64,000 bases of DNA, taken from the NCBI GenBank assembly GCA_001873215.1, contig MNYS01000002.1:28395-92394 (forward strand), in the 5' to 3' direction. This stretch comes from Candidatus Levybacteria bacterium CG2_30_37_29 (GTDB taxonomy: Bacteria; Patescibacteriota; Microgenomatia; Levybacterales; GWA1-39-11). Position numbers and translations under genes: made by a program. The notes under the pieces are model-generated. The model was not told the DNA's origin. It saw nothing but the letters and a program-made list of their open reading frames with translations, and ran no database searches. Of the stretch, positions 1 through 64,000 are shown piece after piece (within the stretch, counting starts at the first letter, position 1; every line of letters starts with the position of its first letter).

Positions 1-86
1 TCAATGCGTCTCCGCTTCTTGTAATTTGGTACGAGTTTGATAAGAGGAGAAAGCAAAACCCAAAGTTTAAAATTAAAAAATAAACC

Positions 87-236
87 ATGAAATGCGTAAA
101 GTGCAAAAAAGAGATGGAAAAGAGTAGTGATACAAGTTTTGGTAGAGGTGAAAAAGAATATTCTCGAACTATTTATGTCTGCAAAGAAGACGATATCTGG
201 GTAACAATAGAAATTCCAAAAAAAGAAATTAACTAA
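87..236 (+). CDS. Small Cys-containing hypothetical protein (49 aa, MKCVKCKKEM...YVCKEDD)
   Basis: ATG-initiated ORF below the 60-aa track cutoff, read directly from the sequence. CxxC plus a later Cys. Its 3' end overlaps the convergent yqeY stop by a few nt. Confidence 0.25.
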   Translation: MKCVKCKKEMEKSSDTSFGRGEKEYSRTIYVCKEDDIWVTIEIPKKEIN

Positions 237-678
237 GTTTTTCTCGAACAACAGAACTTACTAATTGTCCATCCGCTTTGCCTTTTGTTTTTGGCATCAG
301 TGCTCCCATGACTTTTCCCATATCCTGCATGGTTTTTGCTCCTGTTTGGGTTATTGCCTCGTTTACCAATACTTGAACTTCTTCCTCGGTCATTTGTTCA
401 GGAAGATAAGTTTGCAATATTTCAAGTTCGAGTTTTTCCTTATCTGCGAGTTCTTGCCGTCCGCCTTTTTCGTACATTTCGATTGACTCGCGTCTCTTTT
501 TAATTTCCCGACCGATTACATCCATAACGTCTTCGTCTGTTGCCTCGTATCCTGCCCCGCCTTTTTGAATTTCAAAATATTGAAGAGCGGATTTTAACAT
601 CCGGATAGTTGAAAGTTTTTCAACTTCTTTTGCGAGCATAGCCTGTTTTAGGTCTTCCTGAATTTTATCTTTTAACAT
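229..678 (-). CDS. yqeY: GatB/YqeY domain protein
   Basis: Translation matches the YqeY family along its whole length (LSTIRMLKSA..., EKGGRQELADKEKLELEIL, AKTMQDMGKVMGALMPKTKGKADG). Start moved to the internal Met MLKDKIQ; the MYNICM extension looks spurious. Confidence 0.8.
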   Translation of the reverse strand: MLKDKIQEDLKQAMLAKEVEKLSTIRMLKSALQYFEIQKGGAGYEATDEDVMDVIGREIKKRRESIEMYEKGGRQELADKEKLELEILQTYLPEQMTEEEVQVLVNEAITQTGAKTMQDMGKVMGALMPKTKGKADGQLVSSVVREKLS

Positions 679-703
679 ACAGATATTATACAATAATGGT
701 TAG

Positions 704-759
704 TTAGTTAATAGTTCACGGTAAAAGAGAGATGTCGTTCTTAGTTAATAGTTCACGGT
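704..759. repeat. Two direct copies of TTAGTTAATAGTTCACGGT (704-722 and 741-759) at the 3' flank of the four-helix-bundle gene
   Basis: Exact 19-nt direct repeat 18 nt apart, read directly. An inverted partner lies at 1118-1145. Confidence 0.6.
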
Positions 760-1106
760 TCACGGAGAGAAGTTTTAAGAGCGTTAAGCATTTTAGTTAT
801 TATATTGCACTTATTGTAAAGTTCAAGAAATTTTGTTTCCTCTATATACTTTCTTCTTTTAGCAATTGTAAGAATAGCAATGCATTCATAACAAGAACCT
901 CGTGATAAATCTATAAAGTGCCTAAAATCCTTCTTTGTCCTGCTTGTTCCTTCAGCAATATTTAATGTTATAGAAACAGACGCTCTCCTTAATTGATTGG
1001 TAAGTCCGAACAGCTCATTCTTGGGAAACTGTTTTGTAATAAAATAAATTTCGTCATTAAAACTAAGCGCTTCTTGGTAAACACGAAGATCCTCAAACTT
1101 AAACAT
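753..1106 (-). CDS. Four-helix-bundle protein (23S rRNA intervening-sequence protein family, TIGR02436-like)
   Basis: 117 aa. Motifs typical of the family: FKFEDLRVYQEA, ITKQFPK.E.FGLTNQLRRASVSI.LNIAEG, CYECI. Here it is free-standing between protein genes rather than inside 23S rDNA. Confidence 0.75.
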   Translation of the reverse strand: MFKFEDLRVYQEALSFNDEIYFITKQFPKNELFGLTNQLRRASVSITLNIAEGTSRTKKDFRHFIDLSRGSCYECIAILTIAKRRKYIEETKFLELYNKCNIITKMLNALKTSLREP

Positions 1107-1117
1107 ATTTAATTACT

Positions 1118-1145
1118 GTGAACAGTTAGCAGTGAACTAGCTAAC
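1118..1145. repeat. Imperfect inverted-repeat partner (GTGAACAGTTAGC / GTGAACTAGCTAAC) of the 704-759 repeats
   Basis: The reverse complement of TTAGTTAATAGTTCAC is GTGAACTATTAACTAA; GTGAACTAGCTAAC at 1132-1145 matches it at 14/16. Overlaps the cca stop codon. Confidence 0.45.
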
Positions 1146-2510
1146 GCTTATTTCATGTATTCTTTTGAGTAAATGATCACGATTGTTTAGTTCTAGATTT
1201 TCGTCTACTTCCTCAAAAAGTGTTTGGAGAATTTTTCCGACAGCAGGTCCAGGATCAATGTTTAATTCTTTCATAACATCCGTTCCGTTAACGGCGAGGT
1301 CATTTATTGAAAAAGGCGGATTTAGCTGTTCATTTAATCTTTCCTTAAATTTCTTAAGACGCCAACTTTCCGCGAATTGTGTTCCTCCTCCAAGTCTATC
1401 GCCAATCCGCAAATCTATCATGTCATTAACGTTTTCAACACCAACGCGGCGGATAAATCTGCGGATTGCGCTATCCGTTATGTGCTCGTCGATAGTAAAC
1501 ATATGCCATCGAATAAGCGTATGAATTTTTTCCCGCTGTTTTTTTGAAAATCTCAATCTGTCTGCAATTTCGCTTGCGATTTTTGCGCCCCTTACTTCAT
1601 GATTATAAAAAATAACTAGTCCGTTCTCATCTTTTGATTCAACACTTGGTTTCCCAACGTCATGTAAAAGTGTTGCAAATCTTACAACTGGATCTTTTGA
1701 TGGACAGTTCTTTAAAGACAATACATTGTGGTCAAAAACGTCTGTTGTGTGATGTCTGCCTGGTCTCGCTTGGGAAACGCTTTTCCCGTCAATTAATTCG
1801 GGAATAATATGTTTTAAAAGTCCTGCAGTGTCAAAAAGCATAACTCCTTCGTAGGGGTTATTGGTTGCAAGAGTTTTTAGCAATTCATCTCTAATCCTTT
1901 CTTTTGAAATCTGATTGATAGTTTTTGCTTTTTCTATTACTGCATCCCATGTTTTTGGTTCTATTTCAAACTGCAATTGTGTAGCTATGCGAATTGCGCG
2001 CAATAATCGGAGAGCATCTTCGGCAAAACGCTCTATGGGATTTCCTACCGCACGGATTATTTTTTTTTCAAGATCAAGTTTTCCCCCATATGGATCAATA
2101 ATGTTTTCTTCTCCATCTTTGTTAATTGAAAGCGCAATTGCGTTGATAGTAAAATCACGTCTTGTAAGATCTTCTTCTATAGTTTTTCCCCATTCTACTT
2201 TTTCCGGATGTCTATTATCTGAATATGACGATTCTGTTCTGAAGGTTGTTATTTCAATAATGCCTTTGTGTTCTGTTTCTTCAATGTTTGGAAGCGGGAT
2301 TCCCACAGTTCCAAAAGAATTATCATAAAAAGAATCAGGAAAGAGTTTTTGAATTTCTTCGGGAGTTCCGCTGGTTGCCATATCCCAATCTTTAACTTCT
2401 CTGTCCAAAAGTAAGTCGCGGACACAACCTCCAACAAAAAAAACTTCAAATCCCGAGCTTTTTATTTTGTGGTATATTTCTAGTACATCTTTTTTGACAG
2501 GGAAAATCAT
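1137..2510 (-). CDS. cca: CCA-adding tRNA nucleotidyltransferase (polyA polymerase head domain + HD domain)
   Basis: N-terminal GGCVRDLLL nucleotidyltransferase motif, RRDFTINA, and an HD domain (HDVGK, RWHMF). 457 aa. Confidence 0.85.
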   Translation of the reverse strand: MIFPVKKDVLEIYHKIKSSGFEVFFVGGCVRDLLLDREVKDWDMATSGTPEEIQKLFPDSFYDNSFGTVGIPLPNIEETEHKGIIEITTFRTESSYSDNRHPEKVEWGKTIEEDLTRRDFTINAIALSINKDGEENIIDPYGGKLDLEKKIIRAVGNPIERFAEDALRLLRAIRIATQLQFEIEPKTWDAVIEKAKTINQISKERIRDELLKTLATNNPYEGVMLFDTAGLLKHIIPELIDGKSVSQARPGRHHTTDVFDHNVLSLKNCPSKDPVVRFATLLHDVGKPSVESKDENGLVIFYNHEVRGAKIASEIADRLRFSKKQREKIHTLIRWHMFTIDEHITDSAIRRFIRRVGVENVNDMIDLRIGDRLGGGTQFAESWRLKKFKERLNEQLNPPFSINDLAVNGTDVMKELNIDPGPAVGKILQTLFEEVDENLELNNRDHLLKRIHEISVS

Positions 2511-2531
2511 ATTCTAAAAAGAGTATATCAT

Positions 2532-4175
2532 ATGAAAAAATGGAACATTATAAATAAGTTAAAAAATAATGGAGCAGAGAAGGATATTGTAAAAATTCTT
2601 CTTGCAAACCGAGGTATAAAAACTAAAAAAGACATTGAGGAATTTATTAATCCCAAGCTTACAAGCGTTACCCTTGAGTCTGTTGGAATTGATAAAAAGG
2701 AAGTAAAAAAAACAATTGTGCGAATAGAAAAAGCGATTAAAAAAAATGAAACAATCGTTATTTATGGAGATTATGATGTTGACGGAATTTGCGGCACGGC
2801 AATTTTGTGGGAAACCATCTACGGTTTTTATAAAAATGTAACTCCCTACATTCCTCATAGAGTTGAAGAAGGATACGGCCTATCAATCAAGGGAATTGAA
2901 AATCTAAAAAATAAAAATTGCCGTCTTATTATCACTGTTGATAATGGAATTGTTGCCTACGATGCGATTGAATATGCAAAAAAAGAGGGAATAGATATTA
3001 TTGTCACAGATCACCATTTGCCTTCAAAAAAAGAATTGAATGCTTATGCGGTCGTGCATACGACACAACTTTGTGGAACAAGCGTTGCATATCTTTTAAG
3101 CCGGGAAATTTCCAAAGATAGAAGTTTAGAAAGTTCAGAATTAAATCATTTAGATCTTGTCGCGCTTGCAACTGTTGCAGATATGGTTCCTTTGCTCGAT
3201 GCAAACAGAGCGCTCTTAAAGTTTGGATTAGACTCTCTTAGAGAAACAAGAAGAGTGGGGTTACTTTCATTGTTTTCAGCTTCAGGAATCGAAAAAGAAA
3301 AAATCGGTACTTATGAAATTGGATATATTATTGCGCCAAGGCTAAATGCTGCAGGAAGAATGGAACATGCAATTGACGGTTTGCGTCTTATTTGTACAAC
3401 CGATAAAAACCGTGCAGCTATTTTAGCCAAAAAATTGAACGAAACAAATAAAGATAGACAGATATTAACAGAAGAAATGAGGCTTCACGCCGAAGAGATT
3501 TCTGAAAAAATAAGCACCTCTGAAAAAATTATTTTTGTTTATGATAAAAGCTACAATCAAGGCGTTGTCGGACTGGTTGCATCCCGGCTTGTTGAAAAAC
3601 ATTACCGCCCATCCTTTGTTGTATCAGTTGGGGAAAAATTGTCGAAAGGATCCGCGCGTTCTATAAAAGGTTGTAATATTATTGAGTTTATCCGTAAGTT
3701 TCAACATTTTCTTATTGATACCGGAGGGCATCCGATGGCTGCAGGATTTACAATTGAGACTTCAAAAATAGAAATCTTTAAAAAAGCACTTGAAGAGCAT
3801 GGAAAAGAGATCATAAAAGACGAGCAGTTAATAAAAAGTCTTGATATAGATCTAGAATTTAACTTTAATCAGATAACCTTTGAAATGTTTGAATCAATAC
3901 AAAAACTCTTACCTTTCGGAATGAAAAACCCCGAGCCGGTTTTTCTCACTAAAAATGTTACAGTTTCCGATATTAAAACAGTCGGTAAAGACGGGAAGCA
4001 TTTGAAATTATTGCTTGAAAAAAATGGAAAAAAAATATTGGGAATTTGGTTTGGAAACGGAAAGAATGACATGAAGATAGGTAAAGAAGTAGATGTTGTT
4101 TATACGATTGATAGTAATTATTGGAATGGAGAGAGCAAGCTTCAGTTAAAAATTAAGGATGTAGGAAAGACTTAA
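2532..4175 (+). CDS. recJ: Single-stranded-DNA-specific exonuclease RecJ
   Basis: DHH family motifs: GDYDVDGICG, ITVDNG, IIVTDHH, and DHHA1 GGHPMAAG. 547 aa. Confidence 0.9.
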   Translation: MKKWNIINKLKNNGAEKDIVKILLANRGIKTKKDIEEFINPKLTSVTLESVGIDKKEVKKTIVRIEKAIKKNETIVIYGDYDVDGICGTAILWETIYGFYKNVTPYIPHRVEEGYGLSIKGIENLKNKNCRLIITVDNGIVAYDAIEYAKKEGIDIIVTDHHLPSKKELNAYAVVHTTQLCGTSVAYLLSREISKDRSLESSELNHLDLVALATVADMVPLLDANRALLKFGLDSLRETRRVGLLSLFSASGIEKEKIGTYEIGYIIAPRLNAAGRMEHAIDGLRLICTTDKNRAAILAKKLNETNKDRQILTEEMRLHAEEISEKISTSEKIIFVYDKSYNQGVVGLVASRLVEKHYRPSFVVSVGEKLSKGSARSIKGCNIIEFIRKFQHFLIDTGGHPMAAGFTIETSKIEIFKKALEEHGKEIIKDEQLIKSLDIDLEFNFNQITFEMFESIQKLLPFGMKNPEPVFLTKNVTVSDIKTVGKDGKHLKLLLEKNGKKILGIWFGNGKNDMKIGKEVDVVYTIDSNYWNGESKLQLKIKDVGKT

Positions 4176-4340
4176 CTATTTGTTGGGTGTTGTATTTTCT
4201 GCTTCTTTGTCTGTTTCAAGTCTTCGTAATTTCTGCCATTCCACAAACTTTCTTTGTTTTCTTGTTTCCTCCTCGGAAGTTTTAACATATGGGTTTGCAA
4301 GTGGTTTTTCGTCGATTTCTATGTCCGGCGCGTCTGGCAT
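4176..4340 (-). CDS. Small hypothetical ORF (54 aa, MPDAPDIEIDEKPLANPYVK...)
   Basis: ATG ORF on the minus strand abutting the recJ stop. Below the track cutoff; found by reading the sequence. No recognisable family. Confidence 0.2.
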   Translation of the reverse strand: MPDAPDIEIDEKPLANPYVKTSEEETRKQRKFVEWQKLRRLETDKEAENTTPNK

Positions 4341-4370
4341 ATTTTTATTACATCAAGCAAGCAAATTTAT

Positions 4371-4604
4371 TTATCGGTCTGGTTCCAAATAGCTATCAAG
4401 CCAGGGCATTGGTCTACCAAGTGGGTATACACGTGTCGGAATCATCTCTATGCCATTAAAAAATCTTATAATATGATTTGGGTTAATATCTGTTTCATAC
4501 GGTTGTTTGGGCCTAAACGCGCCAAACTCAGCATAATCGGGAATATCCATTCCCTGCATGCTTATTAATGTTCTTCTTGTCATGTGTTTTTTTGATTCTT
4601 TCAT
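4371..4604 (-). CDS. Hypothetical protein (approx. 77 aa)
   Basis: Minus-strand ORF in the recJ-aspS gap. Start placed at MKESKK, preceded by an A/G-rich stretch. No family recognised. Confidence 0.35.
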   Translation of the reverse strand: MKESKKHMTRRTLISMQGMDIPDYAEFGAFRPKQPYETDINPNHIIRFFNGIEMIPTRVYPLGRPMPWLDSYLEPDR

Positions 4605-4759
4605 AATTTTCCACAAAAAAACCCCCGCTTTGTTTTGGGAGTTTGTTCAGCTTTTATTCCGCGCAAACTTCCCTAGCTTCGAATGAAGCTAAGGATAGTG
4701 CGCTTTAATGAACAAAATATTTTCATGCTTACTTTTCATGCTAGCACAGTAAAAAGTGC

Positions 4760-4788
4760 TTGTCAAGTAAGGCTGGTCAGTGTATTAT
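4760..4788 (+). promoter_or_regulatory. Sigma70-like promoter TTGTCA-17 nt-TATTAT immediately upstream of the aspS start
   Basis: Near-consensus -35/-10 with 17-nt spacer. The predicted transcription start falls at about 4795-4797, on the GTG at 4796, which implies a leaderless or near-leaderless aspS mRNA. Confidence 0.4.
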
Positions 4789-4795
4789 TAAGGTT

Positions 4796-6136
4796 GTGAA
4801 CAGAAGTTTGAGTTTGGATCTGACAAAGAAAATAGGAGAAGAAGTGCTTTTGAAAGGCTGGGTTGAGCGTGTGAGGTCCCATGGCAAAATAGCCTTTTTT
4901 GACCTTAGGGATATGTCAGAAACGGTCCAAATAGCCGCATTTGACGATCTGGCCTTAAAAGTTGCAGGTTTGGGTGTGCAGGATGTGGTTGAGGTGGAAG
5001 GTCTGGTTAAGGCCAGGGAAGAAAGATATATAAACAAAGAAGTTCCAACAGGCTCAATAGAAGTTGAGCTTAAAAGTTTAAAAGTAATTGTAAAATCACA
5101 AGAAATGCCTTTTGATATGGGAGGAAAAGATCTTGACCTTCAGCTTCCGACGCTTCTTGATTACCGTGCGTTAACTTTAAGACATTCGAAAGTCAGAGAA
5201 ATTTTCTTGATTCAATCCGCCCTTCTTTCAGGTTTTAGAAAGGCGGCTGAAAGTCTTTCTTGTGTTGAGCTTTCTGTTCCGACAATTGCTGCAAGCGCAA
5301 CAGAAGGAGGAGCGGAAGTTTTTGACATCAATTATTACGGACACCGCGCATACCTCACTCAAAGCCCGCAGCTATACAAACAGATGATGATTCCTGTTTT
5401 TGAGAGAGTTTTTACGATTTCACACGCATACCGCGCCGAGCCATCCGTTACAACGCGTCACCTATCTGAATCAACGCAAATGGATTGCGAATTTGGGTTT
5501 GTTGATTTTCAAATGCTTTTAGATTTACTTGAAGAGGTTGTAATAAAAATGCTTAAAGAAGTTGAAGCTACATGTGGGGATATTTTAAAAGCTCGTGGGG
5601 TTGAAAAACTACTGCTTGGTAAAACTCCAAGACTGACTTTGCGTGAATCACAAAAAATAATTTATAAAGAAACAGGAAGAGATAATAGAAAAGAAAAAGA
5701 TCTTACTCCACAGGATGAAATTGATATTTGTGAGTGGGCAAAGAAAAATCATAATAGCGATTTAGTAACTATTACTCATTTTCCAACTGCCAAGCGAGCT
5801 TTTTATACGATGCCCGATCCAAATGATCCAGAATACAGTCTTTCTTATGATGTTTTATTTAGGGGCGTAGAAATTTCAAGCGGAAGTCAGAGGATTAGCG
5901 ATTATAATGAACTTGTTCAAACGATAAAAAATAGAGGTATGAATCCTAAAAATTTTGAATTGTATCTGCAGGCTTTTAAATACGGAATGCCTCCTGAGGG
6001 AGGATTTTCTTTTGGTTTGGAACGCATGACGATGCATATTCTAAATCTTGCAAATGTTAGGGAAGCATCTCTTTTCCCTCGGGATATGGAGCGGGTTGAT
6101 GAAAGATTCTCACAAATCGAAGAAAAAGAGGTTTGA
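4796..6136 (+). CDS. aspS: Aspartyl-tRNA synthetase, short archaeal/eukaryotic-type class IIb
   Basis: N-terminal OB fold (LLKGWVERVRSHGKIAFFDLRD). Class II motifs FRGVEISSGSQRISD and GMPPEGGFSFGLERMTMHIL. Start set to the GTG at 4796 because the promoter lies inside the track ORF; the exact start is uncertain (TTG at 4760, 4808 or 4814 are alternatives). Confidence 0.85.
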   Translation: MNRSLSLDLTKKIGEEVLLKGWVERVRSHGKIAFFDLRDMSETVQIAAFDDLALKVAGLGVQDVVEVEGLVKAREERYINKEVPTGSIEVELKSLKVIVKSQEMPFDMGGKDLDLQLPTLLDYRALTLRHSKVREIFLIQSALLSGFRKAAESLSCVELSVPTIAASATEGGAEVFDINYYGHRAYLTQSPQLYKQMMIPVFERVFTISHAYRAEPSVTTRHLSESTQMDCEFGFVDFQMLLDLLEEVVIKMLKEVEATCGDILKARGVEKLLLGKTPRLTLRESQKIIYKETGRDNRKEKDLTPQDEIDICEWAKKNHNSDLVTITHFPTAKRAFYTMPDPNDPEYSLSYDVLFRGVEISSGSQRISDYNELVQTIKNRGMNPKNFELYLQAFKYGMPPEGGFSFGLERMTMHILNLANVREASLFPRDMERVDERFSQIEEKEV

Positions 6137-7091
6137 TTTCCTGTCAAAAATTTCTTTCCGGCGTTTTTTTTCAGAAATTAAGCTTGTAAGAAAGATAAAA
6201 CTTTCATATATCTTTTTTTTTCTTTTTTTCCTAAATTTAATTTTTATAACCATTTTTGTTTATTTGTTTCATCTTGTACAAAAAGAAAGTATATCCAAAG
6301 TGCAAATAAAGGAATTGGCGCGACATTTGCTTCCGTATTCTTCTAAATCTCCCGGAGAGCTTCCTGTGTCTGCCAGGTCAATTGCGGTATACGAAAAAGA
6401 TTCACGCGCTTTTGTAATCGAGAAGAATTCAACGCTTCGTTTTTCCCCTGCATCAAGTGCAAAAATTATGACGTCTCTTGTTGCTCTTGAAGCTTTTGGT
6501 ACAGATAAAATACTTAATGCCACAAATATAAATATTGTTGAGGGTTCTAAGATGGGCCTTTTTGAAGGAGAGGCAATAAGTGTTGAGAATTTACTTTATG
6601 GACTTCTGCTTCCTTCGGGAAACGACGCGGCATTTGTTATTGCAAATAGTTATACCGGAGGACAAAGCGAATTCATTTCGCGAATGAATACAAAGGCGCG
6701 TGAATTAAAGCTTTTAAATACAAATTTTATTGATGCAGCGGGATTTGAGGATGATAATTATACGACTGCAAACGACTTGGCAAGGCTTGCGTCGGCGGCT
6801 TTGGAAAATAGTGAATTTAGAAAAATTGTCTCAACAAAAAAAAAGATTGTTTATGACACAAGCGGAAAAATTCCACACGACCTAAAAAACTTAAATGAGC
6901 TGCTTGATGTACCTGGAGTTTATGGTGTTAAAACAGGATTTACGGATGAGGCAGGTGGAGTTTTGGTAACAGCTATCGATGTTAATAAAAAAACATATAT
7001 AGTTGTCGTTTTAAAAAGCGATGATAGATTTGCTGATACAAATGACATAATAAGAGAAGTTGTGAAGAATATACAACTTATTTCCTTCTGA
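6099..7091 (+). CDS. D-alanyl-D-alanine carboxypeptidase (peptidase S11, PBP5-like), membrane-anchored
   Basis: SSAK (SxxK), SGN and KTG active-site motifs. N-terminal TM helix. Start set to the internal MKDSHKS and still overlaps the aspS 3' end by about 38 nt. Confidence 0.8.
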   Translation: MKDSHKSKKKRFDFLSKISFRRFFSEIKLVRKIKLSYIFFFLFFLNLIFITIFVYLFHLVQKESISKVQIKELARHLLPYSSKSPGELPVSARSIAVYEKDSRAFVIEKNSTLRFSPASSAKIMTSLVALEAFGTDKILNATNINIVEGSKMGLFEGEAISVENLLYGLLLPSGNDAAFVIANSYTGGQSEFISRMNTKARELKLLNTNFIDAAGFEDDNYTTANDLARLASAALENSEFRKIVSTKKKIVYDTSGKIPHDLKNLNELLDVPGVYGVKTGFTDEAGGVLVTAIDVNKKTYIVVVLKSDDRFADTNDIIREVVKNIQLISF

Positions 7092-7093
7092 TT

Positions 7094-8146
7094 TTAATTA
7101 CCAATAGAAGTATCGGGGACTGCATTAACGTATGCTGTAAATCCATTTCCTTTAAAAACATAAATTGGGACAGTGTAGCTTTGAGTTTCGTCATCGCTAA
7201 AATAATATCCTAGAAAAACTTCAATTAAATCAAGTGATTTAGATCCCGGATTGTCTAAAAAGACAAACGCTTTTCCTGCTTGTAGATCATCAAATGCTTG
7301 TTGTGTTATTTTGATAGGATATGTTGTAACCATATTTTTATCAACAACATTATGAGTAAATCCTGCTTCTATAATTCTTTGAATGCCGTCCACATTGGCT
7401 AAATAGAAATACATTATTGATTGATTATTGTTTGGGTAATACATTTTAAGCTGCAATCCGTTCTCCGAAAGGTCATTTTGAAACAAATCAACGCGCGCGA
7501 CTTGTGCCTCAAATTGATTGTCTACCGGGATTAACGTTCCGGATGAGAGCTTAAAGTATTTAACAGTTGTTAAATTTGTATCAATGTCGGAAGTATCTAT
7601 GCCGACATTAGCAAGAAATGAAAAAATAAACCTTGATATTTCATCTTTTTTTGCTGTTTGTTCGTAAACTTTTAGAGGCGGGTTTGCTATAAAATTAGAT
7701 TTTATTTGGAAATTGTTTCTATAAATGTCATATGTAATAGTTTCTCCATTTGAATTAGTCCACGATGATTTGGTGTCAGATATTCTTTTCTCGAAAAGTT
7801 TATAGTCTAGCTTCTTTAATTTATCGCGTACGTCTTGAAGAGCACCGAGAATTGGCGGGAATTCGCGCGTTTTGTATACTTTCATTCTGTCAGGAGATGC
7901 TGGAAGAGTTTTGTTAACAGTATTAATCCTGTATTCAATACGGGTAATATTTTGGGAAGGGAAAGAAACTATCGGGAGCTTTCCGAATTTTTCTTCAGGA
8001 GGTGGAAGGGGAGTAGGAAAAAATATTTTTTTAAATAAGGTTGCGCCGTTTACGGTTAGATACAAAATAAACATAACACTTCCGACAATTGCCAAAATTT
8101 TTAAAAGGATTCGCGTTTCACGGGTAATTTTTACAAGAGTTGCCAT
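7094..8146 (-). CDS. Hypothetical membrane-anchored protein (350 aa)
   Basis: Single N-terminal TM helix (ILAIVGSVMFILYLTV) and a large extracytoplasmic domain. No family recognised. Confidence 0.5.
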   Translation of the reverse strand: MATLVKITRETRILLKILAIVGSVMFILYLTVNGATLFKKIFFPTPLPPPEEKFGKLPIVSFPSQNITRIEYRINTVNKTLPASPDRMKVYKTREFPPILGALQDVRDKLKKLDYKLFEKRISDTKSSWTNSNGETITYDIYRNNFQIKSNFIANPPLKVYEQTAKKDEISRFIFSFLANVGIDTSDIDTNLTTVKYFKLSSGTLIPVDNQFEAQVARVDLFQNDLSENGLQLKMYYPNNNQSIMYFYLANVDGIQRIIEAGFTHNVVDKNMVTTYPIKITQQAFDDLQAGKAFVFLDNPGSKSLDLIEVFLGYYFSDDETQSYTVPIYVFKGNGFTAYVNAVPDTSIGN

Positions 8147-8198
8147 ATTTATAAGGTACTATTTGAGTATACGCAAGACTTCGTGTAAAATTCAAGAT

Positions 8199-9413
8199 AT
8201 GAATGTAAATGTGCGTTTTGCTCCAAGTCCCACAGGAACGCTTCATGTTGGAGGAATTAGAACTGCTCTTTTTAATTATTTTTTTTCAGAGTCTAATAAG
8301 GGAACTTTTATTCTTAGAAACGAAGATACAGATCAAGCAAGAAAGGTTGAGGGATCGCTTGAGGTAACAGAGCAATCTTTAAAATGGCTTGGTGTTTCTT
8401 GGGATACATTGGTTACTCAGTCGGAACGGTTGGAGCATTACAAAAAATACGCGATGCATCTTGTTTCTGACGGGAAAGCAAAAGAAGAAGAAGGCGCAAT
8501 TAGATTTTTTGTTCCGAAGACAGACAAAACATCATGGACAGATGCGATTGGTAACAAAGAGATAATATTTGAAAATAAAGACATTGAAGATTTTATAATT
8601 CTTAAAAAAGACGGTTTTCCAACATACCATTTAGCAAATGTAGTAGACGACCATTTAATGGAAATAACGCATGTTATAAGGGGGGAAGATTGGATTCCGT
8701 CAACTCCCAAGCATATACTTTTGTATCAAGCTTTTGAATGGAACGTACCTATATTTGCCCATGTGCCAAATGTTTTGGGAATTGATGGAAAAAAGCTTTC
8801 AAAAAGAAGAGGTGCAAAATCAGTTTTGGATTTTAAGGGAGAAGGGTATTTAGCCGAAGCTCTTTTGAATTACTTAATGCTCCTTGGGTGGTCACCAAAA
8901 GATGACCGTGAAATTTTATCAAAAGAGGAAATTATAAAAGATTTTTCTCTGGAAAAAATAAATTCGGCACCCGCAATATTTGATTCAAAAAAACTTGATT
9001 GGTTAAACGGAGAATATATCCGGAGTTTGGGCGACAAAGAGTTAGGTAATAGGTTGTTAGAATTTGATTCGAATATTTCTAATATCCCTAATTTTGAGAA
9101 ATATTTACCTCTTGCCAAAACAAGAATGAAAACACTTGCTGATTTTCGCCTCCTTGTGGAAGATAAAAATGTCCAGTTGCTTGATAAACAAAGAGATTTG
9201 AATATTAATCTTGAGAAGAATTATCTTAATCTAAAACAATGGACAGCCCCGTTTATTTTGCCAGCTACATTTTCAGCAAGAGATGAATCGGGAGCTACAA
9301 CTCAAGATATATATACTGTATTGACAGGAAAACCAAGCGGATTACCCTTTTCTGAGAAGCTTGAAATAGAGGGCAGAGAAAAAACTCTTGAACGTCTTAG
9401 AAAACAAAAATGA
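8199..9413 (+). CDS. gltX: Glutamyl-tRNA synthetase (short form, about 404 aa)
   Basis: HIGH-region MNVNVRFAPSPTGTLHVGG and KLSKR (KMSKS). Start placed at MNVNVRF; the 109-codon upstream extension overlaps the convergent gene and is rejected. Confidence 0.85.
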   Translation: MNVNVRFAPSPTGTLHVGGIRTALFNYFFSESNKGTFILRNEDTDQARKVEGSLEVTEQSLKWLGVSWDTLVTQSERLEHYKKYAMHLVSDGKAKEEEGAIRFFVPKTDKTSWTDAIGNKEIIFENKDIEDFIILKKDGFPTYHLANVVDDHLMEITHVIRGEDWIPSTPKHILLYQAFEWNVPIFAHVPNVLGIDGKKLSKRRGAKSVLDFKGEGYLAEALLNYLMLLGWSPKDDREILSKEEIIKDFSLEKINSAPAIFDSKKLDWLNGEYIRSLGDKELGNRLLEFDSNISNIPNFEKYLPLAKTRMKTLADFRLLVEDKNVQLLDKQRDLNINLEKNYLNLKQWTAPFILPATFSARDESGATTQDIYTVLTGKPSGLPFSEKLEIEGREKTLERLRKQK

Positions 9414-9997
9414 AAAATTTTGCTGCCCACGCCATTTCATTCATTTGTCATCCTTCTTTTGTTGCAATCCTGGCTACATTTTTAATTACTCTTCACAGCT
9501 ATAAAAATCTTACAGCCGCATTTATGTGGGCATTTGTTATGGTATTTATTGTATTGGTTGTATTTTTCTTCGAGTTATATGGAATAAAAAAAGGTTTTTT
9601 TTCAGACTTGGATGTTTCAAAAAGAAATCAGCGCCGCCCCCTTTTTATATTTGTTTTTATGATGGTAATTATATTTATGGGAAGTATTTATTTGTTTCAT
9701 GGACCAATGGATCTTTTGGCAGGAGGAATATATATTATAGCTGGAATTGTGATATTTATCCTTGTGAACAGGCAAATAAAGGCAAGCGTGCATGTTGGAG
9801 CTCTTTCTGCATTTTTTGTTTCTATGGCGTTATTATTTGGTGGTATATTTTATCTTGGGCTTTTGTTTATTCCTCTTATATCATGGTCACGTGTGGTTTT
9901 ACACAGACACACTATTCCTGAAGTTGTGGTAGGTGCTTCTTTAGGAATAAGTCTAACCGTGGTTATTTACATTGTGATACAATATTTTAATCTATGA
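9410..9997 (+). CDS. PAP2-family membrane phosphatase (candidate undecaprenyl/phosphatidyl pyrophosphate phosphatase)
   Basis: Multi-TM protein. KRNQRRP (KxnRP-like) and SRVVLHRHTIPE (SRx5Hx3D/E-like) resemble PAP2 motifs 1 and 3. Translationally coupled to dgkA. Confidence 0.6.
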   Translation: MKNFAAHAISFICHPSFVAILATFLITLHSYKNLTAAFMWAFVMVFIVLVVFFFELYGIKKGFFSDLDVSKRNQRRPLFIFVFMMVIIFMGSIYLFHGPMDLLAGGIYIIAGIVIFILVNRQIKASVHVGALSAFFVSMALLFGGIFYLGLLFIPLISWSRVVLHRHTIPEVVVGASLGISLTVVIYIVIQYFNL

Positions 9998-10365
9998 TTG
10001 AGCATAGGTCCCTTTTGCAATCTTTTCATCATGCTTGGGCAGGAGTTGTTTTTGCAGTAAAAAATAATCAAAACATAAGAATTCATTTTATTATTGCAGT
10101 ACTTGTTGTTATAGTTGGATTTGTTTTAAATGTAAGTGCATTTGAGATTGGAATCTTAGGAGTTATGATTTTGTTCGTTTTTTCAGCAGAAATGATAAAT
10201 ACAGCTATTGAGGAAATGACAAATTTAATTACCCGTGAGCACAGGGCAGAAGCAAAAATTGCAAAAGATGTTTCTGCAGGAATGGTTTTAGTTGTGTCGG
10301 TCGGAGCGGCAATGGTAGGAATACTTGTTTTTCTTCCACACATTCTTGAGTTGACAGGTATTTAA
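9994..10365 (+). CDS. dgkA: Diacylglycerol/undecaprenol kinase, prokaryotic DgkA family
   Basis: 123 aa with 3 TM helices. Signature SAEMINTAIEE, and a conserved layout with an N-terminal amphipathic helix. Confidence 0.8.
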   Translation: MIEHRSLLQSFHHAWAGVVFAVKNNQNIRIHFIIAVLVVIVGFVLNVSAFEIGILGVMILFVFSAEMINTAIEEMTNLITREHRAEAKIAKDVSAGMVLVVSVGAAMVGILVFLPHILELTGI

Positions 10366-10625
10366 TTTTTTCTTTCTGTTTTTGATTGATTTGTGGTAAG
10401 TGCCAAAATTTCAGAAAGCTTTTTTACAAATTTTTCTGCGTGTTGTCTACTCATTCCAAGACGTGTTACGACTTGAAGTTCAGAATTACTTCCGGGAATT
10501 TTTTGACAAACGTCAAAAGTAACCCCGTCCTCATTCACATTCATAAAAACAGTGTCTGTAAAAAGGATTGGAATATTATTTGAGTGAAGATGGAAATTAA
10601 GATTTTCTTCCGTTTTTTTTGCCAT
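10362..10625 (-). CDS. DUF3467-like small protein
   Basis: About 88 aa. The C-terminal SRQHAEKFVKKL resembles the DUF3467 TPQHAKRLLKAL motif. Start moved to MAKKTEE. Confidence 0.45.
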   Translation of the reverse strand: MAKKTEENLNFHLHSNNIPILFTDTVFMNVNEDGVTFDVCQKIPGSNSELQVVTRLGMSRQHAEKFVKKLSEILALTTNQSKTERKN

Positions 10626-10642
10626 TTTTATCACCCCTTTTT

Positions 10643-10981
10643 TTATCTAAGTGTAGCCCCGGGTTTAACTTTTGTTGCAGGTTTAATAAGAGCCGGTTTG
10701 TCAGTGTTTGTTGCAAGTATCATAGCGTGACTTTCAAGTCCCATCATTTTTCGCGGTTCAAGATTTGTTGCAAAAATGAAAGATTTTCCAATTAAATCTT
10801 TTGGGCTGTACCATTTTGCAATTCCCGACAAAACCTGCCTGCCGGCAGGCAGGCCTACCTCGTTTTCTTCTCCAAAATCAACTTGAAGTTTTAGCAATTT
10901 TTCAGAATCTTTAATTGGTTCAGCAGATAGAATTTTCCCAACTTTTAATTCGACTTTTGCGAAATCATCAAAATTTATCAC
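10643..10981 (-). CDS. tRNA-binding protein (CsaA/Trbp111/EMAP-like OB-fold domain)
   Basis: DFAKVELKVGKI...DFGEE...RQVLSGIA...GKSFIFATNL matches the tRNA-binding-domain family. Contains the 20-nt palindrome encoding LPAGRQ. Confidence 0.8.
   Translation of the reverse strand: MINFDDFAKVELKVGKILSAEPIKDSEKLLKLQVDFGEENEVGLPAGRQVLSGIAKWYSPKDLIGKSFIFATNLEPRKMMGLESHAMILATNTDKPALIKPATKVKPGATLR
10834..10853. repeat. Perfect 20-nt palindrome CCTGCCTGCCGGCAGGCAGG, in frame inside the tRNA-binding protein gene (encodes LPAGRQ)
   Basis: Read directly from the sequence. A GC-rich island within an AT-rich CDS. Identical to the copy at 13138-13157. Confidence 0.9.
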
Positions 10982-11032
10982 TTTTTAATTATATCACCAA
11001 TTTTTAACTTTAAACTTTACACTTTTAACTAT

Positions 11033-12559
11033 TTATTCCCACTCCATAGTCGCGGGGGGTTTTGTGGTTATATCATAAACGACGCGGGAAATTCCCGGGA
11101 CTTCATTTACGATTCTTGAGGAAATTACTTGTAGTAGGTCATATTCCAATCGCGACCACGTTGTTGTCATAATGTCCTTTGACTCAATAATTCGAAGTGC
11201 AACAACTTCACCAAAAAATCTTCCATCTCCTTTTACAGCTGTTGAGTGTGCATCAGTCATTACAGGAAAAGAAATAAAAACTTTAGGAAGCCATCCTGCC
11301 TTTTCCAGTTCTTTAATTACGATCTTATCTGCTTGTCTCTCTTTTGATAAACGATCAGCTGTTACTTCTCCTCTAATTCGAATCGCGTATCCAGGACCGG
11401 GAAAGGGTTGTTTCATAACAATATTTTCAGGTAAACCAATTTTTCTCCCCAATACTCTAACTTCATCTTTATATAATTCTCGAAGCGGTTCCAATAGTTG
11501 TAGTTTCATTTCCTTGGGAAGTCCACCTACATTGTGATGGCTTTTAATCTTGCTTGCGTGTTTTGTTCCTTTTGATTCGATTACGTCAGAGTAAATAGTT
11601 CCTTGAAGCAAGAATTTTACAGCTTGATTTTTTAAAACAAGACGTTTCATTTCGCGTTCGAATACTTCAACATAAAAATTTCCAATAGCCTTTCTCTTTT
11701 TCTCACTATCTGTAATACCCTTTAGCTTTCTTAGCATTTCGGGTTCAACATGAACAACTACAGGTTTAATTCTCAGAGGCTTGAAAGCTGTTGTGACTGT
11801 AAGTTCTGCGTCATCCCTCATAAGACCGTTATTAACAAAAACCGGTATAAATTGCTTTCCGATAGCTTTTGCAACAAGTGTTCCGGCAACTGTCGAATCT
11901 ACCCCGCCAGAAACAGCACCGATAACGTATGCATTACCGACTTTTTGTTTAATATCTTGAATTATTGTTTTGGGATCTATCGTATGATTAATTTTTTTAA
12001 TACCGCAGATACTAATAAAATTATCAAGAATTTGGTTTCCAAACTCCGTATGTTCGACTTCGGGATGGAATTGGACTCCGTACTTCTTATTTTTCTCATC
12101 TGTGACAAATGCATAGCGTACATTTTCACTTGATCCGACAATGGTAAAGTTTTTAGGAATAGAAAGAACCGAATCTCCGTGGCTCATCCATACAGTAAGT
12201 GTTTTGGGTAGACCCTTGGTAATCTTTGAATCCTGTTTGACCAGCTTTATTTTAACCGGACCATATTCTTTAGTTCCCGGTTTTACTTTACCGCCCAAAA
12301 GGTGAGATCTAAGCTGAAGCCCGTAGCAAATATCAAGCATCGGTATATTAAGAGAAAAAACCTTTTTATCAATCGTTGGTGAATTTTTTTCATAAACCGA
12401 TGCAGGTCCTCCTGAAAATATCAGTCCTTGTGGTTTTACTTTTTCAATTTCTGACAATGCGTTTTCAGGTTCTATAAGATGCGTTGAAACTCCAAGATCG
12501 CGTAGGCGACGGGATATAAGGTGTGCTGTTTGTCCGCCAAAATCAACAATTATAATCAT
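11033..12559 (-). CDS. guaA: GMP synthase (glutamine-hydrolysing)
   Basis: N-terminal class I glutamine amidotransferase (IIIVDFGGQ, catalytic ICYGLQL). ATP-PPase SGGVDS motif. C-terminal dimerisation domain. 508 aa. Confidence 0.9.
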   Translation of the reverse strand: MIIIVDFGGQTAHLISRRLRDLGVSTHLIEPENALSEIEKVKPQGLIFSGGPASVYEKNSPTIDKKVFSLNIPMLDICYGLQLRSHLLGGKVKPGTKEYGPVKIKLVKQDSKITKGLPKTLTVWMSHGDSVLSIPKNFTIVGSSENVRYAFVTDEKNKKYGVQFHPEVEHTEFGNQILDNFISICGIKKINHTIDPKTIIQDIKQKVGNAYVIGAVSGGVDSTVAGTLVAKAIGKQFIPVFVNNGLMRDDAELTVTTAFKPLRIKPVVVHVEPEMLRKLKGITDSEKKRKAIGNFYVEVFEREMKRLVLKNQAVKFLLQGTIYSDVIESKGTKHASKIKSHHNVGGLPKEMKLQLLEPLRELYKDEVRVLGRKIGLPENIVMKQPFPGPGYAIRIRGEVTADRLSKERQADKIVIKELEKAGWLPKVFISFPVMTDAHSTAVKGDGRFFGEVVALRIIESKDIMTTTWSRLEYDLLQVISSRIVNEVPGISRVVYDITTKPPATMEWE

Positions 12560-12607
12560 GTTAAATATATTTACTAAAGATACTCGTTGCGCTCGTTTTT
12601 TGCTTCG

Positions 12608-13786
12608 CTACAAATAGTTTTTCCCCGGCTCAGTAACAAAAATATCGTGGGGATGACTTTCTTGAAGGGAAGATTGAGTAATTTGGATAAATTTTGCTTT
12701 TTCCCAAAGATCAAGAATTGTTTTTGCCCCCACATAATACATTCCGGATTTAATTCCCCCAATTGCTTGTTCAACGAGTTCTGTAACCGTTCCTTTCACA
12801 GGAACTAGCCCTTCAACCCCTTCTGCAACAAGAACTCTATCAGAGTAGCTTTTTCCGTGAAATTCTCCCTCAGATTTTATTTTTGCGCCTCGCTCCATAG
12901 CACCGATTGATCCCATTCCACGATACTCTTTGAACATGTATGTTTTGTGTTTTCTAAAAATACTTTTAAAACGAGAAGGGACCTGCGATTCGGAAAACCG
13001 TGTAGTTTTGCCGGGAGATTCTTCACATGTAGCAAAAAAGGATCCCATCATAACGGTTGACGCTCCAACAGCAAGTGCTTTTACAATGTCTCCAGAATAC
13101 TGAATTCCACCGTCCGCAATTACAGGAATATTTGTCTCCTGCCTGCCGGCAGGCAGGTTTCGTGCCGCGCGCACAACTTCAGTAATAGCAGTAATTTGAG
13201 GTACTCCAATTCCCGAAATTACTCGAGTGGTACAAATTGCACCCGGCCCCATACCGACGCGTAGGCAATCCGCTCCTGCACGAATTAGAGCGGAAGCTCC
13301 TTCATGCGTTGCAACACTTCCGCAAATTACATCTATTTTAAAATTGTTCTTTATGGAAGTTAGTGTTTCAATAACGCTTTTTGAAAACCCGTGTGCTGAA
13401 TCTATAACAATTACATCAACGCCTGCTTTCATCAGGGTTTCAACACGTTTTTCAAATCCGTTATTGGCTCCAATTGCCGCACCGACAAGCAATGTTTGGC
13501 CTGTCGAAGTATCTTTTTTTACTTTTCTCACTTCATTTGCTTGTTTTTCTATTGGTAAATTTCGGTGAATTATTCCAATTCCTCCAAGTTTTCCAAGAGC
13601 AATTGCAAGCTTTGATTCGGTAACCGTATCCATGGGAGAAGAAATAAATGGGATAGAAAGAGAAATATTCTTTGTAAGTTTTGTTGAAAGGTCAATTTTT
13701 TCGCGGGGAAAGTCAGTGTAATTTGGAAGAAGAAGAATGTCGTTAAAAGTAAGGCCTACTAAGAAATCTTTTTTTTGGAGTACCAT
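12608..13786 (-). CDS. guaB: IMP dehydrogenase, CBS (Bateman) domain-less form
   Basis: [12 protein letters not shown]-terminus, catalytic GIGVPQITA and [23 protein letters not shown], active-site Cys loop [10 protein letters not shown]. 392 aa: the roughly 110-aa CBS pair is missing between EVRKVKK and LLVGAAIG. Contains the 20-nt palindrome encoding LPAGRQ. Confidence 0.85.
13138..13157. repeat. Perfect 20-nt palindrome CCTGCCTGCCGGCAGGCAGG, in frame inside guaB (encodes LPAGRQ)
   Basis: Read directly from the sequence. Lies in the loop just N-terminal to IPVIADGG, where this protein has about 4-6 more residues than E. coli GuaB. Confidence 0.9.
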
Positions 13787-13791
13787 AATTT

Positions 13792-13820
13792 ATATTACAG
13801 AAGTGTACTTTTATTGTCAA
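13792..13820 (-). promoter_or_regulatory. Consensus sigma70-type promoter (TTGACA-17 nt-TAATAT) ending 5 nt before the guaB ATG
   Basis: The minus strand reads TTGACAATAAAAGTACACTTCTGTAATATAAATT then ATG. Implies a leaderless guaB-guaA transcript. Confidence 0.45.
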
Positions 13821-13843
13821 TGGAGAGTTTTTATCCACCTTCG

Positions 13844-13870
13844 CAGAAAACCCCGATTTAATCGGGGATA
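13844..13870 (-). terminator. Rho-independent terminator (CCCCGATTAAATCGGGG followed by TTTTCT) downstream of the methyltransferase gene
   Basis: The minus strand reads ATCCCCGATTAAATCGGGGTTTTCTGC: a 7-bp GC-rich stem, 3-nt loop and U-run. A second perfect hairpin, CCGCGGGTgtcaACCCGCGG, lies at 13930-13949 right after the stop codon. Confidence 0.55.
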
Positions 13871-13953
13871 AATGCTAAGAAATTTCTGCTTCGGCGGATT
13901 TCGCTCAGCCGGACAAAGTGGAGAAGATACCGCGGGTGTCAACCCGCGGAGCT

Positions 13954-14742
13954 TCATTTCGTTGCCTTTAAGGAAAATAAAAGCGGAATTTGAATTTTTT
14001 TATTTTTTAAGACATATTGACCTTTTTTATTTTTTTCCATAAATCCTGGGAATTGGTCATACATACTAAAAGGAAATTCATGCATGTATTCTATTTTTAA
14101 CCCATTATTTACTAGTGCGTTTATCACGTCTCCTATGGTATATCTCCATTCATATGTTACGCCCTTTGCCTTTTCCCAATCTATGTATGTTCCCGAATCA
14201 TCCATGTCAGGTCCCCTATCGAAGTATTTATACAATAATTTAAAATCGTAACTTAAAATATTGGTGAAAGGATGAACCTCAACAATATAAAATATTCCTC
14301 CATCACAAAGAAAATTATTTATAATTTCGGCGAATTTCTTAATATTTGATAGCCATAAAAGTACACCGTATGAAGCAAAAATAATGTCAAATTTTTTATC
14401 AAGAATTTTTGGTAGCTCGTATATGTCAGAGCAGATAAATGTTGAGGGAATACCGGTTTGCCGGCTTAATTTTTTGGCAAGTCTTATTGAGCTGTCTGAA
14501 ATATCAACGCCAGTTGTTATCGCTCCTTTTCTTGCCCAAGACAATGTATCCATGCCAAAATGACAGAGCAGATGCAAAAGAGTTTTTCCACGTACTTTTC
14601 CCAATTCGTCAATTTCTATAGATTGAAGACTTGTTTTTCCTTTTATAAACCTTGGGATGTCGTAGAATTTGGAACCGGCGTGGGCAGGGGTGGCATTATT
14701 CCACCATTTTCTGTTTATCGCGGCGTAATCCTTCACTAACAC
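13954..14742 (-). CDS. Class I SAM-dependent methyltransferase
   Basis: Motif I-like LLHLLCHFGMDTLSWARKGAITTGVDIS and a Rossmann-fold pattern (DIIFAS..., GGIFYI). 262 aa. Confidence 0.7.
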   Translation of the reverse strand: MLVKDYAAINRKWWNNATPAHAGSKFYDIPRFIKGKTSLQSIEIDELGKVRGKTLLHLLCHFGMDTLSWARKGAITTGVDISDSSIRLAKKLSRQTGIPSTFICSDIYELPKILDKKFDIIFASYGVLLWLSNIKKFAEIINNFLCDGGIFYIVEVHPFTNILSYDFKLLYKYFDRGPDMDDSGTYIDWEKAKGVTYEWRYTIGDVINALVNNGLKIEYMHEFPFSMYDQFPGFMEKNKKGQYVLKNKKIQIPLLFSLKATK

Positions 14743-14789
14743 AAATATTACTCATTTTTTATTTTTATGTCAAACAATCACCTAATAAG

Positions 14790-15380
14790 TTACAGTAGTT
14801 CTCTTGTGGCTTGGTGAATTGTATTCAAATATTTTTTGTTTCCTATCTCGTGTTTTGTTTTTGAAATTCTGATTAAATGTTTCTTTTTAGATGAAATTTG
14901 ATTAAATGCGCCCGTTACGCGTTTTATCAATGTTCTTGCCTCTTGTGATCCGTAAAGCATAAGAATTTTTTTTGCTTTTATTTTTTTGGCAAGCGTTTCG
15001 CAATGCAATTTTGAAAAATCTTCATATCGTGATGTCATAAGCAAGGAGAGATTTTTATTTATTTTTCTCAAATCCTCTTTAAAGTATGGAGACAGAGAAC
15101 AAAGAATAAGTCCTTCAGAACGTACTTTTGTAGAAGCAATAAAAGCAATCATTGCGCCGTATGAAAATCCAAGTATATATTTTTTCTCTGCTTTTGTTTT
15201 TTTATAAAGCTTTAAGAAATATTCTGTATTTTGCGAAATTGTTGTATTTTTCCATGGAATATCTACAAGAATAGGGTAATAGCCTTCGCTTTTTAAAATT
15301 TTTGCAATATCAATATATGCTTTATTTGTTGGGTGTTGTGCAAAACCCGGGATAATAAAAATAGTCTTTTCCTGCGCCAT
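14790..15380 (-). CDS. Alpha/beta-hydrolase fold protein (putative esterase)
   Basis: Nucleophile elbow GFSYG (GxSxG) and an N-terminal IFIIPGF oxyanion region. 196 aa. Confidence 0.6.
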   Translation of the reverse strand: MAQEKTIFIIPGFAQHPTNKAYIDIAKILKSEGYYPILVDIPWKNTTISQNTEYFLKLYKKTKAEKKYILGFSYGAMIAFIASTKVRSEGLILCSLSPYFKEDLRKINKNLSLLMTSRYEDFSKLHCETLAKKIKAKKILMLYGSQEARTLIKRVTGAFNQISSKKKHLIRISKTKHEIGNKKYLNTIHQATRELL

Positions 15381-15452
15381 CCGCGGATTATAGCAAAGTT
15401 GAGGCTAAATGTCTATTTTGTATTGATTCTAAAACCCGTATTGTCGGTATGT

Positions 15453-15767
15453 TTAGCGGGTGAAAGTTACCAGGAGAATTATTGCAAGAAAGGTGATTAT
15501 TGAAAAGAAAGTTAGGGTTTGCGCAAGGAGTGATAATGCCTCTTTTTTCTTTCCGTCTATATACATAAGAGCTGGTTTTCCAAAGATTAAAAATCCGGTA
15601 ATTGAGGCAGACATTACAAGAAGTAAAAGCAGTACAATCGGGGCAAGAAAAGCATTTGTTTTTCCTATCTTTATTGAATTTCCGTAGTACATAAAACATC
15701 CTACGCCAACTATGTAAAGCGTAGTCAAGCCTGCATTTATAAGAGCCATTTTCCTAATCTTATTCAC
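15453..15767 (-). CDS. Small integral membrane protein (3 predicted TM helices)
   Basis: Hydrophobic segments read from the translation. Preferred over the overlapping alternative-frame ORF 15388..15699. Confidence 0.45.
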   Translation of the reverse strand: MNKIRKMALINAGLTTLYIVGVGCFMYYGNSIKIGKTNAFLAPIVLLLLLVMSASITGFLIFGKPALMYIDGKKKEALSLLAQTLTFFSIITFLAIILLVTFTR

Positions 15768-15802
15768 AATATTATTATACCACTTAGGGGAAAGAGAAAA
15801 TT

Positions 15803-16018
15803 TTATTCACTTATAAACTTAAAACGGTGAACTTTTTTACCATTTATTTCAACTTCTTCAAAAAACATTTTCATTGGACGTATCCAGAATTTACTTTTTG
15901 GATTTTTATATAGTGCTTCGTACACTACAAATTCTTCAAGCGTTTCGGAGTGTTTTGCTATAGCAATAACTCTGTAATAATTTCCTGTTTTAGAATGCTG
16001 ATATTTACCCAATTTCAT
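15803..16018 (-). CDS. DUF1653 family protein
   Basis: MKLGKYQHSKTGNYYRVIAIAKHSETLEEFVVYEALY...FWIRPMKMFFEEVEINGKKVHRFKF matches the DUF1653 consensus YRHYKG.YY.V...A.HSETLEE.VVY.ALY...W.RP..MF. Start set to the internal Met; the longer track ORF looks over-extended. Confidence 0.6.
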   Translation of the reverse strand: MKLGKYQHSKTGNYYRVIAIAKHSETLEEFVVYEALYKNPKSKFWIRPMKMFFEEVEINGKKVHRFKFISE

Positions 16019-16392
16019 CTGCAGAACGCACCACTTTAGACCCATTATATCACTCCCGGAAAAACCGTTTGCATAATCAAGATATAGGTCGATATGTGTT
16101 TTTATCAGTAGCGACTTGATACTTAGCAATTGCTTTATCTGTAATCTCTGACATATTTTATGCTTAATCATGTGGGTAGGGTTGCAGACCTGCCCGTCTT
16201 TGCTGCATAGATTGTATCCTGTGAGAACCTATTATGTCCAGCAGGTAATGCAGGTCGATTTGAATTACATCAACGCTATTCTACTCAACGAACAAGCCCA
16301 AGTATCGAATCAATATCAAGATAGAAGCACCGAATATTTAGTAGCAAGGAAGTATTAGAACCTAGTAAATAAGATGTATAATAAAGAGGAAT

Positions 16393-16923
16393 ATGATTCC
16401 ATTCCATCCTCATTTTCAATATGGCGCTGCAACAGATAATTGGACTGCGTGGGAGGCTATAGGTACTATTGCAGCAGCTACGGTATCTTTCTTTACGTTA
16501 CTTTTGCTTAGAAGTCAGCTCGAAAAAGAGCAAGAACCATTCGTTGTAGCCCGTGATGATGTTTCTTTCGAAAGTGGCAATTTCAAGATAAAGCTAAAAA
16601 ATGTAGGAAGAGGACCAGCTTTTAATATAACAGGTTGTCGAACATCAAATGAGAAAGAACGGAATGACGCTTTTTTTATGAGCAATCAACCTCATAGCAA
16701 AAATCTTTGTGCAAACAACGCTGATGCGGAAGGTGAAAAGCAATGGAGAATTGATAAATTTGTTATAGATTCACTAAAAGTGGATAAAACTAACAAGGAG
16801 ATTTATAAATACTTCTATTTTTTTTATGAGAGTCAATTGGGTTCGGTTTACCATACAAAAGTTAAGATAAAAAAAGATGGAGATAATTTTATAGTGATGG
16901 AGAATACGCGATTAAAATTATAG
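16393..16923 (+). CDS. Hypothetical protein with N-terminal TM helix (176 aa)
   Basis: TM helix AIGTIAAATVSFFTLLLL. No family recognised. Appears operonic with the downstream 307-aa protein (40-nt gap). Confidence 0.45.
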   Translation: MIPFHPHFQYGAATDNWTAWEAIGTIAAATVSFFTLLLLRSQLEKEQEPFVVARDDVSFESGNFKIKLKNVGRGPAFNITGCRTSNEKERNDAFFMSNQPHSKNLCANNADAEGEKQWRIDKFVIDSLKVDKTNKEIYKYFYFFYESQLGSVYHTKVKIKKDGDNFIVMENTRLKL

Positions 16924-16963
16924 AAAAGAATGCAGTAGTCTCCTTAAGCTATAATTCAACCAT

Positions 16964-17887
16964 ATGTCAGTAGTTGTGGGCTTCGGTTTTCCAGAAGAAG
17001 CAATACTCATAAGTGATAGTAGAGTTTCATTTGACGAGCCAAGGCTTGAGCCTCGTGATGAAATTAGAAAAATCTACCAGTTAGGCAAACATTTGACAGT
17101 TGGCTTCACCAGTCAGCATGTCCAATTTACATTAGAAATATTAAGGAGAATTACAAATTACTCGTTAAACAAATCAAAATCACAAGCTACTTTATATCTA
17201 TTAGACAAAGTTCCAAAAGTAGCAAGATATTTTTATAATCAGCTCTCTGAGAAGGTAGGATGGAAACCACCAATGGAAATAGTCTACGCTGGCGTTGTAA
17301 CCGACAGATACCTGGGTGTATCGGAGCAACTCATATTTGATTTAATGAAAAATAAAGGTGGCGGACATATTCCAACGAAAATTGCGATTGGCATGCAAAA
17401 TACCCAAAACGGGATTATGAATTTACCTCCCCCTTCTCCTGTCGTGACAAAACAAATTTTTCCCTCAGGCGAAATACTCCCGCTAGTCTCTCTTGGTTTC
17501 GTTGTATCTGGAACTGGTTCAGGAATCGCCAAGAAAATTCAGGAATCTGAAGCTGAATTGTTTTTCGCAGATTCCGAAATACCAATGAGATTATCTATGA
17601 TAAGAATGCTTTGCGATGATTACATTAAAGAGGCGAGTGTCGACACTATCGGAGGACTAGTTCAAATATTGAAAGTTAACGAAAAAGGTATTTTCCCAAT
17701 GATATACTCGCGTACAAATATTAGCCCAGAGGGTAAAGAGATTAAGGCTGAAACATTAAGTTTTGTTAATGGAGAATGGATTATGGAATATCACCAGACG
17801 GGGAAAATTATCCGTGTTAAACAAAATCCTTTAATTATGGATATAAAGAAAAATGTTAATGTTAAAAAACAGTCTTGGGCAGCCTGA
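16964..17887 (+). CDS. Hypothetical protein with an HslV/proteasome-beta-like (Ntn-hydrolase-like) N-terminal region
   Basis: MSVVVGFGFPEEAILISDSRVSF...IRKIYQLGKHLTVGFTSQHVQFTLEIL parallels HslV TTIVSVRR.G.VVIGGDGQ.S....KVRRLY.GKVLAGFAGGTADAFTLFE. Ser occupies the position that would be exposed after Met removal. Inference from pattern only. Confidence 0.4.
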   Translation: MSVVVGFGFPEEAILISDSRVSFDEPRLEPRDEIRKIYQLGKHLTVGFTSQHVQFTLEILRRITNYSLNKSKSQATLYLLDKVPKVARYFYNQLSEKVGWKPPMEIVYAGVVTDRYLGVSEQLIFDLMKNKGGGHIPTKIAIGMQNTQNGIMNLPPPSPVVTKQIFPSGEILPLVSLGFVVSGTGSGIAKKIQESEAELFFADSEIPMRLSMIRMLCDDYIKEASVDTIGGLVQILKVNEKGIFPMIYSRTNISPEGKEIKAETLSFVNGEWIMEYHQTGKIIRVKQNPLIMDIKKNVNVKKQSWAA

Positions 17888-18144
17888 TATACTAATAGTT
17901 AGTAACAAGACCGAAAGATAATCAACTATAGAAGTACCACTCGGAGTAACATTTTTCAAAAAAGTAGAGCTTTACCAAAAAATCGAGCTCTCTGAGGGAA
18001 TTATAGGGATAAATAGGCATCTCGGTCAGAAGCTATAGGTTATTTGGCTGGCACTGGTTGAGGATTTCAGAACTGCAAACTGGACTGAAATCATCAAATA
18101 TCCAGAGCTAGTATATCAAAAATCAGAAGGATATCTTCAGCTAT

Positions 18145-18747
18145 TTAACTGATAAGTTTCTTTTTCTTTGCTTCTTCAATAATTTGTTTCATCATTGTAT
18201 TTACATCTATTAGATATGTTTCAACATTTTCTTTTATGAAAATATCTTTTTTTAACTTAGCGGAAGGTAATTCCCATTTGTTATTTATATAGTCTACATA
18301 TAAATGTCTCCACTTTAATTTTTCTGTTTCTCCTTCCTCAATCTCCTTAATGCTTTTTAGAATTTCTTTTATTGAATTATTTATATCCTCAATAGTTCTC
18401 CCTTCTAAGAATTTAGGATTATTTTTCTTTATATCTTCAAAGTTTTCTCTTAAAAGATTTTGTCCTACGAGCATCATTTTAATCAAACCAGTTTGCTTAA
18501 ATTTATGGTCTCTAAATGTCTTCCAAAATTCTTGCCAATCAACTGTTTTATTCTCTATGAGGTTTATTGCAACAAGCCCTAGATAATATGCTTTTGATAG
18601 CTCTTCAATAGCTATTGCATATAGAAAAGTTGCAGTTGGAGATTTTGCTTTTTCTAATAAGTTACCATCGTCTTTTATTTTATGTGCGTTATATAGCATT
18701 TTATCCATTCCCACTATACATTGAGTAATATCAAGATTTGTTTTCAT
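18145..18747 (-). CDS. AbiV-like abortive-infection family protein (putative)
   Basis: 200 aa, all-helical. The AIAIEELSKAYYLG segment resembles the conserved A.EE.GK core of the AbiV family. Size matches AbiV (about 200 aa). Moderate confidence. Confidence 0.45.
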   Translation of the reverse strand: MKTNLDITQCIVGMDKMLYNAHKIKDDGNLLEKAKSPTATFLYAIAIEELSKAYYLGLVAINLIENKTVDWQEFWKTFRDHKFKQTGLIKMMLVGQNLLRENFEDIKKNNPKFLEGRTIEDINNSIKEILKSIKEIEEGETEKLKWRHLYVDYINNKWELPSAKLKKDIFIKENVETYLIDVNTMMKQIIEEAKKKKLIS

Positions 18748-18814
18748 AAGTTATATTTTCTTATAATCTTTCTAAAGTTAAAAAGCAATCATTCTTAAAT
18801 GCTACAATAATGAT

Positions 18815-19207
18815 ATGACGAAACTCACTCCTGATGAGAGGTGGAAAAGATTTAATCAGAAACTAAATGAGCAAATGAAAGCTAATGATTTCTACAGTTT
18901 AGGTATTACTTATCAAGAGATGGCTAACTTCTTAGATAAAGAAGGGAAAAATTCAGAAGAAATGCGAAATAAAGCTTACGAAATGAAACTTTTGCATCAC
19001 CAAAACTATATTAAAAACCTACAGAATAATTCTCCGGTAAGTAAAGGTGTTGAGATACTTTCAGCACCTGATAGTTGTGAAAGTTGCTTAGCTTTAGATA
19101 GTAAGGCATTTGAGTTTAAGAAGGTTTTAGATAGTCCACCACTCCCCGTAAAAGAGTGCAAGCATATTTACGGGTGTAGATGCACATATCTTCCTGTAGC
19201 AAATTAA
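18815..19207 (+). CDS. Hypothetical Cys-rich protein; C-terminal GCRCTY motif reminiscent of the phage Mu-F/SPP1 gp7 head-morphogenesis domain
   Basis: CESC...C..YGCRCTYLP cysteine cluster. Similarity to the MuF H.NCRC motif is by pattern only. Confidence 0.35.
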   Translation: MTKLTPDERWKRFNQKLNEQMKANDFYSLGITYQEMANFLDKEGKNSEEMRNKAYEMKLLHHQNYIKNLQNNSPVSKGVEILSAPDSCESCLALDSKAFEFKKVLDSPPLPVKECKHIYGCRCTYLPVAN

Positions 19208-19902
19208 GTTTTTTCTACAATTTTAATTTCAAATTCAGGAGTTAAGAGAACTTGTTTTCCAGTATGTTCATATTCAAATTTATCAGCCCTTCCTCTATAG
19301 GGATGTATAAAACTATGCTGTTCTTTAGTTGAAAGAACTTCATCATAATCTAAATCTATCGCAAGCGTATTCGGATAAAGCTGTATTATTCTCCATGTTT
19401 TAGCATCTGGCGTTACATCACCTAAATACCATATGTCCTTAACTTTAGGATTTATCTCTTTTAGTTTTTGGTTTAATTCAACGGCGGGTGGAACTACTTG
19501 GTTTCTCCTTATGTAACAGACAAGGGTAAGGTTAGGGTCAACAATTTTGTTAAGTTTTATTTTCTTTAATGCTTCTAAAAAATCTCCTTCATTATCTTCT
19601 TTTCTGTATTCAAATACTTCAAGTTTAATTTCAGGTCTTTCGCTTCCCCCTATTTTTTTGTTGTGAATAAAAGTATAGCAATAGAAATCCGGTGAACCTG
19701 ATTTTATTTCTGGCTTGAAAAACCATTCCTCTCCCGAATGGTTTTTAAGTCCGAGCAAAAACATTGCTGTTATCCAAGCTTCCCTTGTTACTTTATATTT
19801 TCTATCTGTAAAGATTGTATCTCCAATACTCAAATAGGTTCTTGCAAATAAGCGGATTGCAGTATAAGGATGTATAAGTATTTCTTCGCTTGAATTTTTC
19901 AT
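19204..19902 (-). CDS. Hypothetical protein (232 aa), weak PD-(D/E)xK-like pattern
   Basis: GSPDFYCYTF ... EIKLEVFEYRK could be a degenerate PD...ExK nuclease core. Unverified. Last gene of the minus-strand operon. Confidence 0.4.
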   Translation of the reverse strand: MKNSSEEILIHPYTAIRLFARTYLSIGDTIFTDRKYKVTREAWITAMFLLGLKNHSGEEWFFKPEIKSGSPDFYCYTFIHNKKIGGSERPEIKLEVFEYRKEDNEGDFLEALKKIKLNKIVDPNLTLVCYIRRNQVVPPAVELNQKLKEINPKVKDIWYLGDVTPDAKTWRIIQLYPNTLAIDLDYDEVLSTKEQHSFIHPYRGRADKFEYEHTGKQVLLTPEFEIKIVEKT

Positions 19903-19933
19903 ATTGCGGCTATTTTATTATAAGGAAGAAAAT

Positions 19934-20848
19934 TTAACGAGTGGCAAGTTTTTTTAATCCTCGCTTCTGAACAAAGAGAAGTAGAAGCATCCTATTCAAA
20001 TTGGCAATATTAGCCATATCTTCTAATAGTTTTGTTTCATTCTTTACTCCACCCAAAAATCCACCTTCCCATTCTCCGCCAGCGAGTAGTCCATCATGAA
20101 GAAAGTTAGACCTTAAATTATGATAAAGTTTTTTTGTCATTTTCACGGCAGTATCAACATTTGAACCGGTAATAAGGCTTCTTATTAGCTTTTCTATTTC
20201 ACTTGCATGACTTGTTTCATGCTTTTTATTTATCTTTTCCCCACAATCAGGACATACTAAAAAAGATGAACAAATTGGTTTAGGATTATCTGCTAATTGG
20301 TTTATAGAAGACAACAAGAGTGTCATATAAAGAGTATATTTCAGATGTGGATTTGGTAATCTTTGGATATCCTCTGCCCACACAAATGTTTGCAAAGCTT
20401 TTTCAAATCTCATGAGTTCATCAGCATTGAGCTTTTGCAAGAGCTTACAGAAAAAGAATAATTTACCGACAGGATTAAGTTCATTTACTATTCCACCATA
20501 GCTTATGCCTTTTTCATAGAATGTTTGAGCTTTATATTTTTTGAATACATCTTCAAAACCATTCAGTCCAACAATATCTTGCGGTGCTGTATCTGAAGGC
20601 AAACCTGTAGTTAGAAGCAGGAGATTGCTAATTCTATAAAGATTTCTATACATGTTTGAAGAAGTAAGAGGCTTTATTGTTTCTAAATATAGAAAGGTTT
20701 TTTGTTTATCAAAAGCCCTTTTGTTATCTGGATTTCCTGCAAATAATATTGCACTTTTTATGTCAGAGTGAGGTAAAGCTACCAACTCATAATAAGGTTG
20801 TTCATTATTGTAAATATTAAGATGATATAAAAATAAGTATCTGGACAT
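19934..20848 (-). CDS. Hypothetical protein (about 304 aa) with CPDCGEK zinc-ribbon-like motif
   Basis: Start moved to Met32 to remove the overlap with the upstream nuclease gene. No family recognised. Confidence 0.4.
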   Translation of the reverse strand: MSRYLFLYHLNIYNNEQPYYELVALPHSDIKSAILFAGNPDNKRAFDKQKTFLYLETIKPLTSSNMYRNLYRISNLLLLTTGLPSDTAPQDIVGLNGFEDVFKKYKAQTFYEKGISYGGIVNELNPVGKLFFFCKLLQKLNADELMRFEKALQTFVWAEDIQRLPNPHLKYTLYMTLLLSSINQLADNPKPICSSFLVCPDCGEKINKKHETSHASEIEKLIRSLITGSNVDTAVKMTKKLYHNLRSNFLHDGLLAGGEWEGGFLGGVKNETKLLEDMANIANLNRMLLLLFVQKRGLKKLATR

Positions 20849-20907
20849 TAGGGCTATAGCATATTTACGATGTATTATATTACAAATGAGGCTAAGATAT
20901 AATCGCT

Positions 20908-21882
20908 TTATTGCTGACAATGCAATGGAGCACCATCGCAAGCTATACCGTCTCCATCAGCATCTCTAACAGAGCACCCACATGTATTTAATTGGTATTG
21001 TGCTTCTGCACATGAAGAAATTTGGGTGCATGTTTTACTGCAGTTACAGGAATAACCACCTGTATTTTGTTGATATGTGTTATTTGTTGCAGGCGTTTGA
21101 GAGGTAGACTGACTTGCCGGCTTGGGGGTTGTTGAAGAACATGCACTCCATAACCCTTTGTTATTTGTTCTTGCTTGTTGCTCTGCTTGTCGTAATTTGT
21201 CTTGATATTTTATATCTGGCGGATAAGAAACTGCATGAGCGTATCCTTCGCTTACCAGAACTTGATTGATAAAAAGGTCTCCCATATACACATAACGCAA
21301 TAGCCTTCCATATCTGTCAGTTTCAGAAATATCCTTCTCAAGCCCTACAATACCATTTCCAACGAGTTCTTGGTTCTTTGCTGATGCTTCTTTACCATAA
21401 CATTGAACTGATTTTCTTGGGTCAACAGTTTCAGGGGTATCAATTCCTATATATCTAACGGTTTTCTTGTTGCCATTTCCTAAATCTACCTCAATGGTAT
21501 CTCCGTCAATTATTCTTATTACCCGAGCAAGCACTATATTTGCATTTGCCGGTGCAGTTTGTGGTTTCCATGTTGGAGTGGGAGAAGTATCTGATATAGA
21601 AGGCTTAGTAGCTTGAGATTGATTAAAATCTACCTTTTCTTCTTGTTTTTGTGCTTGCTTAGGAGTAGTTGAAGATAAACCTGCCACCCATGCACTGCCT
21701 ATAAAAAGTGTCAATAAGGCAATAAGAGCAATTACTCCATATTTTGCCTTCTTATTTCCTATCTTCTTATACGCAAAATAACCCGCACCAATTCCAATTA
21801 CAAAAGGAAGGAATGGTAGAGCGAGAATACCTATAGCAGGAACTGTGAGAAATTTTCTTTTACCTATAAATAATTTCTTCAT
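20908..21882 (-). CDS. Membrane-anchored thermonuclease (staphylococcal nuclease/SNase fold) with C-terminal Excalibur Ca-binding domain
   Basis: N-terminal TM helices. SNase motifs ARVIRIIDGDTIEV...VRYIGIDTPE...RYGRLLRYVY. Low-complexity T/S/P/Q linkers. C-terminal Cys-rich DADGDGIACD, the Excalibur DxDxDGxxCE signature. Confidence 0.8.
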   Translation of the reverse strand: MKKLFIGKRKFLTVPAIGILALPFLPFVIGIGAGYFAYKKIGNKKAKYGVIALIALLTLFIGSAWVAGLSSTTPKQAQKQEEKVDFNQSQATKPSISDTSPTPTWKPQTAPANANIVLARVIRIIDGDTIEVDLGNGNKKTVRYIGIDTPETVDPRKSVQCYGKEASAKNQELVGNGIVGLEKDISETDRYGRLLRYVYMGDLFINQVLVSEGYAHAVSYPPDIKYQDKLRQAEQQARTNNKGLWSACSSTTPKPASQSTSQTPATNNTYQQNTGGYSCNCSKTCTQISSCAEAQYQLNTCGCSVRDADGDGIACDGAPLHCQQ

Positions 21883-21928
21883 GCTTGGGAAGTATTATAC
21901 TACTAACAATGCGGATGTTTAATTTGTT

Positions 21929-22636
21929 TTATAACGAATTGCTAGGTTTAGTTCCCAGAAATACTAAACTAAAACCATTTTTCACATATACACAACCTAC
22001 ATTAAAATCACCGAGAATAATTTCTTTAGTTCCATCTTTCTTATCTCGAAGAAACTCAATAGCTCTGTCTGCTGTCTTGGTAATCACCCATAACTCTGTC
22101 ATTGGAGCATATTGGTTTAGTCCTGCATTTTCTACCCATTGGTCAAAACTTTCTTGCTGATTATTTGGGTCTTTTTTCAAGATTTGATATCTGCTCTCTA
22201 ACTTATTACAGATTGATGGCTCTAAAATAATAGGTTCCACATCATGTTTTTTCCTATACTCGTTTAATTTTCCAAATACTTCATTACTTGTAAATTCCCA
22301 TTCTTTGGGGGCTGTAGAGCTTACTGGATATTGTTGTTTGAATTGAACGGCATTTACAAAAATGTAAATTCCAAAAAGTAGAAAAATTGCAAATATAATT
22401 TTTGAAGCTATGCTTTTTATGCTAAATTTCTTTGAAAGAATAGGTTTTGCAAGGAAAAAAAAGATAATTACAGATAAAATGAGAACCGAAAATTTATCAA
22501 GCACATATCCTCCGCTTGTAAACTGTTGAGCTTCTACGCTTCTATCAAGAGTATTGTAAGTAAAAAGAAGCCAAACATATAGAGCACCTACAAAAGCTAG
22601 AATTCTTAATACCGGTTTTATTATTTTTCTAAACAT
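21929..22636 (-). CDS. Hypothetical membrane protein (3 TM helices + soluble C-terminal domain)
   Basis: Hydropathy read from the translation. Operonic with the nuclease gene. Confidence 0.45.
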   Translation of the reverse strand: MFRKIIKPVLRILAFVGALYVWLLFTYNTLDRSVEAQQFTSGGYVLDKFSVLILSVIIFFFLAKPILSKKFSIKSIASKIIFAIFLLFGIYIFVNAVQFKQQYPVSSTAPKEWEFTSNEVFGKLNEYRKKHDVEPIILEPSICNKLESRYQILKKDPNNQQESFDQWVENAGLNQYAPMTELWVITKTADRAIEFLRDKKDGTKEIILGDFNVGCVYVKNGFSLVFLGTKPSNSL

Positions 22637-22640
22637 TTTA

Positions 22641-22949
22641 CTATAGTTTTCTTATCCATTCGTATAATAACCCAAAGGGTATAATTGATATATCCTCTAT
22701 TTTACTTCTAAAAATTATCATTATGACCCAAGATAAAATTACAATTTTCCAATCAAAGAAAAAGAAAATTATAGTTGAGACAATAAATGCAATCATTACT
22801 AGAACAAATAGCAACTGAATAATCAAGGAGTTGAGCAGGAGAGGTCTTTCAAAAGCATGTGTCTTGCCATATCTTCCATAATATGAAGTGCAACCGGAAA
22901 AGAATAAATACATTACACTTAGTGCTATAAATTCTATATTCATACTCAT
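22641..22949 (-). CDS. Hypothetical small membrane protein (102 aa)
   Basis: Three hydrophobic segments. First gene of the minus-strand operon, divergent from the XRE regulator. Confidence 0.4.
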   Translation of the reverse strand: MSMNIEFIALSVMYLFFSGCTSYYGRYGKTHAFERPLLLNSLIIQLLFVLVMIAFIVSTIIFFFFDWKIVILSWVIMIIFRSKIEDISIIPFGLLYEWIRKL

Positions 22950-23054
22950 CTAATGTATTTAAATTATAGCTTATCTTAATCAATTTACAAGGCGAGTATT
23001 AAGGTTAAAAGGGCTATATAAAGACAATTTGAATGTTTAGGTTAATGGAAAATA

Positions 23055-23081
23055 GCAGTATATGGCTTATTATTATACTGC
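23055..23081. promoter_or_regulatory. Inverted repeat GCAGTATA-N11-TATACTGC spanning the start codon of the XRE regulator (candidate autoregulatory operator)
   Basis: Perfect 8-bp arms read directly. Lies in the divergent intergenic region between the HTH gene and the 5-gene minus-strand operon. Confidence 0.4.
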
Positions 23082-23286
23082 TAAAATTAGAGAGGAGATT
23101 GGCAAAAATATACAAAGGTCTAGAAAAAGAAAAGGATTGAAACAGGTTGATGTAGCTGTAGATGCGGGAATAAACACAAGCTATTATGGGAAAATAGAAA
23201 GGGGAATTGTCAACCCTTCTCTTGAAAAACTTTTTAGAATAATTAAATCTCTAAAAGTTAAATCCTCTGATATACTCCCTTTTTAG
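23062..23286 (+). CDS. XRE-family helix-turn-helix transcriptional regulator
   Basis: 74 aa. LKQVDVAVDAGINTSYYGKIERG is a classic Cro/C1-type HTH. Confidence 0.7.
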   Translation: MAYYYTAKIREEIGKNIQRSRKRKGLKQVDVAVDAGINTSYYGKIERGIVNPSLEKLFRIIKSLKVKSSDILPF

Positions 23287-23351
23287 TGGGAAAGTGTGAG
23301 TAAATACTCTGTATATCCCTATATGAATAAGGTGTTTACAGTAGGGAGCGT

Positions 23352-23777
23352 CTAGCTACGCCCCAACGTTTGTAGAAGCATTTCTTCTAGATGACCCTTT
23401 ACCTGCTCCACAAAGGCATGAAGGTTCTGATAGTCCTTCCAAACAATCCTTTTGACACCCTTTGCTTCTAGCTCTTGGTTATAAGGGGGTATAGAGGATA
23501 TGCCTATTATTTTATTAGGCGGGTATTTATTAAAGTCTAAGACATGAAAGCTTCCTGATGCAAAGCAATCACGGTCAAGAAGTATTATGTCAAATACATT
23601 CCTTGATACTTTATTTAGGTATTCTTCTACCTGCGTATATTCAGAAAGAACTGTAATTGCTATGGATAATCTATCCTCAAAGTGTTTTTGAAGCTTATAC
23701 AGGCATTGTAGAAGCAGAGAAAGGGTTTCCACATCGTCCTCCAACAGGAGTATTCGTATGTCTTTTAGCCTACCCAT
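23352..23777 (-). CDS. Standalone response-regulator receiver (CheY-like) domain protein
   Basis: IRILLLEDD acidic pocket, phospho-acceptor DIILLDRD, and GISS / K-like downstream residues. No output domain. 141 aa. Confidence 0.6.
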   Translation of the reverse strand: MGRLKDIRILLLEDDVETLSLLLQCLYKLQKHFEDRLSIAITVLSEYTQVEEYLNKVSRNVFDIILLDRDCFASGSFHVLDFNKYPPNKIIGISSIPPYNQELEAKGVKRIVWKDYQNLHAFVEQVKGHLEEMLLQTLGRS

Positions 23778-23928
23778 CTTATCTAAAATATAGCTTACCT
23801 TTACTTATTAAACAAGGTAGGATGGGGGGCTGGACACAAACCCTATTTGATTTATGACAAGAATATAATAAATAGTGGCGAGCATTGGCGTGTAAAAAAT
23901 ATAGGCTAAATGGTAAAATAGAGCTAAT

Positions 23929-24606
23929 GTGAATATGAATGACAATAGTTTATTTTTAGGTTTATCTCCTCATGCGGATGCTGTTAAAAGTTTAAGCAAT
24001 GAGAATTTAGAATTACTTGATAAGACTGTTCGGGAAATTTTGCGGAAAAACGAACTATCAGCTTTTCAGGAAATAACATTTGATGCCGACCCAAATACAA
24101 AAGAAACAGTGGATTATCTCAATAGGCATATTCTTCATAAAAATATCAATACAAATTCGGAGCGGATAATTTTAGACCTTTCAGAAGAAGATATAGAAGC
24201 CTTGTATAGGTGTAGTCAAGCAATAAAGGATGAGAAAGAAAAGAGGCAGATAATAAGCCCATTAAATAATGCAGGCGTAGATAAAATAAAAATCCCTGCT
24301 GGATGGACGCTAGAAGAAGATGAAAAAGGTAGGGCTTTCCTTAACAGGAATGGAAAAGTTATGTTTGAATTCAAGCATAATTGGACAAATAAGTATAAAT
24401 ACTTTAAGGTAATGTGGGAAAATTATGGTCAAAAGGTTGATTATAAAATTGTCTACGAGTTTCGTTCAAAGCTAATCTACCCGGAAAAGGGTGTATCCAA
24501 ATTCAATAGTAACATGCGAAACACCATAAATAAATTAAGAAAAGAAATGAAACATTTACCTATTAAAATTAAAACATCAAAGGGTTTTCAACTCCTTATA
24601 AGATAA
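23929..24606 (+). CDS. Hypothetical protein (225 aa)
   Basis: No family recognised. Lies within the mobile element. Confidence 0.4.
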   Translation: MNMNDNSLFLGLSPHADAVKSLSNENLELLDKTVREILRKNELSAFQEITFDADPNTKETVDYLNRHILHKNINTNSERIILDLSEEDIEALYRCSQAIKDEKEKRQIISPLNNAGVDKIKIPAGWTLEEDEKGRAFLNRNGKVMFEFKHNWTNKYKYFKVMWENYGQKVDYKIVYEFRSKLIYPEKGVSKFNSNMRNTINKLRKEMKHLPIKIKTSKGFQLLIR

Positions 24607-24683
24607 ACTACCCCCGAAAAGCTCTTAAAAGCTCTATTTCGCTCTAATAGACAGGCTCTAATTGTGCCCTTTATATTAAGCTC

Positions 24684-24929
24684 ATGATTATAAATGATAA
24701 TAAAAATCATTTCCAAACTTCAGATTTAGCATTAGCTTCTTTTCTGTCCCTTACCTACCCTATTGAAAAGATAGATAAATCAAACCCCAAACGGGCAGAA
24801 TTTGTCTTTAAGAACCCTGAAGAACTACATAATCTGATTGATACCTATTGGCAAGGTAAGGCAAGAGTTGAACCACAAGTATTCTTCAATCAATTAAAAA
24901 TTGTAAAAGCTCGTTTATATGGAGAATAA
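24684..24929 (+). CDS. DUF5659 domain protein
   Basis: TSDLALASFLSL...PKRAEFVFKNPEEL..LIDTYWQGKARVEPQVFFNQLKIVKARLY matches the DUF5659 pattern (TSDL.LASFL...P.R.VFVFE...EL....FW.G.ARV.P..FF.AL...K.RIY), common in phage/plasmid contexts. Confidence 0.55.
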   Translation: MIINDNKNHFQTSDLALASFLSLTYPIEKIDKSNPKRAEFVFKNPEELHNLIDTYWQGKARVEPQVFFNQLKIVKARLYGE

Positions 24930-24933
24930 ATTT

Positions 24934-25080
24934 ATGTTGAGTAAGCCTTTATTAGAAGAACTAAGACAAATAATGAAAAGAAAGTATAGTTTGGAGCTTA
25001 ACGATAAAGAGCTTTTTGAGTTTGCCAACTCACTTGTAGGCTATTTTGACTTACTCTTGAAAGGAAGTCTAAGAAAATAA
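24934..25080 (+). CDS. Small hypothetical ORF (48 aa, MLSKPLLEELRQIMKRKYSLELNDKELFEF...)
   Basis: ATG ORF below the track cutoff that tightly fills the gap between DUF5659 and the next gene. Helical. Confidence 0.3.
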   Translation: MLSKPLLEELRQIMKRKYSLELNDKELFEFANSLVGYFDLLLKGSLRK

Positions 25081-25082
25081 GT

Positions 25083-25814
25083 ATGGCAAAAGCACGAATG
25101 CTACATAAAAAGATTTCTGTTTCAACACAGGTAAATAAACTTTACTTACCCGCAAGGCTTCTTTTTACATGGATGATTGCACACGCAGATGATGAAGGTA
25201 GGTTGAAAGGAGATGCAGATTACATAAGGGCGATTGTTGTCCCAATGACAAAGTGGTCTTTCAAAAAGATAGGAAATTATCTTGAAGAAATAAAAAACGC
25301 AGGACTTATTTATTACTGGCAACAAAATGGTGAGTGGTTTGTAGAATTTATAAAATGGCGAGAGCATCAAAGCATAAGAAGTGATAGATATATTTCTTCA
25401 TTGCTACCCTCATTTATGAAAGGGACTGATGACAAATTGGCTACCAATAGTCAACCGGATGACAACCAAAAGCCTACTCAAGATAATATAGTTCAATCCA
25501 AAATAAAACAAGAGAATTTTAATAAAAGCGAATATAAGGAAGACGCCGATAAAACATCTAAAGTCATAAACCCTAGAACCTTTACACCAAGCAATGATGG
25601 AGAGAGTATTGCCTTAGAAACATATAAGCGGTTAGAACCGAATAACCCATTTGCATTTCAAGCTACCTATCTAAAGGCTCTAAAAAGAGGTTTGCCTCTA
25701 CATTTGTTCGGTGAATTCGCTAGTCAAATAGAACAAGATAACTCTGTTAAAAATCGGGGTGCAGTGTTTAATATAAAAGTTGATGAATACTTTGAAAACA
25801 GAGTTCGGAAATAG
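25083..25814 (+). CDS. Hypothetical protein; N-terminal region resembles phage replication-initiator/replisome-organiser winged-helix domains (tentative)
   Basis: LPARLLFTWMIAHADDEGRL...YLEEIKNAGLIYYW pattern. Low-complexity acidic/polar middle. Function inferred weakly. Confidence 0.35.
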   Translation: MAKARMLHKKISVSTQVNKLYLPARLLFTWMIAHADDEGRLKGDADYIRAIVVPMTKWSFKKIGNYLEEIKNAGLIYYWQQNGEWFVEFIKWREHQSIRSDRYISSLLPSFMKGTDDKLATNSQPDDNQKPTQDNIVQSKIKQENFNKSEYKEDADKTSKVINPRTFTPSNDGESIALETYKRLEPNNPFAFQATYLKALKRGLPLHLFGEFASQIEQDNSVKNRGAVFNIKVDEYFENRVRK

Positions 25815-25863
25815 TCCTATGAGCCTTATTGCAAAACAAAATAAAAGAGGGATAATTAAGAAA

Positions 25864-27408
25864 ATGAGAATGAAAATAGTATCATTTGCCAGAGTTTCTA
25901 CAAGAGAGCAGGCAGAGGAAGGCTACTCTTTGCCTGCCCAAGAGAAACTACTCAACGAGTATTCTTTCCGACATAGCGATTGGGTAAATATCAAACACTT
26001 TGCAGTTCCTGAAAGTGCATCCGGAAAGCAAGAGAGGAAAGTGTTTAACATACTTTTGGATTACCTAGATACACATAAAGATATTAAAGTTCTTCTTTGT
26101 GAAAAAGTTGATAGAATTTCTAGAAATTTTAAGGATGCGGTTAGGCTTGACGAATGGTTAAATGAAGACGAAGAAAGACAAATACATTTTGTTAAACAAA
26201 ATCTAGTAATACATAAAAACTCCCGTTCCCACGAAAAATTCCAATGGGATATGTATATTGCTCTTGCAAGGCAATATAGCAACAACCTTTCAGAAGAAAC
26301 AAAAAAAGGTCTTTATGAGAAAGCAGAGCAAGGTTGGTTTCCGGGCAATCACAAGAGGGGGTATAAGTGTATTGGAGATAGAGGACATAAAATATGGGAG
26401 ATAGACCAAGAAAAACCAGACGCAAAGTATATTGAGATGGGATTTGTCTTATTCAACACAGGTAACTTTACATTACGAACACTTGCAGTTGAGCTATTTA
26501 AGCAAGGATGGAGTGTTAAAACTAAACCTATTTCAATAAGTGAGCTTCACAAACTTTTAACTGACCCCTTCTATTGCGGTGAGTTTATTTTTAGAGGGAA
26601 GCATTATAAGAATGGTAAGCATCAGCCTTTAGTTTCCCAAGAACTCTTTTATAGCGTTCAAGAGCGTTTGCAACGCAAAGTAAAAGCAGGTAAATACAGA
26701 AAGCATCATTTTCTTTTTGGTGGTGGTTTAGCTACCTGTGGCGAATGTGAAAGAACAATTACATGGGAGCTTCAAAAAGGACACCATTATGGGCGTTGCA
26801 CGAAACACAAGACAAGCTGTTCCCAAAAAGCATATACAAGAGAAGAAGATGTCCAAGGACAAGTTCTTACATACCTAGATAAATTAAGAATTGATGACCC
26901 TGAATTACTTGAATGGGTTAGGAAAGCCTTAAAAGAAGCACACAGGGCAGGAAGCGAATATCATGAAGATATTGTTAAAGAACTTGATACACAATATCTT
27001 AGGGTCAAGAATAGGTTGGATGTTCTCTATGATGATAGAGCTGATGGTCTGATTTCAAAAGACCAATACGAATATAAAAAAGGTCAATACGAAAAGCAAC
27101 TAAACGACATTGTAGAGGCAAAGCAAAAACACTGCAAGGCAAATATAGACTACATGAGATTAGGAATAAACATTTTTGAACTTGCACAAAGGGGGCGTGA
27201 AATCTACGAAAAGAAACTCTTAATGGAAGAAAAGAAGGAGCTACTCAACTTTGTATTTTTGAACCTTAAAATCAGGGATAAAAAGGTCATTCCTAGCTTC
27301 AAAAATGGGTTTGAAGTGGTGGCAAAGCGGGCAGAAGATGGGAATTGGCTGGGAGTCAGGGATTCGAACCCCAATAAACAGGTCCAGAACCTGTTGTCCT
27401 ACCATTAG
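25864..27408 (+). CDS. Large serine recombinase (resolvase/invertase catalytic domain + recombinase domain + zinc ribbon)
   Basis: MRMKIVSFARVSTREQ catalytic Ser motif, DRISRN, and a Cys cluster CGECERTITW...GRCTKHKTSC. AGAGGG RBS upstream. The ORF 3' end runs into the tRNA-Gln sequence, so the true stop/att overlap is uncertain. Confidence 0.8.
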   Translation: MRMKIVSFARVSTREQAEEGYSLPAQEKLLNEYSFRHSDWVNIKHFAVPESASGKQERKVFNILLDYLDTHKDIKVLLCEKVDRISRNFKDAVRLDEWLNEDEERQIHFVKQNLVIHKNSRSHEKFQWDMYIALARQYSNNLSEETKKGLYEKAEQGWFPGNHKRGYKCIGDRGHKIWEIDQEKPDAKYIEMGFVLFNTGNFTLRTLAVELFKQGWSVKTKPISISELHKLLTDPFYCGEFIFRGKHYKNGKHQPLVSQELFYSVQERLQRKVKAGKYRKHHFLFGGGLATCGECERTITWELQKGHHYGRCTKHKTSCSQKAYTREEDVQGQVLTYLDKLRIDDPELLEWVRKALKEAHRAGSEYHEDIVKELDTQYLRVKNRLDVLYDDRADGLISKDQYEYKKGQYEKQLNDIVEAKQKHCKANIDYMRLGINIFELAQRGREIYEKKLLMEEKKELLNFVFLNLKIRDKKVIPSFKNGFEVVAKRAEDGNWLGVRDSNPNKQVQNLLSYH

Positions 27409-27419
27409 ACGAACTCCCA
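27346..27419 (-). tRNA. tRNA-Gln (anticodon CTG)
   Basis: Manually folded cloverleaf: acceptor TGGGAGT/ACTCCCA, D-stem GTCT/GGAC, anticodon stem ACAGG/CCTGT with loop TTCTGGA, T-loop TTCGAAT, discriminator G, and an encoded CCA. Confidence 0.8.
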
Positions 27420-27546
27420 ATGTGTGTTTATTTTACTAAAAACTGAACTTATTTGCTACGGGATATTGATTATTGCATATGCTTAAACTATACTAAGTCT
27501 CACCTCAGAATTTATTTTGATATACTTGACCCTGAAAAGATCGGGG

Positions 27547-27575
27547 TTGACAATTAGCAATAGGGATGCTAAACT
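27547..27575 (+). promoter_or_regulatory. Sigma70-like promoter (TTGACA-17 nt-TAAACT) upstream of lon
   Basis: Consensus -35 with 17-nt spacing to an A/T-rich -10, about 20 nt upstream of the lon ATG. Confidence 0.4.
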
Positions 27576-27594
27576 GCTAATACACTTTTAATAC

Positions 27595-29994
27595 ATGATA
27601 AAATCTGTAATAAAACCAAAAGAAAAACTTATTCCGGTTATTCCGATAAGAGACGGAATTGTTTTTCCGCACACAGAAAGCATCCTTACGTTCGGACGCC
27701 CGAAAAGCCTTGCCGCTCTTGAGACAGCATTTAACGGCGAAAGAGTTGTTTGCTTTGTCCTCCAGAAAAACCCCAAACAAAATGATCCGGAGCCGGAGGA
27801 TTTGTATACAATCGGTACCGTTTCCCATATTGAAAGGATGATTAGAACAGAAGGAGAGGTAAACGCTCTTGTGAGGGGTCTCTCCCGTGCAAAAATTGTT
27901 TCATATGATGACCGAGGCGGATATTTTCTTGCACAAATTGAAGAAATTGATGAGGATATTAACGATGCTCCCGAAATAAAAGCACTCTCAAACCATCTTA
28001 TTGCAGAATTCAAAAAAGCCCTCGGTCTTGGAAAACAAGCCGACTTTTTGGTTTTTATGAATATTATGTCAGACATTACGCCTGATTCTCTTGCAGATCA
28101 GATTGCATCTACGTTGGACATTAAAGGAAGTGAAAGGCAGGATATTCTTGAGACTATAAATATCAAAAAAAGACTTGAGAAAATATCCGGATATCTTTCG
28201 CGGGAAGTTAAAGTCCTGGAACTTGAAAGGAAAATTTCAAGCAAGACTCAAGAACAATTTGAAAAAGGAGCAAAAGAGGCAATACTTCGTGAAAGAATAA
28301 AAACAATAGAGAAAGAGCTTGGGGAGGATGATGGCGGTGAGATAAAAGAGCTTTTGATGAAAATAAAAGCTGCGGGAATGCCTGAGGATGTTGAAGAAAA
28401 AGCGCATAAAGAGCTTAAAAAATTACAGCAAACAACACCTTACAATCCTGAAGCCGGATATATACGAAATTATCTTGAATGGCTTGTTTGTCTGCCATGG
28501 AGTAAGAAAAGTAAGCATACAGTAGACATAAAACAAGCGGAAAAAATACTTGACCAGGAACATTATGGACTTGCAAAAGTAAAAGAGCGGATGGTTGAAT
28601 ATTTGGCTGTTCACAAACTTTCAGGAAAAATGAAAGGCCCTATTCTCTGTTTTGCAGGACCGCCCGGAGTTGGAAAAACTTCAATTGGTAAATCTATTGC
28701 AAAAGCATTGGGCAGAAAATTCGTAAAAGTTTCGCTTGGAGGAATACGGGATGAAGCAGAAATTAGGGGACATAGAAGAACTTACGTGGGAGCATTGCCT
28801 GGAAGAATTATACAGGGAATAAAAGACGCCGGAACAAAAAACCCAGTATTTATGCTTGATGAAATAGATAAGGTGGGCGCGGATTTTCGCGGCGACCCGT
28901 CAAGCGCGCTTCTTGAAGCGCTTGATCCCGAACAAAACAATGGTTTTTCCGATCATTATCTTGACGTACCTTTTGATTTATCAGACGTTATTTTTATAAC
29001 AACTGCAAATATGCTTGATACAATTCCTCCGGCATTGCGTGACAGACTCGAAATTATAAATTTTGCAGGATATACGGAAGATGAGAAATTTCATATCGCA
29101 AAACAGTTTTTGGTAAAAAAACAATTAGAAATGCATGGGCTTAAAGACACAAATCTTGAAATAAAAGATGATGCAATTCATTTTATTGCCCAGCGCTACA
29201 CGCGTGAAGCGGGAGTGCGAAGTCTTGAGAGGGAATTTGCTTCAATTATGAGAAAAGTCGCAAAGCTTATTGCTCAAGGTGATAAAACGAAAACAATTAT
29301 TACCTCCAAAAATATCGCAAAATTTTTGGGACCTGCAAAATTTTCAGCAACAATTGCAGAGAAAAAAGATGACATTGGTATTTCAACCGGCCTTGCGTGG
29401 ACTCAGGCTGGAGGAGACATATTATTTATTGAAGTTGCTCTTATGCCGGGAAAAGGGCAGCTATTGTTAACAGGACAACTTGGGGATGTTATGAAAGAAT
29501 CTTGCCAAGCGGCCATGTCCTACATAAGAGCTAGGGCAAAAAAATTCGGAATTCCGGAAAACTTCTACCAAAAAATGGATGTTCACGTTCATGTTCCTGA
29601 AGGTGCGGTACCAAAAGACGGTCCATCTGCAGGCGGTGCGATTACGACAGCGCTTGTTTCAGCGCTTACTAAAATTCCCGTTAATCATATAGTTGGAATG
29701 ACGGGAGAAGTGACTTTACGAGGAAGAATTCTTGAAATAGGCGGAGTAAAAGAAAAAGTAATTGCCGCGCACAGAGCAGGTCTTAAAACAATCCTATTGC
29801 CGAAAGAAAACAGAAAAGATTTGGAGGATATTCCAAAGCAAGTTTTAAGAGAGTTAAGATTTGTTTTTGTGTCTCACATGGATGATGTATTGAAAGTCGC
29901 GCTTACCAAACCTCTTCCCGGATTTAGTCAAATTAAAGGCGAAAAAGAGCAATCGGCAAATATTACCCGTCTCCAACCAACCCCCGCAGATTAA
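27595..29994 (+). CDS. lon: ATP-dependent Lon protease (LonA)
   Basis: N-terminal LON domain, Walker A GPPGVGKTS, Walker B FMLDEIDK, catalytic Ser (PKDGPSAG) and Lys (GGVKEK) in the C-terminal protease domain. 799 aa. Confidence 0.9.
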   Translation: MIKSVIKPKEKLIPVIPIRDGIVFPHTESILTFGRPKSLAALETAFNGERVVCFVLQKNPKQNDPEPEDLYTIGTVSHIERMIRTEGEVNALVRGLSRAKIVSYDDRGGYFLAQIEEIDEDINDAPEIKALSNHLIAEFKKALGLGKQADFLVFMNIMSDITPDSLADQIASTLDIKGSERQDILETINIKKRLEKISGYLSREVKVLELERKISSKTQEQFEKGAKEAILRERIKTIEKELGEDDGGEIKELLMKIKAAGMPEDVEEKAHKELKKLQQTTPYNPEAGYIRNYLEWLVCLPWSKKSKHTVDIKQAEKILDQEHYGLAKVKERMVEYLAVHKLSGKMKGPILCFAGPPGVGKTSIGKSIAKALGRKFVKVSLGGIRDEAEIRGHRRTYVGALPGRIIQGIKDAGTKNPVFMLDEIDKVGADFRGDPSSALLEALDPEQNNGFSDHYLDVPFDLSDVIFITTANMLDTIPPALRDRLEIINFAGYTEDEKFHIAKQFLVKKQLEMHGLKDTNLEIKDDAIHFIAQRYTREAGVRSLEREFASIMRKVAKLIAQGDKTKTIITSKNIAKFLGPAKFSATIAEKKDDIGISTGLAWTQAGGDILFIEVALMPGKGQLLLTGQLGDVMKESCQAAMSYIRARAKKFGIPENFYQKMDVHVHVPEGAVPKDGPSAGGAITTALVSALTKIPVNHIVGMTGEVTLRGRILEIGGVKEKVIAAHRAGLKTILLPKENRKDLEDIPKQVLRELRFVFVSHMDDVLKVALTKPLPGFSQIKGEKEQSANITRLQPTPAD

Positions 29995-30069
29995 CATCCA
30001 GTTTGAAATCTCTAGAAGCTTGACAGGGTACATACTATCCACTAATATTATTTGAATACTTTTTTAAAT

Positions 30070-30300
30070 ATGAAATTAGCAAAAGCTTTTTGGAAAAACT
30101 GGATAAAATTCGGACAAATATTAGGTAATTTTTACGCGCAGGTTTTTTTAACTCTTTTCTATTTTCTGATACTGTGGATGATTGGTATTATTACAAAATT
30201 ATTTTCAGATCCGCTTTTGATAAAACGCAGTAAAAAATCAAATTTTACAGAATGGATACATTCCAAAGATACACTTTCAAGTGCCCGTAATCAATATTAA
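30070..30300 (+). CDS. Small membrane protein, SxtJ-like accessory protein of carbamoyltransferases (tentative)
   Basis: About 76 aa with one or two TM helices, immediately upstream of and abutting the carbamoyltransferase gene. Small membrane proteins commonly accompany NodU/CmcH-type genes. Confidence 0.4.
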   Translation: MKLAKAFWKNWIKFGQILGNFYAQVFLTLFYFLILWMIGIITKLFSDPLLIKRSKKSNFTEWIHSKDTLSSARNQY

Positions 30301-32088
30301 ATGTATATACTTGGAATTTCTTGTTTTTATCATGAATCAGCTGCAGCTCTTATAAAAGACGGCAAAATTGTCGCTTGCTCCTCCGAAGAACGGTTTTCAA
30401 GAAAAAAACACGATAGTAACTTTCCAAAACTTGCAGTTGAATTCTGTTTGAAAAAAGCAGGAATAGCCGTAAATGATTTGGATTATGTTGTTTTTTACGA
30501 AAAACCTTTTTGGAAATTTGCGCGAATTTTTCAATCAATACTTGCGACGTATCCTTCATCAAGCCGGCTTTTTGCAAAATCAATGGTTACATGGCTTACA
30601 GATAAATTATGGGTTAGATCAATTATTTGTGACGCGTTTAAAATAAATTCTGAGAAGATATTGTTTGTTCCACATCACATATCTCATGCAGCAAGCTCTT
30701 TTTATCCATCCGGATTTGATAAAGCAGCAATTATGACCTTTGACGGTGTAGGAGAATGGACAACTACAACTTTTGGGACAGGAGAGGGTTTGGAAATAAA
30801 CATTAAAAAAGAAATAAAATTTCCCCATAGTCTTGGTCTTCTTTATTCGGTGTTCACAGCATTTTTGGGTTTTGAAGTAAATGATGGAGAGTATAAAGTG
30901 ATGGGAATGGCGCCTTACGGAAAACCTAAGTACCTCTCAAAAGTTCGAAAATTAGTAAAAACTTTTCCTGACGGGTCATATGCTTTAAATATGGAATATT
31001 TTACTTTTCATAAATCGCCGACAAAAGCTTTTGGAAAAAAGTTTGTAGATTTATTCGGGCAACCGCGACAAAAAGACTTACATTTTTTTACAAAAGGCTC
31101 CGGATACCCGAGTTATTTTGGAGAAAAACCGAAAAATTATAACGAGCTTTGTGAAAAAAACCAGCATTATGCAGATATTGCAGCGTCCATTCAGGCATTA
31201 ACCGAGGAGATTCTACTCACTGCGGCAAAAATTTTGCAAAAAGAAACAAAACTTGAGAATTTGTGTATTGGCGGTGGAGTAGGTTTGAATTCTGTTGCAA
31301 ACGGAATGCTTTTGCGGAAATCACCGTTTAAACAAATCTTTATACAGCCCGCATCAGGTGATGATGGAGGAGCCCTTGGCGCCGCACTTTATGTTTACCA
31401 CGCGCTTTTAGGTAAAAAAAGAAACTTTACTCAGGATAATTGTTATTTTGGCGCGGAATATACAAATTCTGAAATTGAAAATTTCTTAAAAGAAAAAAAG
31501 CTTAAGTATAAAAAAATTGCGTCAGAGGAAAAGCTGACGGATTTTTTAGCAGACGTACTCTCAAAAAATAAAGTCGTAGGATTTTTCCACGGCAGAGCAG
31601 AGTGGGGTCCCAGAGCCTTGGGTGCGCGGTCGATACTTGCTTCTCCAGTTAAGAAAGAAATGAAAGAGGTTGTAAATGTAAAAATAAAATTTAGGGAACC
31701 ATACAGACCATTTGCGCCCGTGGTAATTGCTGAAAAAGCAAATATTTATTTTGAATTAGAAAAAAAAGAACACAAGCATCTTACAAATTTTATGCTTGGT
31801 GTTTTTCCTGTAAAAAAAACGGCGAAAAAATTAATTCCTGCGGTGACTCATGTTGACGGAAGCGCCCGTATTCAAATAATAACCGAGGTACAAAATAAAA
31901 GATATTACAACATTATAAAAAAATTCGGCAAAAAAACAGGAGTTTATGTTCTTATGAATACGTCGTTTAATTTAAAAGGTGAGCCTATTGTAAATTCACC
32001 AGAGAACGCTTTTAACACTTTTAAAAAATCCGGACTTGATATTTTAGCTCTTGAAAACTATATAATTTTAAAAGAGGACATCGTATAA
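30301..32088 (+). CDS. Carbamoyltransferase (NodU/CmcH/NovN family; Kae1/YgjD-like + YrdC-like domains)
   Basis: MYILGISCFYHESAAALIKDG, HHISHAASSFYPSGF, and a C-terminal carbamoyltransferase domain. 595 aa. Confidence 0.85.
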   Translation: MYILGISCFYHESAAALIKDGKIVACSSEERFSRKKHDSNFPKLAVEFCLKKAGIAVNDLDYVVFYEKPFWKFARIFQSILATYPSSSRLFAKSMVTWLTDKLWVRSIICDAFKINSEKILFVPHHISHAASSFYPSGFDKAAIMTFDGVGEWTTTTFGTGEGLEINIKKEIKFPHSLGLLYSVFTAFLGFEVNDGEYKVMGMAPYGKPKYLSKVRKLVKTFPDGSYALNMEYFTFHKSPTKAFGKKFVDLFGQPRQKDLHFFTKGSGYPSYFGEKPKNYNELCEKNQHYADIAASIQALTEEILLTAAKILQKETKLENLCIGGGVGLNSVANGMLLRKSPFKQIFIQPASGDDGGALGAALYVYHALLGKKRNFTQDNCYFGAEYTNSEIENFLKEKKLKYKKIASEEKLTDFLADVLSKNKVVGFFHGRAEWGPRALGARSILASPVKKEMKEVVNVKIKFREPYRPFAPVVIAEKANIYFELEKKEHKHLTNFMLGVFPVKKTAKKLIPAVTHVDGSARIQIITEVQNKRYYNIIKKFGKKTGVYVLMNTSFNLKGEPIVNSPENAFNTFKKSGLDILALENYIILKEDIV

Positions 32089-32095
32089 TTTAAAA

Positions 32096-32275
32096 ATGAG
32101 AATTTTTAAGTCAGTATTTTTGCGGGGGACAGAAATAAGAGACCTTTTTAAATTTTTGTGGAAGGCAAAAATGTATTTTTTGATTCCATTTGTCGTGATT
32201 TTAATTCTTTTTGGATCGATTTTAATTTTTGTGCAAACAACGGGCGTTGCTCCCTTCATCTATACTCTTTTTTAA
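32096..32275 (+). CDS. DUF5989-like small membrane protein
   Basis: 59 aa. MRIFKSVFLRG...YFLIPFVVILILFGSILIFVQTTGVAPFIYTLF ends in the characteristic APFIYTLF of the small proteins that follow carbamoyltransferase genes. Preferred over the antisense track ORF 32068..32259. Confidence 0.5.
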   Translation: MRIFKSVFLRGTEIRDLFKFLWKAKMYFLIPFVVILILFGSILIFVQTTGVAPFIYTLF

Positions 32276-33349
32276 ACCCTCAATTTTTCTTTCACATTCC
32301 TTTACGATAATATTTATTAACTTTTTTGTATTTTTTTCATCTTCCTTAGAATCTATTCCCCAGTAGATTCCGGGATTAATATTTCCTTCAAGAAAATATA
32401 CATTTCCTTCGTTGCTTACAACAAAATCCAAAGCAAATAACGCGTTTTTCCTGTCTAATTTACTTACAATCTTTCGAGCTGTTGTAAGTACATTTATGGG
32501 AATATCTTCGATTTTTATATATTTTACAGTTGCCCCTTGGTGTTCGTTGCATCGAAAGTCGCCTTTTTTTGCCATACGTATGTATTGTTGGATAATTTTT
32601 CCTCTGGAAAAAATGATTCGGATGTCAGTTGCAGTCATAACATTATTAAATTTAAATCCTTTGTCAAACTTTACAAAGGGCTGTATGACAAATGAAGTTT
32701 TTTCCCTTCTTTGAAGTATTTCATGTATGTTCTTTTGGTAACTTGAACCTATTTTATAAATATCTACGCCTCCTGCTCCAAATCGGTCCTTTATAATAAA
32801 ATCCGCTGAAAAATCATTCCTGTGTGGATGGGAGGCTACAAGATTTTTGAGTTCTTTGACGGCTTTTATTATAGAATTTTTAGAATTATAAGCGATATTA
32901 ACAGTAGGAATGCTAAATTCCGGAAGAGCCGTGAATGTTAATAGCTTATCGTCAAAGAGGGGATGAAGGTAAGAGTCGTTAAAAGGGAGAACGCCTGTAT
33001 TTGAAAAAAAAAGTAATTGATTTATGGGTTGCGATGATCTAACGGGTGAGAATTTATTAAATACAAGCTTTGAATAACACTTGTTATTTGTTTTTGTCCA
33101 TCCTGAATCTATATACTCCCAATAACTTCTACATTTTCCACCTGATATGATATCTGAAGTTGTAGTAAGCGCGGCTGAAATATTATTTTTTTTGCAAGTA
33201 TTAAGAAAAAAAGCATACGCATTATTGTAATGTGGTTTTCCTCCCAAAAGAGAGAATGGCATTAGATTTTCGCACGCCTGAGATGAAGCGCTTGTTGCAA
33301 CGCTTTGAGCATAAACAACCAACAGGTCAAAAATGCGAACATTTTCCAT
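32222..33349 (-). CDS. ATP-grasp domain protein (RimK/glutathione-synthetase-like ligase)
   Basis: FIIKDRFGAGGVDIYKIG, KKGDFRCNEHQGATVKYI and ALDFVVSNEGNVYFLEGN match ATP-grasp motifs. Start set to MENVRIF. Its 3' end overlaps the convergent DUF5989 ORF by about 50 nt. Confidence 0.7.
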   Translation of the reverse strand: MENVRIFDLLVVYAQSVATSASSQACENLMPFSLLGGKPHYNNAYAFFLNTCKKNNISAALTTTSDIISGGKCRSYWEYIDSGWTKTNNKCYSKLVFNKFSPVRSSQPINQLLFFSNTGVLPFNDSYLHPLFDDKLLTFTALPEFSIPTVNIAYNSKNSIIKAVKELKNLVASHPHRNDFSADFIIKDRFGAGGVDIYKIGSSYQKNIHEILQRREKTSFVIQPFVKFDKGFKFNNVMTATDIRIIFSRGKIIQQYIRMAKKGDFRCNEHQGATVKYIKIEDIPINVLTTARKIVSKLDRKNALFALDFVVSNEGNVYFLEGNINPGIYWGIDSKEDEKNTKKLINIIVKECERKIEGLKKSIDEGSNARCLHKN

Positions 33350-33518
33350 AATATTTGAGATACAAGGTGTAATTCTATTTGTGGGGGAAGAATTAAATAT
33401 GTAAGACACCTTTATTATACGTTATGAGAAGGTTAATAGATAGGGCAGCTTACGATTTTAATCTATAACCCAATGGATAATAGTGTTTTCTAAAAACACT
33501 TTTAAAAATCATGCGTAA

Positions 33519-33536
33519 TCGAGGTGCCACCTCAAT
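33519..33536. repeat. Copy 1 of palindromic motif CGAGGTGCCACCTCAA
   Basis: GAGGTG/CACCTC inverted core. The same 16-nt core plus similar A-rich flanks recur at 34956-34974. Together they bracket the two-gene unit 33662-34929. Confidence 0.6.
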
Positions 33537-33661
33537 CACTTAAGAATTTGCTTTATTAATGCTATAACCTTGAGCGAGAAGTTCTCGAGGTTCTGATTTA
33601 TTAGGTATATTATTTTATGAAGATAGTCGAATTTTGATTAATTGACAATAAATAAATAGTT

Positions 33662-34348
33662 GTGGATACTTATGTTATGGATAGTTCACAGAATCAAGGA
33701 GAAAAATTCATTTCCTCCGCAGATTCTGCACAGCAAACAAAAACCACAGTAATAGCACAGGTACATCCTATACCTTTACAAAACGCTACTAAAGTGGGAT
33801 TTGATTTTGGACTTTTAAATTCATTATTAGTAGGATGTATTGTTTTTTTTGCACAGTTTGTAACTGAGGTTATCTCTGACGCAATGGTTAACTTTTCTCC
33901 CCAAGGAAAGGATTCACTAATAAGAAATTTTGGAAGGATTAGCTTATGGGAGGAGCCGACATTCGGTCAATTAACATTTTTTGGTTATTTGTATCTTTTT
34001 GTAGCTATTTTTTTTATTACCAAATATCCCCGTATCGGGAAATATTTTGTGATATTTCCAATAATGGGCTTAATAATGGGGGTATATGGACTTCTGATGA
34101 TGTTTGCTTTTGGAGGTTTTACTGTTTTAGTATTAATATTTGACAATCTGATTCCTCCATCAGTTCTATTGCTATATAGAAGAAAGGTTACGCTTTTCAA
34201 CTTTAGGAGTTTTCTAAAATATTATTTATTAATTCTGTTTTTTATCTTATTAGTAAATATAATTGCAAGTATTGCTCAGTTATCCAAAGTTACTAACGCA
34301 GTAAATAATGCAACTCCAGATATGATGATAAAGAATGCAAACTATTAA
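33662..34348 (+). CDS. Hypothetical polytopic membrane protein (228 aa)
   Basis: Four or five hydrophobic helices. No family recognised. Confidence 0.45.
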   Translation: MDTYVMDSSQNQGEKFISSADSAQQTKTTVIAQVHPIPLQNATKVGFDFGLLNSLLVGCIVFFAQFVTEVISDAMVNFSPQGKDSLIRNFGRISLWEEPTFGQLTFFGYLYLFVAIFFITKYPRIGKYFVIFPIMGLIMGVYGLLMMFAFGGFTVLVLIFDNLIPPSVLLLYRRKVTLFNFRSFLKYYLLILFFILLVNIIASIAQLSKVTNAVNNATPDMMIKNANY

Positions 34349-34461
34349 GCAGGGTAAAAAGAAAAACGACAGTTATCCCACAAATTTATCTTGTGACCCC
34401 ACAGGAATTTAGATCAAAATAACTATTGTAATTAAATTTTTACGGTGTTAATAATAAGAAT

Positions 34462-34929
34462 ATGGCTAAGTTGATGAAAGATTTGTCACCTCGTCGACAA
34501 GTGATTTATTGGATTACGGAATTTGCAGCATTTGATACCGAAAGGAGAGAAAGTAACAAAATGAAGCTTTATGATCTCCACGAAGTGGACTTACTGAAGA
34601 AATTGACTGCGATGACAAATTTTCCGAAAGTTTTTCTAACCAAAGATAAAGATATTTTTAATAACTTCGTAACATTTCTAGAAGTCTTTTCAAATTCTAT
34701 TAATGAAACCGATAAGATTGCCAAAGAAGGTCCAGTAATAGAGTCAAGCGAAAGCCTTGCAAGCTGTCAGTATCTCTTATCACTTGCCGGAGGCATAATA
34801 TCTAGTAGGGGGTTTGATAAATTGTTAACAAACGATAGAAGGAAAGCGTTAGTTAAGAGTTTGAGAGAATCGAGATTGGTACTTTCGAATAAAATTGATG
34901 CAGCCACAGACTACCTGAATATTCGTTAG
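34462..34929 (+). CDS. Hypothetical soluble protein (155 aa)
   Basis: No family recognised. Its 3' end abuts repeat copy 2. Confidence 0.4.
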   Translation: MAKLMKDLSPRRQVIYWITEFAAFDTERRESNKMKLYDLHEVDLLKKLTAMTNFPKVFLTKDKDIFNNFVTFLEVFSNSINETDKIAKEGPVIESSESLASCQYLLSLAGGIISSRGFDKLLTNDRRKALVKSLRESRLVLSNKIDAATDYLNIR

Positions 34930-34955
34930 ACTAGGACTAAAAAACAATACTCAAC

Positions 34956-34974
34956 CGAGGTGCCACCTCAAATA
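34956..34974. repeat. Copy 2 of palindromic motif CGAGGTGCCACCTCAA
   Basis: Read directly from the sequence; see 33519. Confidence 0.6.
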
Positions 34975-35045
34975 GATTCAAATCTCCTTATTTACCTATT
35001 AGTAATTTTGGTGATAGGAAATTTAGGTAATTGAATTACGAGCAG

Positions 35046-35330
35046 TTATTTAGATTTGGGTTTAAAAATTCGTGTTATAACAACACATGATACACAATAA
35101 GAGATAATAAATAAACCAATCGTGTATAAATTTAGTATAAAATGGTTTTGTGGAAAAAGATAACAAATAAAAGGTTTAGGCGGAGGGGAATATGGAGTTC
35201 CGTCAAGAGAGGGTATGCGTAGATCAAGACTTATGCAGGGACTCCGTAAAATACCAAGTACTACCCAAAATATAACTAAGAAAAACATCCAGGCAATGAT
35301 TTTCTTCAGTGTCGGTTTAAAAAACTTCAC
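35046..35330 (-). CDS. Hypothetical small membrane protein (94 aa)
   Basis: Two TM helices. No family recognised. Confidence 0.4.
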   Translation of the reverse strand: MKFFKPTLKKIIAWMFFLVIFWVVLGILRSPCISLDLRIPSLDGTPYSPPPKPFICYLFPQNHFILNLYTIGLFIISYCVSCVVITRIFKPKSK

Positions 35331-35550
35331 TACTTAGTATATGTGTAAATTTAATTTTATGTCAAATATATTTGGTGACCCGACATCATCTCTCTTCGAA
35401 TCATCTTTAGCATGGTTAGAACGTTTACGAAAAGTTTATCTTGACGAAAAAATAGATATATGTGAAGGAGTAAGTGGATATTAACCCGTTTTTAGATTAC
35501 TTTTGATCATTAGCGTGTACTCAATACTTAATTTGTAGTAAAATCACACA

Positions 35551-36624
35551 ATGAATATACGAGAACGAGCTGAGGTAGAGCTTGGTATACAAAATGTTGA
35601 CGCATTTACAGCCTCCTTTGGATCTAAATGTCCTGATGCAATGCAAGCATTGCCAAAAGAAGAATTTGAACCTGCCCAAGCTGCCTTTACTGAAGCCTTT
35701 GAAGATGCCGCAGGACTGACACAAATCGATCCAAGCAAGTTTTTTATAGCTAGAGTTAAAGACAGGGTGGTTAGACGCGAATATTATAGACCTACGCCTC
35801 AGGATGAAGATTCATTTAGGTTTGCGCCTCAGGCATTATGTGAGGTAGGAATTATCAAGGGAAGATTTGGGGTGAACATTGAATGGAGGCACGATGCAAA
35901 TTTCAGACGAGATTCACTAACAGTTTTCCCCTTTGATGACGAAATGAAACTTAGATTAAAACCCGGAGAAGAGCTATCTGTTGACTGGAAACAAGGGCTA
36001 GTCTCGAGTATTGAGCTAAAAACACACAAAGTAGAAAATGGTAAACCCCAATTACACAATGCGTTTGCCACACTCAACATGTTTGGTGATGCGCAAAACA
36101 AAGGGAATGTAAACTATTGGAAAAGCAACTGGGAAAGGAGATTTCAAAGAGTAATCGACCTAGATTATTTAAGGGCAAATCCCAGGACAAGGGATGAAAT
36201 GGATAAGTCTATGGAAATAATGGCTAGAACAGACACGGGGTTAGGAGATTATCCATATACACCGATAAACTTATTGCATCTAGAAAGAAATTTAGACGAT
36301 GGAGAGATAACGATAAATCAAATAAATGTTAATTCTGAAGATGCTAACTCAGAAACAGGAATCACTATTGAAAGATTTGATTCTCCAGAACGAGAAGAAC
36401 TTTTAGATAGTATTTTTATTCCAGAACCTTTCAATCCCCTAGCTTTAATCGCAACAATATTTCAAAGAAACATGTTGAATCAACCTGAAAACTCTCCATT
36501 GGCTTATGATAGAGAATGGCTAAATCAACATTCAATTGTAAGAGAATTAATTGAGTTGAAGTGGATTCGCCACGATATTGACCCGCTCAGGAAATTTTCA
36601 CAAACTAGTTCTGATAGTCTGTAA
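35551..36624 (+). CDS. Hypothetical protein (357 aa), compositionally more GC-rich than its neighbours
   Basis: Long ORF with good coding look. Acidic. No recognisable motifs. Confidence 0.5.
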   Translation: MNIRERAEVELGIQNVDAFTASFGSKCPDAMQALPKEEFEPAQAAFTEAFEDAAGLTQIDPSKFFIARVKDRVVRREYYRPTPQDEDSFRFAPQALCEVGIIKGRFGVNIEWRHDANFRRDSLTVFPFDDEMKLRLKPGEELSVDWKQGLVSSIELKTHKVENGKPQLHNAFATLNMFGDAQNKGNVNYWKSNWERRFQRVIDLDYLRANPRTRDEMDKSMEIMARTDTGLGDYPYTPINLLHLERNLDDGEITINQINVNSEDANSETGITIERFDSPEREELLDSIFIPEPFNPLALIATIFQRNMLNQPENSPLAYDREWLNQHSIVRELIELKWIRHDIDPLRKFSQTSSDSL

Positions 36625-36747
36625 CCCGTGTTAATTGTTTGAACCAGAAATGAGGCTAAAGATTTTTATACAAGAAATACTAGACAATAACTCTTCAAAA
36701 AATCTGAGCTTAGCGGTTCGAACACCTTGCCTAGGTGCTCCCTTCGG

Positions 36748-36820
36748 TGACCCCACAGGAATTCGAATCCTGGTTCCCAGAATGAGAATCTGGTGTCCTA
36801 GGCCACTAGACGATGGGGCC
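36748..36820 (-). tRNA. tRNA-Glu (anticodon CTC), no encoded CCA
   Basis: Manual fold: acceptor GGCCCCA/TGGGGTC (one G-U pair), D-stem GTCT/GGAC, anticodon stem CCAGA/TCTGG with loop TTCTCAT, T-arm CAGGA-TTCGAAT-TCCTG, discriminator A. Confidence 0.75.
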
Positions 36821-37057
36821 ATTAATTAATTTTTCAATTACCTTCTTACTTTTCAACGATTTAAGATAATATTCTCTTTTTTTAGCTTCAGAATTAGTAT
36901 TATATTCTTCTTTGTATGATAGTTCAAACGGTCCCTTATTTTTAGTATATCGCGAACGGTTCGAATTATGTTCTGCAATTCTTCTTTCTAAATTATTTGT
37001 ACTGCCAATATAAAACATTCCGTTTTTTATACTTCTTAGAATATATAAGAAATACAT
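36806..37057 (-). CDS. Small GIY-YIG nuclease (URI domain only; COG2827/YhbQ-like)
   Basis: MYFLYILRSIKNGMFYIGSTNNLERRIAEHN is a canonical GIY-YIG core. 83 aa. The last 5 codons (NGPIV) and the stop are made from the first 15 nt of the tRNA-Glu gene. Confidence 0.75.
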   Translation of the reverse strand: MYFLYILRSIKNGMFYIGSTNNLERRIAEHNSNRSRYTKNKGPFELSYKEEYNTNSEAKKREYYLKSLKSKKVIEKLINGPIV

Positions 37058-37059
37058 AT

Positions 37060-37138
37060 TGGTGTCCTAGGTCACTAGCCTCGATGATCGCAGTCATCGG
37101 GATCCCGAATGAAAACTATCATCGGGAACGATGGGGCC
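37060..37138 (-). pseudogene. Duplicated 5' fragment of tRNA-Glu (positions 1-30) interrupted by a 49-nt structured insertion
   Basis: GGCCCCATCGT [TCCCGATGATAGTTTTCATTCGGGATCCCGATGACTGCGATCATCGAGG] CTAGTGACCTAGGACACCA compares with the intact tRNA GGCCCCATCGTCTAGTGGCCTAGGACACCA. One substitution. The insertion contains two hairpins. The GIY-YIG start codon follows 2 nt later. Confidence 0.65.
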
Positions 37139-37228
37139 AAGTAGCCCCTTATTTTACTAGAAATAGGTTAAATTCACAAGAAAAATATAGAGTGGAGTTT
37201 ATTTTTTCTTCTATGTATAATAAAAGTT

Positions 37229-38017
37229 ATGAAAAAGACAAACTTGGACAATTTCTTGCTTTCCGTTGTTATCCCCTCATATAACGAAATGGGGAATCTT
37301 CAAAAGGGAACTCTTGATAAAGTAGAGCATTATCTTGAGAAAAATAAGTTTAATTACGAAGTTTTGGTAGTCGATGACGGATCAACCGATGGAAGTCTTG
37401 AATTTGTCAAAAAGTTTTCCCGCGAAAATCCCAAATTTAAAGTCGTAGAAAACAACCATACGGGGAAAGCAGGAGCTGTAACAGCGGGGGTTTTGAAAGC
37501 TGCAGGAGATTATATACTTTTTACGGATATGGATCAGGCAACACCGATTGAGGAAATTGAAAAGATTTTGCCGTTTACAAAGGCCATGCCTGCCGGCAGG
37601 CAGGAATTCGATATTGTTATCGGCTCGCGAAATAACACAAGGCGCGGCGCGCCATTCTCAAGAAAATTAATGGCCAAAGGGATGATTGTTCTACGTTCTC
37701 TTCTCGTCGGTTTTCCGGAAATTAAGGATACGCAGTGCGGATTTAAGCTTTTTACAAAAAAATCCGCCCGAGAAATTTTTGAGAAAATGTTAAATTTGCA
37801 CGGAGGATTTAAGTCTATAAAGAATTCAAGTGTTACGGCAGGATTTGATGTAGAACTTTTGTATATCGGCACACGACTTGGGTATAAAATTAAAGAAGTC
37901 CCGGTAGAGTGGTTATATGTTGAGACAAGAAGAGTGAATCCGATAAAGGATTCGTTGGACGGCTTTTTAGATCTTGTAAGAATCCGTGGAAGAATTTTAA
38001 AAGGACGGTATGGGTAG
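37229..38017 (+). CDS. GT2 glycosyltransferase (polyprenyl-phosphate sugar synthase, DPM/DPG-synthase-like)
   Basis: VVIPSYNE...VLVVDDGSTDGS, DMD and DIVIGSR motifs. Contains the third palindrome copy (MPAGRQ). Confidence 0.8.
   Translation: MKKTNLDNFLLSVVIPSYNEMGNLQKGTLDKVEHYLEKNKFNYEVLVVDDGSTDGSLEFVKKFSRENPKFKVVENNHTGKAGAVTAGVLKAAGDYILFTDMDQATPIEEIEKILPFTKAMPAGRQEFDIVIGSRNNTRRGAPFSRKLMAKGMIVLRSLLVGFPEIKDTQCGFKLFTKKSAREIFEKMLNLHGGFKSIKNSSVTAGFDVELLYIGTRLGYKIKEVPVEWLYVETRRVNPIKDSLDGFLDLVRIRGRILKGRYG
37585..37604. repeat. Third copy (18/20) of the GC-rich palindrome, in frame inside the GT2 gene (encodes MPAGRQ)
   Basis: CATGCCTGCCGGCAGGCAGG, with the perfect palindromic core TGCCTGCCGGCAGGCA. 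Same reading frame relative to the palindrome as the other two copies. Confidence 0.85.
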
Positions 38018-39179
38018 AAAATTATTGTTGTGGGGTTGGATTATTGGAGCTTTGCTTCTTCTTCTTTATTCTTTTACTCAAATTGATCTGTCTTTGACAT
38101 TTTCGCAAATTTCTATTTGGCAAGTCTTTCAAAAACAATTTCAGTATATCGGCTATTTTAACAGACCCTTATCAACAGTTTTTTATATTTTCTTAATCGT
38201 TATAAGTTCGAGCTTATATGTATTAACACTGCGGGAGGTTATTAAAAATAAATTGAACAGAAAAACGGTTTGGACAATTATATTTGCTGTTGCAGCAATA
38301 CTTTTTTTCTCCTACAACGCTTTTTCTTATGACTTTTTCAATTACATGTTTGATGCAAGAGTTGTAACTCATTACCATCTCAATCCTTATCTTTATAAAG
38401 CTCTCGATTTTCCTGGTGACCCGATGCTTTCTTTTATGAGATCAACTCATAGAGTTTATCCATATGGTCCGTCGTGGCTTTTATTTACTGTTCCTCTTTC
38501 ATTTATCGGAGTCAAACTATTTATTCTTACATTTTACTTGTTTAAACTTCTTGTTGTTGCAAGCACGGTTCTTGCGGCTTTTATGATTGAAAAAATAGCT
38601 CGGATTTTGAAATTAAAAAATCCGTTATTTCCGGTTGTATTTTTTGCACTAAACCCACTTGTTTTATTTGAGGCATTTGTATCGGGGCATAACGATATGG
38701 TAATGGTCTCATTAGTACTTGTTTCTTTTTATCTTTTGTTTAAGCAAAAATATGTTGGATCGATTTTATTTTTACTTCTTTCAATAGGAGTAAAGTTTGC
38801 AACAATTATTTTTATCCCTCTATATTTGCTAATTATTTTTAAAAAAAGTTCAAACACATTTATAGTAAATTCTCTTGCGTTTTTGGCAGCAGTAGGTGTT
38901 GTAATTACGTCTTTGGCTTCGGGACAAAATAAAAATCCCGAATTTCAACCTTGGTATTTACTTCTTTTTCTTCCGTTCGTATCTCTTCTTGAATCAAAAA
39001 AAATTATTTTGTTTGTTACTGTTTTTATTACAATAGCTTCCCTCCTCTCGTATTTTCCGTTTATTGCAGACGGACACTGGCCAAAAAACATAGTTGAGCT
39101 AAAAAATATTATTCTTTTAGTATCTGCTCTTTCCGGTGTAGTTGTTTATTCGCTTTCAAAAAAACTCTCTGATGTGTAA
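38010..39179 (+). CDS. Polytopic membrane protein, probable GT-C-type glycosyltransferase (DUF2029/GT87-like)
   Basis: About 10 TM helices, overlapping and translationally coupled to the upstream GT2. Family assignment tentative. Confidence 0.45.
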   Translation: MGRKLLLWGWIIGALLLLLYSFTQIDLSLTFSQISIWQVFQKQFQYIGYFNRPLSTVFYIFLIVISSSLYVLTLREVIKNKLNRKTVWTIIFAVAAILFFSYNAFSYDFFNYMFDARVVTHYHLNPYLYKALDFPGDPMLSFMRSTHRVYPYGPSWLLFTVPLSFIGVKLFILTFYLFKLLVVASTVLAAFMIEKIARILKLKNPLFPVVFFALNPLVLFEAFVSGHNDMVMVSLVLVSFYLLFKQKYVGSILFLLLSIGVKFATIIFIPLYLLIIFKKSSNTFIVNSLAFLAAVGVVITSLASGQNKNPEFQPWYLLLFLPFVSLLESKKIILFVTVFITIASLLSYFPFIADGHWPKNIVELKNIILLVSALSGVVVYSLSKKLSDV

Positions 39180-39224
39180 TTTACATTTGCCCAGCTAACC
39201 TTATTTTATGTATAATCATTACAT

Positions 39225-40742
39225 ATGAAATTTGTTTGGCATTGGTATCGCCATATCGGCGTCATTGCCTCCGCAATTGCGCTATTTTTCCTAACACGCC
39301 TTTACAATATTACCTCACTTCCAATTTTTACCGACGAAGCAATATATGTGAGATGGTCGCAAATTGCAAAACAGGATGCTTCTTGGCGTTTTATATCGCT
39401 TACTGACGGAAAACAACCTCTTTTTATTTGGATTTCAGCAATAAGTATGAAATTTATAAGCGATCCACTCCTTGCGGCAAGATGCGTTTCGGTTGGAGCG
39501 GGATTTGTAAGTTTAGTCGGCCTTTTTTTCTTGGGATACGAAGTTTTTAGAAGTAAAAAGGTAGGATTTTTGGCTAGCGCGCTGTATGTTTTGTTTCCAT
39601 TTGCGCTCGTCTATGACAAAATGGCCCTTTATGATTCGCTTCTTGGGGCACTAGCCGTATGGGCTTTGTATTTTGAAATCCATCTTATTAAGAGAAAAAG
39701 ACTTGATATAGCGTTAATATTGGGAATGGTTTTGGGTACGGGTTTACTCACAAAATCATCCGCCTTTTTCTTTATTTACCTGTTGCCTCTATCTTTTTTG
39801 CTTTTTGACTTTAAGTCGCACAAGAAAGTAGGGCAGGCTATAAAATTTGTTCTTCTTGCTACTGTTTCAATTGTTCTTGCGTACGCAATGTATGGAATAC
39901 TTAGACTTTCTCCGTTCTTTCATATTGTCGATGAAAAAAACACAATTTTTGTCTATCCTTTTTCGGAGTGGTTATCCCACCCTTTCACTTTTTTCATAGG
40001 AAATGTTCGAGGTCTTTTTGATTGGCTTTTAACTTATATTACATATCCTATTGCGGGACTTTGTCTTTTGTCATTTTTCTTAGGAAAGAGGATATATCTT
40101 CGGGAAAAGATATTATTATTTTCTTGGTTTTTGGTACCGTTTTTGGCTCTTGCCCTATTTGGGAGAGTTATTTATCCAAGATTTATATTCTTTATGACCC
40201 TGCCTCTTCTTGTTCTTGCGGCATATTCTTTATATGTTCTTCTGGAAAAAATAAAAATACAGAGTGGAAAAATAGTGCTGATTTTGCTTTTCGTATTTAT
40301 TATGATAAGAACAGACTACTTTATTTTAACTGATTTTTCCCGCGCCCCAATCCCATTTTCTGATTTAAGTCAGTATATAAACGAATGGCCTGCAGGAGGA
40401 GGAGTTGCCGAAGCCGTACAATTTTTCAAAGAACAATCTGTGACCGGGAAGGTAACTGTTTTTACGCAAGGAACCTTTGGTCTTATGCCTTACGCTTTTG
40501 AGATATATTTAAAAGATAATCCAAATATCCAAGTGAAAGGTTTTTGGCCGGTTACCGATATAATGCCAAAAGAATTTAGTATGCAGGCAAAATCAACAAA
40601 AGTATATTTGGTTTTTTATCAGCCTTGTGTACCTTGTAGGGCTAATGGAGAGATTCCAATTTCCTGGACGGCAAAAAAAATTCTAAGCTACAAAAAAGGG
40701 GCAGGGAATGCATATTTAAATATTTATGAAGTTATTCCATAA
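39225..40742 (+). CDS. GT-C glycosyltransferase, ArnT/PMT (GT83/GT39)-like
   Basis: N-terminal first-loop motif FTDEAIY (the DE of GT-C enzymes). Polytopic N-terminal half plus a soluble C-terminal domain. Confidence 0.6.
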   Translation: MKFVWHWYRHIGVIASAIALFFLTRLYNITSLPIFTDEAIYVRWSQIAKQDASWRFISLTDGKQPLFIWISAISMKFISDPLLAARCVSVGAGFVSLVGLFFLGYEVFRSKKVGFLASALYVLFPFALVYDKMALYDSLLGALAVWALYFEIHLIKRKRLDIALILGMVLGTGLLTKSSAFFFIYLLPLSFLLFDFKSHKKVGQAIKFVLLATVSIVLAYAMYGILRLSPFFHIVDEKNTIFVYPFSEWLSHPFTFFIGNVRGLFDWLLTYITYPIAGLCLLSFFLGKRIYLREKILLFSWFLVPFLALALFGRVIYPRFIFFMTLPLLVLAAYSLYVLLEKIKIQSGKIVLILLFVFIMIRTDYFILTDFSRAPIPFSDLSQYINEWPAGGGVAEAVQFFKEQSVTGKVTVFTQGTFGLMPYAFEIYLKDNPNIQVKGFWPVTDIMPKEFSMQAKSTKVYLVFYQPCVPCRANGEIPISWTAKKILSYKKGAGNAYLNIYEVIP

Positions 40743-42375
40743 TCTTTTAAGAGTTGGGACATATAGATATTATGTTCTGGTATTTCTTGTTTCTTCTCTT
40801 CCTCTTACCGCTTTTTTTATAACAACAAATCTTGTACATACAAGCGATGGACTAGTGCATGTTCCTCGGATAGCCGCGTTCTATAAAGCGCTTGTTGATG
40901 GTCAATTTCCTGTGCGTTGGGCCGGTGATTTAAATTTTGGATACGGTATGCCGCTTTTCAATTTCATGTATCAATTGCCATATTTGGTTTCATCCTTTTT
41001 TATTGTTGTAGGTTTTGATTTAGTTTCATCTTTCAAGCTTTCTATGGCAACAAGTTTTTTACTATCGGGATTTTTTATATTTTTATTCGCAAGAGAATTT
41101 TTTAAAGATGAAAAAAAAGCGTTACTTATAACTCTCCTATATCAATTTGCCCCTTTTCATTTGGTAGAGCTATTGGTGCGAGGAAGTTTTGGGGAGTTGT
41201 ATACCTATACCTTTTTGCCACTAGTTTTATTTGGTTTAACAAAGATTATAAATAAACCAACAGTAAAATCTTTTGTTCTTACCTCCGTTGCGACTTTTTT
41301 TCTTATAATTTCACATAATGCAATAAGTTTAGTTTTTTTTGGAGTATGTTTGTTTTACATCCTCTTTTTTGCTCCGCGCAAAAAATGGCTGGTAAGTTTT
41401 GCATCGTTATTTTTCGGATTGGGTCTTTCTGCATATTATTTTATTCCGGCTATATTTGAACATAAATATACTTATGGAGATTTATATATGAAGGATTTAT
41501 ATAAAAGTCATTTTGTTCCTCTCTATTATTTTTTTGTCCCTAATATTTTAAAAAGTCAGGAATTTCGGATAGGAGCAGTGTCTGTCCAGTTTGGGCTATT
41601 CCATGTATTAGCAATTATTGCCGGATTTTTTGCATACACGAGAAGAAAAAGAGAATCAGGACGTATAATTCTTTTTTGTCTTATACTTGTTGGCGTTTCA
41701 TTATTTTTTATGCAGCCTATATCTAAGATCTTGTGGGAAAGACTTACGCTTCTTCGTCAATTCCAGTTTCCGTGGAGGTTTATTTCAGTCGTAGTTTTTG
41801 CAACTTCTTTTTTAGGAGTAACATTTTTTGAATTCAAAAAATTTTCAAAACATTTGGTTTTCGTTAGCGTTTGTATATTTATTGTTTTATCGACTGTTTT
41901 TTACTGGGTTCCTCAAGAAGGATTCGACAAAATAAATGAGAATTACTATCGAAATTTCCCTCTTACTACAACTTACTATGGTGAAACAGATGTAATATGG
42001 ACTGCAGGAGAGTTTCATTCTTACCCGAAAAAACCGGTAGAGACAATAGAAGGAAATGCAATAGTTTCAAATTACAAAAAGAAATCAAACGTTCACACCT
42101 ACATTGTTGTTTCTCAGAAACCGAGCAAAATTGTTGACCATACGGAATATTTTCCGGGTTGGAAAGTATATGTAAATGGAAAACAAACCTCGATAGAATT
42201 TCAGGATCAAAACTATCGTGGAGAGATAACGTTTGCTGTTCCTGCGGGAAGTAATGATGTAAAGGTTGTATTCGGTGAAAGTCCAATTCGTGCTGTGTCT
42301 GATGGGATAAGCATTCTTTCTTTTGCAGGAATTATTGGATATGTTGGATTTCGTAAAGTCAGGAAAAAAAGATGA
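40726..42375 (+). CDS. Membrane protein of the PTPS-related family (PF10131-like), paralog 1
   Basis: N-terminus HTSDGLVHVPRIAAFYKALVDGQFPVRWAGDLNFGYGMPLFNFMYQLPY matches the family signature. C-terminal YFPGWKVYVNG module. Confidence 0.6.
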   Translation: MKLFHNLLRVGTYRYYVLVFLVSSLPLTAFFITTNLVHTSDGLVHVPRIAAFYKALVDGQFPVRWAGDLNFGYGMPLFNFMYQLPYLVSSFFIVVGFDLVSSFKLSMATSFLLSGFFIFLFAREFFKDEKKALLITLLYQFAPFHLVELLVRGSFGELYTYTFLPLVLFGLTKIINKPTVKSFVLTSVATFFLIISHNAISLVFFGVCLFYILFFAPRKKWLVSFASLFFGLGLSAYYFIPAIFEHKYTYGDLYMKDLYKSHFVPLYYFFVPNILKSQEFRIGAVSVQFGLFHVLAIIAGFFAYTRRKRESGRIILFCLILVGVSLFFMQPISKILWERLTLLRQFQFPWRFISVVVFATSFLGVTFFEFKKFSKHLVFVSVCIFIVLSTVFYWVPQEGFDKINENYYRNFPLTTTYYGETDVIWTAGEFHSYPKKPVETIEGNAIVSNYKKKSNVHTYIVVSQKPSKIVDHTEYFPGWKVYVNGKQTSIEFQDQNYRGEITFAVPAGSNDVKVVFGESPIRAVSDGISILSFAGIIGYVGFRKVRKKR

Positions 42376-44726
42376 AAAAAAATATATTAATTTTATTATT
42401 TTTTCTTGGAGTTACAGCGATATTTTTTTATAAAACATTTTTGTTTGGGAAAATTCCTTTTCCAGGAGACCTTCTTCTTGCAGAATACAATCCTTGGAAA
42501 AGTTATTCCTTTGAAGGATATGTTCCCGGAAGTATTCCAAATAAAGCACAATATTTTGACACCATTCGACAGATTTATCCTTGGAAAACATTTGCAATTG
42601 ACACATTAAAGCACGGAAATTTTCCTCTATGGAATCCGTATAATTTTGCAGGTGCTCCGCTTTTTGCAAATTCGCAGTCGGCCGTACTCTATCCTTTAAA
42701 TATTTTTTATCTTTTTCTTCCTCAAGTTTCAGTTTGGGCGTTACAAGTTGCTTTCCAGCCGCTTTTGGCTTTGGTATTTACATTTATTTACGCAAGAGTG
42801 ATTGGATTGTCAAAAAAAGGGGCGGTTTTTTCATCTGTTGCATATTCTTTTTCGCTTTTTATGAGCGTATTTTTGGAATACAATACTGTTGGTCACGTAA
42901 TTTTGTTTCTCCCTCTGGTGCTTTTTTCAGTTGAGAAAATAATTACAAAAACAAGATGGGTTTGGGTAGCACTTCTTATTGCCTCTATTGCAGGTGCATT
43001 TACGGCAGGACACATACAAATATTCGGCTTTCTTTATATTTTTTCTTTGATATATGCGGTAACAAGAATTGTTTTTGCAAAAAGTAAAAAATTAACCGTA
43101 ATTACTATAATTGTATGTTTTCTTCTGCCGCTTGGTATTGTTGCGCTTGAACTTTTTCCGCTTATGGAGCTTATTAAAAATTCTGCGCGCGCAAGCCAAG
43201 ACTATAATTTTTTGCTGCGAGTGCTATTAATCCAGCCGTACCAAATGATACTTTTTATAGCACCTGATATTTTTGGAAACCCTGCTACAAGAAACTACAT
43301 GATTGGTTTTGATGCTTACCCCGGTAACTCAATTTATATTGGTATCTTGCCGTTTTTATTTTCTTTTCTTTCATTTAAACACTTCAAAATAAATTTTTAT
43401 GTTAAGTTTTTTTCAATTACAATTGTTGTTCTTTTGTTGCTTTTTGTACATACACCGTTAACAGAGTTACTTTACCGCTTTAATATTCCACTTTTTTCAA
43501 CAGGCTCGCCGACAAACGCAATTTTTCTTTTGTCTTTTAGCTTATCAATTCTTGCAGGAATAGGAATAGACTTGTGGTTATTAAAAAAGGAAATGTCCAA
43601 ACAAATAGTTGTAAGTTTTGGCATCCTTTTTATCTTTTTGTGGGGATTTTTTATTCTCGGCCGTCCATCAATAGTTTTGATAAAAAACTTTATTTTGCCT
43701 ACCATGCTTTTTTGCGTACTATTTTTTGCAGTTATTATTGGAAACAAAAAACACAGTTTTAAAAAGATAGTCTTTTTTGTTCTTCTGGCATTAACTATAT
43801 TGGATTCTTTCTACTATTTTCAAAAATTTAATCCTTTTGTCCCGCGTGGTTTTGTTTTTCCTGATACTAAAATTATTTCATTTCTTCAAAAAAATACAGG
43901 GATTAACAGAATTTGGGGATATGGGAATGCTCAAATAGAATCAAATTTCCATACGCAATATTCTATTTTTTCTGCCGAAGGGTATGATCCGCTTTACCCA
44001 AAAAACTATGGAAGTTTTATTCAATCTACAAAAAACGGAAAAATAGGCAGCGAATTTAACAACGAAACTCGCTCTGATGCAGTGATTGCTCCCGGTTCAG
44101 GAGAAGTGGATTTGCCAAACAATATAAACCGTCTAAAAGTATTAGATTTACTTGGTGTAAAATACATTTTGGATAAAAAGGAAAACGGAACAACGGAAAA
44201 AACCTTTCCAGACTCGCGGTACAAAAAAATATTTGATGCAGATGGGTGGGTAATATTTGAAAATAAAAATAGCCTTCCAAGATTTTATTTGGCGGATAAT
44301 TTTGCGGTTTATAATAACAATAAAGAATTTGAGAATATATTTTTTTCAAATACTTTTGACCCGAACAACACAGTTCTTTTAAATGAAAAGATAAACGGGT
44401 TTAGCAACGCGCCGGGTGAAAGAGGAACAGCGATTCTTTTATCATATGCACCATCCAAAATATCAATTCGAACAGAATCAAAAACTAATAAGATTCTGTT
44501 TTTATCAGATACTTATTATCCGGGATGGGAGGCATATGTTGATAATGTAAAGACCGAAATTTTAAGAGCAAATTATGCATTTCGCGGAGTTGTAGTTCCA
44601 AAAGGCAGCCATGCGATAACATTTTTGTACCAGCCTAAATCCTTTTCAAATGGGGTTATAGTATCTATAATAAGTAGCGTAGTAGCTTTTATTTTTATAC
44701 TTAAGATAAAAAGATATGAAACTTAA
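42372..44726 (+). CDS. YfhO-family membrane protein (putative glycosylation enzyme), paralog 1
   Basis: IRQIYPWKTFAIDTLKHGNFPLWNPYNFAGAPLFANSQSAVLYP is the YfhO N-terminal signature. 784 aa, polytopic. C-terminal YYPGWEAYVDN...AFRGVVVPKGSH module. Confidence 0.7.
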   Translation: MKKNILILLFFLGVTAIFFYKTFLFGKIPFPGDLLLAEYNPWKSYSFEGYVPGSIPNKAQYFDTIRQIYPWKTFAIDTLKHGNFPLWNPYNFAGAPLFANSQSAVLYPLNIFYLFLPQVSVWALQVAFQPLLALVFTFIYARVIGLSKKGAVFSSVAYSFSLFMSVFLEYNTVGHVILFLPLVLFSVEKIITKTRWVWVALLIASIAGAFTAGHIQIFGFLYIFSLIYAVTRIVFAKSKKLTVITIIVCFLLPLGIVALELFPLMELIKNSARASQDYNFLLRVLLIQPYQMILFIAPDIFGNPATRNYMIGFDAYPGNSIYIGILPFLFSFLSFKHFKINFYVKFFSITIVVLLLLFVHTPLTELLYRFNIPLFSTGSPTNAIFLLSFSLSILAGIGIDLWLLKKEMSKQIVVSFGILFIFLWGFFILGRPSIVLIKNFILPTMLFCVLFFAVIIGNKKHSFKKIVFFVLLALTILDSFYYFQKFNPFVPRGFVFPDTKIISFLQKNTGINRIWGYGNAQIESNFHTQYSIFSAEGYDPLYPKNYGSFIQSTKNGKIGSEFNNETRSDAVIAPGSGEVDLPNNINRLKVLDLLGVKYILDKKENGTTEKTFPDSRYKKIFDADGWVIFENKNSLPRFYLADNFAVYNNNKEFENIFFSNTFDPNNTVLLNEKINGFSNAPGERGTAILLSYAPSKISIRTESKTNKILFLSDTYYPGWEAYVDNVKTEILRANYAFRGVVVPKGSHAITFLYQPKSFSNGVIVSIISSVVAFIFILKIKRYET

Positions 44727-46404
44727 CATTAAATTACTTATTTTATTGGGAATTTTTGTTATTGCATTTATCCTTAGGTTTTATAAACTTGGAGACGTTC
44801 CTAACGGTCTATACCAGGACGAAACATCAATCGGATACAATGCATATTCGATTATGACAACAGGAAAGGATGAATATGGAAAAATTTTTCCGTTGTATTT
44901 TAAATCATTCGGAGACTACAAGCTTCCAATTTATATTTACTCGGCAATTATCCCTATTAAATTATTTGGATTAAATGCGTTCGCAGTACGATTTCCTTCG
45001 GCGTTTTTTGGTTTTTTAACTGTTGTAATGTTTTATTTTTTTATAAAGGAAATTACCGATAAAAAAAACCTTGCACTTGTCGCAACATTTTTACTTACGA
45101 TTAACCCATGGCATCTTCATTATAGTAGAGCAACTTTTGAAGTTAGTATTTCTCTTTTCCTATTTATTGTAGGAACTTACCTTCTTTCCCGAGCTTTTAA
45201 AAAAGGGAAGAGCATTGAATTTTTTGTTGGAACATGCCTTTTTATATTATGTATTTATACATATAACCTGACACGGCTTCTTTCGCCTATTTTATATTTT
45301 AGCGTAATTCTTATTTATAAAAATGAACTTAAGAAAATTAGCAAGGGAACGTTTATTATTAGTACAATTTTCTCAATTTTTTTATTAACCCCTTTTATAA
45401 TTAGTTTTATCTCTGGAGGGGGTATATCTTCAGCCTTGGGAACTCTTATTTTTTCAAGCGCCGCAGTAAAAGCTCCTCTTCTGGAATTAAGAAGTTATTT
45501 TATTAACATACCACCTATTATTTCAAAACTGTTTTTCAGTATTAATGCTATGATATTACTGCAGTATTTGCAAAATATAGCGTCGTATTTTTCGATAAAC
45601 TTTTTCTTTATCGCTGGATCACTCCACGGAAATCATGGAATAGGAAATGTGGGACAGTTTTACCTTTTTGAGTTGCCACTATTTATATATGGTTTAATCC
45701 TTTCTTTAAAACATAATTCGTGGGGTAAAATATTTGTATTATGGGGAATTATAACAATTCTTGTTGCGGGGGCGACAAGAGAGGTTCCACATGCTACCAG
45801 AAGCTTTTTTCTTGTTGTTCCTATAATAGTTTGTATTGCTTTAGGAGTACTAGCTGTTTGGAAAAAGATAATAAGCATTAAAATTTCCTCGCTCAGAATT
45901 GGGATTTTGGCTATTTGTTTGGCTTTCGCATTCTATAATATCATTTATTATTTTGCGTCCTATTACATTCGCTTCCCAATTGCATATGCAAAAGCTTGGA
46001 GAACAACAGATAAAGAATTATCGCTTTTTCTTGCACAAAATGAAATCCGTTATGACAAAATTATTTTTGATAAGGATGCAGGATTTATCTATTCATCAAT
46101 GCTTTTCTACTCAAAATATCCACCTTTAGATTTTCAGAAGACTTCTATGCGAGAGGCTGATACTTCTGAGGGGTTTTCTAATATAAAATCGTTTGGAAAA
46201 TATGAATTTAGAACAATAAATTGGGATAAAGATATAAAAATACCAAACGCACTAATTATTACGGATTTTCTAAAAAAACCTAAAGATCTATCAGCTTTGA
46301 CTATATTTTATTATCCATTGCGTCCTATTGTTTTAGCAGTTGAGCAGAAAATTATCTCATATCCTTTCAGGGAGCCTTCTTATGTCGTTTACGAAACACA
46401 TTAA
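44716..46404 (+). CDS. GT-C glycosyltransferase, ArnT/PMT (GT39/GT83)-like
   Basis: YQDETSIGYNAYS DE motif in the first loop. KLPIYIYS. Polytopic. Confidence 0.65.
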   Translation: MKLNIKLLILLGIFVIAFILRFYKLGDVPNGLYQDETSIGYNAYSIMTTGKDEYGKIFPLYFKSFGDYKLPIYIYSAIIPIKLFGLNAFAVRFPSAFFGFLTVVMFYFFIKEITDKKNLALVATFLLTINPWHLHYSRATFEVSISLFLFIVGTYLLSRAFKKGKSIEFFVGTCLFILCIYTYNLTRLLSPILYFSVILIYKNELKKISKGTFIISTIFSIFLLTPFIISFISGGGISSALGTLIFSSAAVKAPLLELRSYFINIPPIISKLFFSINAMILLQYLQNIASYFSINFFFIAGSLHGNHGIGNVGQFYLFELPLFIYGLILSLKHNSWGKIFVLWGIITILVAGATREVPHATRSFFLVVPIIVCIALGVLAVWKKIISIKISSLRIGILAICLAFAFYNIIYYFASYYIRFPIAYAKAWRTTDKELSLFLAQNEIRYDKIIFDKDAGFIYSSMLFYSKYPPLDFQKTSMREADTSEGFSNIKSFGKYEFRTINWDKDIKIPNALIITDFLKKPKDLSALTIFYYPLRPIVLAVEQKIISYPFREPSYVVYETH

Positions 46405-47935
46405 AAATCAAATTTTGGTTATCTTTCTTGTTGTGGTAATATCCTTGCCGGCGGTTTTTGCTCTTTTCCAAACAGGTTTTCCTCAAACAGATGACGGGAA
46501 CTGGATGGTTATTAGGTTTTCAGCGTTTTATGCATCATTTCGCGACGGACAAATCCCCGTACGTTTCCTGGAAAGACTGAATTACGGATATGGATATCCG
46601 GTTAGCAATTTTTTGTATCCGGGATTTATGTATTTGGGTATTCCGATACATATTCTTGGAATAAATTTTGTTGATACGATCAGAATTTTATTCGGCGTTT
46701 CTCTTTTAAGTTCATCATTGTTTTGTTTTTTTTGGCTTTCGAAATTATTTAGACAAAAAGCCGCTTTTTTAGGAGCTATTTTTTATCTTTATGTACCTTA
46801 TCATCTGTTTGATGTTTATAAGAGGGGAAGTCTTGGTGAGGTTTTATCACTTGCGATTGTTCCGTTTGTTTTATGGATGATAGAGAAGAATTTTTTTTTC
46901 TTTGTGGCTCTTGGAGTTTTTCTTCTATCGATTTCGCATAATACGCTCGCCTTATTATTTTTGCCTCTTTTATTTATTTATTCTTTGATAAGAAAAATTC
47001 CGTTATCAAAGATAATTCTAAGTTTTTTTACCGGAATTTTACTTTCTTCTTTTTTTATTATTCCTGCAGTTTTGGAACTCTCGTATACGAATTTTTCAAA
47101 AACAAAAATTTCAGATATTTCAGGTTACTTTACGGATGTTAATCTAATCGGTTTCTCAACTTTTTTTGTTCTTGTTATGTCTTGTTGGTTATTGTTAAAA
47201 AATAAAGTAAATGAAAAAGACGGACAACGACCACTTTCTATTTTATTTGTAACAATTTTATCGGTAAGCATTATATTCTCCACAAGCGTTTCGGAGTTCT
47301 TGTGGAAGTTTCTACCGCAAACTTTTATTCAATTTCCTTTTAGGCTTCTTTCGTACGAAATTGTTGCCGGAAGTTTTCTTACAGCATTTGTTTTCTCCCG
47401 ATTAAAACGATTTTTTGTGCCTACAGCAAGTATTTTTCTTATTTTAGTTTTTATAAATGTATTTCAATATTTAAAACCTAGTGCTAGTCAAAATCTTCCT
47501 GATACTTTTTATTCAACAAATGAAGCGACGACAACAGTTCAAGATGAATACATGCCGGTTTGGGTAAAAGAAAAACCAAAGTCACACTTTGAAAGAAAAG
47601 TGGAAGTTATTTCGGGAAACGCCACCATGTCAAACATTTTGTCTAGTGCTAAAAAAATCAGTTTTATACTAAACGCTCAAACACCTACAACAATAAGAAT
47701 TAATACAATATATTATCCTGGGTGGAAAGCCAGTCTAAACGGAAATAATTTGAGTATTGACTACTCAAATATTTATGGAGTCATGGATTTGTCTATTCCG
47801 AAAGGAGACAATAGCATAATGCTTACTTTTGGCGAAACTCCTTTAAGACTTGTGGCCGACGGCATAAGCTTTGCAGGTTTAATTTTCTTGTTTTCAGCGC
47901 CTTTTATTCGAGTAAAAAACAAAGCGTTGCTATAA
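46382..47935 (+). CDS. PTPS-related family membrane protein, paralog 2
   Basis: TDDGNWMVIRFSAFYASFRDGQIPVRFLERLNYGYGYPVSNFLYP. C-terminal YYPGWKASLNG module. Start set to the internal Met. Confidence 0.6.
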   Translation: MSFTKHIKNQILVIFLVVVISLPAVFALFQTGFPQTDDGNWMVIRFSAFYASFRDGQIPVRFLERLNYGYGYPVSNFLYPGFMYLGIPIHILGINFVDTIRILFGVSLLSSSLFCFFWLSKLFRQKAAFLGAIFYLYVPYHLFDVYKRGSLGEVLSLAIVPFVLWMIEKNFFFFVALGVFLLSISHNTLALLFLPLLFIYSLIRKIPLSKIILSFFTGILLSSFFIIPAVLELSYTNFSKTKISDISGYFTDVNLIGFSTFFVLVMSCWLLLKNKVNEKDGQRPLSILFVTILSVSIIFSTSVSEFLWKFLPQTFIQFPFRLLSYEIVAGSFLTAFVFSRLKRFFVPTASIFLILVFINVFQYLKPSASQNLPDTFYSTNEATTTVQDEYMPVWVKEKPKSHFERKVEVISGNATMSNILSSAKKISFILNAQTPTTIRINTIYYPGWKASLNGNNLSIDYSNIYGVMDLSIPKGDNSIMLTFGETPLRLVADGISFAGLIFLFSAPFIRVKNKALL

Positions 47936-47943
47936 TAAAGAAC

Positions 47944-49665
47944 ATGAAATTTATAAAGTCTCATTTTTCATCCGTGATTCTTGTTTTGGTCCTTTCTGTT
48001 GTTTCGGTTTTTCCGTTTTTTCAATTTGGATTTTTTTCAATGCATGATGATACTCAGGTCGCACGGGTATTTGAAATGGGCAAGAGTTTAAGTGATGGAA
48101 TGTTTCCCGTGCGGTGGGTTAGTGATTTGGGGTATGGTTATGGATACCCCATTTTTAATTTTTACTCTCCGCTACCTTATTATATAGGCGGATTTCTAAC
48201 GTTTATTGGTATTGATGCTCTTCTTGCAACAAAAATTGTTTTTTTACTCGCAATTATTGGTGCAGGAATATCAATGTATTTTTTGATTAATAAATTTTTT
48301 GGCAAGTCAGCAGGAATTGCTGCGGCAGTAATATATGTTTATTTTCCATATCATGCTGTAAATATTTACGTACGAGGGGCAATATCGGAATTATTTGCTT
48401 ATGTATTTTTGCCTCTTGTCTTTTTAGCTTTAGTTAATATTCATTATGGAAAGCCGGAAAAAACAAATACTTTTCAGGCGAATTTACCATCTATACTTCT
48501 GGGCGCGTTTGCAATAGCTGCGGTTATACTTTCTCACAATCTGTCAGCCTTTATGATGTTTTTATTTTTGCTGATATTTATTCCGGTATCGCTCGTTTTT
48601 TCAAAAGAAAGAAGTAAAAGATTTATTGTTTATCTGGCTGTTTTATTTGTTGGATTTTTATTATCGGCATTTTATTCAGTGCCGGCAGTTTTTGAAGCCC
48701 GTTTTACAAATGTTTCCTCACAAATTGGTGGAGGAGCCAATTATTCTGACCATTTCGTGTGCATAAATCAGTTGTGGGATAGTCCCTGGGGATTTGGTGG
48801 TTCTGCAAAGGGGTGTACAGACGGAATGAGTTTTCGGATTGGAAAATTAAATATTATTTTCGTACTACTAGCTTTTATGTTTATACCAATTTGGTTTAAA
48901 AAAATAAGAGAAAGAAGTTTTTTTATACTTTTGACTATTGGGTTTTTTGCTCTATCTCTTTTTATGAGCATAGAATACTCGTTACCTATTTGGAAAACCA
49001 TACCATTTAGTCAATTTTTACAATTTCCGTGGAGATTTCTTGGCCCGGCAGGACTTTTTATAAGCATAATAATTGGGGTATTGGTATTTATACTCGGAAA
49101 AATTTTAAAAACCCCTTTTGTTGTTTTATCTTATATTTCTATAATCCTTGGAACAATTTTTCTAAACGTCAAGCTTTTTACTCCTCAGCAAATTATTTCT
49201 CAAGATGTAAATTTTTATACGAACATAGATAATCTTACATTTAAAACTTCAAAAATTTCAGATGAATACATGCCGCAAAATTTTATAAAGCCCTTAAGTC
49301 AAAGAGACATTAAAAAAGAAAGCGTAGAGATAGTATCAGCAAAAGGAACAATACAAAACATACAAACGAACACAGACAATATAAGTTTTAATATAGTTAT
49401 AAATCAACAGGGTACAATAAGAATAAATAGGGCATACTTTCCGGGGTGGAAAGTTTATGTTGACGGAATCGAAAGTGAATATGTTGTAAAAAACGACGGA
49501 ATATACACAGAAGTATTACAGGGTTCACATATAGTTGGGGTAAAGCTTGTCCAAACTGCAATTGAAAAATTTAGCAACGTGCTTAGTTTTATTGGTTTGA
49601 TTATCGTTTTTATTGTTATAATATTGGATAACAGACTTTATGGATACACAAGAAAAGCTTCCTGA
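47944..49665 (+). CDS. PTPS-related family membrane protein, paralog 3
   Basis: HDDTQVARVFEMGKSLSDGMFPVRWVSDLGYGYGYPIFNFYSPLPY. C-terminal YFPGWKVYVDG module. Confidence 0.6.
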   Translation: MKFIKSHFSSVILVLVLSVVSVFPFFQFGFFSMHDDTQVARVFEMGKSLSDGMFPVRWVSDLGYGYGYPIFNFYSPLPYYIGGFLTFIGIDALLATKIVFLLAIIGAGISMYFLINKFFGKSAGIAAAVIYVYFPYHAVNIYVRGAISELFAYVFLPLVFLALVNIHYGKPEKTNTFQANLPSILLGAFAIAAVILSHNLSAFMMFLFLLIFIPVSLVFSKERSKRFIVYLAVLFVGFLLSAFYSVPAVFEARFTNVSSQIGGGANYSDHFVCINQLWDSPWGFGGSAKGCTDGMSFRIGKLNIIFVLLAFMFIPIWFKKIRERSFFILLTIGFFALSLFMSIEYSLPIWKTIPFSQFLQFPWRFLGPAGLFISIIIGVLVFILGKILKTPFVVLSYISIILGTIFLNVKLFTPQQIISQDVNFYTNIDNLTFKTSKISDEYMPQNFIKPLSQRDIKKESVEIVSAKGTIQNIQTNTDNISFNIVINQQGTIRINRAYFPGWKVYVDGIESEYVVKNDGIYTEVLQGSHIVGVKLVQTAIEKFSNVLSFIGLIIVFIVIILDNRLYGYTRKAS

Positions 49666-50365
49666 GTTATCAATTTTCTTTCCATTCTGGAACGAAGAGA
49701 AAAATATTGAGAAGGTTGTAACAGACGCAATTTCTGTTGCTCGTGATGTTGCGGAAACGTGGGAGATTATAATGGTTGATGATGGATCAACTGATAAAAC
49801 ATCTGAAATCGCAAAAAACTTAGAAAAAAAACACAAAAATTTAAAGCTAATTGCGCTGCATCCAAATAAAGGATATGGGGCAGCGCTTAGAGCAGGCTTG
49901 GAGCATTCGCAATATAAATATGTCGTATTTACAGACGGCGATTTACAATTTGATTTTTCGGAATTGACAAAATTTATTGAAAAAATTGATTCCGCAGATA
50001 TTGTTATCGGGTATAGAAAAAAAAGAAAAGACGAAAAGATTTTCAAAAGACTTCTATTGATGAATCTTTTGAAGGTTTGGGATTTTGTATTGTTTGGGTT
50101 TTATTTTAGGGATATAGATTGCGGATTTAAAATGTTTACGCGGAATGCTCTGGATCAGCTTGGGTCTTTGCGTTCGGATGGAGCTATGATAACCTCGGAA
50201 ATTCTTGCAAAAGCAAAGAAAAAGAAGCTAAAAATACTTCAAGTAGGAGTGGAGCATTATCCTAGAAAATATGGTTTGCAAACAGGAGCAAATTTATTTG
50301 TTATTGTTCGCGCAATTCTCGAAAGTTTAATTCTTTGGTCAGATATCCACAATGGAAGAATTTGA
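49640..50365 (+). CDS. GT2 glycosyltransferase (polyprenyl-phosphate glycosyltransferase-like)
   Basis: LSIFFPFWNEE...IIMVDDGSTDKT, TDGDLQ (DxD), IGYRKKR. Confidence 0.8.
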   Translation: MDTQEKLPELSIFFPFWNEEKNIEKVVTDAISVARDVAETWEIIMVDDGSTDKTSEIAKNLEKKHKNLKLIALHPNKGYGAALRAGLEHSQYKYVVFTDGDLQFDFSELTKFIEKIDSADIVIGYRKKRKDEKIFKRLLLMNLLKVWDFVLFGFYFRDIDCGFKMFTRNALDQLGSLRSDGAMITSEILAKAKKKKLKILQVGVEHYPRKYGLQTGANLFVIVRAILESLILWSDIHNGRI

Positions 50366-51806
50366 TACAGAAAAAGAGCATATTGGTTTGACTTCTGCAA
50401 AGGGTGTTGCGGCTCTTGCTTCAAGAACATTTATTCTCAACCTTATTTCTTTTGCGACGTCTCTTGTGATATTTACAATACTTACGCCGCGGGATGTTGG
50501 AGTATATGTTGCAGTTATTGCGATTCAACGAGTTGTAAGTTTTTTCACAGATTTTGGTTTTGGCGCAGCTCTTATTCAGAAAAAAGATAAATTAACTCGA
50601 GAAGACACGACAACTACATTTACACTGCAGAGCAGTGTTACTTTAGCGATATTTGTAATTATTTTTGTCTTAAAAGATTTTATTGCGCGAGGATTTAATC
50701 TTGCAAATGATGCGGTTATACTACTTTTAGTTTTGGTGTTTACCATATTTGTTTCTTCGTTTAAGACGATTCCATCAATTGTGCTTGAAAGGAAAATACA
50801 CTTTCATAAGCTTATTTTCCCTCAAATTGTTGAGTCTTTAGTTTTTAATGCAATTTTACTTTTTCTTGTTATTAATCGTTTTGGTCTTTACAGTTTTTCA
50901 TGGGCATTTTTTATATCAAGCATTGTAAGCATTCCTGTTTATTATTATATCCAGCCATGGCACATCGGAGTTGGGGTAGATAGAAAATCGCTTGGTCATC
51001 TTCGTTTTGGGCTGCAATTTCAGCTAAAAAATATTCTTGCGACAATAAAAGATGATTTTTTAACAGTTATTCTTACAAAATTTCTTTCATATACGCAAAT
51101 TGGGTATATCGGATTTGCACAAAAATTAGCCTTTTTTGTTTTTAGGTATGTTGTCGATAGTGTTACAAAAGTAACTTTTTCCGCATACTCAAGGCTTCAA
51201 GACGACAAAGTGCTTTTGAGACGAGCAATCGAGAAATCACTTTTTTTTGTTTCATCTCTTATGTTTCCGATGCTTTGTGGTCTTATTATCGCTGCTCCTT
51301 TTGTAATCCGATATTTTCCTAAATGGCAAAATAAATGGGAACCTGCAGTTATAAGCCTTGTGTTTTTTTCCCTTAACGCGATTGTTTCTTCTTTGTCCGG
51401 AATTCTAGTAAATGTTCTTGATTCAACAGGTAAAGTTAAAACTACTCTCAAGCTTATGGTTGTTTGGACAACTCTTACTTGGGTTTTGACGCCAATTTTT
51501 ATAAAAATTTGGGGATACAATGGAGTTTCTATTGCTTCTTTTTTAGTAACGCTCACAATTTTTTATACAGTTTACCTCGTAAAACAGGTTGTACAATTTT
51601 CTTTTTTAAAAAGTATCTACAAGCCGTTTTTTGCAACTACAGCTATGGGACTTCTTTTTTACTTTTTATCTTCGCTTTTTGTGACAAGCATGGCAAGCCT
51701 TATATTTTTTAGTGTAATTTCGGGATTGTTTTATTCTGTGCTATTCTATTTAATAGCAGGAGAAGAAGTTATTGGTGATTTTAAAAAAATAATTTTTAAG
51801 AAATAA
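50352..51806 (+). CDS. Polysaccharide/oligosaccharide flippase (Wzx-like, MOP superfamily)
   Basis: 484 aa with about 12-14 TM helices and typical Wzx N-terminal charged loops. Confidence 0.65.
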   Translation: MEEFDTEKEHIGLTSAKGVAALASRTFILNLISFATSLVIFTILTPRDVGVYVAVIAIQRVVSFFTDFGFGAALIQKKDKLTREDTTTTFTLQSSVTLAIFVIIFVLKDFIARGFNLANDAVILLLVLVFTIFVSSFKTIPSIVLERKIHFHKLIFPQIVESLVFNAILLFLVINRFGLYSFSWAFFISSIVSIPVYYYIQPWHIGVGVDRKSLGHLRFGLQFQLKNILATIKDDFLTVILTKFLSYTQIGYIGFAQKLAFFVFRYVVDSVTKVTFSAYSRLQDDKVLLRRAIEKSLFFVSSLMFPMLCGLIIAAPFVIRYFPKWQNKWEPAVISLVFFSLNAIVSSLSGILVNVLDSTGKVKTTLKLMVVWTTLTWVLTPIFIKIWGYNGVSIASFLVTLTIFYTVYLVKQVVQFSFLKSIYKPFFATTAMGLLFYFLSSLFVTSMASLIFFSVISGLFYSVLFYLIAGEEVIGDFKKIIFKK

Positions 51807-51810
51807 AAAA

Positions 51811-52737
51811 ATGACAACTCAAAAACAAACAATTTCTGTTGTAGTTTCCGCATACAACGAAGAAGAAAAAATCAAAGAGTGTCTTTTGTCGGTAAAATTT
51901 GCCGATGAAATTATAGTTGTTGATAACCAGTCGTCGGATAATACGGCCAAGACTGCAAAACATGCTGGTGCAATAGTCATAAGCCGCCCCAACAATGCAA
52001 TGCTAAATATTAACAAAAATTTTGGGTTTTCAAAAGCCAGTAGCGTATGGATATTAAATCTTGATGCTGATGAAAGGGCAACTCCACAACTAATTTCTGA
52101 AATTAAAAAAAAGATTGGGGAAAGAAACGGAACGGATGGATACTGGATTCCGCGGAAAAATATTATTTTTGGAAAATGGATAGAGCACTCAATTTGGTGG
52201 CCCGATTATCAGTTGAGGTTGTTTAAAAACGGAAAAGGAAAATTTGCAGAAAGACACGTTCACGAGCCAATTGAAGTACACGGTAAAACAGAAAAATTAG
52301 AAGAATCACTTATTCATATAAATTACACGACTGTTTCACAATACCTTCAAAAGCTTGATAATATATATACCGAGAATGAGGCAGAGCAATTTATTGCGGA
52401 GGGAAAAACAATACATTGGGTTGACGCAATTCGATTTCCTGTAAACGATTTTTTAAAAACCTTTTTTCTGCAAAAAGGCTACAAGGAGGGACTTCATGGA
52501 CTCGTACTTTCTCTTCTTCAAGCATTTTATTCTCTTATAATTTTTGCAAAAGTATGGGAAAAACAAGGATTTAAAGAAGAAAACAGTAAAACATTTCTTA
52601 AAGATACATATAAAGAGTTTGAGAAGGCTTTCAGCGATATTACATACTGGTTTTTAACCGTAACTTTGGATGAAACATCTCAAAAAGGGAAAAAGTTCTT
52701 CTATAAACTTCGGCGAAAAATGATTAAAAGACCTTAA
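51811..52737 (+). CDS. GT2 glycosyltransferase
   Basis: ISVVVSAYNEEEKI...IIVVDNQSSDNT and DADE (DxD) motifs. Confidence 0.75.
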   Translation: MTTQKQTISVVVSAYNEEEKIKECLLSVKFADEIIVVDNQSSDNTAKTAKHAGAIVISRPNNAMLNINKNFGFSKASSVWILNLDADERATPQLISEIKKKIGERNGTDGYWIPRKNIIFGKWIEHSIWWPDYQLRLFKNGKGKFAERHVHEPIEVHGKTEKLEESLIHINYTTVSQYLQKLDNIYTENEAEQFIAEGKTIHWVDAIRFPVNDFLKTFFLQKGYKEGLHGLVLSLLQAFYSLIIFAKVWEKQGFKEENSKTFLKDTYKEFEKAFSDITYWFLTVTLDETSQKGKKFFYKLRRKMIKRP

Positions 52738-53651
52738 TGAAGAAAGTAGCGATAATAATTATTAACTATAACCGAGAAAAAGATACGGTTGATTGTCTGG
52801 AGTCTATTTTAGCAATTGAGTCTTCAAAAAATATATTAACAACCATTGTCGTAGATAACGGGTCTAAAAATAAATTCGCAACAAACAAAAACTATAAAGA
52901 AATTGGGCTTAAAATTTTAAGAAGTGAAAAAAATCTTGGATTTGCCGGCGGAAATAATTTCGGAATTAAACATGCGTTAAATAATGGTGCAGATTATGTT
53001 TTGCTTTTAAATAATGACACTTTCGTAGATAGGAAATTTATAAAAGAATTAATAGATGTTTTCGAAGAAAAAAAGGATGCAGGGATTGTAGCACCAAAAA
53101 TTTACTTTGCAAAAGGATTTGAATTTCATGATAGATATAGGGCAGAAGATCTCGGAAAAGTTTTCTGGTATGCAGGCGGAATAATGGATTGGAATAATGT
53201 TATTGGAAAACACCGCGGAGTTGATGACGTTGACACCGGACAGTACGATAAGATTGAAAAAACAGATTTTGCAAGCGGTTGCTGTTTTTTGACAAGTAGG
53301 GAGGTTTTGGAAAAAGTTGGGATGTTTGATGAAAAGTTTTTTTTGTATTATGAAGAGAGCGATTTATGTGAAAGGGTAAAAAGAAATGGATTTAGTATTT
53401 TCTATACACCAAAATCTGTTCTTTGGCATAAAAATGCCCAATCTACAGGAGGATCGGGTTCTGATCTTCAGGATTATTATATTAGCAGAAATAGGTTATT
53501 GTTTGGCATGAAGCACGCGCCTTTCCGATCAAAAATAGCTTTATTTCGTGAAAGTCTAAAATTATTAATTATGGGTAGAAAATGGCAAAAAATTGGAATA
53601 CGTGATTTTTACATACTAAAATTTGGAAAAGGGAGCTTTAGTCTTGATTAA
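52737..53651 (+). CDS. GT2 glycosyltransferase (rhamnosyltransferase/WbbL-like)
   Basis: IIINYNREKDT...VVDNGS, LLLNNDT (DxD-equivalent), GGCCFL. Confidence 0.75.
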   Translation: MKKVAIIIINYNREKDTVDCLESILAIESSKNILTTIVVDNGSKNKFATNKNYKEIGLKILRSEKNLGFAGGNNFGIKHALNNGADYVLLLNNDTFVDRKFIKELIDVFEEKKDAGIVAPKIYFAKGFEFHDRYRAEDLGKVFWYAGGIMDWNNVIGKHRGVDDVDTGQYDKIEKTDFASGCCFLTSREVLEKVGMFDEKFFLYYEESDLCERVKRNGFSIFYTPKSVLWHKNAQSTGGSGSDLQDYYISRNRLLFGMKHAPFRSKIALFRESLKLLIMGRKWQKIGIRDFYILKFGKGSFSLD

Positions 53652-53664
53652 TAATTTTTATAAA

Positions 53665-55305
53665 ATGAAAAGGTTTTTTGGTCTAGGAATTATTATTCTC
53701 ATATCAATACTTCCATTGCTTGATTTTCTTCATCCCGGACTTCCCTTGACTCACGATGGGCAAGACCACATAGCACGTATTGCAAATTTTTACCAAAGTC
53801 TAACTGAGGGAAACCTAATTCCGCGATGGGCTGGGAATCTTAATTGGGGATACGGACATCCGATACTTATGTTTTTGTATCCTTTGCCGTCATACTCCGC
53901 CTCACTGTTTCATTTATTTGGTGTTAATTTTGTTGACAGTCTGAAAATTGTTTTTGCCACAACATTTATTCTTTCTGGAATAACTATGTATTTATGGATT
54001 CGTGAATTTTTAGGAGAAGAAGCAGGTATTATTGCAGGAGCGTTCTATATGTTTGCGCCGTACAGATTAGTTGATTTATATGTAAGAGGAGCTTTAGGTG
54101 AACACGTGGCATTTGTTTTCCCGCCGCTTATTTGTTATTTTATGTTTAAGCTTTCAAAGAAATATTCTTTTTCAAATTTTGCTTTTGCTGCGTTTTCAGT
54201 TGCCTTTCTTGTCCTTTCACACAACGCAATTACTATAATGTTTATGCCATTTGTTCTTTTATATTGCGTTATTCTTCTTAAAAACGCAAAAAATTTAAAA
54301 AAACTTTTATTGTTATACTTTTTTGCAATTCTTCTTGGTGTTGGTATTTCGGGATTTTTCTTGATCCCTGCGTTTTTGGAGGGAAAATATACTCTTCGTG
54401 ATATAGTGACGGCAAAAGAATATGCATCGCGTTTTGTTGTTCCACAAGCTCTTATATATTCACAATGGAGTTATGGAGGAACAGGATTATTCTCTGCACA
54501 GCTTGGATTGCTTCACTTTATAGGAGTTGTAATTTCTATTTTTTCTTTTAAAAAGGTCTATCAAAAAAATAAAATAATAAAATGGTTTTTTTTCTTAACC
54601 GGAATTTTCTTTCTTTTTTCAATATTTATTATGCTAAAAGAATCAGACTTTATCTGGAAAATTTTTACAATTCTACAAAAATTCCAGTTTCCATGGAGAT
54701 TTCTTTCGCTATCCGTTTTTTGCGAGTCAATTCTTGCCGGTATAGCGATAGCTTTGATGCCCAAAAAACATAAAATGTTAGGAGTTTTAGTTATAGTCGT
54801 AGCTCTTCTTATAGTGAATAAAAATTACTGGCACGCAAACGGATTTTTGCAAAAGCCGGAAAATTTTTATACAAAAGTTTATCAGGGGACAACAGATACA
54901 GGGGAAAGCAGTCCTATTTGGTCGATAAGATTTATGGAACAAGAGGCGCCATCTCATATACAGGTGATAGGAGGTATGGCAGTTAGTAAAGAGGTAATAC
55001 GTACCTCAGTACGTCATCTGTATGTGTTAAATGTAAAATCGGATAGTGCAAGAATTCGTGAAAATACACTTTATTTTCCGGGTTGGAATATATACGTTGA
55101 TGATAAAAAAACCAATACGGAATTCCAAGACCCAAACAATCGAGGAGTAATGACATTTTTTGTACCTACAGGACTTCATAAAATTGAGTTGAGGTTTGAA
55201 GATACTAATACCCGAAAATTGTCAAATATTATATCTGTTATTTCGCTTGCAGGAGTTTTTGGAATAGGTCTCTTTTTTAAAACAAAATATGGTAGAACTA
55301 TTTAG
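53665..55305 (+). CDS. PTPS-related family membrane protein, paralog 4
   Basis: THDGQDHIARIANFYQSLTEGNLIPRWAGNLNWGYGHPILMFLYPLPSY. C-terminal YFPGWNIYVDD module. Start set to the internal Met. Confidence 0.6.
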   Translation: MKRFFGLGIIILISILPLLDFLHPGLPLTHDGQDHIARIANFYQSLTEGNLIPRWAGNLNWGYGHPILMFLYPLPSYSASLFHLFGVNFVDSLKIVFATTFILSGITMYLWIREFLGEEAGIIAGAFYMFAPYRLVDLYVRGALGEHVAFVFPPLICYFMFKLSKKYSFSNFAFAAFSVAFLVLSHNAITIMFMPFVLLYCVILLKNAKNLKKLLLLYFFAILLGVGISGFFLIPAFLEGKYTLRDIVTAKEYASRFVVPQALIYSQWSYGGTGLFSAQLGLLHFIGVVISIFSFKKVYQKNKIIKWFFFLTGIFFLFSIFIMLKESDFIWKIFTILQKFQFPWRFLSLSVFCESILAGIAIALMPKKHKMLGVLVIVVALLIVNKNYWHANGFLQKPENFYTKVYQGTTDTGESSPIWSIRFMEQEAPSHIQVIGGMAVSKEVIRTSVRHLYVLNVKSDSARIRENTLYFPGWNIYVDDKKTNTEFQDPNNRGVMTFFVPTGLHKIELRFEDTNTRKLSNIISVISLAGVFGIGLFFKTKYGRTI

Positions 55306-57598
55306 AAAATACTATCAATTTATTTTTCTTTTGACGATTTGGGCGATATTTTCAAGCCCTTATTTAATTTTTGGAAAAGTGCCATATTCGTCTACGTACC
55401 AAGTTAATCATTTTCCTCCGTGGACAGCATATGAAAAATACTGGGGACCTGTTAAAAATGGTGCAATGCCTGATATTACGGATCAAATTTATCCGTGGCG
55501 CCATTTTACTATTGAAAGTTTGAAAAAGTCTCAAATTCCTCTTTGGAATCCATACAACTTTTCAGGTAATCCTCATCTTGCAAATTTTCAGTCTGCGGTA
55601 CTTTCACCGTTTAATTTACTATTTTTTATTTTACCGTTTGTTGATGCGTGGAGTTTAAATGTTTTATTAGCACCGCTTTTAGCAGGAATTTTTACATATT
55701 TTTTACTACGAGAATTTGGGAACGGCAAAAACTCATCTCTTATTTCTGCCATATCATTCATGTTTTGTGGATTTATAACCGTTTGGATGGCATACGGAAC
55801 TCTTTCTTTAGCAATAGCATTTCTTCCTCTCTCTTTATTTTGTTTGGAAAAATGGTTTAATACAAAAAAAACTTGGGCGCTAGCTCTTCTTGCATTTTCT
55901 ATTCCTCTTTCTTTTTTTGCCGGGCACTTTCAAACGAGTCTGTATTTTTTTATTTTTCTAGCGTTTTATCTTATTTTTAAAATAATAAATTCTAAAAGTA
56001 AAAAAGGTGTTTTATCGGTTTTCTTGTCGGTTTTGTTCGGTCTCTTAATTATTCTTCCTCAAATAGTGCCGTCAATCGAGTTTTATTACAATACTGTTCG
56101 TAGCCAGGTGTTTAATAGTGGTGGAGGAATACCTTGGTGGCACTTAGTAACTTTTTTCAGTCCCGATTTTTTTGGTAATCCTGTGACGCGCAATGATTGG
56201 ATTGGAAGTTATGCCGAATGGGCAAATTTTATTGGAATAATTCCTTTTGCGCTTATTTTATTTAGCGTTTTTTCGGTAAAGAAGAAATCACGCGTTTGGT
56301 TTTTTATTTTAGCAGGTATTACAACGTTAATTCTTGCAATTGAATCCCCATTACAACCTTTTATTGGTAATTTAAAAATTCCTGTTTTGTCCACAAGTAA
56401 CCCATCAAGAATAATTGTTCTTGCAAGTTTTTGCTTTTCTGTTCTTGCCGGATTTGGATTGGAAAGTCTATTAGAATTTATAAACAAAAAGTCTCTGAAA
56501 AAAATTATTACCGGCTTTTTTCCAACATTTCTTATTCTTGCGTCCGTTTGGATTTTCATTTACTTTACCCATATTTTGTCCGCTGAGCAATTGATAGTTG
56601 TAAAGCGAAATATGGTTTTGCCGACAATTATGTTTGGTTTGGTGTTTGGGGCTGCAATACTTTTTTCTTTTTTCAATATAAAAAAATATTTGTGGGCATT
56701 TATAGTAATTGTACTTGTTGTAACTTCTTTCGATAGTCTTCGTTTTGCACAAAAGTGGATGCCTTTTGATCCAAAAAATTTAGTTTTTGCAAACATTCCT
56801 GTTTTTTCGGGGATTAAAGAAAATATTGGGTATGGGCGTATTTTTGGCAATCTTGGTGCGCAAGTAGAGACTTATTATGGATACCCTTCAATACAAGGGT
56901 ACGATCCGTTGTATGTAGGAAGGTATGGTGAGTTTATAAGATCTGCTTTAAGCGGTGAATTCTTGGAGGGAGAAAGGTCGGTTGTAAAGCTTGAAAAATT
57001 TGGGGCTGGAACGAAAAGAGTACTTGATGTTTTAGGAGTAACTCTTATTTTTCATCCGGTTGCCGACACAAATCAATCGTGGGCTTTTCCCGTCTGGCGC
57101 GATAGTCGGTATATTAAAGTATACGGAGACAATAAATTCCAACTTTTTAAGAATACGTCGGCGCTCCCGCGAGCAGAATTATTTAACCGATTCGAACTAA
57201 TTCATAACGATAAGCAAACATTAAAAAGATTTTATTCAAATTCCTTTGATTTTAGAAAAACCATAATTGTTGAAGAAAATCCAAATATTGTCTTAAATAA
57301 GGAAGCAAAAGGAAAATCAGAAATTATTTCATATACGCCAAATAAAATTATTATAAAGGTGAATACTGATAGTCCTGCATTGTTATTTCTTTCTGACAAT
57401 TATTATCCCGGATGGGAAGCATTTATAGACGGTAGCCAAACAAAAATTTTTCGGGCAGATTATGCTTTTCGCGCAGTTGTTGTTCCAAAAGGAACTCACA
57501 CTGTCATCTTTAACTATTCACCGTTAAGTTTCAAGTTGGGTATAGTAGGTGCTATAATCGGTCTTATAGGACTTGTAATTTTGTTGATTAAAAAATAA
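55289..57598 (+). CDS. YfhO-family membrane protein, paralog 2
   Basis: ITDQIYPWRHFTIESLKKSQIPLWNPYNFSGNPHLANFQSAVLSP. C-terminal YYPGWEAFIDG...AFRAVVVPKGTH. Confidence 0.7.
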   Translation: MVELFRKYYQFIFLLTIWAIFSSPYLIFGKVPYSSTYQVNHFPPWTAYEKYWGPVKNGAMPDITDQIYPWRHFTIESLKKSQIPLWNPYNFSGNPHLANFQSAVLSPFNLLFFILPFVDAWSLNVLLAPLLAGIFTYFLLREFGNGKNSSLISAISFMFCGFITVWMAYGTLSLAIAFLPLSLFCLEKWFNTKKTWALALLAFSIPLSFFAGHFQTSLYFFIFLAFYLIFKIINSKSKKGVLSVFLSVLFGLLIILPQIVPSIEFYYNTVRSQVFNSGGGIPWWHLVTFFSPDFFGNPVTRNDWIGSYAEWANFIGIIPFALILFSVFSVKKKSRVWFFILAGITTLILAIESPLQPFIGNLKIPVLSTSNPSRIIVLASFCFSVLAGFGLESLLEFINKKSLKKIITGFFPTFLILASVWIFIYFTHILSAEQLIVVKRNMVLPTIMFGLVFGAAILFSFFNIKKYLWAFIVIVLVVTSFDSLRFAQKWMPFDPKNLVFANIPVFSGIKENIGYGRIFGNLGAQVETYYGYPSIQGYDPLYVGRYGEFIRSALSGEFLEGERSVVKLEKFGAGTKRVLDVLGVTLIFHPVADTNQSWAFPVWRDSRYIKVYGDNKFQLFKNTSALPRAELFNRFELIHNDKQTLKRFYSNSFDFRKTIIVEENPNIVLNKEAKGKSEIISYTPNKIIIKVNTDSPALLFLSDNYYPGWEAFIDGSQTKIFRADYAFRAVVVPKGTHTVIFNYSPLSFKLGIVGAIIGLIGLVILLIKK

Positions 57599-57599
57599 T

Positions 57600-58349
57600 A
57601 TGCTTTCAATAATTATTCTTACAAAAAATTCTGAGGAAACTCTTGCAGATACAATAGAAAGCCTAAAGAATTTTGGTGACCAACTTATCGTTGTCGATTC
57701 AGGATCGGATGACAGAAGCGTTGAGGTTGCCAAGCATCTTGGAGCAACGGTTTTTAAAAATAAATTTGAGGACTTTTCTGCTCAAAGAAATTTTGCTATA
57801 TCAAAAGCAAATAATCCATGGGTTTTATACATAGATGACGATGAACAGATAACAGAAGAATTTAAAAAAGAAGTAAAAAATACAATTGCTGCTTATGATA
57901 AGAATTCCGAAATAGGTGGTTATTATATAAGGCGTAAAACTTTTTATTATGGAAAAGATTGGGGGTTTGCAGATAAAGTACAGCGCCTTTTTTATAAAGA
58001 AAAATTTACCCGGTGGCATGGGGTAGTTCACGAAACTCCAACAATAAAAGGTGCTTTTGGTGAAATTGAACGTCCTATTAATCATTACACGCATCGTAGT
58101 CTTTCACAAATGGTAGAAAAAACTAACGAATGGTCTGAATATGAAGCAGAGCTACGTATTAAAGCCGGGCATCCGGAGATGACGTGGTGGAGATTTTTTA
58201 GGGTCATAGTAACTGCATTTTTTAAATCGTATGTTTTTGAAAAAGGCTACAAAAACGGAACAGAAGGAATTATTGAGGCAATATACCAATCCTTTTCAAT
58301 TTTTATTACCTACGCTAAATTGTGGGAGATGCAAAGAGAGAAGAAATAA
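57600..58349 (+). CDS. GT2 glycosyltransferase
   Basis: LSIIILTKNSEETL...LIVVDSGSDD, YIDDDE (DxD). Confidence 0.75.
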   Translation: MLSIIILTKNSEETLADTIESLKNFGDQLIVVDSGSDDRSVEVAKHLGATVFKNKFEDFSAQRNFAISKANNPWVLYIDDDEQITEEFKKEVKNTIAAYDKNSEIGGYYIRRKTFYYGKDWGFADKVQRLFYKEKFTRWHGVVHETPTIKGAFGEIERPINHYTHRSLSQMVEKTNEWSEYEAELRIKAGHPEMTWWRFFRVIVTAFFKSYVFEKGYKNGTEGIIEAIYQSFSIFITYAKLWEMQREKK

Positions 58350-58353
58350 CTAC

Positions 58354-58641
58354 TTAATTTTTTACAAACCAGGAGCGAATTTCTCTAAAAGAGAGTTTTT
58401 TTTCTGAGAATTTGAAAAGGTAAACTATTTCAAGAATTCCAACAGTATTTAAAATAAGAAGAACGATAAACCAATTCCTTTGTTTGCTTTTTGCAGCTCT
58501 CCATAGCGAAAAACCCTTCCATAAAAGAGACCATACATAAAGACTAAGAAAAAGCAAAGAGTTTGGTTGCAATAAAGGATCAAAACCGTTCATGAAAAAA
58601 AGTTTATCATAGCTTTGAAAGATTATCAATACCTGATACAA
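58354..58641 (-). CDS. Small membrane protein (DUF5652-like, tentative)
   Basis: The only minus-strand gene in the 37-64 kb locus. Motif LWKGFSLWRAAKSKQRNWFIVLLILNTVGILEIVYL is typical of a small CPR membrane-protein family. Confidence 0.45.
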   Translation of the reverse strand: MYQVLIIFQSYDKLFFMNGFDPLLQPNSLLFLSLYVWSLLWKGFSLWRAAKSKQRNWFIVLLILNTVGILEIVYLFKFSEKKLSFREIRSWFVKN

Positions 58642-58650
58642 TAGCTTTAT

Positions 58651-59718
58651 ATGGTAAGTAGGCTTAAGATAGGGTTTTATTCTCCATATTTAGATACCCT
58701 TGGAGGAGGGGAAAAATACCTTTTCGATATTGCTGGTTACTTGTCTTCCAAGCACAACGTTTTTATATTCTGGGACAATAACCTTATTGCTTCCAAAGCG
58801 GAAAAAAGGTTTGATATAAAACTTAATCAAATACATTTTATTCCTAACATTTTTAATAAAAGAAACGCTTTTAAAACATCACTCAAATCACGTGATTTTG
58901 ATGTAATTTTTTATGTTAGCGACGGTAGTATACCGCTTCTTTTCTCAAAAAAAAACTTTGTAATTCTACAATTTCCGGTTAATTGGGTAAAGGTTAATCC
59001 TTTGCTTAAGCTAAAACTTTTACATGTAAACAAGCTTATTTGTTATTCGGAATTTGTAAAAAAAAGTTTGATTGAAAAATTTAAAAGAGAAACAATTGTG
59101 ATTCCTCCCTTTATTGACATAGTAAAAAAAGAAAAAACGAAAAAAGAAAATATTATTTTAAGCGTTGGTAGATTTACAAAAGCAATGAATACAAAAAAAC
59201 AAGAGGTATTAATTGATGTATTTAAGAAAATGTTTGAAAGTGGCCTAAAAGATTGGAAATTAATTCTTATTGGATCATACCGCGAAGAAGATGTTGATTA
59301 TTTTGAACAAATAAAAAAATTGGCTTCAGGATTTCCGATAGAAGTTTTGGGAAATATATCACACGATGAGCTTATCAACTACTATAATAAATCTAAAATC
59401 TACTGGCATGCTGCGGGGTACGGTGAAGACTTGGATACATATCCGGAGAAAGCAGAACACTTTGGAATTTCAACAGTTGAAGCAATGACTACGGGTAGTG
59501 TTCCGTTGGTTTTTAATGGTGGGGGGCAAAAAGAAATTGTTGAAGATAAAAAAGACGGTTTTTTATGGGAGAATACAGAGGAGCTTGCAGTCTTAACAAC
59601 AAAACTTATTAAAAGTCCAAATGTCTTTAGTGTTATGTCCAGTCAAGCAAAAAAAATTTCAGAACGGTTTTCTAAAGAAGTTTTTTGCAGAAGAATTGAA
59701 AATCTTGTCACTTCATGA
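58651..59718 (+). CDS. GT4 (GT-B fold, group 1) glycosyltransferase
   Basis: C-terminal EHFGISTVEAMTTGSVPLVFNGGGQKEIVEDKKDGFL (E-x7-E motif). Confidence 0.8.
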   Translation: MVSRLKIGFYSPYLDTLGGGEKYLFDIAGYLSSKHNVFIFWDNNLIASKAEKRFDIKLNQIHFIPNIFNKRNAFKTSLKSRDFDVIFYVSDGSIPLLFSKKNFVILQFPVNWVKVNPLLKLKLLHVNKLICYSEFVKKSLIEKFKRETIVIPPFIDIVKKEKTKKENIILSVGRFTKAMNTKKQEVLIDVFKKMFESGLKDWKLILIGSYREEDVDYFEQIKKLASGFPIEVLGNISHDELINYYNKSKIYWHAAGYGEDLDTYPEKAEHFGISTVEAMTTGSVPLVFNGGGQKEIVEDKKDGFLWENTEELAVLTTKLIKSPNVFSVMSSQAKKISERFSKEVFCRRIENLVTS

Positions 59719-61961
59719 AATTTATTAAGCGCTATTTTTTAATTTTTCTATTTACTCTAGCTTGTTCGTTATATTTTTATCCGACAATTGTAAAAGGGTT
59801 ATTGCCGATTCCATCAGATACGATTATAGGTCTTTATCATCCTTTCCGCGATTTTTATGCTAAAGAGTACCCACGCGGTATTCCATTTAAGAACTTCCTT
59901 ATTACGGATCCGGTAAGGCAAATAATTCCCTGGAAAGAACTGGTAATGGAAAGATTTGAGCATTTTCAACTTCCTTTATGGAATCCTTATGAGATGGCTG
60001 GAAAACCACTTCTTGCAAATTTTCAGTCAAGCCCGTTTTATCCATTAAACATCATTCTTTTGATAAAACCGTTTTATTTTTCATGGACAATTTTTATTCT
60101 TTCACAAATTGTTTTATCGGGGATATTTATTTATTTTTACCTAAGAAACTTAAGCCTTCATAAATACGCTTCGTTATTTGGGAGTTTTGCTTATTCATTT
60201 TCAGGTTTTTCAGTTGCCTGGTTTGAGTGGGGAAATATTGTACACACAGTACTTTGGCTTCCATTAATACTGTTATCGATAGATAAAGTATTTTCAAAAA
60301 CTAAAACAAAAAAAACTTGGGGCTTGGTATTTTTATTTGGATTATTATCGTCATTTTTCGCAGGGCACCTGCAAACATTTTTCTACATTTTTATTTTTAC
60401 CTTTTTTTACTTTTTTACAAGATGGATTCAAAATGGCAAGAAACGTAATGTTTTATTTATTTTTATATTACTTACCTGTTTGTTTTTAATAATAACTTCA
60501 GTTCAGTGGATTCCAACCCTACAATTCATTAACCTTTCTGCCAGAAGCGTTGATCATCTGGAATGGACAAAAGCGGGATGGTTTATCCCTTGGGAAAATC
60601 TTGCTCAATTCATCGCTCCTGATTTTTTTGGCAACCCGACAACTCTTAATTATTGGGGAGTATGGAATTATGGCGAATTTGTAGGCTACATCGGTCTCCT
60701 ACCTATTTTATTTGCATGTTTTGCTGTGGTTACAAGACGAGACAAAAAGACACTTTTTTTCGCAGGAGCTATTGTTTTATCCTTTCTTTTTGCTTTTCCA
60801 ACGATTTTTGGAAAGCTGCCATATATTCTAAATATACCTTTTATTTCTACCTCTCAGCCAACAAGACTTGTTGCAATAATCTGTTTTTCTCTTGCGGTCC
60901 TTTCGGCTTTGGGTTTTGACTATTATCTCAAAAATAAAAAAATTGTAAAAGGAAAAGCTATATTTGTTTTTTTTCTTTCAACTATTTTTTTGATTTGGCT
61001 TTTTACCGTAACTTTATTTGGCGATAAGTTATTTGCAATTTCTCCTGATTTTCTTGTTTTGGCAAAAAGAAATTTAATTTTTCCGTCTTTTGTTCTTGCT
61101 TGTTCTTTTATATTATTCTTTCTTTCTGTAACAAATAAAAATATACATTTAAAGAAACTTATTTTAATATTGGTTTTTGTCCTTATTGTGTTTGATCTTT
61201 TTAGATTTGCAAATAAATTTGAGCCATTTACTAAAAAAGAATATTTATTTCCGATAACACCTTCTATTAATTTTATTAAAAATGATAATAGTATTTTTAG
61301 AGTAGCATCAAATGATTCACGAATTCTTCCTCCAAATTTTGCAACACACTACAAAATACAATCGATAGAAGGGTATGACCCGTTATATTTGCTGAGATAC
61401 GCAGAATTTGTTGCGGCAATGGAAAGAAATACACCAAACATCTCTGCGCCTTTTGGCTTTAACAGAATAATTACTCCGCATAGTGTTTCTTCTTTGTTGG
61501 ATTTGTTAAACGTTAAGTATGTATTTTCTTTCAACGATATTTCTTCATCCCGATTTAAAAAAGTATTTAATGAAGGACAAACGCAAATATTCGAAAATAA
61601 AACAGTCTATCCAAGAGCATTTTTTGTGAAAAATATTATTAATGCAAATTCAAAAAAAGAAGTTATAGAGAAAGTTTTTGAATCAAATCTTCGAGAAACT
61701 GCGGTTGTTGAGGATTTTATAAATAAAGCAAATCTTTCGATTGGACAGGCAGAAATTTTAAGCTATCAGGAAGAAAAAATAGTTATCAGGACAAATAATT
61801 ATTCTAACGGATTTTTAGTTATAAGTGATGTATATTATCCAAATTGGAAAGCATTGATAGACAAAAAAGAGACAAAAATCTACATAACAGATTACGCATT
61901 TAGGGGTGTGTATGTTCCCAAAGGAAACCATATAATAGAAATGTACATGAGTATTTTTTAA
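59715..61961 (+). CDS. YfhO-family membrane protein, paralog 3
   Basis: ITDPVRQIIPWKELVMERFEHFQLPLWNPYEMAGKPLLANFQSSPFYP. C-terminal YYPNWKALIDK...AFRGVYVPKGNH. Confidence 0.7.
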   Translation: MKFIKRYFLIFLFTLACSLYFYPTIVKGLLPIPSDTIIGLYHPFRDFYAKEYPRGIPFKNFLITDPVRQIIPWKELVMERFEHFQLPLWNPYEMAGKPLLANFQSSPFYPLNIILLIKPFYFSWTIFILSQIVLSGIFIYFYLRNLSLHKYASLFGSFAYSFSGFSVAWFEWGNIVHTVLWLPLILLSIDKVFSKTKTKKTWGLVFLFGLLSSFFAGHLQTFFYIFIFTFFYFFTRWIQNGKKRNVLFIFILLTCLFLIITSVQWIPTLQFINLSARSVDHLEWTKAGWFIPWENLAQFIAPDFFGNPTTLNYWGVWNYGEFVGYIGLLPILFACFAVVTRRDKKTLFFAGAIVLSFLFAFPTIFGKLPYILNIPFISTSQPTRLVAIICFSLAVLSALGFDYYLKNKKIVKGKAIFVFFLSTIFLIWLFTVTLFGDKLFAISPDFLVLAKRNLIFPSFVLACSFILFFLSVTNKNIHLKKLILILVFVLIVFDLFRFANKFEPFTKKEYLFPITPSINFIKNDNSIFRVASNDSRILPPNFATHYKIQSIEGYDPLYLLRYAEFVAAMERNTPNISAPFGFNRIITPHSVSSLLDLLNVKYVFSFNDISSSRFKKVFNEGQTQIFENKTVYPRAFFVKNIINANSKKEVIEKVFESNLRETAVVEDFINKANLSIGQAEILSYQEEKIVIRTNNYSNGFLVISDVYYPNWKALIDKKETKIYITDYAFRGVYVPKGNHIIEMYMSIF

Positions 61962-61964
61962 ATT

Positions 61965-62921
61965 ATGGATACGCGGGCAATTGAAGTAATTATTCCTAAC
62001 TATAACGGTACAAGTCTTATTAAAAGAAATCTAGGCGCAGTTTTGGCTTCACTCTTTGAAGAAAAAAATGTAAAAGTTACGATTGTAGATGACGGTTCTG
62101 ATAAAAAACAGATTGAAGAGCTGGAAGAGTTATTATCTGAATTTAAAAAAAAATCAGATATAGAAATAACTCTTGTTAAAAAAAGCAAGAATGAAGGATT
62201 TTCTTCAACAGTAAATAAGGGTGCTTTTGCGTCAAGTGCTGATTTTTTAGTATTGTTAAATACTGATGTATCTCCCCAAAAAAACTTTTTAAAAATTGCG
62301 TTAAGCCATTTTGACCAGAACCCAAAACTTTTTGGAGTAGGGTGTTTGGATAAAAGTATTGAAGGAAGTAAAACTATATTACGAGGAAGAGGAATAGGGG
62401 ATTGGAAACGCGGATTTGTTGTGCATAAAAAAGGAGAGATTACAAGAAGTGATACGTTTTGGATTGGTGGAGGAAGCTCTATTATTAAAAAGAATTTATT
62501 TGTCCAGTTAGGAGGCTTTGATGAAATCTACAACCCTTTTTACTGGGAGGATATTGATCTTTCATACAGAGCTAAAAAAAGCGGTTACGAAATCATATTT
62601 GAAAAAGAAAGTGTTGTTGTGCATAGACACGCTGAAGGCGCGATTCAAACACATTACTCGCCTTTTAGGATAAAAACAATATCTTTTCGGAATCAATTTA
62701 TTTTTGTTTGGAAAAATATCGATGACGTAACACTTCTTGTAAATCATTTGGTCTGGCTTCCATATTATTTTTTAGTAGCCCTTTTGCACATGGATTTGGC
62801 TTTTTATGCCGGATTTATTCTTGCGATAAGCCGTTTTACTGATATAATAAAAAAAAGAAAAAAGCAAAAAGAACAGTATAAAAAAACTGATAGGCAACTT
62901 TTGAAGCCAGAAAACGCATGA
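61965..62921 (+). CDS. GT2 glycosyltransferase with C-terminal TM segment
   Basis: IEVIIPNYNG...VTIVDDGSD, LLNTDV (DxD). Confidence 0.75.
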   Translation: MDTRAIEVIIPNYNGTSLIKRNLGAVLASLFEEKNVKVTIVDDGSDKKQIEELEELLSEFKKKSDIEITLVKKSKNEGFSSTVNKGAFASSADFLVLLNTDVSPQKNFLKIALSHFDQNPKLFGVGCLDKSIEGSKTILRGRGIGDWKRGFVVHKKGEITRSDTFWIGGGSSIIKKNLFVQLGGFDEIYNPFYWEDIDLSYRAKKSGYEIIFEKESVVVHRHAEGAIQTHYSPFRIKTISFRNQFIFVWKNIDDVTLLVNHLVWLPYYFLVALLHMDLAFYAGFILAISRFTDIIKKRKKQKEQYKKTDRQLLKPENA

Positions 62922-63634
62922 AGTTATCAATTATTATTCCCGCTTTTAATGAAGAAAAAACTGTCGGAATTGTTTTGGATTCGATTATAAAACTTAAATT
63001 GCCAGGTATAGATAAAGAAATTATTGTTGTTGACGATGGATCAAGCGATAAGACTTCTGAAATTATTGAGAAAGTGAAAAAAAGGAATCCCGAATTAATT
63101 TTTTTAAATCACAAAAAAAACCAAGGTAAAGGTGCAGCAGTTGTAACGGGAATAAAAAATGCTAGAGGTGATTATATAGTTATTCAAGATGCGGATTCAG
63201 AATATGATCCAAAATATATAGCAAATCTTCTTGTTCCGATACAAAAAAAAGAAGCAGAAATAGTTTATGGAACCAGACTTAACCGTTTACCAAATCTTAA
63301 AGGCGAGGAGGCAAAACCGTTATTTGTTCTTCATTATTTGGGCAACAGGTTTTTAAGTTTTATTACAAGTATTTTATATGGACGGTGGGTTACCGATATG
63401 GAAACTTGTTATAAGTTATTTCCTAGAAGTGCTTTTGAAAATATTCGGCTTCGCGCAAAAGGATTTGAGCTAGAGCCTGAAATAACGGCAAAACTATTAA
63501 AATTAGGTCTTTCATTCAAAGAAGTTTCTATTACTGCGATTCCACGTGGATACAATGAAGGAAAAAAACTTAGCGCACTCCACGACGGTCCCCGTGCGCT
63601 TTGGGCATTGATTAAATATAGATTTGTTGATTAA
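62918..63634 (+). CDS. GT2 glycosyltransferase (polyprenyl-phosphate glycosyltransferase-like)
   Basis: LSIIIPAFNEEKT...IIVVDDGSSDKT, QDADSE (DxD), YGTRL. Confidence 0.8.
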   Translation: MKLSIIIPAFNEEKTVGIVLDSIIKLKLPGIDKEIIVVDDGSSDKTSEIIEKVKKRNPELIFLNHKKNQGKGAAVVTGIKNARGDYIVIQDADSEYDPKYIANLLVPIQKKEAEIVYGTRLNRLPNLKGEEAKPLFVLHYLGNRFLSFITSILYGRWVTDMETCYKLFPRSAFENIRLRAKGFELEPEITAKLLKLGLSFKEVSITAIPRGYNEGKKLSALHDGPRALWALIKYRFVD

Positions 63635-63640
63635 TTTATT

Positions 63641-64000
63641 ATGAATATACGCCTTGATACGATTTTACTTTTCGCTCTTCTTGTCCCATTTATAATGGCC
63701 AATCGCATAAGTCCCCAAGAGACTCCTTACTGGCTTTTTGGACTTATCTTTTTGGGTCTTTTATCAAACATCGTATTAGACATCATAAAGATTCAAAAGC
63801 CTTTATATAATAGGTTAAAACAAGGACTTCTATGGTGTTTAATTGCGGCAAGTATTGGGGCAGGATTCCTCTCGGCAATTATAGTAAGGCACAGAGTGGC
63901 CCCGACTTATATGATTCATGATATTGTTTTACAGCAGGAAGCATCAATTAGATTTTTTCTTGACGGAAAAAATCCATACAACACTTCATACTTTGGGACT
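63641..64000 (+). CDS. Membrane protein, 5' partial (continues beyond the window)
   Basis: ATG at 63641 with hydrophobic helices. Truncated by the window end. Confidence 0.4.
   Translation, partial: MNIRLDTILLFALLVPFIMANRISPQETPYWLFGLIFLGLLSNIVLDIIKIQKPLYNRLKQGLLWCLIAASIGAGFLSAIIVRHRVAPTYMIHDIVLQQEASIRFFLDGKNPYNTSYFGT

Follow-up and report, generated by a model that had tools for sequence, protein, structure and literature searches.

In fungal mitochondria, free-standing genes encoding LAGLIDADG or GIY-YIG endonucleases lie within atp6, atp9, cox2 or nad3 and bring along a foreign copy of the gene end that they displace, as in Allomyces atp6 and in Glomus (PMC3630166). These mobile ORFs (mORFs) are one precedent for the locus described here. 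Another is SegB, a GIY-YIG nuclease that is reported to cut tRNA-containing DNA and to be needed for tandem amplification of tRNA plus segB, the tandem repeats of tRNA and nuclease gene arising via microhomology that the tRNA 5' end shares with the 3' end of the nuclease gene (PMC13096335). According to the same article, which cites Brok-Volchanskaya 2008, SegB and other Seg-type free-standing GIY-YIG homing endonucleases are found in the tRNA cluster of T-even phages. Integrase elements that target tRNA genes (those of phages and islands, with a tRNA end in their attP site) are a further related system; they carry a part of the tRNA that regenerates the gene and are bounded on both sides by direct repeats of the tRNA end.

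Small hairpin elements also bear comparison. Palindromic elements have reportedly been found in protein genes of Rickettsia (Ogata, in 2000), small dispersed repeats in cyanobacteria (Elhai, in 2008) and double-hairpin elements in the mitochondrial DNA of Allomyces (Paquin, in 2000). Further small hairpin elements are the GC clusters of yeast mitochondria (PMC4478555) and the repetitive hairpin elements of sponges (PMC2800124). In the REPIN/RAYT system the hairpin repeats are accompanied by an HUH (Y1) tyrosine transposase (PMC3116915).

Here we analyze a locus within a 64-kb stretch of DNA (the window, to which all coordinates refer) in which the first 30 nt of a tRNA-Glu gene are present twice. 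One copy completes a normal tRNA and provides the end of a GIY-YIG ORF, and the other lies on the promoter side and is broken by hairpins. The reading we favor, with moderate confidence, is that of an intact, probably selfish endonuclease element that has invaded the 5' part of a tRNA-Glu(CTC) gene and is akin to the fungal mORFs.

Results

Layout of the tRNA-Glu locus

The window contains an intact tRNA-Glu(CTC) gene on the minus strand, which ARAGORN called as Glu(ctc) at 36746-36820 and the Rfam tRNA model (RF00005) scored at 56.1 bits over 36748-36820 (threshold 29). On the same strand lies an uninterrupted ORF of 83 codons (37057-36806), the product of which matches the GIY-YIG family (Pfam PF01541). 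The ORF ends inside the tRNA gene: codons GGC CCC ATC GTC (GPIV) plus the TAG stop are nt 1-15 of the tRNA. The preliminary description had built the last five codons and the stop from these 15 nt; the stop stands, and the codons are four.

The ORF starts 2 nt past a displaced tRNA fragment, also on the minus strand, that comes in two parts. The first, a copy of tRNA-Glu nt 1-11 (GGCCCCATCGT, 37128-37138, the "left X" copy), matches at 11 of 11 positions, and the match extends by one base, 37128-37139 being the same as 36810-36821 (12/12, tRNA nt -1 to 11). The second (CTAGTGaCCTAGGACACCA, 37060-37078) is a copy of nt 12-30 that agrees with 36791-36809 at 18 of 19 positions (95%). It includes an AGGA located 8 nt before the ATG that may serve as a ribosome-binding site. 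The displaced copy is split between its nt 11 and nt 12 by an insert of 49 nt (37079-37127, minus strand), which upon folding gave two hairpins, hp1 (TCCCGATGATAGTTTTCATTCGGGA, 37103-37127) and hp2 (TCCCGATGACTGCGATCATCGAGG, 37079-37102). A putative promoter, TTGTGA and TAAAAT separated by 17 nt (37151-37179, minus strand, 9/12 consensus match), is situated 12 nt upstream of the displaced 5' copy. Hence the order on the minus strand is nt 1-11 copy, 49-nt insert, nt 12-30 copy, ORF and intact tRNA. This bears out the preliminary description in its essentials: the intact tRNA-Glu(CTC), a second copy of nt 1-30 that is homologous base by base, a 49-nt insert that splits this copy and forms two hairpins, and a GIY-YIG gene beginning 2 nt past the fragment.

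Chance origin of the repeats was rejected, as the expectation for such a pair, a 12-mer together with a 19-mer carrying a single mismatch, all in register inside 320 nt, is by our estimate well below 1e-4. The displaced fragment, unlike the intact copy, was not called as a tRNA. In an Rfam scan of positions 36000-38000 (E<=1) no family besides tRNA was found and no intron family matched; the downstream tRNA is moreover uninterrupted, and a group I intron in the tRNA was therefore discarded. With tRNA as the sole Rfam match, the suggestion that the fragment is a half-tRNA-like RNA found no support. An alternative pairing of tRNA nt 6-10 with hp1 was not kept across loci.

The predicted nuclease

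The match of the window protein to PF01541 (73.5 bits against a cut-off of 22.6, E=1.8e-20) spans residues 1-71, and no second Pfam domain was detected in the 83 residues. The structure model (pLDDT 89) has the beta-beta-alpha-beta-alpha fold of the superfamily and consists of the GIY-YIG core plus one helix only. By both Pfam search and structure model the protein thus lacks a DNA-binding domain, in which it would be unlike sequence-specific homing endonucleases, and this prediction counts against reading the locus as an endonuclease element. Y16, R26, H30 and E62 are invariant among 29 homologues and Y5 is at least 90% conserved; we take the GIY Tyr, YIG Tyr, Arg, His and Glu to have catalytic roles by analogy with I-TevI. 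The ORF had been presented as a scar, possibly a degenerate homing-endonuclease cassette. That view does not survive an intact ORF, a confident GIY-YIG fold and conserved motif residues.

The best sequence and fold matches of the window protein are to UPF0213/YhbQ/COG2827 proteins and to the SLX1 nuclease domain. Among PDB sequences it matched 1zg2 (E=2.2e-14, 35% identity), 1ywl (1.2e-11), SLX1 (4xlg, 5e-5) and I-TevI (1mk0, 5e-3), with 27-32% identity to SLX1. The fold-match ranking was likewise 1zg2, then SLX1, then I-TevI, and UvrC-N was also matched. Sequence and model together place the protein, a predicted nuclease, in the UPF0213/YhbQ-SLX1 branch, closer to it than to I-TevI-type enzymes. 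SLX1 works with SLX4 on branched DNA in eukaryotes. The window protein might cleave branched or hairpin DNA in a structure-specific manner, a suggestion drawn only from the SLX1 similarity and the co-located hairpins. Our literature search found no function or tRNA association described for bacterial UPF0213/YhbQ/COG2827 proteins.

The nearest non-identical homologue is 77% identical to the window protein. Carriage of the element by phages was considered and set aside, as viral contigs gave only distant N-terminal GIY-YIG matches and no close relative of the window protein.

Related genomes with empty and occupied sites

Comparison of related tRNA-Glu loci, which had been proposed as a check, uncovered two empty sites, L081 and L083. 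In both, the ortholog of the glycosyltransferase gene that neighbors the window locus (87% and 74% amino acid identity, respectively) has an adjoining tRNA-Glu(CTC) with no ORF, fragment or hairpin, and the distance from tRNA to glycosyltransferase gene is as in the window with nothing inserted. The tRNA of L083 is 100% identical to that of the window. In the empty sites TAAAAT is followed by 10-12 nt and then by tRNA nt 1, and in the window TAAAAT is followed by the left copy; relative to the glycosyltransferase gene, the promoter-like site of the window is positioned as is the tRNA promoter of the empty-site relatives. In comparison with the empty sites, about 318 nt have been added between tRNA promoter and tRNA body. 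These boundaries were read directly from the sequences, MAFFT gap placement being misleading. The same glycosyltransferase-adjacent locus is occupied in the window and in L001, L009, L010 and L073.

At the occupied site the left copy is disrupted by the hairpins. The intact tRNA is identical to the empty-site tRNA and so would have no visible immunity to self-cleavage, a point against the element reading.

The exact window protein is found on 17 contigs, all representing one locus in one genomic context, and a strain having a 99% identical glycosyltransferase is likewise occupied; among these 17 contigs and this strain we found no strain-level empty site. Nor did the search turn up near-identical copies at different sites or in different hosts, as recent transfer would give. 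At the shared locus ORF similarity does not track host similarity: relative to the window, the ORF and glycosyltransferase identities are 76% and 67% for L001 and 59% and 71% for L073. In the ORF tree, CTC and TTC isoacceptor loci are intermingled. This incongruence between ORF and host is the sole support for transfer. Several genomes carry the element at each of two sets of orthologous loci, the glycosyltransferase-adjacent CTC locus and the TTC locus of L004, L005, L007, L012, L013 and L018. This fits vertical inheritance over a long time, and ORFs that stay intact over such a time could have a function useful to the host. We infer that the element has moved, though not recently. Of the preliminary claim that an element targets the tRNA 5' region, insertion and tRNA regeneration are borne out by the empty sites and by the tRNA-abutting ORFs of other loci (below), and recent mobility is not, the protein having a single context.

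These data bear on a second explanation, in which the nuclease is a conserved partner of tRNA operons with a host function (such as DNA repair, or amplification of tRNA genes, at tRNA loci that are highly transcribed), the hairpin leader is a regulatory or stabilizing UTR and the whole is ancestral, not mobile. Fixation of the element in all sampled populations of the species, occupancy at orthologous loci in several genomes and ORF divergence roughly on par with that of neighboring host genes would be expected of such a gene, as would intact ORFs in which the residues at the GIY, YIG, Arg, His and Glu motif positions vary little or not at all from phylum to phylum. SegB provides a precedent for a GIY-YIG nuclease beside tRNA genes that benefits its carrier via their amplification (PMC13096335). 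Against this, close relatives with an identical tRNA lack the element at the same locus, and duplicated gene ends mark insertion rather than operon design. We consider a host function improbable, the more so in view of the variety of loci described next.

Recurrence of the architecture across 80 loci

The comparison set comprised 80 homologous GIY-YIG loci from many phyla; a cultivable carrier is Tangfeifania (L045). A same-strand tRNA abuts the ORF in 64 of the 80, a partial copy of this tRNA is present on the far side of the ORF in at least 46, and a perfect hairpin marks the inner end of the partial copy in at least 28. Most partial tRNA copies are broken by GC hairpins. The tRNA partners are Glu, Gln, Ser, Asp, Pro, Met, Asn, His, Ile, Ala, Gly, Thr, Val and Phe; the partner varies by lineage, the ORF is found on either side of the tRNA, and the duplicated part is the 5' end of the tRNA at some loci and the 3' end at others. 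The changes of partner and side argue against a fixed operon role. Nucleotides 1-12 of the tRNA encode protein tails such as GPIV, GAFV and AAIV. In our search of the open literature, which left subscription journals uncovered, we found no description of the association of a GIY-YIG ORF with a tRNA copy and hairpins.

In a comparison of 19 related loci, the left copy is as in the window and in the same place in 11, and in 8 it has diverged from the functional 5' end. In seven of these eight the functional 5' end is fully paired (7/7) with the 3' strand of its tRNA, and in L017 it pairs 5/7. Given its divergence from the functional tRNA 5' end, the left fragment is probably a fossil.

Derivatives of the arrangement are common. 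L073 has a frameshifted ORF, the ORFs of L062 and L003 appear truncated, four loci (L164, L166, L167 and L154) have fragment and hairpin units lacking the ORF, and L038, L063 and L065 are tandem arrays. Such decay products are typical of selfish elements and are not expected of an operon with a host function. The arrays were rejected as proof of repeated insertion: the "array" of L065 is a segmental duplication of 698 nt in which native flank was copied too, so unequal recombination suffices to explain it.

The recurrence also bears on a third explanation, in which the locus is an inert remnant: an att-like repeat left by an integrase-type island, or else a tandem duplication that arose by chance. 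The GIY-YIG gene would then be cargo with no relation to the repeat, and the hairpins ordinary terminators or REP-like sequences. Transfer RNA genes are classic integration sites, and a classic integrase-type element does seem, by sequence, to be present at the 3' end of the same tRNA-Glu: 17 nt of the tRNA 3' end are repeated 2.35 kb downstream (34393-34409), and the genes that adjoin the tRNA 3' end in relatives encode a large serine recombinase and conjugation functions. However, the 318-nt insert contains no integrase or other recombinase, the GIY-YIG gene being its sole ORF with a domain match. Here it is the 5' end of the tRNA that is duplicated, and dozens of independent tRNA loci repeat this arrangement together with its ORF and hairpins. 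The hairpins covary and lack T-tracts. This reading is highly improbable and, given the recurrence of the architecture, close to refuted.

The double-hairpin module

In the preliminary description the tRNA copy is split by a 49-nt insertion able to form two hairpins. The split is not a random one: the insert is a conserved double-hairpin module that about 18 related loci share at tRNA position 11/12, and compensatory changes affect 7 of 15 stem pairs. G-U pairs are far commoner than A-C pairs in the stems, which points to folding of one strand (sense), as in a transcript. This structural selection favors a host function of the hairpin leader. On the other side, L011 and L020 have the entire module in inverted orientation at this tRNA-Glu site, and the occurrence of both orientations argues against a fixed RNA role.

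The module consists of two tandem hairpins having identical TCCCGA/TCGGGA feet. Modules are nested inside one another's loops and have been shuffled between loci. No other copy of the 49-nt module within 3 mismatches was found in the window, and none in 100 shuffles. In metagenomes we found 87 double-hairpin modules in 80 loci, of which 60 lack both a GIY-YIG gene and a tRNA within 900 nt and 13 have a GIY-YIG gene within that distance. Eighteen of the 60 are inside long ORFs and have lengths that are multiples of 3. As 60 of 87 modules lie away from both GIY-YIG gene and tRNA, the hairpin is not exclusive to the element; the 49-nt insert belongs to a family of dispersed double-hairpin elements. 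In the 6-kb loci, more than 90% of module matches are near the GIY-YIG ORF. The protein genes of the window contain three in-frame palindromes (CCTGCCTGCCGGCAGGCAGG and a shorter form), one of which is an indel polymorphism among homologues, and in L051, an Omnitrophota locus, the same 20-mer forms the hairpin of the tRNA-Asn copy.

A possible role of the hairpins as a removable tRNA intron was tested by deleting candidate modules from all loci and rerunning ARAGORN. Only tRNA-B of L020 gained a full-length call; what else was newly called corresponded to tRNA-Ser variable arms or to terminators, and this role was rejected.

The modules raise a fourth explanation, that the double hairpin is the primary mobile unit and is mobilized in trans by the SLX1-like GIY-YIG protein, much as RAYT acts on REPINs; modules would enter tRNA arms, and only those insertions with a tRNA-restoring duplication would survive. 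The dispersal of modules (including those in ORFs), the in-frame palindromes with their indel polymorphism and their recurrence in the L051 tRNA-Asn copy, the strong enrichment of modules beside GIY-YIG genes (>90% in the 6-kb loci, 13 of 87 in metagenomes), both orientations at one tRNA-Glu site, nesting and shuffling, and the presence of SLX1, a branched-DNA nuclease, among the closest solved folds all favor it. However, the feet of the module beside the window GIY-YIG gene (TCCCGA) differ from those of the window protein-gene palindromes (CCTGCC), and the fixed 11/12 position throughout the Glu clade fits inheritance with the element as well as it fits repeated targeting. GIY-YIG enzymes are hydrolytic nucleases, and we know of no strand-transfer activity among them, which also counts against this explanation. 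We regard it as rather unlikely.

Discussion

An endonuclease element that invades tRNA genes is the reading we prefer. In this reading the nuclease would break an unoccupied tRNA gene and repair would then copy the element from an occupied gene, with the tRNA-derived flanks serving as homology, in the mode of fungal mitochondrial mORFs and free-standing homing endonucleases. The duplicated tRNA end would keep the essential tRNA working, and the tRNA promoter would drive co-transcription of ORF and tRNA. The double hairpin could be a cis-acting site or substrate of a structure-specific type of nuclease, or else a separate mini-element that colonized the redundant tRNA copy. In this lineage the element appears old and mostly vertically inherited, with occasional loss or replacement. 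Simple homing with a cut at tRNA 11/12 predicts a left copy of recipient type and a right 5' end of donor type. L014 and L002 fit this poorly, a misfit that divergence after an old insertion explains equally well, so that no cut site is assigned.

The element and the mORFs have much in common: in both, an endonuclease ORF lies within a host gene, a replacement end is supplied and the native end persists close by as a duplicate. The ORF is co-transcribed with the host gene (here a prediction), and presence or absence varies among relatives. However, the target here is a bacterial chromosomal tRNA gene of which either the 5' or the 3' end is duplicated, and the protein, a catalytic domain of 80-90 residues, belongs to the UPF0213/SLX1 branch and lacks a DNA-binding domain. 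Moreover, the replacement copy is undiverged from the target and the displaced copy bears conserved GC hairpin modules.

SegB shares with the present system a GIY-YIG gene beside tRNA genes, and its tandem repeats resemble the L038, L063 and L065 arrays and the overlap of ORF and tRNA. It differs in being a larger phage protein with a DNA-binding part, and hairpin modules and interrupted tRNA copies are not described for it. Integrase elements similarly restore their target tRNA, whereas here there is no integrase, the insert is only about 318 nt and it is often the tRNA 5' end that is duplicated. REPIN/RAYT and miniature hairpins resemble the modules in being short, GC-rich, dispersed, enriched by a single small nuclease gene, sometimes in frame in protein genes, present in both orientations and nested. 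In contrast to REPIN/RAYT, the nuclease is a GIY-YIG protein, not an HUH tyrosine transposase, the hairpins are two in tandem with identical feet and the link to tRNA fragments is strong.

A broader proposal would unite these features. UPF0213/SLX1-like GIY-YIG proteins and double-hairpin modules of 35-85 nt may constitute an unrecognized class of bacterial mobile DNA in which the nuclease reads folded hairpins, moves them into tRNA arms and in frame into protein genes (in the Candidate Phyla Radiation and several other phyla) and persists in tRNA genes that are repaired by a duplicated end. We put this forward tentatively and think it doubtful. If such a hairpin-mobilizing class is real, it would give the UPF0213/YhbQ family its first function, and it would tie tRNA fragments to miniature hairpin elements that insert in frame in ultra-small bacterial proteins. 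The in-frame hairpin insertions would then be a source of protein indels and possible parts for genome engineering.

If the element reading is correct, it accounts for partial tRNA genes and tRNA-like fragments that mislead annotation; the practical gains would be improved annotation of tRNAs and pseudo-tRNAs and a new candidate structure-guided nuclease. The strategy of an endonuclease that carries a replacement gene end, known from fungal mitochondria, would be extended to the tRNA genes of bacteria of many phyla. The reading would also link these elements to the protein family, in that it would give the widespread tiny GIY-YIG proteins (UPF0213/COG2827) a testable role.

Structure of the tRNA-Glu locus

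The preliminary description reported an intact tRNA-Glu(CTC) gene preceded on the same strand by a second copy of tRNA nt 1-30, with a 49-nt interruption able to form two hairpins and an 83-aa GIY-YIG ORF starting 2 nt past the duplicated fragment, all of which was borne out. On the minus strand, promoter-pattern search located a promoter-like site (TTGTGA-17-TAAAAT, 37179-37151), and 12 nt past it repeat comparison placed GGCCCCATCGT (37138-37128), which is tRNA nt 1-11 (11/11 when aligned base by base). There follow the 49-nt insert (37127-37079), which lies between both parts of this left tRNA copy, then CTAGTGaCCTAGGACACCA (37078-37060), matching tRNA nt 12-30 at 18 of 19 positions, the dinucleotide AT, and the GIY-YIG ORF (37057-36806; ORF search and Pfam). 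The intact tRNA-Glu(CTC) (36820-36746), found by tRNA calling, was the sole Rfam match in the region (tRNA, 56 bits). Upon folding, the insert gave two hairpins (hp1 and hp2) sharing identical feet, TCCCGA...TCGGGA; sequence search of the window found no second copy of it. The ORF ends ...N-G-P-I-V-stop, its terminal GGC CCC ATC GTC TAG being tRNA nt 1-15. Hence the ORF end is indeed built from the tRNA, but the tRNA supplies four codons plus the stop rather than the five codons described.

A further promoter-like site, TTGAAC-17-TATAAT (10/12), lies within the ORF at 36899-36927 (minus strand), about 80 nt upstream of the tRNA. Judged by its sequence, this site could allow the tRNA to be transcribed separately from the ORF; promoter-like matches are frequent in this AT-rich DNA (5 observed versus 2.3 expected).

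Empty and occupied sites

The preliminary description had proposed comparison with relatives as a check, and the glycosyltransferase gene that adjoins the element (37229-38017, plus strand), for which close homologues were found, allowed empty sites to be recognized. Two loci, L081 and L083, encode orthologous glycosyltransferases (87% and 74% aa identity, respectively). At the same distance past that gene both have a -10-like TAAAAT, 10-11 nt, and then an uninterrupted tRNA-Glu(CTC), with GIY-YIG ORF, fragment and hairpin all absent at this site; the L083 tRNA is 100% identical to that of the window. Thus, the left 11-nt copy of the window sits at the native tRNA start and the added DNA amounts to about 318 nt. 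Relative to the empty sites the element is an insertion, with the tRNA kept whole by the duplication of its end. Occupied versions of this locus occur in L001, L009, L010 and L073 (the L073 ORF is frameshifted). Within the species of the window the element is fixed: all 17 contigs carrying the exact protein have the same structure, as does a strain with a 99% identical neighbor gene.

Downstream of the tRNA by 2.35 kb, a 17-nt exact repeat of its 3' end (nt 58-74) lies at 34393-34409 (minus strand), and the bracketed region (34410-36745) holds two ORFs (357 and 155 aa) that lack Pfam matches. From its sequence this region looks like a remnant of an island integrated at the tRNA 3' end. Large serine recombinase and TrwB/TraG-like genes adjoin the 3' end of tRNA-Glu in L081 and L083.

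Recurrence across tRNAs and phyla

The ORF-tRNA arrangement is a family trait rather than an accident. Homologues of the 83-aa protein abound in Microgenomates (Levy-, Davies- and Gottesmanbacteria), and almost all have tails of the type G[PAS][IF]V or AAIV, or else ...APSSSG in another frame, which are translations of a tRNA 5' end. We collected 80 genomic loci of GIY-YIG homologues for comparison. A same-strand tRNA adjoins the ORF in 64 of these, the ORF being directly upstream in 38 and directly downstream in 26. The stop codon falls exactly 14 nt into tRNA-Glu (CTC or TTC anticodon) in 18 Microgenomates loci. In Saccharibacteria the partner is tRNA-Gln, and in Bacteroidota, Balneolaceae, Ignavibacteria and Desulfobacterota the ORF follows tRNA-Ser, Asp, Pro, His or Ile.

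A partial copy of the partner tRNA flanks the ORF on its other side in at least 46 of the 80 loci, and these copies are broken by GC hairpins with related feet. In tRNA-Glu copies two TCCCGA hairpins separate nt 11 from nt 12, TCCGCC...GGCGGA replaces D-loop nt 11-18 in tRNA-Gln copies, TCCCGC...GCGGGA replaces the anticodon arm in tRNA-Asp copies, and TGCCnnnGGCA plus TCCCnnnGGGA lie in the T loop or anticodon loop of tRNA-Ser copies. This design is found with many tRNAs and in many phyla, and both the nuclease domain and the structure of the hairpins are conserved. At the locus in the window, the ORF is placed between the putative tRNA promoter and the tRNA.

Tandem ORF-less units of about 80 nt each were also seen upstream of intact tRNA-Asp or tRNA-Ile (L038 2182-2497, L043 2693-2856 and L076 2814-2884); in each, a TCCCGC or TCCGCC hairpin takes the place of the anticodon arm or loop nucleotides in a tRNA 5' part.

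The GIY-YIG protein

The 83-aa protein matches the Pfam GIY-YIG family at 73.5 bits, and among 29 homologues Y16, R26, H30 and E62 are invariant and Y5 nearly so. A confident AlphaFold model (pLDDT 89) consists of the GIY-YIG core plus one helix, with no DNA-binding domain. The closest solved relatives are the UPF0213 proteins BH0048 and EF2693, followed by the nuclease domain of SLX1, a cutter of branched DNA, and then by I-TevI and UvrC. NCBIfam and PHROGs gave weak "homing endonuclease" matches at best. A host function of the conserved GIY-YIG protein is a less likely explanation than a role in spread of the element.

Double-hairpin modules

By sequence and predicted fold, the 49-nt insert falls within a family of double-hairpin elements. 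Across 19 Glu loci the hairpin feet are kept and the inner stems vary with compensation: double changes occur in 7 of 15 predicted pairs, and G-U pairs far outnumber A-C pairs. Modules are shuffled among loci. The entire module occupies the same tRNA position in opposite orientation in L011 and L020, and hp1 of L001 matches the reverse complement of L011/L020 hp2 exactly (26/26). In L020 the module breaks an otherwise full-length second tRNA-Glu, the sole such case found. This second tRNA-Glu (L020 3324-3446; L011 3340-3431, where nt 1-5 are missing) immediately follows the ORF-tRNA pair, and its sole interruption is the inverted module at nt 11/12; ARAGORN mis-calls its start inside the hairpin.

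In the main rival to homing-like spread of the whole element, mobility would belong to the hairpin module, with the SLX1-like protein acting as its enzyme. Bearing on this is a metagenome census of 87 modules in 80 loci, among the matches listed, with neighbors counted within 900 nt. Neither a GIY-YIG gene nor a tRNA accompanies 60 of the 87 listed modules, 18 of these 60 being within long ORFs and having lengths that are multiples of three. Both neighbors accompany 13 (tRNA-Glu, Met, Phe, Thr, Asn, Val, Ala or Gly) and a tRNA only 14; those of the latter examined were ORF-less fragment-plus-hairpin units, and one, L164, retains an ORF remnant. In loci selected for the GIY-YIG gene, >90% of hairpin-pattern matches adjoin the ORF.

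In the metagenome loci L100, L125, L132, L137, L143, L145, L150, L160, L162, L170 and L178, modules (TCCCGAC..GTCGGGA twice) were seen within long ORFs, the longest encoding 949 aa. Counted from the listed sequences, most of these modules measure 36-45 nt when the complete foot is included, a length divisible by three. The proteins of these uncultivated bacteria apparently tolerate them as in-frame insertions.

Three protein genes of the window carry the perfect palindrome CCTGCCTGCCGGCAGGCAGG in frame, encoding [LM]PAGRQ: an ORF at 10643-10981 (minus strand; palindrome 10834-10853), an IMP-dehydrogenase-like ORF at 12608-13786 (minus strand; 13138-13157) and the glycosyltransferase (16-nt form, 37587-37604). 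The same 20-mer breaks the tRNA-Asn copy of an Omnitrophota locus, L051. The 7-aa palindrome insert of the glycosyltransferase is shared with homologues P0121 and P0129 and absent from four others. Two GC hairpins, CCCCGATTTAATCGGGG (13851-13867) and CCGCGGGTGTCAACCCGCGG (13930-13949), lie in a 167-nt spacer between two minus-strand genes. The feet of the former resemble hp2 of L073, and the two may be further modules or ordinary terminators.

Evolution of the element

Of 19 Glu loci, 11 have a left 11-nt copy identical to the functional tRNA 5' end and eight have one that differs. The functional 5' end and its own 3' strand form 7/7 pairs in seven of these eight, the exception being L017 (5/7), whereas the left copy pairs only 4-5/7 in most (that of L030 still pairs 7/7). 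Hence, the left copy behaves as a fossil, whether of an earlier form of the tRNA or of another tRNA-Glu. The L017 tRNA-Glu beside the ORF (595-668) has a mismatched acceptor stem (5' GGCCCCA versus 3' TAGCGTC) and could be a chimera from recent 5'-end replacement or an assembly chimera.

Two orthologous locus sets are occupied in several genomes, which implies that many of the insertions are old. ORF similarity does not track host similarity at the shared locus: relative to the window, the L001 ORF is 76% similar versus 67% for the neighbor gene, and the L073 values are 59% versus 71%. In the ORF tree sequences group by tRNA type, except that loci with CTC and with TTC anticodons are mixed. 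Some ORFs are frameshifted or truncated, some units lack the ORF, and tandem arrays also occur. The L065 array, considered as repeated insertion, proved to be a segmental duplication. That the element is an inert remnant is very unlikely.

Proposed mechanism and relation to known systems

In the homing-like spread that we favor, the nuclease would break an unoccupied tRNA gene and the break would be repaired from an occupied one, the tRNA-derived arms providing homology. In this scheme the hairpins could be the cis site of the nuclease or independent hitchhikers. Two features of the homing endonuclease class, a DNA-binding module and recent copies, were looked for and not seen; our claim is therefore that the element works like such a system, not that it is a member.

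Mechanistically nearest is the "mobile ORF" of mitochondria (PMC3630166): on entering atp6, atp9, cox2 or nad3, this endonuclease gene brings a substitute for the end of the host gene, whose own end persists as a duplicate. The phage GIY-YIG nuclease SegB, whose gene adjoins tRNA genes, cleaves tRNA-containing DNA and, through microhomology between tRNA and ORF, promotes tandem repeats of tRNA plus nuclease gene (PMC13096335). Integrase islands share tRNA regeneration with the element but use a different enzyme. The nearest analogues of the hairpins include REPIN/RAYT systems, Rickettsia palindromic elements, cyanobacterial small dispersed repeats and mitochondrial double-hairpin or GC-cluster elements. 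Full-text literature searches gave no account of a bacterial small GIY-YIG gene associated with a tRNA gene, a duplicated tRNA end and hairpin modules. It is the proposed link between hairpins and nuclease that may be categorically new.
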